DNA of 64,000 nucleotides, from NCBI GenBank assembly GCA_048013815.1, contig CM106585.1:1-64000 (forward strand). The letters run 5' to 3'. Positions 1 to 64,000 of this stretch are shown here, one piece after another; positions within the stretch are counted from its first letter, which is position 1; every line of letters begins with the position of its first letter. The notes below the pieces were generated by a model that was given only the letters and a program-made list of their open reading frames with translations, was not told where the DNA came from and made no database searches. Both the position numbers and the translations under genes were made by a program. The stretch comes from Setoptus koraiensis. Its lineage: Eukaryota; Animalia; Arthropoda.

Positions 1-615
1 AAACAATAACACACACGCTCGCTATTTGTGATTTTTGAATAATGCTGCTCAGTCACAATTGCTGTCTATGCTGTTAGTACTGCTAGTGGTGCTAGTATAA
101 TACCAGTTACCGAACAATTAACGGCACACTAATGAACTTGCGAGCATCACAACAGCAGATGAAGTTTCTTTGGCCAGCTCCGTGCATTGCAAGTTCGCAT
201 TTGCACAGCTCAATGCACTTGTTGTTGGTGATGTCGTTGAATCCTGCAGGCATCACCATGGTTACGCAATATGCGCACACCAAGGCAACGCGCTTGACAA
301 CACGATCAAAAACACCTAAAAATAACTTTTTCAACTCACACTTGCATATGTCACCCATTCACCTGTGGCTTGAGTGTTTCGCTGTTCGCCTGACATGCGA
401 GTCAACAAAAACGCCAGCAAGTGATGGTGTCAGTGGTATGCATTTAGTCTGTAATGAGATGCTTATAAAGTTATGATTTAATTTGCAAACAAAACAGCAT
501 TTGGTGTAACTGTGTAATTTGTAGCTATAATTGAACACTATATTATAACGGATAATATAATTGGATATTGTAACGCTGCATACGATTGCATAAGATTAGT
601 ATTATTATTATTAAT

Positions 616-1047
616 ATGACGGCATCACATAAACTGGCGATGGGCAACAAGTTGTTCGTTGTCATCGCGTTATTTATTGTTTCACTTAACGTTCAAACAG
701 TCTATCAGACACCTACAAACCCAATAGATAATACAACGGGCGTCATTAACAAGAATATTGTTGATTTTGAACAACAAGTGAATTCACTAGAGAAAGTAGT
801 TAACGAAAATCAACAATACGACAAAGAGATTTGCAAGAGCGCCACAGCAAACAATTATAAAGACGAATCAGGCAAAACAGTTAATTATAATGATTCTCAA
901 CGTCAAGCAAATTGCCAAGAATGCTGCAGGACAAATCAATTTGACGAGGGCAAATTTAAAAAGTCTGGCTTCTTTTCGTTGGATTCTGATTCATGCGAAT
1001 GCTCATCGACGATGCAGCAACTTGTGTATCGTGTTTCTACTACCTGA
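616..1047 (+). CDS. Small secreted cysteine-rich orphan protein (143 aa from ATG 616; alternative ATG 640)
   Basis: Single-exon ORF. Hydrophobic signal-peptide-like N-terminus (MGNKLFVVIALFIVSLNVQTVYQ), short coiled-coil-like segment, six C-terminal Cys (C...CxxCC...CxC). No family recognised. Confidence 0.65.
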   Translation: MTASHKLAMGNKLFVVIALFIVSLNVQTVYQTPTNPIDNTTGVINKNIVDFEQQVNSLEKVVNENQQYDKEICKSATANNYKDESGKTVNYNDSQRQANCQECCRTNQFDEGKFKKSGFFSLDSDSCECSSTMQQLVYRVSTT

Positions 1048-4000
1048 TCAACAAGACTTGATTGATTGTTTTTATCGCCTTCTATTTGTGGAACAAGTGA
1101 CCAGCAAATTGGACACACACGCTTAATTAATTTGAGCAACAGTCAAACTAATTAAATAACAATCAAAATAAACTTAACAAGAATCTTATCACTTTGCCTC
1201 ATCATTTGGTAGACATTTACGTTTGCAATTCTGTTGCTGTTTAGCATAGCATCCGCCGGGGAGCAGCAAATCAGTCAGCTCAAATATTATATTAGCCTCT
1301 AATAGTTTTCGATGGTGTTTTTTTAATTTTATAAAGCATCTTATCATGCTTTGTGCACATCAGACATAAATATTTTTGTTGCCAGTTTGATGTTTGATAC
1401 ATTTATCGCATCAATAATGATGCTGCACAATCGCCGATCTGTTGCATTCAAGTTTGCATCGGAATAATCCTAACGTTTGCTTGGTAGATCTGATCTCATT
1501 TCATCTATTTCACTTATCACGAATTCGATTATCTTATTTGACAAATTGTTAACCTACTCTATCTATATCTCTTGTTATGTATCGTGCTAGCTGTGTATTG
1601 GGCACGAGTCACCACCAAAAAGTTATAATGACCGTCCACTTGTTGTTGTGTTTTCATGCATTGCGCAGTGACAACGATTGTCAAACAATCATAACAGCTC
1701 ACCTGTGTCGTTGATAATTTCCAGCCTGACAAGTGATTCGGACAATTGTTGTCCATGCACCAATGTTTTGTTTGATGAAATGAGTTACTGTAACGGAAAT
1801 AAATGAAATAGAACAATTTTCAAGTGTAGTATAGTTTATGGTGTAATGCTGAGTTTATACAATTTGTGTAGCTGATGCAATAGTTGTATTTGTTACGCAA
1901 AAATTGCGTCAGTTGAACATAAACACGATGCGATGTTTTGTGTGTGTGTGTCTTGCTATTGTGTAGAGCGTGTGTATACCACAAACAAGCGAAGTTATCG
2001 TGAAAAGTTAAAGTCCAAGGTGATGATGTGTTGGCATTAAATGTTTGAATCAAACTGACCAGCGGCAAAATGGAAACAAAAACAACTTCCTGTCTTGTGT
2101 TCGGTTTGACGTGACTCGGTGTTAGTTGGCAACATTGATATGACGAATGAGGAGTGAAGTAGACCTAGCTCGGCTAGGTCGAGATTGAATTAATTTCTCT
2201 GTCTTTAGAATGCCAACTATCTGCTTGGTCATCAGCAAACAACTTGTAACTAGCGATGATGAGTAATAGTTGGCTATATGTGATGCGATTTGAATGTGTT
2301 GTCACTATAGTTTCAACTTGTAGGTGTGAATTGCAAAATGTTGTGTTGATAACAAAACAGATAAACATTACTTATGAATTGCACAATTATGGATTGCTGG
2401 CCGAATGAGCCAGTGATTGCAATTGACACTAACTACATCAGTGTGTGATACAATTTTGCAGTTACTGTGATTGCTGTGATGTTGTTGTTGCTGTTGATGC
2501 TAATGTGTGACCAATCGCTACAATTATACGAGTGTGTGTTGCCAACATTGTGCAATTGTTGCATAATAAAACATTGACCGTTATTATTTTACTCACATTT
2601 TAGCTCACAGTTGATAAGCTCAGTGATCATGCGCCACAGACAACTCGGACAAATGCTGTTCATGTTTATGCATAAGTTATAGTTATGGTGAGATGGCCAC
2701 TAGCTACTGCGGCAGCTACAACAGCAACTATCACTGGCTATTAGTGACAACAACATTGAATTAAATTCAAGGAGTTACACACAGTCAACAGGTAATGAAC
2801 AGGTAAGTGTGTGTGTGAGTCAAAGTCAACGCCGTTTGTTACGCAATGTGCAGAGTTTGCTGTTCACTGGCCAGCTAACGAGTAACGGTTACGACGAAGG
2901 GCAAAGCGTAATAAGACAAACCGAAGGCAAGGTGCGCACACTGTACAGTGAGTTAGAGGCAAAAGTATGGTAAAAAGTATAGTTAGCCAGCGCAAGTGAG
3001 AAAGCGCATATAAAAAGAAGATGCGGAAAAAGGCAATCTCTGCAAATCACTGATTCATTTCATGCGTTTGCTTCTTTTAATGCTCTCAAATGTCGATTAA
3101 TGCTAGTTAGCCATTGTATGTTGTATTATGTAGCTAGTTATATATATATCTGTATATATTATTTGCGTGCAAACGCATTAGTGGCAAACATGGAGCGAGA
3201 AAGTGCAATCGACAGGCGCAAGAATGATAATAATTATGTGTGTGAGATCGAGGGATTGCTCATTTAATGAGGAGAATGCCGGGAATAAAAATCAAAGCGT
3301 CGGAGTGTAGGAACGAGGAAAAGAAAAAAAGGAAAAAGTTTGAATTGATCATATCATAAACAGCGGATACAGATAGCGACACCTACAGACGCAACAAAAC
3401 TACTGCCACCCATGGCTAATGTACTTTTCGGTTTTGAGTCGATACCACCCGCACTAGCGCCACTAAAACTCGCCAAACTAAAACTCGCCAAACTTAAACT
3501 AAATCCAATCGACAAGCCGGAGTGCGGCGTATCATCGACGGTAACGAGACAGTAACGAAGAATTGTTGAAAGAAAAAGTTGATCAACGGCTGCAGCAGAT
3601 ATTACATTATCATGTAACAGATACGGACAGAGAGAAAGAGTCGTTTGTTATCTGTTGTTATGTGTTGATTGTGTGAGTGTGTGATTTATTGATCCGACAA
3701 AAGTTAGGGACAAAAGTTATGGCAGCCAGTGCAGTTATTAGCGCAACAACTGGTTAACTTTTTTTTGTCAGTGCAATGTTCAGTTTGTTGCAATGCTCCG
3801 ATGGCTTGAGTGGTCCGAGCAACAATTTAACAATTTGTGTAGCATGCCCATGATACATATGATAGTAACATGATACAAAATGATGGATAATGCTCGCCTG
3901 CGATAATGCCGGGCCCGTGCTCGCCAGATTAGTTATTTATCGCTAGATTGGTTATTTATCACTAGATTGGTGGGTGCAGTTGTGCTTGTTGTTGTTGTTG

Positions 4001-4208
4001 TTGTTGTTGTTCCAGCTCAACAGCAACAACAACAACAAGTGACCATTCAATTTAATTGGTAATCATGACGGCTAAATTCGTGTTTTTGTTGCTGTGTGTA
4101 GATACCAGACACAAATCAATTCATCAGTGGCCAATTGCTCATTAGCTGGCTATTTGTGCCAGCTTGTGCAACACTTTGCGTTTTGAATGATCATGCCGTA
4201 ATGATTAT

Positions 4209-4263
4209 GGCGTAATCATTGAGGCGTAATCATTGAGGCGTAATCATTGAGGCGTAATCATTG
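4209..4263. repeat. Minisatellite (GGCGTAATCATTGA) x~4
   Basis: 14-bp unit read directly. Confidence 0.9.
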
Positions 4264-7200
4264 CATGGGCGCGCCCCGCGCAAATCAGTATCAGTAGCGG
4301 CAATCATTAATAAATAATAAGAATGCCAACTGGCCCAATGGCTGCAATGTCCTCAAAAACGTTGCCAACTGAGACACACTGACACTTGAGAGCGTCTGTG
4401 AGAGTGTATATCACGGACAATCAGTATGAAACAGGTTGTGATTGAGAGATAATTTAATGGCCGCGTCCATTGCATCAACGGGCCAGATATAAGCATCCGC
4501 ATGAAGATGTGCTTATACGGACATAAACAGATACATGCAGATATATACAGATGTATACAGATATATAAACAGTAATAGTGAATTGCAGATTAGATTAGCC
4601 GCTACTTATAACAGTTGGCTCTGTTATCCATCTGAATCGACCAGCCACATATGAAAAGAATAATTAATGATGGAGATGCGAACAATCGACGCTCGCAATT
4701 GTTGTTGTTTATGAAACTTCCTGTTACCGTTACTCCATTAGTTCTGATAGGCCACTGTCTGGCGAAATTACTCGCTCTGTGCAGATTGTCTTGTTTGTCG
4801 ATACTTTTTAACTGTAATTCACAGTGCTTATGTAACCCATGAAAATATTATATTTTTGTGAAACTAACATTATAACTAATCATTTGGCCGCTGCTGATTA
4901 TGACGCTGGTGCAAGTAACGACAATCAATGAAACACACACAAATGATGATATACAGTGCATGATTAGTTGTCTTAGTAATAAGTCATTGGAATGACGATA
5001 CCCGCTTCTCAACTGCTACCACAGACAACATGATATCACAACTATTTTATCTGATATTGTTATTGTTGCTCTCGCTCTGTCGGTGGCTATAGCGGCCGAT
5101 ATAAATATCCACACGCTTACTCTGGCTTCCTCATGCTCTATTGAAAGCAGTCATCTCTTCAGCTAGCAACAGCAGCAGCGGCAACAACAACATCAACATC
5201 AACTACAACAACAGGTGATTTCTGTTCTTACGTGGAGCGGTAATTTCAAGAAGCTCTCTCGTAAATTGTGTGATATTGGATGATATCAAACCAGATTTGG
5301 TACACTGTGAATATAGAGGCCACTGGTCAGCAGTCGGTGCAAAGATGGACAGCGGATAGTGGAGAGTGGATGGTGGATGGCGGAGAGACGAAAGTGGACA
5401 GTGGATAGACGAAAGTGGACAGTGGATAGTGGTCAGTAGGGGATAGGCAATGGATTAATGTGTTTATATCAGTGTTGCTACTGTTATGCAACTTAAACTC
5501 GACAATGAGTGTGTTTTAGTTGATGAGTGTGGCGTGACCACTTGTTTGTTAGTGAGGCTGTTTCGCATTGTCGCTCGTAAACCTAAAATCCTCTTACTCA
5601 CTTTTATGCCATTATTGCTGCTACTACCACCACAACTGCTACTAGCTATCCCATGCTAGGTATTATATAATCTCAGTATTACTATTAAATCAACGCTTCA
5701 TCAACAGCAACACAAACATATATTGTGCGTGCTGCCTCTCCCTCTCTCTCTCTTTTATACATTTCTCCGTATACCGGTGCAATTGTTGGCTGACCTACGA
5801 CAAATGCGCCCTTGCAGTCGCTAGTTACATAATGAGACTGAATTGCCTTTACATTGAATTGCGTAACATCATCAACTAATCACTAACTAGAGAGTTTAAA
5901 CGTCTTTATCTTGTTCACCATCGTTCAATCGTCATCATATAGCTTTTATATACCAATTTACAGACACAGTTATGTGATACAGGTTGAGGTTAACTGCTGT
6001 TCGGTAGTCTCTCTTGTAGTTGATAGGTGTGATAGATGAAAAGTTAATAATAATATAAATTGAGGAAAACATTCGATGACGCTTAATCCTTTGCGATAGC
6101 CAATGTTAATGTTAGCGTTGATGTGCTATGAACACGCAATCTTATTACGCAAGTATAGTAGAAATAGCGGCCAAGAGGGACCAAAAACAGATAATCACAA
6201 ACACACTACCGATTGACTAACTCTCTTTCTCTCTCATCATTTTAATTCTTGACGTGAACTCCATTGACCATTCTTCTTTGTTCTTTTTTTGCATTCTCTC
6301 TACTTCGCTTGCCAACTGATTCTTTTTTTCCATCATTAAACTTCCATTGCCTTCGAGAGAGAAGCAATCCTCAATACGACACAAACAAGCAACCAGCTAG
6401 AGTTGAAGAGAGAACCATTTGACTGGCTTTTATATATTCCATCTTGATTATTAATTTCCAGTAAAATGACTAACTAAGTAACAGAACATAACACGAATGA
6501 ATATCACTGACCACTGACCGTTGACCACTGACTATTGACCACCGGCGGCTCATCACCAATCATCGCCTACCAACAAAACGTATACATAATAATTTATGTG
6601 CAACAATATAGCATTTTGTCGAGCGTGGGTGTCATGATGATGACCACTCGCGTGAACACACAACATGGTCTCATAGTCATTTACTCGATATTATTTTGCT
6701 TCCACTCATACTAAATCAAAAGGAGGCTATGAATTGATTAATCATCGAATGTCGATGTCTGTAATGTTAATGAGTTAAAATGTTACTACATGCTGTTCAA
6801 GGTAGAGGAATCGTTGATCAATTGCTTTGTATTCCTCTTGAATTTAAAATTATATTAGATAACGACACCGGCACATTATACATCATGCTCATTTTATTAT
6901 TGCATCATCGTACAATCATTGTTTTTGTTGCTGCTGTAAAGTAGGTAGTGAGTGTGATGATTCGATTGAAACACAGCAACAGCAGGAAAAAAGAAGCTGA
7001 TTATCAGAAAACAATTATCATTGAAGGTTATTGAAACACTGGCACCGTGATAAGTGATTCTCGGCAACGATTTTGATGAATTATTCAAATCATTTATTTG
7101 TAGAAAATAAAATCAGCTAATGAGAACATTGATGATTTCAAAACAGACGCGGAGGCTTCATTGATCAATTAGCAAACAATTATGGGCATTCTTTGTTGAT

Positions 7201-7479
7201 AGTACCTTCGATCTGTCTATCATAGGGTGAAGCGCAGTTACTTATTCTGATACTTTTCGGATTATCAGTCTGGGCGAAAAGCGTGAAATCTTGCAGCAGA
7301 AAGTTGCTTTAAATCATTTTGATAGCAATTTATTCACTTAATATTCACTTATTATCCCTTCAAACGATATTTGTCGGGCTTTTTACCTCAATAATTTTCC
7401 ATAACGAGACTTTATTAATATACAGATTGGTGAAATGCGTCGATATCTGAATGCTTTGCTACTAGCATTGGCAATAGTG

Positions 7480-8112
7480 AATGATCTAATGATGATTACT
7501 GGGAACCGATGGAAAACATTCGTTGGCAATTCGCGAGTCAAGTTTGACGCGCGCGAAAAAAAAGTAACTTTAAATTTGGCGCTTTTTACACTAGTCAAAC
7601 ACGAAGTTGAGTTGAAAAAACATGTGACTCGATCAAAACATGCGACTCGATGAAAACACGCATCAACCACACTTGATGGTCAGGTAACTAATCTAATTAA
7701 TTAGCCGTTTGTTTATGTTATTTTTCGCCCAGACATACCGGAAATAATACCATATCAAGTGTACTTGTGTGATCTTGTTTAGGACATCGACATTATTGAA
7801 TTAACTTTGCCCATTTATGTGGAATATCTCGTTGAGTCGAGCAACTTTCTACAAAGGATACAGTGGTAAATAGGAGCCGTGTGTGAAATAGATAACCTTT
7901 CATAATGTTTGTTGCTGTGAATATTGGTGCTAGACAATTGTGTCAGCACAAAAGAATATTGCTATCATCATATCAAGCCTCTAATCTATACAGTCAATAT
8001 AACAGATTTACCATTGCCAATCAAAATGTCAATGGCAACTATTCAAGTGTCAGACATCGTAGCACGTTGCCATACAACACTGGCCCAGCTTTTGTTCCAC
8101 AACAGGTAATCA
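7480..8112 (+). repeat. Left arm of ~630-bp inverted duplication (partner 20063-20700)
   Basis: Reverse complement of 20063-20700. About 2 mismatches over 7650-7905, 18 in 201 nt of exon 7905-8105, and more degenerate toward 7480. Confidence 0.95.
7545..7904 (+). promoter_or_regulatory. Putative promoter/5'UTR of LRPPRC (STOML2-derived), with a probable UTR intron at about 7684-7782
   Basis: E2F-like GCGCGAAAAA and TTTGGCGC motifs and repeated GACTCGA motifs, conserved in the STOML2 copy. CAG|GTAACT ... TTGTTTAG| intron signals. Confidence 0.5.
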
Positions 8113-10397
8113 ACAAATTATTATAGATCAACATCTAATCTTGTCTCATGCTATCCACATTGATGAACACAATCTCACCGAATTTCTCTCATCATTACTT
8201 GCTAAATTTTGTTCAAACTCATCAGGATGCCTGGAATGTTAACAAAATGGGCAGAATAGCCAGAGTATTGGAACATAGTCTGACTAATATTAATCATGTA
8301 ACTGTCATGGATCAAAGTACATTAGCGAGTCCGCGAACTCCGGCACGTGCTGCAAACCAAATCGATGAGCTGTCAAAGATCATAAATGATCTAAAGCGAC
8401 AATTGAATTACAATGCCAATACCACCTCCAAAAAGGTCATACAAGCAACAAGGCTTCTAAATGACATCATTGCTACGGGCAACCTAGATGATCTGAGAGC
8501 GAAACTGGGCTCTATTCCCAACTTTGGTGAAGTCCTGCTGGCTTCTTGTAGCTCGCATATGATTTATGAGACACCAGAAAGGCGAGAACACTTGGCTGGT
8601 CGAGTATGGTCATGTATTCAACAAATTTCTCAATTGAGCATTTCCCATTACAATACTTTATTGTTAGTATTTCTTGAAAACAACACCCAATTTGATCCAT
8701 CAAAAATCTTAGAAGACCTCAAGTCAAAGGGACTCACCCCTAACAGAGTGACTCTCCAGAGATTACTGCATAGATACTGCTTGATGGGCGATATGAAACA
8801 AGCCTTGGAAATACTTGAAGATATGAAAGAAAATAATATGGAAATTAATGAGACAGTGTTTGCCTCCCTTTTTATTGGGTACGGAAATATCCAGGATGCA
8901 CAGTCATTATCCGAACTACTTCAGTTGATGAAATCTAGTGGAGTTGAGGCGGGTGATAAATCTTACGCCGCTTATATTTGTGCTCATATCAACTGTGATA
9001 CATCGGATCAAACCATTAAAAATATCCTCGATGAAGCAACTAAAGAATATGATTTATCACCGAATCATTATATTGCAATTTTCACTGCTCTAGTCAAAAA
9101 GAGACCCGACTCGGCCTTAATTGCTGATATTACGCACAGAATTGAAACATCTACCAGAGATTTGTTCGATTATGGAGCCAAATCCAGGATTATCCACACC
9201 CTTATACAGGAGGGTTACTATCAGACGGCATCTTCTATATTTTGGAAAACAAAATTCACTGAGAGGATACTATCGAGTGGTCATTTTGGCAACTCTTACA
9301 TCGAAATTCTTGCCTCTTCGAAACAGGTCCCTGTTGACTTCATCATGCAAGAATGTCGGACCCTCATAGATCGAGACCTCAATATGTCGGCTCTCGAAAG
9401 AATATTTTTTTCGTTAGCAGCAAGTAATGGTAGAGCGGATGTGATAGAGCGAGTACTAGAGGTAATGGATTCGAAAGGCAAGGTTAGGTGTCACTATTAT
9501 TGGCCCTTGCTAGCTCAAGCAACCGACGTTAAAGGACTATTGAGTGTCTTGGAGCGGAAGATTAAACCGGATCAAGATCAGGAAGAACTATTCGATACAT
9601 TTGTAGAAATTGTTTGGCCAAGAATGGATGGTACTTCCTTTGAGGAGAGTTTCCAATCATTGTCTGACTTAAAATTTGATAAGCGTCTGCTATTTTTCTC
9701 TTATCTCGAGCTCGTATCTCGAGGCGATGACGATAGATCATCGAAACTTCAGAATGCAATCGCTACTGCCGAGAAAAAAGTGTTTGAACAAAAACCATTG
9801 AGCAAACAAGAAAATCTTACAGCACAACAACTCATCAGAAAGACGTTACATATTGACACTAAAACGGCCACTGAACTGTACATCACTGTCGCCATCAAAT
9901 TTGGAGTAGTTCAAGGCTCTCTTCAGCTAATGATGGCACTACTCAAAGAGAAAAACAAGGAAGATTTACAGAGAGTTATAGACGCAACTAATCGAATTTC
10001 TGGAGAAAATCAAACGTTGAATGAGTTAGTTATCGCATGTATACGAACTGGACATGTCAAACAAGCGGACAAAATTATCAGATCATCCCCCAACAGAATA
10101 CATACAGAACGCTTGGATAAGTGCGTAGATTATTTTGCCTCACATAAATGGGCCGATTCTTTGAAGAACCTTCTATTGTCTACCAAAGGCCTAAATAATT
10201 TTGACAGGGATAAAGCTTATTATCAGCTCTTTAGCGTTTATGATGACCTAAACCAGGCCAATGAGACCCTCGACCTATGCATTCAAATGCAGGAGGATGG
10301 ATATCAGTTAGGCATCGATTCTGCCACACTTGCGGCTTCCATTTTGGAGAGAAATAATTTGCAGGTACCATTTACCAAAGTTGACATTCAACAATGA
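7905..10397 (+). CDS. LRPPRC: LRPPRC/bicoid stability factor-like mitochondrial PPR protein, chimeric with STOML2 N-terminus; exons 7905-8105 and 8226-10397 (~790 aa)
   Basis: PPR repeats (SHYNTLLLVFLEN; PNRVTLQRLLHRYCLMGD), HYYWPLL motif and C-terminal ...ILERNNLQVPF match LRPPRC as recalled. Donor CAG|GTAATC at 8105/8106 and acceptor TCATCAG|GAT at 8225/8226 are in frame. Confidence 0.85.
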
Positions 10398-10414
10398 TCT
10401 GATGCTCATTTAGA

Positions 10415-13400
10415 CTAGCGTCTACGCTTAAAGGCTTGATTAAAACCATAACAAGCATTAAAATCGCCCCAATATTGCGTCTCCAAGAAGGCCTCCGAGT
10501 GGCAGTTGATTGGACCGGCCCGATGAACTATTAAGAGAAAGTGGTTATTGATATATTTTCAGAGTTACTTGAATTAATAGTTGATCGAGCATTATTAAAA
10601 GTTGAAACTGACTACTGTTAGCTACTACTATTACTTACTTGCTGCAACATCATAGCAATTTATGCGTCCATCGCCATCACAATCCCGGAGTCTTTTATCC
10701 ATATACAAATTCAACACTTTCTCTGCGCAGCCCTGATTGGTGACACAATCATAGAAGGCCCTCTCGTCTGCCGCTGGATCTCTACTGATGGCCTCTGGTG
10801 AGGTTAGCGTCTTAGATAAGCCAGATTCTAGCCATTGGTCATAACTTATAAGATACATTCCACACCTAGTGTGCTTGACATCGCTAGTCTGACATCTCGA
10901 TTTTAGATCGCATGATGTGCTTGCCTCACAGATACACTCGAAACATTCAGTTGTGATCTTTCTGCTACTAGCCCGATTTGCTAACAATCTCCTATCGGGT
11001 CTGTCTAACCGGAATGGACTATTTAAGGAAGACTTGTTTTCGTTTTCATTTGAAAATGGCTCATCCAAAGATATTGTTTCAAATGAGCCCGTTCTTTCAC
11101 GCGTGGGCAATGTCGGTTCACTTCTCCTACTAATTTCTGATATTTCAAGCGACTCCGACAGCGGCTCCGTTCTAGCTTCGTTGACTCGTAATCTTGCTCT
11201 AGTATCCACGGTTATTGGTGGTCTTGGGTACTCTGGTTCAGGCGACAATCTTTCAATGTCTACATTAGATGACGGCCTAGCTGTGGTTGTAGAAGTAGTG
11301 CTTGTTGTAGTAGGTCTTGGTGTTGTGGTGGTAGTTGTAGTAGTAGTGGCAGTAGTTGTTGTTGTCGAGCTAGGTCTAAAACTTGACGACAGCGATGATG
11401 TGGTGGTTCTGCGAGAGTTATCGGATGTTATAAATGGAGTTGGAATTCTGGAAGTGAAAGTGGGTGCCAGCGGATTAGCAATTGGCTGATTATGGTCCGG
11501 CCAATTGAACGAGCTAACACCACTTCCGGTTGGCCATAATGTCGTCGAAGTGGTGTCACTTGTTGCTGAAACTGATTCATCTGATACTGATGATACTTCA
11601 AGCCCTGAATTCGACATAGCAGTTGCGTCATCTAAAGTAGTTATTAGTGGCGGATTAGTGATTACAGAGGCAGGATTGTTGGTATCTTCGTTGGTATTGA
11701 TTGGTGCACCATTACCATTGGTGTCATCGACAGAAACTGTTGGCGGTTGTCGATTATTATTATTATTGGTGGTAGTAGAAGTAGATGGATTTTCATTATT
11801 ATTATTATTATTTATATCCAAACGCTCAAAGTTAGTGTCGTCTGAGAGGTCACTTTTTGGTGTTACAATGTCAGCAACTAGTGCCGGTATACGAGGATAG
11901 ACCTCTTCTAAAGAGGCACCTCTAACTACGCCCGAAGAGTTTCTAACAAATCCAGATGAATGATCTGTATCTCTAATAGGAGTACCTTCATTTGTTATGC
12001 GTCTGCTAGTGGAACTGAAAACATCTCTCGTTTCAAACTCTATTGTTACATCGTCTCTGGAAGTTTCTTCGCCATTGTTATTATTATTATTGCTTGGCAA
12101 TCTATTGTTGTTAGTTGATGATAATTCATTCCTTGTATTTCTATTGGTGTTTCTATTGTTTGTGGGTGGCCCTGATTGACCGATAGTGAGACGTCTGGGT
12201 AACTGTGGTATTGAATTCATAATTTCCGGTTGAATGGCAGGAAGATGATTTAGTGTGTTAGTTAAGGCTGTGGCTACATTTGGATTTGAACTGCTAGTTG
12301 ATGGAATTCTTGGAAACTCGTTACTCGTGCTTGCACTGGCCCCAACTGATGATGGCGGCCCGTTGTTGGTATTAGTTATCGGCGGTTTGATTAACGAACC
12401 ACCAGATGAGCTGGCTACAACAAATCTGTTAGCTGGATTGTTGTTGATGTCTGCTGGCCTGTCTATTGTTGTTGGCTGCCTTTGATTTGTATTACTGCCA
12501 GTAGCTGTGGTGATATTGATGCGAGCTCCTCCACGAGCTTGACGTTCTAAGCACCTGTTGAAACGTTCAAAGTATTTGTCGCCAGCACTTAATGCGCTCA
12601 TTTGTGTACAAGCTGCACCACCTAAATGATGGATAGCCCCATAATCTAGACAGGTGATTCTTCCATCGTTGTCGCAATCGCGCTTGTAACGTTGCATATA
12701 ATTTCTGACGGTCATCTCTGAACAATCTCTAGTCCTTGTACATGTCAGCCAATCTAAACCGGGCTTGCTGGCATCATTCCAATAGCCTGGTGTTATTGAG
12801 AATGGACCACAAACGTTGCCAAATCTACAATTGCGTCCACTTAAATCACAGTTTGATTGTGCCTCACAAATACAATTTAAACATTGTTTATCAATTTGTT
12901 GTTGTTGTTGCAAGTTCCAATTTGTGACAGCGAATCTATCCAAGAATGAAGTGGCATCACTATCGGAGTTGTCATTCAAATTGTCATTAATCGATGAGAA
13001 AAAATTGTTTGGAGAAAAACGATCGAATAGATCATCATTGTTGTTGTTTCTTAGAGGAAAATTCGATGCTGACCGCGTTGAAACCAACACTGGCCTAGTT
13101 TGATTTCCACCAGATCCACGCAATGTGCCATTTGACCTGTGATTTAGATTGATTTCGGCACCAATGTTTTCATTGATGCTAACCACTGCGCCTCTTGGGT
13201 CACGAGTATTCTCTATCGGCGAGCCTGCAGTTGATCGCGAACGATTGCCGGACACTATCACAGACACAACGGGCAAACGGTTGCTCAATCTAGCCGATTG
13301 TTGATTGTGATTGCTGTTATTTAGATTTACGTAACATTCGGATTTTGAGAATGCAGACCAAAATTTTGTTTTGTACAACCAGTCGGCATTACAAATATCA

Positions 13401-14041
13401 GCGCCAGCTCTATGTATTGAGGCCATGTCTGCACAAGTGATTCTATTGTCTCCATCGCAATCTTTGAGATATTTCAAGAAATAATTCTTGACCGTTCTAG
13501 CACTACAATTTTTATCCAGAGCACATTGTTCAAAATCTTTTGGACTGACCGACAACGATGTGACATAATGGTCTCCAATAGTGGCCTTTGGTCCGCTTAT
13601 TCTACTTGGTGACTTCTTTTGGGTGGTGGTGGCACCCGAGTCGGCCCAATAAGTGTAACTCAATTGATAGGCACCACAATAATAGGATTCACATCTTTTG
13701 CTGTTGTTAATCTGGCATCCGCTACTCGCCTCGCAAATACATTCGAGGCATCTGCCTAGGAATTGTTCATTATTAGAATTGTCATTCGATGGCACCAGAT
13801 TGTTGCCATTGACTGTCAATGATGCAATTGAGAAATCATTTACACAATTAATATAATGATGATTAGTAAAAGATGCTAGTATAGTTAGTATTATTAATAA
13901 TTGTACTGTATGTGTGCATAGTATGGAAAATTGAGATAACAAGCACGAGGGATATTGAGAAAATTGTTGCTGATGAAATGTATAATTGGCGCAATATTTT
14001 TCAACACGCCGTCTCAACACGTGCTCCTTGCGCCTCATCAT
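10415..14041 (-). CDS. Multi-domain i-type lysozyme/destabilase-like protein with 3 domains and long low-complexity linkers; exons 14041-10639 and 10527-10415 (~1171 aa)
   Basis: Three CxxCICEAxSxC...CGxxxIxxxYW...DCxxDGxIxCxD...IH repeats. A phase-1 intron 10638-10528 (GTAAGT...TTAATAG) completes domain 3 (IHRAGPINC...YWGDFNAC). Hydrophobic N-terminal segment. Start codon uncertain. Confidence 0.85.
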
Positions 14042-16039
14042 AATATCTTGGTTAAAGAGAGTTCTTTTGTTTGATTGTTTCTTGTTTTTTCTTTGTTTCT
14101 CTTCTCTTATATTGTTGACTGTCAATGTTTGGTTGCGATAATGTTGTTGTTGTTGCTGTTATAATTGTATTGTTGTCAATCAATTAGCTCTTGATTGATG
14201 TGTATAAATAAACATATAGATGATTACACAGGTCCAAGTTTATTATAATAGTAATTACTGAGGCAGTCGTTCAGCAATGAGCAAATCATTGTGCATTGCG
14301 ATAACAGCAAGGAATTGTTTGTTGATTTTGGTCGCGATTTGTGGCTAGCTGATGCATATGCTGAAGATCAAAAGACCAATTAGTTAGTTTTTGTTGGTAG
14401 CAGTAGACAACAACAATGTAGCTGTTGATATCTCCCTCAAACTTGATTCTCCAATTCGTGTAATAGAAACAGAGACACAGAGAACGACGAGAGAGCGAGA
14501 GATAATAAAAAAAAGCAACAAGACAGATGCGATGAATGCAATTCTCCTAATCTCAGGTGAGCACAGGTAACAATTGCGAGCGACTGCTAGTCTATTCATA
14601 AGCGCTAATGATTTTTTATTCCGACAACAAACAAATAACAGAATAGTTAGTAATAAGAAAGATTGGCTGAGACAACATGAGAACAAAACGAAACTCGTGA
14701 TGATGATCGGATGTCGATTGGCAACAGATCAATTATAATGAAAATAACTTTTGAACTAAAGTAGGTGGCAATCATTGAAAGTGAAAGTGACTGAAACGAC
14801 TTTCAGTTAAAAGATTAACATCGTCACTTGTTGCATTAAATATATCTTTTGTTGTTGCTGTTGTGGTTGTGGTTGTGGCTGTTGCAGTTGTGGTTGTGGC
14901 TGTTGCAGTTGTGGTTGTTGCAGTTGTGGTTGTTCCTTCATCGTAAGCACCACTTGGATTTCGTTTAGTTACATTATCTTTCTCTCTTCGTGTCTCTCTA
15001 AATAGTAGCTTTAAGTGGTTGCGTTATAAGTTAATTGTGGTTTAGCCACCTCACAGCTAATAATAGTAAGTGGTACGCGTATGCCCGTCTGTGAACTCCG
15101 ACTATCGATGGGCAAAGGAAACTAAATCAGTCTTTATCATGAGTGAGCACTAACAATATAAATTTATTGAGATTAGGATCAGTAATTTGAATAAATATGC
15201 CCGTGGAACAAATTGACAACCGGTGTTGTTGTTGTTGTTGTGAATAATAAAAGTTATGGGACGAGAGCATGAATAGAATGTATAGTTTCCTTTCGGGTAT
15301 CTCAATATCTTTCTCACTGCACAGCTTATCTACTCAGTTAGACAAGCTATAAGATTCTTTGAACAAAACAAAACATAACGATGAGAATCTTTACGACACC
15401 TCAATGATTTAACACTGATCTTCTCTTTTTTATTTTATTATTATTATTTTTGTTACCACTCTAATCTAATATACACCTAGTATGCTAAGTGAATTAATTC
15501 CTTGATACTATTTGTTCGACACTTCTATCAACGCCATTCGATACTATCAATAATAATAATAATAATAATAATAATGATCGTAAAGGTGCACACTCACGGT
15601 TATTACGGCTGTAGTAGACAGGTAACAAGTATGGCGCCGGAAAGCAAGTTTGATGGTATTAATGGTTGGCAAGACGAGACAACAAGAAGCCTTTTAATAA
15701 TATTTCGTTAATATAATACAACATGCTTGTAGGTAACAACTTTAACAACACAAACAATCACAGCAAATGCTAGTGACGGTAATCCAAGTGTCGAATCTTT
15801 GATATTTATCTACTGTCTACTTCTCTCTTAATCTCGTAATCTTTATCGAAGGCACTGCGTTATTGTTGACGTTTTCTTGCAGAGCATAAATATTAATTTA
15901 CTTGTTGTTGTAGTTGCTGTTGTTGTCGTCGTCGTCAAGTGTATCTCAATTGAGAAAATACTGCAAGATTATAGTGAATAAATCAGGACTAAAAGCCGGT
16001 CGTGCTAGCCTTTGTGTAAACTCATAAATAATATCACTT

Positions 16040-18517
16040 TTAATATAGCTCATCTTTTTCAGTTTCGATCCTTTCATGGGCATATTTCTTACTAAGAGAT
16101 TTCTCGTATTCTCCAACTGCGTCACCAGAGCCCTCAAGAATCCATTTGTAAGTCAGCAGACCCTCCATGCCGACAGGACCGCGAGCGTGAATTTTCGAGG
16201 TACTGATACCAACTTCTGCCCCCAATCCAAATCTGTATCCGTCTGCGAATCTGGTGCTGCAATTCTTGAAAACGCAAGCTGAATCAACTTGTGCTAAAAA
16301 CAACTTAGCCGTGTCATCTAGAAAATTAATTACAATAATAGTATTCATTAGTAATTAAGTCTTTATGTGTATGTGCAGTATGGGTACATTTGGTTCAGAA
16401 TGATGAACCGTAACGTAACGTAACTTACCGTCTTCTGTCACAATGGCATCTGTGTGTCCACTGCCATTAGCATTAATTATATCGATGGCCTCCGAGACTG
16501 ACTCAACTATTTCAACAGTGCACTCTAGTGAGCCATATTCAACTCCCAATTCACCAATAGACAAATCTATCGGAAACTCTTTGGCCCATTTCGGTCCGGC
16601 ATTGATTTTTACGTGATTCTCTCTCAATTTTCTACACAATTTATCCATTAAGTTGTCGCCACCATTTTCCACAACAGTCAATGATCTGTGCACCAACAGA
16701 GTCTCCATGGCATTACAAGCGGCTGGATAATCACATTTTGAGTCTGTAACTATTTTGACCGCATCATCAAAATTGGCGTACTTATCGAGATATACATGAC
16801 AAATGCCCTCAGAATGGCCTAATACGGGGATGTTCTTACTCTGCTCTTGAATACTACGAACCAATTGATTAGAACCTCTCGGTATAATGAGATCAATATA
16901 TTTATCGAGTGACACCAATTCACTAACTCGTTCTCTTGAGTCTACTAACTGAACGGCATTGGCACAAGAATACTTATTCAAGGCCTCCTGAATGATTTTC
17001 CATAGGCATCGGTTCGAGTTTGCGGCCTCTTTGCCTCCTTTGGCCAATAAACTATTTCCCGTAGCTATGGACAGGCCAGCTATTTGGGGAAAACAGTCTG
17101 GTCTAGATTCAAATATAACCAACAATTGACCAATTGGGCATGTCACTTGATTTAATATCATGCCATTAGCGACTTTTTTGCTCTGTATTATTCGATTCAA
17201 CTGAGTTTCTGAAGCATCGGCAATTTGATTGAGGCCAGCAGTGAGACTATTCAATTTATCTGATGTAAGTTTCAATCGTGACAATAGAGCCTTGTTCGAT
17301 AGTAATGGGTCCAGTTGTGCCAGTTGCATATCTTTGTCATTTTCAGACAAAATAAGTTCTTTTCTTGTTTGTAACAACTGTGCTATATCACGTATAATAT
17401 CCGCTCTTTCGTACGGTTTCAACGATCTAAGTACATTGCCACCTTTTTGTGCCATAATTGCCAAATCAACAGATTGGTTGTCATCATCTGTATCAGTGAA
17501 GAATGTTCCCACTTTTTGGCCCTTAACTACGGCACTGATTGCCTCATCGTGGGTGCCGTTGCAAATCACAACCGATGTTCCACGACTCCAAGCCCATAAT
17601 GCAGATTTAACTTTAGATTGCATGCCACCTAAACCAACGCTAGATTTTCCACCAAATTCTATTCTATCAGCATGATTTTGTTTAGTGCAGTATGTTGACA
17701 AAAATTTCACTCCTTTTTTATCTGGAGGACCAGAATATAGGCCGTCAACATTGGATAATAATATCATTAGATCACAATTTAATTCAACAGCCAATATAGA
17801 GGCAAGTGAATCGTTGTCCTCCAGCAATATCTCCTGCATACTGGCATTCATAGTCATCTCTTTTTCTAAATCTTTTGTTACAAAGGCCTCAACAGCGTCG
17901 TTTGTGTTGACTATCGGCACTATGTTCAAACTTAACAAATTCAACATCGTTGATCTTAGCTGTTTCCGACTGGACTCTTCAATAAAGTCTGCCTTTTTCA
18001 CCAGCACTTGTGCCACCTTACAGTCATATTGGCCAAATATGCTCCTATAGAAGCTCATCAATGAACTCTGGCCGACGGCTGCAGCAGCCCTATTATTGCT
18101 ATCAACAGGCGGAGCTAGATTAACGGTATCGTTGGAGATTGATTTCTTTGCTGTCAATGTTCTGATACTTTTTGTTTTCATTACTTCATCACCCATCTCT
18201 TTTCTACCAAACGCAACAGCCCCGCTTGTAATTAAAATTACCTCTTTGCCTTTTTGCTGTAACTCCACCATTTGTTCTACGATGGACGTCAATCTTGAGG
18301 CGGCCAGTATACCACCATCACGTGTTATGACAGCACTGCCCACCTTGACAACGATTCTGTGGGCATCCTTAAGTCCTTCTCTGGTCTCTATGGCCCTCTT
18401 CAACAGGTTACCAGAATTTTCTGATGTGTTAGTATTTGTTGAGATAAATCTCGTAAATGCTATTCTGTACATCCGTTGCCTAGAGTTTGTTAAAGCTATC
18501 CGAAAAAGCATTCTCAT
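16040..18517 (-). CDS. ALDH18A1: Delta-1-pyrroline-5-carboxylate synthase (glutamate 5-kinase + gamma-glutamyl phosphate reductase); exons 18517-16429 and 16317-16040 (788 aa)
   Basis: [67 protein letters not shown] and HARGPVG motifs. Mitochondrial-presequence-like N-terminus. Phase-1 intron 16428-16318. Confidence 0.95.
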
Positions 18518-18821
18518 GTTATTGATGTTATAATTTATTTGTTACTATACGTCGATGTTGAATCGGGTCTAGATGGTTGGTTTGGTTGGTGCGTCAGATA
18601 TTGGTAGCAGATTCAACGAGATACAAATAATTAATGATAATAAATATAGTTTACATCCACAATTACTTGAAATATCACCAATTCTCGCTGAAGTCTAACA
18701 TGTCAATATTAGAATAGTGTTAAATAACATAACTTTCGTAAGGCCGAATAAATTTGACACCAATGAATGCATCACTGATATGATAACTTCTTGAAACGAA
18801 TTAAACTTTCTCTCTTTATTA

Positions 18822-20270
18822 TTATTTATTTTGTTTTATCGCTGGAGGATCATGATTTGAGTTGTTACCCTTAGACTCTATAGAGAGGGTCTTGTACACT
18901 TGAAAGGCCTAGATAAATATGAGTCAAACAAAATAGATAAATAGATGTATTGTTAGATGAAGTGTGTGAGACATACAAATTAGGAAAAGTTCAGAGATCT
19001 GATAGATTATGATCTGGCAGCAAGCATAATGAATGGTGCGATTATAATCTATTGCATATGATGCGAACAACCAATAGATTAAGATGAGATACAAAGTAGC
19101 TTGAGTGTTGTGACGAATTTCACATTTGCGCTCGCGGTGCAAATGTGAAATTTGTCACAACACCATGGAGCCCTCTGTTGTAATTAGTTAGTAATATATT
19201 AGTTACCTGTGCTATCATGCTGTTGACATCGCCAGCATTGGCTGGTAGTACCAACGTATTGTTTGTCTTGGCTAAATTTGAAAAAGCTTTAACATATTGT
19301 CCGGCAATCATGAAGGTGGCAGCCTCAATAGAGTTATTTTGTTTGATGGAACTGGCCACAGTAGTGATAGCATTGGCCAAACCTTGAGCCTGATTTGTTT
19401 GCTCAATTTTGGATGCCTCAGATCTCAATATAGTGGATTTTTTAACACCCTCGGCAGAATTAATTTCGGCATCGCGTTGACCCTCAGATTCAAGTATTTG
19501 TGCTCTCTTTTTTCTCTCAGCTTCCACTTGTAATTGCATTGCCACTTGTACTCTATCAGGTAACTTAATGTCCCTTATTTCGTATCTGAGACACGATATT
19601 CCCCAAGGGCTGGTTGCATTGTTAATCGCGCCCACCATGATAGTATTGAGTGACTCGCGCTCCCTGAATACGGAATCCAATTGTATCTTGCCTATCTCGG
19701 AACGCATAGTTGTTTGGGCTAGCTGAGTGCAGGCGAATTCTGGATTATCTATATTGTATGAGGCTTTATATGGATCGAAGACTTTAAGATAGAGAACACC
19801 ATCTAAAGTCAGAGTTACGTTGTCGGCGGTGACCGCAGCCTGTTGAGGTATCTCAAATACCATCTCTTTAAGATTCTGAACGTAACTAATCTTATCCAAG
19901 AGAGGCAATAGAAAATTGGGACCGGGCTCCAATACTTTGGCGAATCTACCCATCCTTTCAACAACCCAGGCTTCCTAACGAATGAAAAAATCAGATTAAA
20001 CAAAAGATTAGAGTTAGATTATGTTGATTGCTTGAGACAAGAAGCTGATGATCACAATGTGCTGATTACCTGTTGTGGAACGAACACTAGGCCAGTGTTG
20101 AAAGGCAACGTGCTACGATGTCTAACACTTGAATAGTTGCCATTAACATTTTGATTGGCAATGGTAAATTTGTTATATTGACTATATAAATTAGAGGCTT
20201 GACATGACGACAATAATATTCTTTTGTGCTGACCCAATTGTCTGGCACCAATATTCACAGCAACAAACAT
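18822..20270 (-). CDS. STOML2: Stomatin-like protein 2, mitochondrial (SPFH domain); exons 20270-20070, 19974-19207, 18908-18822 (351 aa)
   Basis: FVPQQ|EAWVVERMGRF, AQTTMRSEIGK, WGISCLRYEIRDI, VEAERKKRA and AQ|AFQVY motifs. Both introns GT-AG, phase 0. Confidence 0.93.
19105..19163. other. Near-perfect 25-bp stem / 9-nt loop hairpin in STOML2 intron 2
   Basis: GTGTTGTGACGAATTTCACATTTGC (19105-19129) pairs with GCAAATGTGAAATTTGTCACAACAC (19139-19163), with one G.T position. Confidence 0.85.
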
Positions 20271-20700
20271 TATGAAAGGTTATCTATTTTACACACGGCT
20301 CCTATTTACCACTGTATCCTTTGTAGAAAGTTGCTCGACTCAACGAGATATTCCACATAAATGGGCAAAGTTAATTCAATAATGTCGATGTCCTAAACAA
20401 GATCACACAAGTACACTTGATATGGTATTATTGCCGGTATGTCTGGGCGAAAAATAACATAAACAAACGGCTAATTAATTAGATTAGTTACCTGACCATC
20501 AAGTGTGGTTGATGCGTGTTTTCATCGAGTCACATGTTCTCCGACTCGACCCCTTCATCTCTTTGACTCGAGTGAAAAGCGCCAAATTCGAAGTTCTTTT
20601 TTTTCGCGCGCGCGCGTCATCAAACTTGACGACCAGATTAGAATCGCCAACTGTCCACGGATTTTGTTCATTGGTTCACAGAAGCCAGCATCAGATCAAT
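20063..20700 (-). repeat. Right arm of inverted duplication: native STOML2 upstream region, 5'UTR and exon 1
   Basis: Reverse complement of 7480-8112. Confidence 0.95.
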
Positions 20701-20871
20701 CATTGATACCCATACTTTTAGTAGGGTATGAGATCAGATAATCACATTATAGATGATCGCCAAAGCATCGCTACTCATTAATGTCTAATCTATGTATCAG
20801 CTAATACCGGGTGTGAGCCAATATCGCGAACGAGAGCTCGGGCCAGAGTAATAAGATTACAACGCTTCCAC

Positions 20872-20873
<2 letters not shown>

Positions 20874-20933
<60 letters not shown>
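20874..20933. repeat. (GA)~30 microsatellite
   Basis: Direct reading. Confidence 0.95.
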
Positions 20934-20937
<4 letters not shown>

Positions 20938-21587
20938 ACCATTGGTAGAGATGATGTAGCTCCTAGATAAGTCACCTGATGTAGATATATTATGTTAGCT
21001 GTTACTCCGATAGGTGTCACACGTACAAACACAGTGAATAGGAGCGAATCAGCGAAATTCTGATAGAGCACAAAAAGTCGCTAGATCCTGCGCAAACGAA
21101 CCAGGCGCAATAGAGACGAATCGGCCGCAAGTTGCCCGCTCGATAATAATGGGTGCTGGGTTTTATTGGTCCGCTGCTATGTCAAACTAGAAAAAAAGTC
21201 GGTTGGAATTTCAATGCTATGCGAGTAGTTTCATTTGTTAATGTGAGACGGCATCTTCAATTGCCCTATCGAGGTACTAGTGTGTGCTATATGTTTTTAT
21301 CTATCATGGAGGAAATCTCCGAGAAAAGAGTAGTTCGATTCGACTAAGTACTACCGCCTACTACTTGCTTAGAATATTGTTGCTCTTTGCGAAATGAAAG
21401 TTTTATTCAACGAGGGCAAAATCAATCAATTGATTGATTAGCAGTCAAGTTAGCATCAAGTAAACAATCTCGACAGAGATGCAACAGTAATTTGAAGAAA
21501 CAAACATCATCAAGATATTTCCAAGATAGTTTAAATTTAATAGAATGAACAAACAGAGTCATCAGCAAGATTGAATATATAAATAAG

Positions 21588-21795
21588 ATGGCTTTTCTAG
21601 TATTGGGATATAGATTAGCTGGATTGCTTTTTCTAACAACATTTGTGTACATTGTGCTGAATGTTAGAATATCGCACAGTTTGTCGCACCATAGTTACTC
21701 AGCTTTCACTAATGATAACACTGATTTGATAGAAAATCACACTTCCAATTCATTAGCGATTGCACAAAAAACCTTTGCGAGAATCAATCAACAAG
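21588..21795 (+). CDS. Probable calsyntenin exon 1 (signal peptide)
   Basis: MAFLVLGYRLAGLLFLTTFVYIVLNVRIS hydrophobic leader. Strong donor CAAG|GTAAGT in phase 1 matches acceptor TTTCTAG|AG at 36037/36038. Confidence 0.65.
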
Positions 21796-23902
21796 GTAAG
21801 TTGAAGTGGATATAATAATTGCACTATATGCTAGCATATAGAATCAGTTTCTATTCGATTTGTATGTTTTACAAGACAAATGAACTACAATTGAGCGATT
21901 TCATGTGAGAAAGCGCATTGCTTTCAGTGCGGACGTCGAATTGATTATTAATCAATTGATTATCGGCACGAAAGATGATAATTTTGTATCTTCTAATCTC
22001 TATTGCATTTGACCATTGTTGCGCTAATTTCATGCCGACAACTAATGATATAACTGGAAAATCTCATTTAGATCTCATTAGATTATGAGTGGCCAAAGAG
22101 TAGGCCACCGATACGAGTAGGATGATTTTGTGTTTGAGTAAATGCGAGCGGCCAATTGATCATTATTATTTTGCACGCAAAGCAAGCTGGAGTGCCAATG
22201 AAGAGATTCAACTTCTCAGATGCACTCCGAGACCGATCATAAATCTCTGTTATGGCAAGCAGTCTTATCGAGCATCATTTTTTATACTGTTTGGACGGTA
22301 CTAATTAAAGTGCCTATTGGTGTTGGTGAGATTGGTGTTGTTATTTTTGTGCTTTGATTTTGTTGGCAACAACAGCAACATAACCACTAATGCTAATGGA
22401 TTAGTTGATTGCTTGGTTGGTCAATGCTAATTGATGCTGGTTTCGGCTTGCATCTAACTTAGCTAATTGATGCTTGCTAATGGTGCAAAGTGCATAGATG
22501 CTGCCACGCGACCATTGAAAGACACAGTTAGAACAGCAGTTTAATTAATTGATCATTTGCAAGTTGGTTGTTCTCTTTAATTATTGCTGGGGTATTTGCA
22601 GCAGCATCAGCAGCAACTATTTCCATTGTTGTTGCTGTTGCAAGTACCCCAGTGATTCTATCCCGTATAGTTGATATTTGGTCGTTGTTAGTATCGAGCA
22701 AGCAACAAATATTTATTATGCGACTAATTGTTACAGCTAGCGACAATGTATTGGTTTGGCAGTACATTGTGTATTTTACAATGTATAGCAAGTGTATGTT
22801 GTTGTGGTAGTCGTGCAGCAGTAGCATCAGTATGCTAGCGGGTGCATATGGACATTGAATGACAACAACAACAGATACGCTAGCGGTTGCATAACGGAAA
22901 ACAGTTATTCTAATTGAAGTTGGTCCCCGTTGCTTGATTCAGTTGTGTTCACTTGTGGTGCAAGCCATGTCAATGTCGTAACAACTAAACAGGTGACCAG
23001 CATACAATGTGAATGTGGCCGGCCATATGACATGCATGGCTGATTACTATTTTACTATTGCAAGTTGCAACACGCACACGTTGATTATATTTAATTGGTT
23101 ACATCATAACGATTATATTTTTTGTTTTTTGTTTCTAGGTTGTTGTTGTTGTTGCTGTTGTTGTATGTGGGTTGTTGTGTCCTTTTTGTTGTGTTCCATC
23201 CATTGTTATTAATCATCACTGTTACTGTTTGTTGTCATGACTACCGGCAAGCCGCAAAACTTGCTGAACTAGCAGCACTTTCCTTTGTTTGCAAGCTTGT
23301 TGTTATACAGAGTTGCGTTGTATAGAGTCGCATAGTTTTGTCAGTCAAGTTGGACGATATCATCACCTAGTTGGCTCATTGTTGTCACTAGTCACTGGCC
23401 TAGTTACTTGCCAATGATAATGACAAAAGATCCAACAACAACCGATACAGGCCAAACTAATAGCAATGGCAAGCTACTTAAAACCAGCTCTATGTGCTGT
23501 GACTGGTTGCTTTGCCACGGGTTGTCATAAGCAAACACGCACTGGACATAGCGGCTATGTTATTCAATCTAAACACAATATTAGAGGCTTGATTTACATG
23601 GTCAAGCTCCCATTGTTGGCAAATAAATAACAATGTCAGTCTATGTACAGCAGACTATTGCAGCAGCAGCAGCGGCATCAAATAAACAGCACAAACGACC
23701 AGTCAACATGAGACAGCCAATGTCAGAAAATAACAATAATAATGTATTGTTGTTATTATATTCATCATCGCATCGCAACCATCATTATCATTATATAGGG
23801 CCGTCGTTGTTGCTGCTGCTGCTGTTGGTTGGCTCGTTACATAACCATCGGTGCTAATAACATATCTAGCTAGGTGCAATCCTCTATATATATCTATACA
23901 TA

Positions 23903-23959
<57 letters not shown>

Positions 23960-26900
23960 TGTTTATCTGGTTGTTTGTGCGTGTAAAAGAAGGGAAAAGA
24001 GGAAACCGCGCCCTTGTCGACACACACACTGTAAATAGATGGGGAATATTTTGCAGGATATAGTGATCCGGCAGAGTTGTTTGTGGTCTAGGGTGGTGTG
24101 TGTGTGTGTGTGCGTTGTTCCACGCAACACTGGCTACACGAGTAGACAGATAGATGGCTATCGCTGGCAATTCGGCCGCTATCTCGCCATTGTATCAAGA
24201 AGAAGCCAAGAGCAAGCTCGCTGGCAACGACATGGGGCCAGCCAAAGTTGAACAAAACTCGCAACTCACAACTGAATTTAGTTTAGTTGAGACAGTTGAG
24301 TCAGTGGAGATGAAAGAAGAGACACAAATCCAATATCAAACAAATACAATATCATGATATTGGAATATCTGAATATTATAATGTTGCAGCACACACACGA
24401 TGTTTGGGGCCAATATTTTGAGTTGCCGCATCGCAACTCACATGGCGCACGTATGATGCGCGGTGTGTTGGCGTTGTTTCAACTTTATACATTTAGATAT
24501 TTATATATATCGCATCACATCATATATATATTTATATATGTCTATGGTGTGATGCGAACGATGCAATACCAATAGTGATTCGTGACTAGTGGCCAAATAA
24601 TAACAGCGACGACAGCAACAACAAAACGCATATAGATGCACACAGATAAAATGCTGTGCGTCGCCGGTGTCCACACAGGAATAAATAGATGGGGCCGGAA
24701 GATAGATAATGGAACGAGATAATTGGAGTTGGCCCACAAACAACAACACGCCGCATTGTGTGTGCATAGGCAATTCGCTATCACTCGTCCAGTATGATCG
24801 ATGAGCAAGCAAGCATAACAATAATGACGAATGACCATCATCGTCACATTACAACACCAACAACTGAGCCAACAACCGAGCCAACAACCGAGCCAACAAC
24901 CGAGCCAACAACAACGTCAACATCAACAAAATCAACAGCAAGCAAACTCATCAACTTGTGTCCGTGGCTCATAACCATAATCCTGACATCGTTTGCCAAG
25001 ATATTGTTTGTGGTCGTGTCTGTTGTCAGTGTTGTTGTTGTCGGCCAGCGTTGTTGTTGGTGGTCAGTGTTGTTGGTCAGTGTTGTTGTGTCAGTGATGC
25101 TGTTGGTCAGGTGCGACGAGGTGCGAAAAGTCAAGCGGACAAAACATGAAATTAAATTGTTCACGGGCATGACATAATACTATTATTATGATAATATATT
25201 GTCCAGCTAAAATAACAGCGCTCGTGTAAACATTTGCACGAACCAATATAACTAATGTATAATTAGCTTTCGATAAATCTTATTTTGCTCGCCTGTCGCC
25301 AAACAGCATCATATGTGCATATGATGGCGTGTATACCGGGTATACACGTGCACTTGTTTGGCGCCGTTGATTAGCTTCGTTAGCACGTTCAGTCGCTAAC
25401 TGGACGCACAACAACAAATAATAACAAATACCTGTGTCATGTAATAATGCTGACATGTAATATGCTGGCCATAATATAATATAATGTGTTGAGCTTATTT
25501 TATTGTCACAAATCAATTTATGATTGTGATCAATTCAATGACCGTTCAACCCCTGAAAGCGTTATATCAACAATTTGCATGACGCGATCGCGGTCAGCAT
25601 AAACTCATAACGTTAGACACAATTGTTTATGAGAGTTTTGCACTAATAGTACAATTGCAATTGATTGGTATTAATTAAATCAGCATCATTCTAATGAGCA
25701 CCGTTTCAAGCCATTCAATGCTGTCACAGGCGTCAAATTGGAATAGTCCGCAACACAGCATAAAACGAGCGCTATAATCTCACGTAATGCTCGTTTTGCT
25801 CGAGGTGCTTATTTGGTTCAGTCATTTGTGCGTGCTCCCTAGCTGGCCAGTCGATTCAGTTGATTCACTCGAATCAACTGAATCAACTGAAAGAAATTGA
25901 CTTCATTTCTAACGGCTGAGGCCATGAACCCAAATGTAAATAATGACAGCCTATACTTTATGTCCTACTCTTATTTATTTATGTGTGTCTGTTGTTGGGG
26001 CCTATTCTTTGCCAATATGCAAATCAGCAACAACAATAATAATAATAGTAATAATAATAATGATAATAACAATACCCTGCAATAAGCGCCAAGAATATTC
26101 AATGAGTGAGAACAACCATAAATCTTATGCCAACTGACCATTGACCGGGCAACCAGAGGCCATCTACAAAGTAGACAGATCCACACTATCGTGCAGCGAC
26201 CAGTGGCACAATGCACATGTAATGGCACTAACAGGCCCCCATGCGATCATTATCCATGATAGAAAGCAACAATCCTCTTGCCTTTTAATCAAAGATGCTC
26301 GTTAATTTGAATAATCTGTTATGTGTGGGATAATTTGATCACGACACAACAACTGCACCAATTAAATGCATGCAACCACAATGCAACTGCAGCAATCAAA
26401 CAGATCAAGCAGGCACACTGACCTGTCATTAAACTGGCAAATGTGGCCCCATCATCTCGGCTCAATATCCGCTAGCCAGCCAACAACCACTTGGTCATGT
26501 ATAAAAGTAAAGTTGAATTTGAAATTATTCAAAATTATCAAACGCACGATATCATTATCTTGCTTGCATGTTGTGCAGAAATTGTGAGATTTTGTTCAAT
26601 TCTGTTCGAATTCGAGTCTCAGAAATTTCAGTTTCAGAATTGATCAGAAATTGAAACACAATTCTCTCTATCTGGACACGTTTGTTTTCATTGGCGACCA
26701 TTAATGAATATATAAATTGTTGGTCAGCAGCATGCGGTGATAGAATGATGAATTCATTAATAGTCGCCAGATGCAATCAGTGTAATTATTTTCAACTGTC
26801 ACCAAGTAACCGAGTGATTTAATTATCGGTCAATTGCAAAGTCAGCACTCGCGATCCCTCAGCAAGTTTGCAAGCTGAATGAGCAATTAAAATTGCTCGG

Positions 26901-29900
26901 CGGCGATTGGTGCTTATAATTTGTGGTGCCAGTGAAAGGGATAAAGTGTAAAATAACTCATTACTATAATGTGTAATGTGCTGTTGTTGTTGGCGCAAAT
27001 GACTTTAGCCGAGATTTATCATGGGCCACGAGTTTCGTCACATGCAATCACATCACATTATGCAACTGTATTGGGAGTGTTATGAAGGGCACCAGCGTTT
27101 GCTCAGAATCAAATCAGAGATAAAGTGTCAATGGTGCGTGCCATGGTCATTGGTCAATTGTTGATTGTCCGAGCAGAGTGATGGGGACAAATGGTGCCCC
27201 AACTAATACTACCAATGCCAATACTACCGCTGCTAATACTATCGATGGGGGCCCTTTCTGTGTGGCTCTCATTTTGACCCTCATCAATTTGTAATATAAT
27301 TGAATGGTCAATTGGTCAGCCATTGGAATGGTAATCGAGACGAAGCTGGCGAACGGAATGGAATGGAATTGAGTTAAGTCAAGTTGAATGTAATCGAATT
27401 TAATCGGATAGAATGATCAGATGATTGCACGATTGAGCAGTTGATTTTCTCAAGTTCAAATTGGTTTGCCCAGTAGTGAGAGGCAATTGGCAACTGAAAG
27501 GGGGCCAAGAGATTAATATAACTCATATGATATAACTCATATGATATAACTTATATGATATAACTTATATAATATATAAGGGCGAGAATTAAAACGAGGC
27601 ACGTATTTGGGCCCACCAATGTCAAATGGTCAAACGGTCAAATGGCATTCTGTTATCCGTTGTGCAGACTGGATTTTGTGTTGTTTGCCTAGCCAGTAAG
27701 TAGAGGGTTGCCAGCAAGACTTGTTTACGACTACTGGCCTACTCTGTGCACTGTTGTTTGCCATGTACAAAATAAATCCAACTCACAGTGTGTGTAACTG
27801 TATCACTCCAATATCCAATCTAATGATGATGAACCAATAGCCACTTGAGCCAATCAATTACTGAATGCGGCGCACACCATCGCCAAATTGTTAGCCAGTG
27901 CCGAATGCATACAGTGACTGGCCGGTGACTTTTGATGCCGCTAGTAGTGTACGTGTTACGTAACAGCATCTATTTTATTGAGCTGATGACTCATTAAAGA
28001 GAAAGCGAGAGGCCAGCACAACAACAACGACAACAACGACAACAACGACAACAACGACAACAACGACAACAACGACAACAACGACAACAACGACAACAAC
28101 GACAACAACGACAACAACAACAACAATAACAACGACAACAACAAACGCGCTGTTGTGCCTTCTCGCGCTGCTTTTATAAATATTTCTCGCTGCCTGATAT
28201 AATATCAGTGATATTACATAACTGTTACTGCGCGGCATCTATTGATTGAAAAACAAAGGTGGCCAACCAATTAAATGGTCGCCTTCTTTTTCAATGGCAT
28301 TCGTTAGTTTTGACACATGAACAGTTTTGGCACGCGACACATGAGAAGAAGAAAATGGCTCAATGCGAGCGCCGTCGCGTGCAACCACACGACGGCCTAA
28401 TCCCGGGCCACCTAGATAAAATAATAACCAGCTTCACACTAAATTGGCAACAGAAATGGCGAGCTATTATTTTTGCTTCTATTTTTGCTTGTTGTCTAGT
28501 TTGGCCAGTGCAGAGAGTTTGTGTATATACCGCAGAGTTTACAGTGTAAATTGTGCCACAATTCTTGCTTGTGTGTAGTTGGTTTGGGGCCCCAAAGAGT
28601 GTGTCACAACAACGATAACAACAATGCCAAAAATAGCAACAAAAATATAGTGTCGTCACTGACCACCAATGTATCATTTTGTTGCTGGTCAGGTTGTTGT
28701 GTGGCTGGCGTTGTTTGTATCACTTACTACACTGAATACAAATAATGGCCCCAGGGCGTCTCACCATAGACTGAGCCATCCGATTGTATCATCAACGTCG
28801 TCATATTGACCAGTGCACCGCTATGTTTATATCATCTAATTTCATATATTTTTTTTTTATATCTTTATCTTTATATCAGCAGTTTGATCAACAACAACAA
28901 TATAAACGACGCCCCCAAATTGACCGTACTTTTGCTGGCTGGCATCGCTTAGCCATCGCCGCTGTATCGTTACAATTTTGTCGGCCAGCTTGGCACTGTT
29001 ATATATCTATATATACGAGCAGCAACTGTTATCTGACTAGTACTTTTGTGACACGAGTGGCATTGAGTGAATCATCTTCGCTCCATTGATCTCGCACAGA
29101 CATACGATGAGCAATCCGTGATGCAAGTCACTTGTGTCTCAATCGAGCTCTCTGAGAGCATCGAGCTCTCGATGGTCGCTATATGCCTCTCACAACTGTC
29201 AGTGAAACAACTGTCAGTAAACACTCTCGATAAACACTTGCAATAAACACACTTGTCCAAATGGGCTCTCATTAGACAGTTTGAGCTGGTTGCCAATATG
29301 ATATAATAATATATTTATAAACACATACTAACAATTAGCATGCAATTGCTGAGTGAGTGGCCACAGCACTCAACTTGTCAATTTATCATCATGATCATAG
29401 CCAACAAAAACAACCGATGAGATTATATTTATGCATATAATACTGTCATCACATTGATATCTGCACAATGTGTACATCCACTCAAGTTTACAGTATGATG
29501 AAAGTAAACAAAGTTGCTCTCTATGGTGTCTATATTGACACGACCATGCAACTAGTTCACTAGTTTCCGCCTCAGGCTCTCACTAACTGACATACTGACA
29601 CAATCAACTGACAAGTGAATAGAGAATCAGACAATTCCTATTTACAATCATTTCATTTCATTTCATTTCATTCATACATACAGCTCGCGAATGGCATGGC
29701 CAACATTTGAATATACTCGCTCCTTTTCTCACTACTTCAACTGCTAATTCCATTTAGGCATAAGCATATACTCGCATCTCGTATCCGTTTGTGCATCTGA
29801 ACCAAATAAACTATTCCACAAACTTGCCTACTTTTGGCCAATTGTTGGCGCAATATTGTTGCAACTCATAATGTCATAATGTAAATAATAACGGACCATG

Positions 29901-31665
29901 GATAATGAATGCAAAATTACAGTCGAGCTTCTTGCTGCCATCCTGCATCCTTTGTTGGCGCTGGCAAATGTGGCAAAGTTATCAAATAATGGCCATAATC
30001 AACATATTGCATTGACAACACCGCCACAGAGGATAATTAGAACAACTGAACTGAATTGATGACTTACAACAATTTTGTTGTTAGATGAAACTCTCATCGC
30101 AAGGGATAAGTTTAGATGTAATTTCACATTTTGGTTTTTTTTTTTCATATTCACACAACTCGCTGACAACTTTTCTCAAATAATTTAGTCACTGGCTGCG
30201 CTATTTATCGATAGCCCGCACTTTACATTGCGGTACTTTACAATATTTTTTTACAAAATCATCCAAAGTGAGGTCAACTAAGATTGTATAGATTGCAATC
30301 TGACCTGGTCACAGATTCGAGCGCAAACAGCGGAATCTAAGTTCGTTTCTACAATTTGTTCAACAACTGGCCATCAACTAACAAGCTACCCGATCTGGAA
30401 TATGATAGAATAATTAGAACTGAGTTTGGAGGCAATATAATGCAGCTCAACGAAGGATTATGAAATTTAATCATATCATTATTATTATTGGATTAAAAAT
30501 TCTAATTAACACAGTTGTTTAGCGAATTTAAAACGTATCTAAATGAAAGTAACGGCTTAATCTAATCACGTCTTTGTTTTGTCTCACCGAAAATAATTGC
30601 AAAAGGCAGCTACTCATGGTCGAGAGGACATAGAGAGCGACTTAGCCTTGCGACCATGTTAATTGAACGTTATGATTGCTGGTTACATTGAACCGGATAT
30701 CGTGATGCTTGATATCAAGCCTCTTCACGGATGACAATCTGCACATTATGGTGGCGTGAATTGTATCAACATCGGCAATTGCTTTAATAGTTATTTGAAG
30801 TTAAAATTTTGGAAATTTATCAGACCCTCACTCACTGTTCGTTTGATTTCGCAATTTTTAGGTCAACAGAATCGGTTGTTGTTTTGGCATTATGGCATTA
30901 TCTGAGCGACCGATCAAAGATATTTTAGGCCACAACCAAGCAATCATTCTGTTGGTTATTCTTGCCCAACAATTAGTCATTAAGTGTAGTGAGGAATTCT
31001 CATTAAATTTCTAAATTGATTTTTATTCCGACCATTTTATCAGCTGCCAATAAAGAACAAACTTGGCTTGCTCATTTCAGTTTCTTCTCATCAAATCCCA
31101 ATGTTAATCTATTTTTGCTCACAATCATCATATATAAGACATCGCCTGACTGACGAAGACGCTGGTTGCTAGAACTAACACTGACTACACAAGCGACTCG
31201 TATCTATAATTAATTTTGTAGGCCTATCTTGCTCATTATAAGCCTAATCAACTTCAATCAGTGGTGCACGAGGCTGATTGCGTCATTCTGATCGCTCGTC
31301 GTTGATAGCGTTCATCGTCTCGAACGTTCGTTTTTTTTTTATTTATTTTTGGTTGTTTCATAGGCGAATTTTTTATTGGGTGCTATCATTTACGAATCAT
31401 TTGTTAGCAGTTGTGCAGCAGTTAGAGTTTTAGAAAAAGCAAAAATGTCATTGGAATATCAAAATCTAGGAAAAACAATGACAGAGGAGACAATTTTCAA
31501 GAGAGTGTGTCTGCAAATAATGATAATCAGATTGTCTAGCTGTAGCGACTCGAGAATCTAATGATTTCGTGCCTTAATTTTGACCACTTTGCTCGCTTGA
31601 ACTTTAAGTTTTGCAGTGATCACTCGCATTGCTTTACGGCCAGCAAACAAGCTGATATTGTGATG

Positions 31666-31702
<37 letters not shown>

Positions 31703-34700
31703 ACGAGTCGAGAAATAGGAAACTGGTCTCATCGGTTCGACGATAAGCATCTCAAATAGATTTGGTGTTGGTGTAGAGTTGGCGGCAAGGCGAGCGATCA
31801 TCATTACATTTTATAGCGGCTCCATTGGCTTATCTTGATGCAGCTCACAATTCCATCCAACTAATAATAATAATAATGAAATGAAAAATATCGCCTACAT
31901 AATCGATGGCGCGCATAAAAGGCAAAACGCCAGCCAGCGAGAGAATGAGTTCTGTTGGAGGCGGCGGTTGTAATAGTTTTAGTTATATTAATGTGTAGAA
32001 TAGGAAGTGACTATTAAGTGGTTGTGGCAAATATAGTGGGACATTATAGTAAATAGAGAGTCGTTGCAATCATTTCCATGCTCTGAAAAGCGAGATTGTA
32101 ATGGACAAAATCTAATAGCTGGCCCCCAATTGCAGCCAGCTAACTGGCTGGCAAAATGAGGCACAATTGATTCACTTTGCAATAGAATAGAATCTTAACT
32201 GCTGGTAATGACACTATATTATGTTGCGTGGTTTAAATCAGCGCAGTGGGCCGAACGGGGCATTGTACAAATGCATTGTGTCGGCCCCGAAACTGTGACT
32301 CGACTCAAACTGAATTGACTAATAATGGAGAGCATAAATTTGGCCTCTATTCGTTTGACATTTTCATCTTATTTTATTGCTTTTGCTGGGCGCCTTTGTG
32401 TGGCAGCGAGCGCTTTTTAGCGTTTTAGTTGAAAACAGTCTAACCAGTTAGTTTTTGGTAGTAACAAGCGACAACTTGCTCACACAAAACTAACTAATAT
32501 TTTGATTGGTCGCAGCTAGACCGGGCGAGCTGTTGCTGCAGCTCGTTAGTTGTGTGTCTCGAATATCTCAGCAACATCTCAAATACGTCTCACCAGTGGG
32601 GCCCAGCAGCCATATCAATTGATTGAATGGGCTCACTTTCGATATGTTGTTGGTCTCCGAGCAGCGACAACACAGCGAAACGGGCCTAGTGAACTTTATC
32701 TACTATCCACCGACAGTATCCGCCAGTGTCCGCCAGTGTCCGCCAGTGTCCGCCAGTGTCCGCCAGTATCCGCTATTATCCGCAGCCACAATCCGCTGCC
32801 GGTATCCGCAGCCAGTGTCCGCGGCCACAATCCGCAGCCAGGATGAAGGTGTCAAGTTGATAATAGAAATAAATGGCGCCTAGCTCCATTGGCGACCTTT
32901 TATCTTTTCTCAAAATAGTTGCTCAACTCAGTGTGGCGCTTGTAATTGCTGTTGCCCGCAACTATTAACTGGATGACTGCGCCACCTACTGTATGCTAGC
33001 TGGTAAAAAGCGTATTGCACACATTGGTGTGTGTCTACACCTAATGATGAGCATCACGCAATGGTCAGTTAGGTTAGGCCAACAACTAGCGCCGGCCCAA
33101 ACCAGGGCTGGCCCAAACCAAGGCTGGCCCAAACCGACGCTGGCCCGCAACACATTTATGGTTACACACTGGCAACATTAGAGCTAAATGATAACTAATG
33201 TAACCATAGTTTTTATCTCTATCTCGGCCATTGTTGTGTGTGTCTTGCCAACTGAGTGCTGAACAAGTGGAGCAGCCGTGTTATTGGTAGTTTGTATGGG
33301 CACCACATTAGTTGGCCACACTAATACACAAACTAACTGTTACTGTTACTGTTACTGTCACTCTCGCTATAACTTGTACAGTGCTGTGCAGTTACACAAC
33401 TAACTGTACAGTTATACAACTGTGCAGTTACGTAACGCAGTTGGCACTATATGTAAATGTTTAGGTGTGCGCCAGGGAGTTTGCAGTGCGCAAAGATACA
33501 AAACTAGGAAAATGCCAAAATGCCAAAGTACGAGGGCACAAAACACAAAACAAAAATAGGCTGCCAGTTTGTTGATGCAGAAAGACAGCGACTGCGTTCG
33601 GACGTTCTCACATTTAGACGCTGTTGCGATGGTCAGAGAGACAAATTAAAATTGAGCGTATGTTTGCGTGATAACATGAATGGAGCCTATGTTGCTGCAT
33701 TGCGATATACGCTATTTACTGCTAGTCGAGCGCGACTAGCAGTAAACAGTGAGACAGAAATAATAACAATAAAGAGAGAAAAATAATCATAAATTGCAAC
33801 AACTAATTTGTAACTAATTTGCCATTTTGCTCAACGCGCTCGCTCCCTCAGCTGGTTTGTTGGGCGCGCTCATTTGGCGCTCACATTGGACCTGAACATT
33901 TAAAACAAACAACAATTTCTATTACATCACGCCATCATCTAACTAACTGTTAGTTGAAATTGTGTTGCGTAACTCGCACTATGCCACTCGTACAGCTGTA
34001 ATGTGGTGGCGCTGTTTTGCGCGTGCAGTTGTGCCGCTGACCGGCGCGTGCAGCCGCCGCAAAAGTGCCCAAACAGACACCTAGCTCTCGCTTGCTGATT
34101 ATTGCCCATTATTTATACAAGTGTTGTTGCATAACGGCCGACACGTGGTCGCTGTTGTCGCTGTTGTGCAAGCAGTTGTTGCAAAACAACTGAAAATTGC
34201 TCCATTTCGGACCTTATTACATGACATTGTTGCCAGTGCAACAACAACGAGCTAATTGCTTCATTAGAGTAAACAGTTCACTCTAGACTCGACAGTCCAG
34301 ACTCTGGAAGCACGTAGAACAAGCGCGCCCAACAATTAGTTTAGTTGCAGTGTGCGATTACGTAAACTCGAATCATCCCACTCAAATGAATATTCAACAT
34401 AATTACAGTCTAATGTACACAATGCCTGAGCACCTGTAAACAAGTGCATTCGACGTGCACTGGTGTCATTCATAAAAACACTTTGTTTATCCGCAACGTG
34501 ACCATTCTTACGTAGACACTACATGTATATGATAAACAAATTGCGAATGTCTAATTGAATTGTCCTATTCACTCTGTGTCATAATGTGATAATAATTGTT
34601 TTCTTTAGTCTCTAGTTATTAACACCAACTGTGACAATCTTATCAAGTGACAGTACATATAACATAATTGGTCATATTGTAACCTACAGTGATGAGTGCT

Positions 34701-37452
34701 TCTAATCAACAGCTAGCTTTAATCAACGACAAATAGTCAATTGTCACGTACAACTCTTATTGCTTGCGCCCATCTCATTACGTGTTGCACGCCTAATGAG
34801 CCACGTATCAACTTGACACATCCATAGACAAATATGACACATACCATATGTGACATTTATCATATGTGGTGTTCAATACATGTCAATACATCACACTAGA
34901 CACACAATTCAGACACACACTTGACAGACAAAATTGTCTATGACAGTTTTTTTTCATAAACCAACGACCGCCACGATACAACTAATTAATTAACTAATTG
35001 AGTTCAACCAACTAACTACAGACCATAGCATATTAATTATGGTTGATTGGTCTACATAAAAAACTAGATAATTTGTATTAAAAACCAACCAACACTAAAT
35101 AGATATTGCTATCTTGTATCGAAAGAATAATTCGGCAACATTGAGTATTGATTTGTGATAATGGCAAATTCAATAAGTTTCTCATGTCTGATCGTGGGAG
35201 AGCAAAAAAACAAAAAAAAACTGTTCGAGCGCGTCTCCATTTGTTATTAGTTTCATTTGACTCAAGTTACCCAAAGTTTGCCATAGCTATCTCAAGTTGT
35301 TTGGCAGATACCGGTGGCTTTCTCATCGATCAATCTACTCTGTTCGCCTGCTGTTTTTGTCTGTTGTGTGTCGTCGAGCTGCCACTGTCGATCATCCATC
35401 TTACTCAATTTAGGTTATTAGGTTTTAAAACTGTCACTTCCACTACCGAACTCAAGTGAATTTACCTGAGATATGACGAGGCCGAAGGAGAGCCACGACA
35501 ACGGCCCAGTTGCCCACTGTTCCGTAACTTCCCGTTGGCTGGATAAACAAATTGAGAGTAGTAATACAATATTCAGATATTCAGTTATTCAGTTTGTACC
35601 ATCAATTGCAAATTCGGGTCACGAGTAAACTGGCCATAGAACCGGGCTTGTAATAACTAAATTTATTAATGTTACTATGCAATTCCGTATTTATTTGATT
35701 AGCTCGCGCTATATTCCGCACTGCTGTTACTGTATCTGTTTGCTATTCGGAACTGCGCATTTCTCGCTCCAGAGAGTCTTTTCTCGCATCATTTTTCATC
35801 GCATATACATAGAATTAGAATAGTTAGAATTGATTATATGACTCGCAGTCCACTACAGACTGTCTCGAGATAAAAACTTAGCCTCGCTGTTTATACATAG
35901 TTCATTTAATTAAGCAAAATCGTCTGCTGATTGAGTACGATTGATTTTATCAACTGATTCCACTGATTGCTAGCTCAGTTTACACAGAGTTCAACCTAAT
36001 TAATCCTCTCAACTTGTATTAATTATCCCATTTCTAGAGGCCAAAAATAATATCGTTGGCGTGGTAACAGATGACAACAATAGAGCTACAACTGTTAAAT
36101 CGGTGCCAACAAGTCAATTTAGGTGGCAACTTGCTAGTGGTGCGAATAAAGAAAATGCAATCAATTACAATGATAGAAACACAATTAAGCGAAACAAGGG
36201 TAACAACATAGTACAACTAGCTCGAGATAAAGATGTTGTTAGCTTACTAGACAAAGAGACCACCGATGACGAACCCGATAAAGATTCAGACGGCGGCGAC
36301 GAAGATTCTGATTCCGATTCTGATTCTGGTGAAGAAACAGAAGCGAGCTCTAAGTCTGACAGCGATGATGATGATGATACTTTTGCAAATTCTGACAGAA
36401 ACGCAGAAGAGCAAAATGAGGATGCTGCCGATGACGAGGGCGACAATGATGACGACAAAGATAGACGAAACGAAGAAAACGATGAACAATCACAACAGGG
36501 TGCCTTAGAAGACAGTGACAAAAACGACGACGACAAAGACGACAACAATGACAACGATGATGAATATGATGATGAAATGAGGATGATGAAATCAGTGACT
36601 GATGAACATTCTGTGTGGAATAAATTGCAGCAAGCTAATTCGAACTTGAACTCGAATTCGAAGCGGACCCACACAAATGACGACGTTATTTCTAACAAAA
36701 ACAAAAATGTTGTTGCTGGCGCAAGAGATAAGCAGCAACAACAAGCAGATAAAATTTACCATTCTTATCACGATTTGCATAATCAATTGACGAATGGACG
36801 AATTGCAAACAACAAAACACAACTAGTTGATAATGTTAATCAGCATCACTATGACACAAATGTGAATGCAGCAAACTATTTAGTTGATGGGGCCAACAAG
36901 AGGCAACCAGAGAGTCAGCGATACGCGCCCAATGTTGTTAGTAATGACAGATTACTAACAACAATAGACAACAATGACAAAAATGATGGACAACAACAAC
37001 AACAACAACAAGATGAAATAGCAACAGCACAACAGCAAACTAAACATACTGATAGAGCTGAATGGAAAGTGTCAAATAGTAATGCCAGAAAGGAACAGTT
37101 TTCGCCAAGACGACACGATCATAATAAAGATAGACATGTCGATGAACTAAATAATATTGTTGTGCAACTGAAGAGAGATGGCGATAAAAAAGAATTATCG
37201 AATCATCATGACAATGATATTACAGCAACGGCAACCAACAACAAACGCAATGACAGGCGTCAACAAATAATAGACAACCAGCATCATGATGACAGTTTTG
37301 ACAATGATACAACAGATAATGACGATTATGATGACATCAATAATAATAGCAGTTTTGAAGAGGAAGAAGACGATCATGTAATTGATGAATTGAATAAAAT
37401 GCTGGATGGTATTTATTTATTGCATCAGCATCATCACTACAATGACAACAGC

Positions 37453-37510
<58 letters not shown>

Positions 37511-40500
37511 GCATTAGTAATGGTGACAGCAGCAATGGCGCATTTTTGTTTAATGGGGCCGATCAAGCCGAGAATTTATTTCATCTCCAACTGGAGCCCA
37601 TTTATTATGGCACAATAACTGAGAGCGAGCATGCAGTCGTACTGGCACCGGCTATTCGGGTGGACAAAGGTTTGTATAAATAGTCCTGTTGCAGTCGATT
37701 GTATTTCTTTATGATAGCGATTGTGTTTTAACTGTTTTTTCTTATAATACATTCATCAATTGTTTAAAAATTTGCATATTGACAAATGAAAAAAATTTGA
37801 AATGTAAAATTGTGAAATTTGTACGAAAAAAAAAAATGTTTGAAAATCGTGTAGATGAAGTGTGCGATCTTGAGATAGAAAACAGTGAACATTATACCGA
37901 TGGCTTTCCATTTCAATTAATTTGGAGCGACAGAATAAACGGCGAGCCAATTGTAGCGGCAACAAAACATTTGTCATGCGAGACGAGGAATCATTACAGG
38001 CTATCGTTGATAGCGATCGGTTGTAATGGGCAACGTTCAAAACCGTAAGTAAGCCATTTAGCATTACTCAAGACTGCTGTTCGATTGAGTTCAGTCTACT
38101 ATAATTGTTTTATAATTATTATGCACGTAGACAGTGATGATTTGCGTAATGCCTATGTCTATGATTGGTTAATTTGTTTGTTGGTGCTAATTAATTAATT
38201 GGATGAGTAGAGCTGCTACAAATGAATTGATGAGCGCAGCAAAGAAACAATTTGAGCCTCGAAAATGTATTTATGTTTTGTTTCATGGTAATAATGTTGC
38301 GATGATGACACAGATATTTTTATAGATATAAATTATATCATATAATGTCAGCCCTGAGACGAGCCTAACTAATTCTCAATCAAATTTCCAACAACAACCA
38401 CAACAACCGCAACAACCATCACAGTTCACTGGTCAATATAAAAGTGGAGGATGTCAATGAATACGGCCCAGAGTTTAGTGAATTGAATTATGAGATACAA
38501 TTGAATGTTATGGACAATAACGATGATACAAGTGATGGCAATACTACTCAATATACGTATTGGTGGACCGACAATAGTGGCGATGTATTGCTACGAGTGA
38601 ATGCCTCGGACAAAGATTGTAGTTTGCAATTCAATACTATTTGTCGTATGCAACTACTCGATCACTCTAATACTAGTAACAGTAATTTTGTTGTTGGTAG
38701 TGGCACCCCAACACAAAATAGAAAATTATTGTTACAACAACAACAGCAACAACAACAGCAACAACAACAACAACATGACAATGGCAACTATTATGACAAG
38801 CCATCAGCGTCACAATTTTCTGTCGATTCATATGGACGAATCAGATTAGTGAGAGAGTTCACAAACAATCAACTTAAATCACTAATCAATCACGGTTTTA
38901 AATTTCAAGTTGTCGCGCACGATTGTTTTGGCAGAAAATCACAAAGGCCAGCAAATGTTACAATTAAAGTGCAACGACAATGCAAGCCAACAATCAAAGG
39001 TAAGTTGACATACACACATGTAGTTGCGTCATTAGTATGTGTTTAGACTGTCGGCTTTACAATTAGTGCAGCGTAGAGTGTGTGTGTGTGCAGTCACAAC
39101 AAGACTTTGCGCTGTTTTGTTGAAAGTTTGCGTCGCCTAATTGATGCTTGTGTGAGACGAGATAGCTTGACATATCCAAGGCTATCCAATTAGCGTGTGC
39201 GACAACAATTACAAGCTGACAGGTGATTGCCAGCTAAAGCAGCCAGCTAGTTGGCCAATTTGGCCAATACACACACTGACTGTCAGCGAATGACACACGC
39301 CGGCACAGATTAGCTTTCTTGATAGGTCCAGCCTAAACTTGTGGGTCTAGCCTAAACTAGCAGGTCTAGCCCAGACTAGCAGCATCAGCCCAGACTAGCA
39401 GCACTAGCCTAAAGTAGCGGTTCTAGGTAGGCGCGTTTCAGCGGAAACGGTTACTCTTAATTTGCAAGTGGTCGCTAGGTGGTCGTTAGGTGGTCGTTAG
39501 GTGGTCGCTAGGTGGTCGCTAGGTGGTCGCTAGGTGCTGTGTTGCATTGGCGCGCTGTGAAGTATGCATGGACAGTATGCTGTGTAGCGGCTAAAATGTG
39601 GCTAGATTTATTTGGCCTGTCGACACGGGCACAAACATTAGTGGACATGCAAACAGCTGACAATTAAATTGGCGCAAATTGTTGTTGATTGTCCATTGGA
39701 ATGCGCTTTGGTTGGCATTACAGGTGAGACTGTTGATGTGGCATGTTTGTTATTTGCAAATGACAGGTTGTTGCTGTAGTCGCATACAAATCGCATATAA
39801 ATCGCTTATGACGCTTGTATCGGTTACATGGTCACATGATATCACATAAGCGATATAGCGAGTATAAGCGCCATTTATATGCGACAGTAAGACAGATAAG
39901 TGAACAAAACAGCCAGTAATGCTGTGGCACCCAAACTGTTGGCTGCCACTTGCGGCCGCCATTGTCGTCGACTGGCACAGACAACAATTGATTCCATTGC
40001 ACTTTATTTGCAAAATCACCATCGCCAACGGGAACAAATCGATCGCACAACGTATCGATTTGCACACTTACGTAACGGCTAACGAACGAACGCCAGAGAT
40101 AAGACGCTCTCTATCTGTTTCTCATCACACTGCCCTTTATCGCCGCCATGCACAATGGGTGCTGCTCACAAATGCATCTGTCACTATATTTATATATACA
40201 CTCGCTCGCTGTATATACTGGCTGCTGTGTACAATAAAAGAAAAAGTTATATAATAAAAATCCCTTTTGGTTTTGCAACTGGCAGCCTTCACAAGCCGCT
40301 GTTATCGGTTCAATGTCGTACGTAGCCTACGTAACGTAGGCACGGCAAAGCAGCTCGACTCGACAAGCCGCACCGACAACTAACTGGCAAATCTAAATAG
40401 ATATTGGCCATTGTTGAGCAGCAAAAGAATTTTTATTTCGTTGGCCTCTTCTGTTCGTTGCGCATCCTCTGATAAGTTGTTGAGCTGAGTGCGGCTCTCC

Positions 40501-43500
40501 GTCTATTGTCAGTGCCGTCGGCTTGCCAATTGCGATTCGCGTTGCCGGCGGCTGCAATGGGCACTCGGGAGAGTCGAGTCCCGACGAAAGAATTAAAATG
40601 AGAATCGCCGTTAGTTGGAGTTGAGAATCTGCGAATAACAATGAAGCGACGCCGCCCAAAAAGATGCCCGCCGTTGCTGGCTGATTTTGCATTTGTGTCC
40701 GCGAGCATCTATGCGCCGCGCGGCCCCATGCGAGTCTGTGCGAGTCTGTGCGAGTCTATGCCAGTCTATGCAAGTCCGGCGGCTCGCAATGGCTAAATTG
40801 TAATGTTTGAAATCAGTGAGTTAAATCATCGATTCATCCGCTCGGGAATCTCGAAAGTAGTTAAGCTCAGCAGATGGATGCGAGCGGCCAGCCCGACTGC
40901 GCGTCTCCGTGGGAACGCGCCCTAAGTGGGCCAGTCGTTTGGGCCGCCACCGCCGCACGTGGGAGCCCGGTAAGTGGGAGCGTCATTTGTGGGGGCGAGC
41001 AAGTGGGAGCGTCGTCGATGGGAGCAAGTGGGCGCCGGTTGCGTGGCCAATAGTTTAAGTTGCTTGATTGGCGCCAGTTCAGCTGGTTAATATATTCCAT
41101 TACAATTCATTCCATTCCATTTGACTTGTCGTGCTACCGTTATTGGTTGGCGCTCGGGGTCGCGCGCATTGCAATTGCAATTCCAATGCGATGTCGCGAG
41201 TCGCGAGTCGCAACTCGCGATTTCAAGCGGAGGCGCGAGTCCGCACGAGGGCAAAACGGCCCGCACTGCGCCGGCTATAGGGCCGGCGCATGGCGGCACA
41301 GCACGCAGACACGGCTGACCTAGCGACATTGGACCTTAGAGAGAAATGGCGACATCGGCAGCTAGCAGCAACACGGCGACTTGGGCACATAGCGACTTGA
41401 CGCCGGCAAAACGGAGCGTAACAGCAGAAGTGTATTCGGTTGAGTTGGCGTAGTGCGCTTTGCTTTTTGGTCATGTTGTTGTCGCTCGTTTGGCATGTCG
41501 TCGTCGTTTCTTGTTGTCGCTTGATCGCTTGATCGCTTGCAACTGGCTGCACAGGCCCTATGCTGGCCCCTTTGTCGCCGCGTACACGCAACAACAATTG
41601 CAACAGCCCAATAATGGCCGCTCGGCGACTCGCGACTCGCGAATGTCGCTATAGTCATATCGGCTGTAATGTTGCTGGCGACACTCAAATGTGCGCCCGT
41701 GTCAGCCGGCCCGCCGACGTTAGCTAGTGGGAGTCGCCAGTGTCGCTAGTGTCGCTAGTGTCGCTAGTGTCGCTAGTGTCGCTAGTGTCGCTGGTGTCGC
41801 TAGTGTCGCTGGTGTCGCTAGTGTCGCTGGTGTCGCTAGTGTCGCTGGTGTCGCTGGTGGGACTGCCCGAGCTAGAGTCGGGCGGCGAGAGTGCAAATGG
41901 AAATAAAAATAAAAGTGTAAACGCCAAGAGTGCCACACCAAATGGCGATGTAAGTGTCAGACACACGCGCAAGGTGGGAGGTGAACTATTACCATCGGGG
42001 CTGGCTGTTAGGTGGCGCTCGGAGCTATTCGAGGCGTCGCGCGTTTTTATTTTCATGCGCATTTATCTTTTGGGGCCCAAAACGCAAAACGAGCCCGACG
42101 CGAGACGCGACCGACGCAAAACGACAGCGACAGTCGCAGCGGACAGGGCTGTCCACTTTTGGGTGTGTGTGTTGGCAATTTTGTCTCTGGCTGGCGTCGG
42201 TGTTTTGCATTTGGGGGCCCCATTGCTGGTTGGGCCAAATGAGCTGGCGTGGGCCGTGTCAATGGTTCGACACATGAGACAAAAATCGATTTATTGGCCA
42301 TAAATCCATATTTTCGCTTTTGGCGCTCTCGCCTATTACTCAAATGACACTTAAGACACACACACTGCGCATCAAGCCAGATTTATTGGGGCACACATGA
42401 CAGCGCCGTTGGCCCCAAAAGTGTCCATGTCACTCGATGTCGGCGTGTTGAGTCGCGCCTCACTGAGTGACACCACTTTTCATAACAGTCAAAAGTGGTA
42501 AAAAACAAATATCCAGTTTACATGATGACGCGCCATAAAAGCGATTGATGCCACTGCCACCGGCGATACACCAGCGATACACCGGCGATACACCGGCGAT
42601 ACACCAACGACAACTAACTAGGCACCAACAATGTACAACAAGAGCAATTTACTGGTCGCCAGCAGCGTGAGCTACCCAACAGCGCGCTATAACTGCCCCT
42701 TCATAAGCGTTACGTTAAGTTACGTAACAGTCATAAGTGGTGCAGGTTAGCTCACCTGGTGGCTGCTGCTGCCACCACTGACAGTGCTGCCAATTGGGCG
42801 AGCCTGCGTGTGCCCAATTTGAGCCAATATCGCACCCACTGGCCGCCATATTGAATGGTGGGCCCCTCTTTTCATCTCTTATCTCTTCTCATATCTTTGC
42901 TATCTATCTAAAACTAATTTTGCTTTAAATTAAATCACCGACATCTAACCATTAGCTGGCAGGTGCTAGCCTTGTGTTTTTGTTTCTCTGCTGCCGCCAG
43001 AGTTGTTGTTGTTGTTGTTGCATCATCCATTCTCAGTTTCGCTCACAATGCTGCTGGGGCCAAGCGAAGGCAAGTCTGCGTGGATAAGACGCTCATATTG
43101 CCTGGCTCACATGGCGTTGTCTAGTTTCATGCCAGCACAAGCCTCGTGCCTCATGCCGTCTCATCGGCTTGTCTTATCTGCCACATACTATATATATACT
43201 TGCAAACTGATGGCATTAGACAAGATGGCTCAAGACGCGATGAAACGAGATGAGACCGAGCGGCCAATACAAGCAATATAAGCACATTATATACCAAGCT
43301 AGCCATATAATGCGCTGTTACACAATTGGCTGTTTGAAAGGTTGGCTTGTGATTTCGCGTTGCTGCTTCCATTATTCTGTACGTATTATGTAACGTGCTA
43401 ATGGAAGTTTTACTTTTTTCTTTCCCCTTCCCCTTCCCTTTTCCTTTCTCCATCTTCTTCTCATTCGTCTTCAGCTTCTTATTCGTCTTCTGCTTCTTGC

Positions 43501-46500
43501 TCGGCCTCTTGCCATCGAACAAACAATGAATAATCTTCTATTATAACTGTTGTTTGTTCAGCCACAACAAGCACCTAATATATGGCAAATATAAACCACA
43601 TATTGCTTGCCTTATCTAAATCTCGCATTGTTGTGCCACCAAAGATTTAGATCAGGTATCAGTTGCTGTTGCTGTTGCTTTATATGATTACCTAACCATA
43701 TACTCAACTAGACGCTCTGGCCGCCCGCTGTTGCCAGCTCCATAGCTTTGGCCAGCTATCCAGAGTTGGCCAGCTATCCAAAGTTGGCAAGCTTGATAGA
43801 TGGGCATGGACAAATAATAAGACAAGCACACATTATATCGAAGGAAATAAATTGCCAGTCATATAGTGTAAACAGAACCTTCTGGTGTGCACCTCAACAG
43901 AGCAACCCGAAAACAGACAAGTCAGCTCAGGTGATATATGATGAAACCGTTGTGCTGTGCCAGAAATAAAGTGAAAATAAGTGTTACGAGATGCCAACAT
44001 CCCAGCACAAATCCGATTAGTTGCTAAACAGATCAAATCCCACTCGCGATGAGATTTGATACGAATTAAAAGATGTTTATTGACACAATATCGGCCGCTT
44101 TTCTACACATATCCTTTCGTTGCCCAGTGCCTCCTCTGCCATTTAGCATCCACTGTAAGCAATCTATTGTAATGGTAGAACGAGAAAACAAAAAGCGCTA
44201 TTACAAGGGTCCTCTGCTCATCTCACGATACATAAAATGCAATGAGTTGCGTCCGATGAGTTGCAAGCTCCGTTGCCAGCTATGACACAAGCGAGCTGCA
44301 CTGGCTTGTGTTGCACTAATTATCATTGTGTCAATCATCACTAATCAATTCAATAATTAATCAAATTAATTAAATTTAAATTTTTTGCCTCTTAACAGGT
44401 GTCAAGGATCGTTTGTTGTATTTCAATGACAGGCGCGCAACACAAGAGTTGCCTATATTGTCAAGGGCCTATTTTGATTTATGTGGCATTAAATGTCACA
44501 AGGCGAATATAACAGTTCAATTGTCGCTGCGATCGCGACCAAACAGATCACTTATAAACAATTATTATACTAATAATGGTATTCAAATCAAAAGCACATC
44601 AATTAACAACAGCAGCAGCATCAGCAACAACAACAATTATCTGGATCGAAGCAACGAATTAGATGTAAACGGATCAACAAGAACAATTGATTTAAAGCAG
44701 TCAATCAATTGTGATCGTGATGCATATACAATGGTGTCAAAAAGAAAAATTTGCGGTAAGTTGGCAATACAAATAAGCACTCGATATGTCGACAAAATCT
44801 CACTCGATTGCCGACCAGTCTCAACAATGTCACCCATTGTAAGTGATATGTCGTTGACATGTAATCAATCTATGCGGTTGTTGCAACTTGCAAGTCACTT
44901 GTCGTTTGTTGTAGGTGGTTCAAGACTTTTCGATGGTTGACCATTTCGTTTCGTTAGTCGTCCACTTGGGCCACTAACAGTTGGCCAGTTGATAGATGTT
45001 ATATCACACTAGCATGGTGTCACTATGGTTTATGGTGGCCACAATGTGTCATTAAATTGAACTGGATTCCTTAATGGTGTGTCTTTGGTTGGGTTTGTGA
45101 CATTTAGTTTGATCTATTTCAGTTTAGTGCGACTTGTATTTTAGCGGGCTAAAATAGAAGTTTAGTGGCTGGTGCTGTGTCATTAGGTGCTTGCACCATG
45201 ATATAGTTTTATACCGTTAGAGGGTGTTGTCTTGTTTGATGGCGGCTCTGTCCAATTTGTACAGATGATAATCTACTCGCTCTTCATTTTGTATATATAT
45301 ATATTATATATGGCCCCTCAATGGTGATAGAGTGGTCACTAGGTGAACGTTTGACAAGACTTGCACACTGTTAGTGCAGCAACAACGGCAGCAACAACAG
45401 CAGCAACAACAATTGCACATTTGTGATAGATACTCTCATTGAATGTATGTGTTGTTAGATAGTAACAGTTATTTGTTAGATGGGCAACATTTTAACCGCT
45501 GCTACTTGCTGCCGTTGGTCAACTGCGGCTCAATATATCTAGCCACCGCCGACATATATTATAACGGTGCCGGCAGCACAACAAAACTTGCCATTTGAGT
45601 GGCGCAGTTATTTGCTTTGGAATAAACGCTTAATGTGTCACCATTAGCTCGCCACAAGAAACTCTCACTCTACTTTACACACCGGCCCCAGTTGAGAAAC
45701 ACCGAGAGAGGCTCTAGAGGGGCCCACAGCGACTAAACTGGCCTAGACCAACAACTGGGCCTGGCTAGTTTAGTCTGGCTAGTTTAGTCTGGCTAGTTCA
45801 GTCTGGCTAGTTTAGTCTGGCCAGTTAGTGCAGCGCTGGCCAGCCAGACTAAACTAGCTGGCGAGTAAAGTGCCAGTAAAAGGGGAACCTGTTCAACTGG
45901 TCGGCACACTCACTGGCTCTCCCGTTGGGCCAGTGAATGAGCCGACCAGCCGACCAACTAGGCGTACCAGGCCAGCCAGCTAGGCGCACTAGTGATTACG
46001 TTGGCAATAACATATAGGCGATAATAACGGTGAACATAAGTCGCCACTAATGCGCACGCTATCCACAATAGGCCGCCCTAGCCGCCCAGTTGGTTGTCTG
46101 ATGCGCGTTACATAAGCTGGGCCCGCGACGTTACATAATCAGAGAGCGTACGTTACGCCAGCCAAGCGACTCGCCAGATCTTTAGCCAATTTACTAGCGT
46201 CAGCTGTTGGCGACCTGTCTCTATTTTACACTTCCTCTTGCCTATTACTCACTTGGCTGGGTTGTATCTTACTTTATCTTACTATATCTTGTATGCTACT
46301 TCGATCACTCTATCTGTTTCATCTGGTGGCGACTGGCGACGGGCGACTCAACTGCAGCTAGCCAGCCAGCCAGCTCAAGTCAGTCTCACATGGCTGGCGA
46401 GCGGATAACAACTAGCCGATAGTGACTCACCTCGAGTATCGCACAAAATTTTAACTCCTTTGAAACTAGACACTCTCAAAGCACTCGCCATTATATAACA

Positions 46501-49500
46501 GTTATATACTGTATAACTTGGCGATATACGCGCGATATATGGCCAAATATATATATATGTGGGGCCCTCTAGTGTTGAGGGCAAGCCGAATGACTTGTAT
46601 CTGCTGATCGTATAATTGATCGTTAACTCATGTTGACAAAACAGAGGGCGCCACACATTAAAAACAAGCAAACCCACTTACTTACGCAACACAACCACTT
46701 CCATTTATATGACATTCCTCCTATTCTTTTCCCCTTGTATTATTATTATTACGATTACTATTACTATTATGTAATACTAATATCAGAGCCACCCTGAAAG
46801 CTGTTAATTCTTTCACTCCATTGACTATCTTGGCTGGCGGCTTTTTCAGAGCGCGCTCGCTAGGTGTCGTTATGGGCGCAGTGATGCGCCCTCTCAACCA
46901 ATTCACCCATTCATGCCCTTGTGAGACACTTACAACTTGCCACACAAAGACACATTACAAAATTTCTCAACCAGGTGACGACACACACACACACACACAC
47001 ACACACACGCGAGTTAGCAAAGCGAAAAGTTATCAATCAAGTTTGCTTTTACTTTTAATTCTCAACTTGTCTACTTCACTGGCTCCCTTTTATGCCCCCC
47101 CCCCTCCCGCTCTTTCTCCCTGTGTCACCTGTCTCACGAGCAACTGTCAAGTGTTGCCGCGAGCTCGCAACTGTCAACTATGCACTCACCAGAACAGCTG
47201 TCAATTGAAGACAACAAAGTTACGCAATATACTGAGTAACGCCATCTATTTGTGGCAACGAGTAGCTGCTATTTTGGCTAGGTCTCTCTCTCTCTCTATT
47301 GAGTTTGCTCTATTGAGCACCCAGTGAGGGTGCAAGTAAGAGGATAGTAATAGAAACGCTTAAATAGTTCAATAAATCAATAGTAATAGCAACTATTCAG
47401 TTGCTTGCCAAAAACAATCAATTGGACGAAACTTAATCATAAGCCTGGCTTGCTAAGCCAGCTATTGTGCTTGCAACGGGATGCAACGGTCAAGTTGAGG
47501 CTCAACAGTGATAGTTGTTCAATATGGTCCGTTTATATCTATCTGGTGTTGGCCAATAATCTAAGTATTATTCAGTTAACACCGGAAAACAGTTTGTCAC
47601 ACAGTGATGGATTATGACCATCTTTGTAACTAATTTTTGGCTTATCCGCTCCAAATCCGTTGCATTATCCTTAACAATTCGATTTAGTGTGTCTCTGCAA
47701 ACTAAATCTCTCCAGTCATCAAATTAGCCGCTAGAGTTAATTGACTTATTCAGGTAAAAGATACAGGTACAAACAGACAATAGTTTACAACATGTCACTG
47801 AGCATCTAGTGCGCCACCTATATCCTTTGACTATTTCACTATATATCAAATGATGACAGTATAACAATAACTGTGATCACAATTATAATTACATTGAACA
47901 AACACTTCACTCTACATATTTCGTTTGTTCTAGTATTTCATTCGAACCTCGAGCCAATTATTTTAAATGATGTAACTCGCAAGGCTAAGGTGATTATATG
48001 ATTGGATGGTGTCGATGATCGCTTGATCGATGTCGTCGCACATACATCATATGATATTTTGGGCCTGTTACAATCGTTAAATGAAAGAAAAGAGAATAGA
48101 TTCGAGTTGCGAGTTGAACCGCTAAATCAGACACTCAGCTACATTGTGTATAGATTGTAAGTACGCCTCAATTGTTACATAATGACACAATAAATAATAC
48201 ACACTCGCTAACTTTGTTTCGCATTCACTCCATCATACATATATATATATATATATTTATATATGGATATATGCGAGGATACTGCGATATAATGGAGAAA
48301 ATGTGATGATCACTGACAAATGTTGGCCTATCTCACCCATGGCATAATTTGCATATTCATCATACTGTATTAGTTGTTTTTGTTGTTATATCCACACCAT
48401 CATCATTAGATGATATCCACAATACAACTATTCTGATCTGATGATGCAACGGGCCATCTTATTCTGGCATATAGGCTATCGTTATTTTGGCATGAATTGA
48501 AGCATGATAGTTTGATAGCATTTGGTCATCCATTCCATCCATTCATTCGTATCTAATCTAAAATAATGTGTTGACTTTATGAATGATAACGTAATCATAA
48601 TCATATCAGCACGTTAAGACCCACTCTACTATAAATGTTATGTATTATACCAATATATGAATTATCATGAGTCATAATAATGAGTTATAGCTATATAGTA
48701 TTGAGCTCATTAGAGTGATTCCACTTGATTTCATTCGCGCACATTGTCTCAGAGATATATTCAGTGAAGGACTAGGACAGTTTGCTTGATTGATGAAACT
48801 AGCTAAGCTCAACTGAAATATTATTATCAGCACAGCAACACTCGCCCACCATCGACAACAAGAAATCCTAGTTAATCCATTATTGTCTATATTTGGTCTG
48901 TGATCAATTCATTAGATTATCTCGTCGACGTTGACAAGACAGATAGAGATAGGAATGCCTTTGTTGTAATGGCGTTGTCATGATTAGATTATATTAGACA
49001 AATTATAATCTAATCTATAACCAGATATATATACCCAATATTGATAGAGTCCCATCCCATCTCAACCAACCAACCAACGTTCAAGCCATTTTGGCTTGTT
49101 TGGGTGACAATTGATCATCATCGCTCAATATCGTTCAGTCCACTGATCGAGCCACAATTTACTGGTTTGCAATGTTTGTTTGCTATCAAAAGCTGATTCG
49201 TCATGCTAGTTTCGCCTGTTTGAAAATTGTAATTCTCACCTTCACATTCACTGCATGATCATCCAGACCATAATGAACGAAAATTATTGAAATTAATAAT
49301 TTTTCACTTGTCTTCATACTCCATTAAAACCAATTTGATCGGCAGGTGCCACTGACAAGGTTATAGAACTGTTGCCCATGTTCACCCAATTTGATAGCTG
49401 GCTGAGCAAACTGAAACCGATTTCATCATCATCATCGTCGCATATCTCAATTGATGGCGATTCTCAAGCAAAAAACACCGACTCAAAAAGCGATCATTCG

Positions 49501-52500
49501 TCTGCTAATTCTCTTAGAGATGAAATATATCAATTTGATGGCGTAACAACTGGAGCAGTAATACCAAGTGATTACTTTCTACCTGATATCAATGCTGCAA
49601 TTCAATTGAACAATTCCACGACTCAATTACCGGCAACAACAGCAACAACAAATGCAAATATTAATCAAAAAGTGAATTTCGGACAACAACATTCAATATC
49701 GTTTTGGATGAAACATTCTCCATTTCAATTTTTAAATAATCAACAGCAATTAGATGCAAATGATGCAAGCATTATGAATGATTTGGCCAAACATTACAAG
49801 GAGCACATATTGTGTTCGAGCGATCAGCACAGTAAGTTCACTTATTAACTAACTTAATTATTATGTAATTAATAGCGCATGCATACTAACAACTGCTAAT
49901 TCAATTGCTAATCTGACTTTTCTTACTTTATGCAGGGAGGAACCGTCATCACTACTCGTTGTTTGTAAGAAATTGTCGTCTTATTTTGCTTATGAGACGT
50001 CATCTAAATCAATCGATACCCAATGATTCCGGCACCTTCTTGCCAGCAGAATGGCGTTGGCAATCAAGCTCCATATGCGACAATAGATGGCATCATTATG
50101 TAATACAAGTTGATTATCCGAATAATATTGAATTATTTGTTGATGGGCAACATCAAGAGACAACCGACAACAACCCTGTTATTGTGGACGATCTGCCATT
50201 ACATGATAATAATAACAATAATAACAGTGCCACTACTGAGAAGACTGTCTTCACATTGGGAGTGTGTTGGGATGGAAAAACTAATGAGACAACTGGATAT
50301 TTTAGAGGCTTTCTATCGGCTCTAATGATTTTGCCAAACAGAATAGAACAAAACAGAGTAATAGAATGTGTGAATAGTTGCGCCGAAAGTTTAGTAAGTT
50401 TATCATATAGTGATAGTGGCGATCGCAGTAATAATAACAATAACAATTATAATAACAACAACAATAATAATCGTGGTCAAGTGATCAAAAGAAGACGAAA
50501 GAAATTAATTAATAGAACTATTGTCAATGGTAACAGTGATCAACAAATAATTAATCAATTGGATTACTTTGGTGATGATGGAGACACAAACAAATTAAGT
50601 GACGACACCAACAACAACAAAATTGACAATTCGTTTGTTTCATATCAATTAAGCTCATCTGAAATCATTTTGAACGGACATGACCTTCTAGACATAAACG
50701 AGGCTCTATCGCGAATCGCCTACGTCAATTATAGGGACTATCCATCGTTGACAACAACAAGAACGATTAACTTGGTAACCAATATCAATTGTTTAGGTAA
50801 CAATATATTACAAGGGGAGCCATCAGCTATTGTCATTGATCCAATTAATATTGATATCATAATGAGCCAATTTGACTTGGATGACTCCATCATTCATCGT
50901 CACAACACTTTGTTCAATCGCTATTTTAGTAACTATCAGCGACAACAGCTACGACTAGAGTTAATTGGTACATCGAATTTGGAGCAAGAATATAATTCGT
51001 TTCTGAAAGGAATAGATATCTTCTCAAGTGTATCAATACGAAAAAGATTGATCAACAACAATATGATGCTGCAACAAAAGCATCACAATCAATCTGAGGA
51101 AGCTCCAACAAACACCCATCCAATCAATCAAATTGAAGATATTGGTAGATTAAAGATTGAATCTTGTTTCATTGATATATATCCGCCACTAAATGATTAT
51201 CACGAATCATTGATTTTGCCCAAAGATTTGCTCGATGCTTCAATTATATACTGGAAACAATCCAGTAGAGGCGCTATAATCTATGGTAAGTTGTTCTCGT
51301 CAACATAATGTTAATCTTTAGTATCTTTGATATAATAAAAAATACCGATCATTTTGATCTAACATCCGTCTCTTCTTATCGGTTCTCCCACACATTAATT
51401 TTTTAGGCTTGGACGAGATGGAAGTATATGAGAGAATTCTGAAAAATATCAAATACGTTAATACAAAACCAGCCTTTTACTCAGAGAGGGACATCAAGTT
51501 GATTTGTTCTGATCTGAATGGTCTATTAACAAGTAATCAGTATTCTCAGACGTTGACCATAATTCATCCGAAATCGTTGCCTGAAAACTTTTCATCAGAT
51601 GCACCAATTATGACCACTAATGAAAGTGAAAGTAAAAAATTGTTTGACTACAATCAAAGAGTTGTCATAACACAACAAACGTTCATCAATGATCTCACAT
51701 CATCAGCTAATCATACTATCCAAAATAAACAGCCAACAAATGATAATGTTAATAATATTGCAAATTCATCACAAGAGAGAGATTTAAACTCAAAACTACG
51801 CAACAATGAACAAGAATTATTCTATCTCCATTCGTCTGATATGCTGGACACAAGATCAAACCAGCAACACAACACAAAAATCAACAGAATTGTTGTTGCC
51901 TTTCTTGTTTTTAGTGTCAGCATTGTAATTCTTGTCATTATAATTAGTGCAACAAAATTAAGAGCAACCAATAGTATGAATATGACCAATTTAATACCTG
52001 CACAAGACGGCTACAACGCGGGAATAGATGGACTAGATTCGATGGCCTGGGACGAATCATTAACTATAACAGTTAATCCGTTTGATTATTTGCATGATGA
52101 AAAAACCAACAGAGATAAATTAACAAAACATAATAATGCCGATAATGATGGGCGAAGTTTAGGGAAAAGTCTATTGAAAGATATTAATCAAGATGAGCTG
52201 ACCGATGGAACAAATTACGAAACAATACCTTTCGTAAGATGTAAACATCACAAAGATGAAGCCCATTATTATCATTATCATCATCATAACCATTCAACAG
52301 CAGGACAACAAGAACAATCAATAGATGTTAGCAGTGAAGATGACAAGTTCGACGATAATTATAGAATTATTGATATGCATTCATTGCATGGTGATTATTC
52401 TCAAGATGATGATCATCTCGATGAAAATCACCTACACCGGCATCATCATCATCACCATCATAGGCATCACATGGACAATAATACGAAAGATGACGACTTG

Positions 52501-53094
52501 CTAGAAAATGAAAATGAATGCTCAGATGAAGACGAGGAAATCGACGATGACGACGAAGAAGAGGAAATAGAAATTGATGAAGAAGAGGATGATGACGACA
52601 TTGATGAAGAAGACGAGGATGAAGACGATGACAACAATGATGAGGAGGAGGATGACGAAAAAACAATCAACAACAATAATATGCAAACTACTAGTAGCGG
52701 TAATTTGACCGATAAACAATTGAATAACAGGTCAACATATCAGCGAAGTCAAAGACAGCTCAGATTCAGACGAAGCGCCTCCACAAATGGTGGCCACCAC
52801 AAACGATGTGACAATAACAATCAATCAGATGATGATTTAATTAGTGATAATTTCATTAGTGAGGACGATGACGATGTAGTTGCTACAGCAACTGAAACAA
52901 GCGAGGACGATACACCGGCTTTAGTAAGCAATGATTCATCTACTGCCAGCAATTATACTATTCATCAACAAAATTGTAGATTAAAATCCAGCAACAATCT
53001 TCATAGTCGTCGACAGCATCATCATCATCATTTATATCAAAATCATAATCAACATCATTGTCATGATTGCGCCCATGCAAATCGCAATCAGTAA
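21588..53094 (+). CDS. CLSTN1: Calsyntenin (alcadein) ortholog, 8 exons: 21588-21795, 36038-37669, 37855-38044, 38425-38999, 44399-44755, 49346-49831, 49936-51285, 51407-53094 (~2161 aa)
   Basis: Cadherin repeats (YYGTITESE; VEDVNEYGPEF; VVAHDCFG), CDRDAY...RKICG, RHHYSLFVRNCRLILL, WRWQSSSICDNRWHHY LamG-like region, TM helix and AWDESLTITVNP motif. All seven GT-AG junctions preserve frame (6486 nt total). Exon 1 is the least certain; the human paralog number is nominal. Confidence 0.88.
23901..23952. repeat. (TA)n microsatellite
   Basis: Direct reading. Confidence 0.95.
24857..24912. repeat. Minisatellite (CCAACAACCGAG) x~4
   Basis: 12-bp unit in the calsyntenin intron 1 model. Confidence 0.85.
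27527..27572. repeat. Minisatellite (ATATAACTCATATG) x~3-4
   Basis: 14-bp unit. Confidence 0.8.
28019..28143. repeat. (ACAACAACG)n compound microsatellite
   Basis: 9-bp unit, ~13 copies. Confidence 0.9.
32714..32839. repeat. Minisatellite (CAGTGTCCGC) x6 plus degenerate tail
   Basis: 10-bp unit. Confidence 0.9.
33092..33148. repeat. Minisatellite (GCTGGCCCAAACCxx) x~4
   Basis: 15-bp unit. Confidence 0.75.
37453..37509 (+). repeat. (AAC)19 coding microsatellite (poly-Asn) in calsyntenin exon 2
   Basis: Direct reading, in frame. Confidence 0.9.
39467..39536. repeat. Minisatellite (AGGTGGTCGCT) x~6
   Basis: 11-bp unit. Confidence 0.9.
41739..41858. repeat. Minisatellite ([A/G]GTGTCGCT) x~13
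   Basis: 9-bp unit. Confidence 0.92.
42558..42605. repeat. Minisatellite (CACCGGCGATA) x~4
   Basis: 11-bp unit. Confidence 0.85.
45772..45858. repeat. Minisatellite (CTGGCTAGTTTAGT) x~4 followed by one inverted unit
   Basis: 14-bp unit; CCAGACTAAACTAGC near 45845-45859 is its reverse complement. Confidence 0.8.
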
Positions 53095-53920
53095 CAGTTG
53101 CATGGTTTACGCAAATTATGATTAATGAACATCCAACTAATTTGTTCGCTCCAAATCACTTTGTTCTCAACAAAAATCTTGCCAAAATGTCCATGAGTAT
53201 CAATAATAAAAAATTGAGTTGAGATTGAGGAGAAAAGAGGAAAATATAGATTAAAAGAAGCAATCGAGTGATAATATTGATAAAGTCACTTTAAATTTAA
53301 CTATTTGATTGGTTGCTCTATCATTGGTATACAAATATATCAATAAAAAAAGCTCTTCAAATTTGTTGCAAATACTCATTCACATATCACAAAATGATGT
53401 TATCATTATAATATAATTGTGTTGATATTCATTAAAAATCTATTCGGTTAATTAGAAAAACTGATTACCATTATCAAACAAAGGTCCATTCTCACAGATT
53501 CATTGTGGCATTTATCGTGGTGCTAAACTTTCTGAGTTATACATATTCTTACATATACACTTTTTTTAATTGTAATTGTTGTGGTTTTCATGAGTAGTCA
53601 TCAATTGTTGTTTAGATGACCTGAACTCAGTTAGCTTCAATAATCTAACAATTTCCGATGCCAACTAATTTAGTTATGCCGACCATATATTAAGAGAAAA
53701 AATAGAGCAATCTTTTCTGAGTATTTACAAAAAACTGTTCATATATTACAGTAGCAATCAGAGAGGTTTTTCAATCGGTAAATATTCTATCTGACAAAAA
53801 TGAGTGTTATTACATTATACATTCTATGGCTCGGGTCAAGTGACTTTACATTATATAATAGGCAAGCTTTATAAATCGCGACCCAATTGCTAGATCATGT
53901 GGTATAACATCAATCTACTG

Positions 53921-64000: not shown

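Follow-up and report, generated by a model that had tools for sequence, protein, structure and literature searches.

The first 64,000 nucleotides of contig CM106585.1 of Setoptus koraiensis (the window) contain an LRPPRC gene which, at the DNA level, is a genuine chimera. Its first part is a duplicated STOML2 5' end, which would probably be spliced to the LRPPRC body and direct the import of LRPPRC, and sequence comparison indicates gene conversion between the two copies of this 5' end. LRPPRC is an essential-type mitochondrial gene acting in mRNA stability and translation, and STOML2 encodes an inner-membrane scaffold. Both parent genes can be identified, the donor is intact, and the junction is in frame. 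The features concerned are the following:

7478 to 7640, forward strand: outer part of the left arm, a diverged copy of the STOML2 upstream (promoter-like) region
7641 to 7930, forward strand: near-identical core of the left arm, comprising the putative 5' leader and the first 26 nt of the CDS
7905 to 8105, forward strand: LRPPRC exon 1, copied from STOML2 exon 1 (67 presequence-like codons, with FVPQQ at the end)
8106 to 8225, forward strand: LRPPRC intron 1, phase 0, GT...CAG, copied with the module
8226 to 8305, forward strand: STOML2-derived segment of exon 2, DAWNVNKMGRIARVLE followed by a decayed part up to ..INHV
8306 to 10397, forward strand: native LRPPRC-type PPR coding sequence to the stop codon (short form, 790 aa with exon 1)
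19207 to 19974, reverse strand: STOML2 exon 2, SPFH/Band_7 and Band_7_C (Pfam Band_7 1e-31, Band_7_C 5e-19)
20270 to 20070 and 20069 to 19975, reverse strand: STOML2 exon 1 and intron, respectively
19885 to 20702, reverse strand: right arm, the donor copy, with the STOML2 upstream region, exon 1, intron and exon-2 start

The left arm (7478-8305, plus strand) is an inverted copy of the STOML2 5' end at 20702-19885 of the minus strand. This module, about 0.83 kb in size with 12 kb separating the arms, consists of some 430 bp of upstream sequence, the 201-nt exon 1, the phase-0 intron and the first 16 to 25 codons of exon 2. When 7300-9000 was compared with the window by blastn, 7478-8160 matched 20702-20021 of the minus strand (86% over 704 nt) and 8224-8272 matched 19976-19928 (78%); the 23-mer at the ATG occurred exactly twice, against 0 occurrences expected by chance, and no third copy of the arms was found within the window. 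The preliminary description had placed the borrowed part at 7905-8273, but the copied unit proved larger, starting at about 7478 (~430 bp before the ATG) and ending at about 8305, the latter limit being placed by comparison with a related species. Its proposal that LRPPRC took its promoter region, presequence exon and intron position from STOML2 is borne out, as a copy at the DNA level, by the arm alignments. Divergence between the arms is unevenly distributed. The outer part (7478-7640 versus 20702-20535) is 72% identical when its 35 gap columns are disregarded, and contains a conserved GC/A-rich block and the TTTGGCGC motif at 7575-7582. The core (7641-7930) is identical to the right arm at 287 of 290 positions, the flanking non-coding parts being 70-72% identical, and includes a possible 5'UTR intron (GTAACT...TTTAG, 7683-7782). 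A structured RNA was ruled out as the cause of the 99% identity of the core, as no Rfam family matches.

Within exon 1, 18 of 201 nucleotides and 6 of 67 amino acids differ between 7905-8105 and 20270-20070, with no indels. In both copies, the last residues of the exon are FVPQQ and the next nucleotides GTAATCA, the donor site of LRPPRC being identical to that of STOML2. The differences comprise 12 synonymous and 6 nonsynonymous steps, so that about two-thirds are synonymous, as had been described earlier, and the accompanying suggestion of constraint on both copies holds in that dN/dS between the arms is 0.11 (dS 0.35); the recruited part is thus under coding constraint in the recipient. At 0.28, the exon-1 pS matches the divergence between the arms outside coding sequence (0.29), and with the latter as reference a neutral LRPPRC copy predicts at least 16 to 23 nonsynonymous differences, compared with the 6 seen (P = 3e-5 to 4e-3); a synonymous/nonsynonymous test confined to exon 1 is borderline when transition bias is allowed for (P = 0.004-0.06). 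The absence of indels from the 201-nt exon compares with 29 to 35 gap columns in the neighbouring 120 to 163 nt. The 67-residue peptide contains no D or E and 6 K/R; the native presequences of distant LRPPRCs are likewise acid-poor (first D/E at residues 37-58), and the alternative starts show early acidic residues (E9 in S. koraiensis, D2 in the relative). Together, the dN/dS of 0.11, the lack of indels and the lack of acidic residues speak for translation of the LRPPRC copy as a presequence. When the 67-aa peptide was used as query in a word-based protein search, no exon 1 of the relative was matched.

The two genes each carry a phase-0 intron at the same position, as was originally noted, of 120 nt in LRPPRC and 95 nt in STOML2 (20069-19975), with 70% identity and 29 gap columns between them. 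In S. koraiensis LRPPRC, the acceptor is preceded by a 99-nt stretch free of AG. The exon-2 starts, DAWNVNKMGRIARVLE in LRPPRC and EAWVVERMGRFAKVLE in STOML2, agree at 10 of 16 aa, in line with the earlier count. Nucleotide identity to STOML2 is 81% over 8247-8273 and 67% over 8226-8246, so that the seven codons before Met 8247 have been preserved no better than the intron (70%). This Met is conserved in the relative (MGRIARVLE.. versus MDRIAKVLE..). The junction with native LRPPRC sequence lies at about 8275-8305, and the reading frame is continuous across the copied intron into the LRPPRC-type frame. An in-frame ATG at 8148, inside the intron, opens an ORF of 749 aa (8148-10397); it was ruled out as the ancestral start, having no counterpart in the relative.

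Beyond the STOML2-derived intron, the LRPPRC-type PPR frame runs for 723 codons. PPR repeats are recognised by the Pfam families PPR_3 (7.5e-13), PPR_2 (3.6e-11), PPR and PPR_1, all above cut-offs. In the PDB, human LRPPRC (8any, chain A5; E 5e-48) matches best, with exon-2 residues 101-461 aligned to human residues 123-479; among natural proteins, plant PPRs come next at ~1e-19. Atlas neighbours of ranks 1-4, 8 and 17 are named LRPPRC, and a HMMER search yielded 115 proteins with E <= 1e-30, of which many have ~1,300-1,400 aa. By these matches the body is closest to LRPPRC and not to PTCD1/2/3, PRORP or POLRMT. The full-length architecture of ~1,300-1,400 aa with its C-terminal third is absent, the protein stopping after 790 aa at ..VPFTKVDIQQ. 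As the proteins of the nearest relatives are similarly short (799-846 aa) and terminate at this motif as well, with a collinear C-terminus, the 790-aa protein is judged from the comparison to be a short lineage-specific form and not a truncation specific to this locus. It shares the PPR repeats with human LRPPRC (8any) and Drosophila bsf, and differs from the human protein in its length (790 aa instead of ~1,400) and in its STOML2-derived N-terminal 67 + ~25 residues. Since comparison with the relative gives a dN/dS of 0.17 across 714 codons, the chimeric gene is, by this measure, functional. No second LRPPRC occurs within the window, and when the contigs of the 5 next-best HMMER matches (P0124-P0128) were looked up, none came from the run of the relative.

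The gene of the right arm is a regular STOML2 (SLP-2), showing SPFH/Band_7, Band_7_C and the conserved N-terminal FVPQQEAWVVERMGRF motif. Its exon 2 is 93% identical to the STOML2 of the relative (P0004) and 71% to that of Aceria tosichella. Residue 1 of exon 2 aligns with position 7 of the Pfam Band_7 profile, in agreement with the assignment of FVPQQ to the start of the STOML2 SPFH region in the preliminary description. Among ten STOML2 orthologues, from mites to molluscs, 9 carry ..LPxNTxxxFVP(Q/H)QEAWVVERMG(R/K)F; in the tenth, P0004, whose gene call begins at the Met, only MGRF is seen. The FVPQQ/EAWVVERMGRF motif is absent from five more distant LRPPRC proteins (799-846 aa), which are single reading frames on genomic contigs with presequences of their own. 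Because the motif belongs to STOML2 in distant animals and is missing from distant LRPPRCs, STOML2 is the donor, as initially proposed, and LRPPRC as donor is ruled out. The phase-0 intron after FVPQQ distinguishes the right-arm gene from the STOML2 genes examined in more distant relatives, which are single ORFs lacking this intron.

As the preliminary description had suggested looking among relatives, it is relevant that a second species (dS ~0.75; Logan run SRR33593474) carries the same LRPPRC/STOML2 fusion on one contig and is thus already in the derived state. Its LRPPRC contig (L001) and STOML2 contig (L002) have their first 30-mer in common, which lies within the intron (39/40 identical), and then diverge; this shared start is an assembly-graph fork. 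L001 leads from the STOML2-like exon-2 start to LRPPRC and a convergent destabilase gene, and L002 from STOML2 to P5CS. The relative keeps the longer STOML2 match (MDRIAKVLEPGANVLL vs MGRFAKVLEPGPNFLL). There, the original acceptor CAG reads CGG and is destroyed, so that, on this sequence, exon 2 must begin either 18 nt further on or at the Met that both species share. Only one AG (L001 88-89) occurs in the 92 nt that precede the ATG; it is in frame and lies 50 nt past a TACTAAT branch site, and a stop lies 19 codons upstream of the Met with no in-frame ATG between. Between the two species, the seven codons before the Met are unrelated (0/7 aa, 11/21 nt by hand count on the alignment), and conservation is high from the Met onward.

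Between-species dS is 0.75 for both LRPPRC and STOML2, versus 0.35 for the arm exon 1. This difference, with the 99% identity of the 290-bp core, indicates that the arms, as sequences, are younger than the species split and have undergone gene conversion. The core at 7641-7930 reads as a recent conversion tract, and in the relative the two copies agree at 39 of 40 positions as far as the branch site, beyond which they no longer resemble each other. The paralogues are therefore less diverged than the species split which they predate, and show sharply bounded tracts, as in concerted evolution. As the arms have been homogenised in this way, the 91% identity of exon 1 gives no date for the fusion.

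Three other explanations were weighed against the translated chimera. We consider it unlikely that the module contributes only a promoter and a non-coding leader, with translation from Met 8247, exon 1 acting as an upstream reading frame or being skipped, and an internal or non-classical import signal. Such a start would agree with the presence of the Met in both species, exactly where orthologue conservation rises sharply, with the loss of the original acceptor in the relative, and with the seven preceding codons being, relative to STOML2, no better conserved than the intron. It leaves unaccounted for, however, the protein-level constraint on exon 1 of the LRPPRC arm and its freedom from indels since the last homogenisation. 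Moreover, a transcript from the copied promoter would meet the exon-1 ATG first, with an intact donor site downstream; the single AG after the branch site of the relative is in frame; and the early acidic residue noted above is unlike all native LRPPRC presequences examined.

Less probable still is that the left arm is an inert by-product of rearrangement, refreshed by conversion, with LRPPRC transcribed from a start of its own inside or past the former intron (ATG 8148 or 8247). In favour of this, both species show clear conversion between the arms, an open frame runs from ATG 8148, and staggered-break inversions are known to leave inverted duplications at the ends of a block as a neutral by-product (PMC1885836). 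Because conversion removes synonymous and nonsynonymous differences equally, however, it cannot explain the 12 versus 6 differences accumulated over a dS of 0.35. In addition, ATG 8148 lacks a counterpart in the relative, where the stop upstream of the Met closes the frame, and the upstream motif blocks are kept in the diverged outer part of both arms. Mis-joins can create inverted repeats, yet an assembly artefact is scarcely credible here, nothing specific speaking for it. The arms differ by 14% in a structured pattern, 92-97% of the 31-mers sampled from 7600-10400 are present in three runs from different samples, and in a separate assembly, made from another species, a single contig joins the STOML2-like intron and exon-2 start to LRPPRC. 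Four poly-A/oligo-dT RNA runs that share a species label with three small runs containing the sequence gave 0 matching reads, which indicates that S. koraiensis is absent from them, the label probably belonging to a host or to a mixed sample; the protein collection contained no transcript-derived protein of S. koraiensis.

For the translated chimera, we propose that, in the common ancestor of both species, about 0.83 kb of the STOML2 5' end was copied, as an inverted duplicate, to a site at a distance of 12 kb. The copy would have comprised upstream sequence, 5' leader, exon 1, the phase-0 intron and ~25 exon-2 codons, and would have joined LRPPRC in frame, replacing the promoter, the presequence and roughly the first 100 codons of that gene. 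Transcription would now start from the copied promoter, exon 1 (7905-8105) would be spliced to exon 2 (8226 onward), and the 67-residue acid-free STOML2 peptide would serve as the mitochondrial import signal of the 790-aa LRPPRC. The sequence comparison shows that gene conversion between the arms continues; it keeps the LRPPRC module close to that of the working STOML2, and probably keeps both genes under similar control. A bolder version, which we advance only tentatively, is that LRPPRC and STOML2 share a promoter-plus-presequence module kept alike by conversion, and may be co-regulated with nearly the same import signal, the block between the arms flipping without cost.

The arms lie in opposite orientation at the two ends of a single four-gene block (7478-8305 and 19885-20702) and are non-repetitive, which makes a staggered-break inversion the simplest origin; one of the breaks may have interrupted the 5' end of STOML2 and the other the LRPPRC first exon. 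No neighbours are shared with the window on five LRPPRC and two STOML2 contigs of distant relatives. A tblastn search for a remnant of the original LRPPRC 5' end, using the first 150 residues of four distant LRPPRCs, regions too poorly conserved for a negative outcome to be informative, returned only noise near the right arm.

The chimera reveals no new kind of mechanism, and the gene is a conserved one of known kind. In Drosophila, jingwei and Sdic are chimeric genes that arose by partial gene duplication and 5'-exon recruitment. As in these, a promoter and first exon(s) were joined in frame to an unrelated gene body while the donor stayed intact; here, in contrast, the recipient is no free new duplicate but appears to be the only detectable LRPPRC, with its own 5' end replaced. 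In plants, cytochrome c1, rps14/sdh2 and rps11 gained presequences by exon shuffling or by sharing with a nuclear gene, the signal being supplied to genes newly transferred from the organelle. The taking of a presequence exon and intron from another gene for a mitochondrial protein is common to both situations, but the animal LRPPRC already had a presequence, which was swapped, the promoter came along, and the copies evolve in concert. In the Drosophila melanogaster group, staggered breaks leave inverted duplications of 46 bp to 1.9 kb at inversion breakpoints (PMC1885836, which also mentions Sdic; Ranz et al. 2007). The likeness lies in a non-repetitive gene piece inverted at both ends of a block, its ~0.8 kb falling within that range; the differences are that the inversion is only inferred here, that the block is only 12 kb, that the piece became the 5' end of another gene, and that the copies still exchange sequence.

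If the spliced message is confirmed, S. koraiensis and its relative would provide a clear animal case of a nuclear gene for a mitochondrial protein having swapped its import signal and promoter for those of a neighbour, the likely cause being a small inversion-type rearrangement and the borrowed part being kept in step by conversion. ORF-based calls (749 aa from ATG 8148; 723 aa, conserved Met) would then probably miss the true start. Presequences would be exchangeable between an inner-membrane protein and a matrix protein, and the pair would offer a dated two-species case for conversion tracts and selection on a shared 5' module.

Four genes lie in the block listed below, in a stretch that reads as eukaryotic: its introns are short and its single-exon genes long.

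Genes of the block (coordinates, strand, assignment)
7905-8105 plus 8226-10397 (+): PPR protein gene (LRPPRC); Pfam and ORF listing
10631-14125 (-): three-domain destabilase/i-type lysozyme ORF; Pfam and ORF listing
16355-18517 (-): P5CS-like ORF; Pfam and ORF listing
20270-20070 (exon 1), 20069-19975 (intron), 19974-19207 (exon 2) (-): STOML2; Band_7 and Band_7_C in exon 2

When nucleotides 7300-9000 were compared with the whole window (blastn), the only further match was the 5' end of STOML2, with 7478-8160 aligning to 20702-20021 (-) at 86% over 704 nt and 8224-8272 to 19976-19928 (-) at 78%. The 23 nt at the start codon are found at just two places in the window, 7905 (+) and 20270 (-), where chance would give none. 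Given this gene order, the matching segments (left and right arms) are inverted copies bounding the four-gene block, each supplying the 5' end of a gene that points inward. The preliminary description had recognized the copying but underestimated its size: the unit starts at 7478, about 430 bp upstream of the ATG and, judged from a related species, ends near 8305. The destabilase ORF (1164 aa; three Destabilase domains, Pfam 5.6e-74) is convergent with LRPPRC, as in that relative (contig L001, 2495-3247), and the P5CS-like ORF (720 aa; AA_kinase plus Aldedh) follows STOML2 directly, the relative's STOML2 contig likewise reaching the P5CS start (L002, 1546-1656). A (CT)n microsatellite occupies 20870-20900, just beyond the right arm, and G+C peaks at 0.535 at 40001-42000 against about 0.39 in the rest of the window.

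Between the two first exons there are 18 nucleotide differences in 201 and 6 amino-acid differences in 67, with no indels; 12 steps are synonymous and 6 nonsynonymous, so that the similarity and synonymous excess first described both hold. Both copies end in FVPQQ followed by GTAATCA, and both introns are phase 0 (120 nt in LRPPRC, 95 nt in STOML2). The second exons start with DAWNVNKMGRIARVLE in the PPR gene and EAWVVERMGRFAKVLE in STOML2 (10 of 16 residues identical), and because STOML2 exon-2 residue 1 aligns to position 7 of the Pfam Band_7 profile, FVPQQ does lie at the start of the SPFH domain, as had been proposed. Near the junction, three hydrophobic STOML2 residues are replaced in the LRPPRC copy (L61P, V62A and an exon-2 V to N), changes which, we conjecture, would suit a soluble matrix protein.

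Upstream, a TTTGGCGC motif adjoining a CGCGCGAAAAAAAAG block is kept in both arms (7575-7582, +; 20586-20579, -) despite 72% identity in their outer part; it resembles an E2F site and may be a shared promoter element. At 7620-7660 (+) a roughly 20-nt unit is doubled in tandem (ACATGTGACTCGATCAAAAC / ATGCGACTCGATGAAAAC) and single in the right arm. A candidate 100-nt 5'-leader intron (7683-7782, +; CAG/GTAACTAAT ... TTGTTTAG/GAC) falls within a stretch 99% identical between the arms, the right arm having the matching part.

The recipient is LRPPRC. Human LRPPRC (8any, chain A5) is the best solved-structure match of the 723-aa exon-2 product (E 5e-48; residues 101-461 to human 123-479), all its nearest Atlas clusters are named LRPPRC, the neighbours being mostly arthropod, and a profile search of 1.84 billion representatives returned 115 matches at E <= 1e-30, many about 1,300-1,400 aa long. 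The five nearest matches outside the sister species (P0124-P0128) have 651-846 aa and, like the window protein, end at a common ..VPF motif; its length of 790 aa with exon 1 is therefore a lineage trait and not a local truncation. A dN/dS of 0.17 against the relative over 714 codons indicates a working gene.

To identify the donor, ten STOML2 orthologues (mites, a scorpion and unnamed Logan contigs) were inspected. The string ..LPxNTxxxFVP(Q/H)QEAWVVERMG(R/K)F is unbroken in nine; the tenth, the relative's P0004, has its start assigned to the Met, which leaves only MGRF of the string. The motif is absent from all five distant LRPPRC proteins, each a single reading frame on a genomic contig, four of which have presequences of their own (e.g. 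MALSLRAATRLRQLISRAPH.. and MSLITRLARAFVSVRRNHSRF...), while the predicted P0126 begins at a later Met (MNENETNFDP...). In the window protein, alignment places the first LRPPRC-homologous residues near exon-2 residues 28-45 (..MDQS.., ..QIDELSKIINDLKRQL..). These observations make STOML2 the donor, in agreement with the preliminary description, and its module appears to have displaced LRPPRC's own promoter and presequence along with about its first 100 codons. Among named sequences, the window's STOML2 is closest to that of the eriophyoid mite Aceria tosichella (71%; spiders and scorpions, 64-66%); the animal is likely an acariform, eriophyoid-like mite. As distant STOML2 genes are uninterrupted ORFs of 368-379 aa (L008, 10001-11140; L009, 10001-11107), the phase-0 intron after FVPQQ is either specific to the window lineage or lost elsewhere.

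The relative (Logan run SRR33593474) has the fusion too. P0001, 76% identical and the only close LRPPRC relative in a collection of 5.8 billion proteins, starts with MDRIAKVLEPGANVLL and matches STOML2 (MGRFAKVLEPGPNFLL) over a longer stretch than the window copy does. Its genomic contig, L001, joins a STOML2-like intron and exon-2 start to LRPPRC, opening 92 nt before the called ATG and, past LRPPRC, reaching the convergent destabilase gene. The STOML2 of this run, P0004 (93% identical), is on L002, which runs into the start of P5CS. The two contigs share their first 30 nt (caatcttctctctttcaatcaacttaatct) and 39 of their first 40, a stretch that corresponds to the mid-portion of the STOML2 intron in the window and stops just past a TACTAAT branch-site motif, beyond which they are unalike. 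At a fork, a de Bruijn assembler yields two contigs starting with the same k-1-mer. We infer that the relative's two loci share near-identical sequence upstream of this fork; the common start thus puts the STOML2 intron in front of the relative's LRPPRC, and presumably exon 1 as well, so that the fusion predates the split of the two species. The fusion is real and not an artefact, since 92-97% of the 31-mers of 7600-10400 are present in three runs and the same junction occurs in another species' assembly.

Arms predating the split should differ by at least the between-species dS (0.76 for STOML2, 0.75 for LRPPRC), and they differ by less.

Identity of the left arm to the right arm
Outer upstream, 7478-7640 (+): 72%, 35 gap columns
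Core, 7641-7930 (+): 99% (287/290)
Exon 1: 91%, dS 0.35
Intron: 70%, 29 gap columns
Exon 2 before the Met: 67%
Exon 2, Met to E16: 81%

In a four-sequence alignment the exon-2 start clusters by gene and the relative's mid-intron by species. Together with the low divergence, this shows that the arms were homogenised after the split, over different tracts in each species, and evolve in concert. The latest conversion tract in the window species spans the 5' leader and 26 nt at the start of the coding sequence; a comparison with Rfam gave no family to account for the 99% identity of the core.

As to whether exon 1 is translated as part of LRPPRC, the sequence evidence leads us to favour a spliced chimera as the probable state. 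Exon-1 dN/dS since the last homogenisation is 0.11; its pS (0.28) matches what the arms show in non-coding sequence (0.29), so exon 1 has been diverging for as long as they have. A neutral LRPPRC copy should show at least 16-23 nonsynonymous differences, against the 6 observed (P for 6 or fewer, 3e-5 to 4e-3, by transition bias and neutral-rate error; a weaker test on exon 1 only gives 0.004-0.06), which makes an inert relic quite improbable. Indels, none of them in exon 1, are many in the adjacent non-coding parts. The exon-1 peptide, with no acidic residue and six K/R in 67 aa, resembles the native presequences of distant LRPPRCs (first D/E at residues 37-58). The donor site of the exon is the same as that of STOML2, and the acceptor is preceded by 99 nt free of AG; of the window's AG-to-AG gaps, only about 1% are that long. 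The relative's contig has a single AG in the 92 nt ahead of the ATG; it lies 50 nt past TACTAAT and keeps the frame (ACA ATG GAC). Against the chimera, the original acceptor is gone in the relative (CAG to CGG), the seven codons before the conserved Met (8247) are unrelated between the species, conservation being high from the Met on, and those of the window are kept no better than the intron. These three points fit either an 18-nt acceptor shift in the relative or translation from the Met, with the module contributing promoter and leader only. We consider the latter unlikely: an N-terminus from Met 8247 has E at position 9, and the relative's has D at 2. Starting at the intron ATG (8148) would give no K/R in 30 residues. 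Four RNA runs (X7, X10, X11 and X12) contained no reads from the locus; their species label probably denotes a host or mixed sample.

Inverted non-repetitive copies at the ends of a block are the signature of staggered-break inversions, and duplications of this type, of 46 bp to about 1.9 kb, were described for 17 of the 29 inversions fixed in the Drosophila melanogaster group (PMC1885836). A staggered break across the 5' end of STOML2, paired with a break inside LRPPRC's first exon, would in a single event create both arms in their present orientation, join the genes in frame and remove the native LRPPRC start. Template-switch duplication without inversion is possible; the relative already has the derived gene order, more distant relatives show no synteny with the window and have STOML2 without the intron, and no remnant of the old LRPPRC start was detected. 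We regard the partial duplication as probably inversion-linked. The mechanism itself is not new, and the locus appears to be a conserved chimeric gene whose general kind is known, a 5' module being recruited through partial duplication. As a presequence and promoter swap between two animal mitochondrial genes, with continuing conversion, it would make a good case study.
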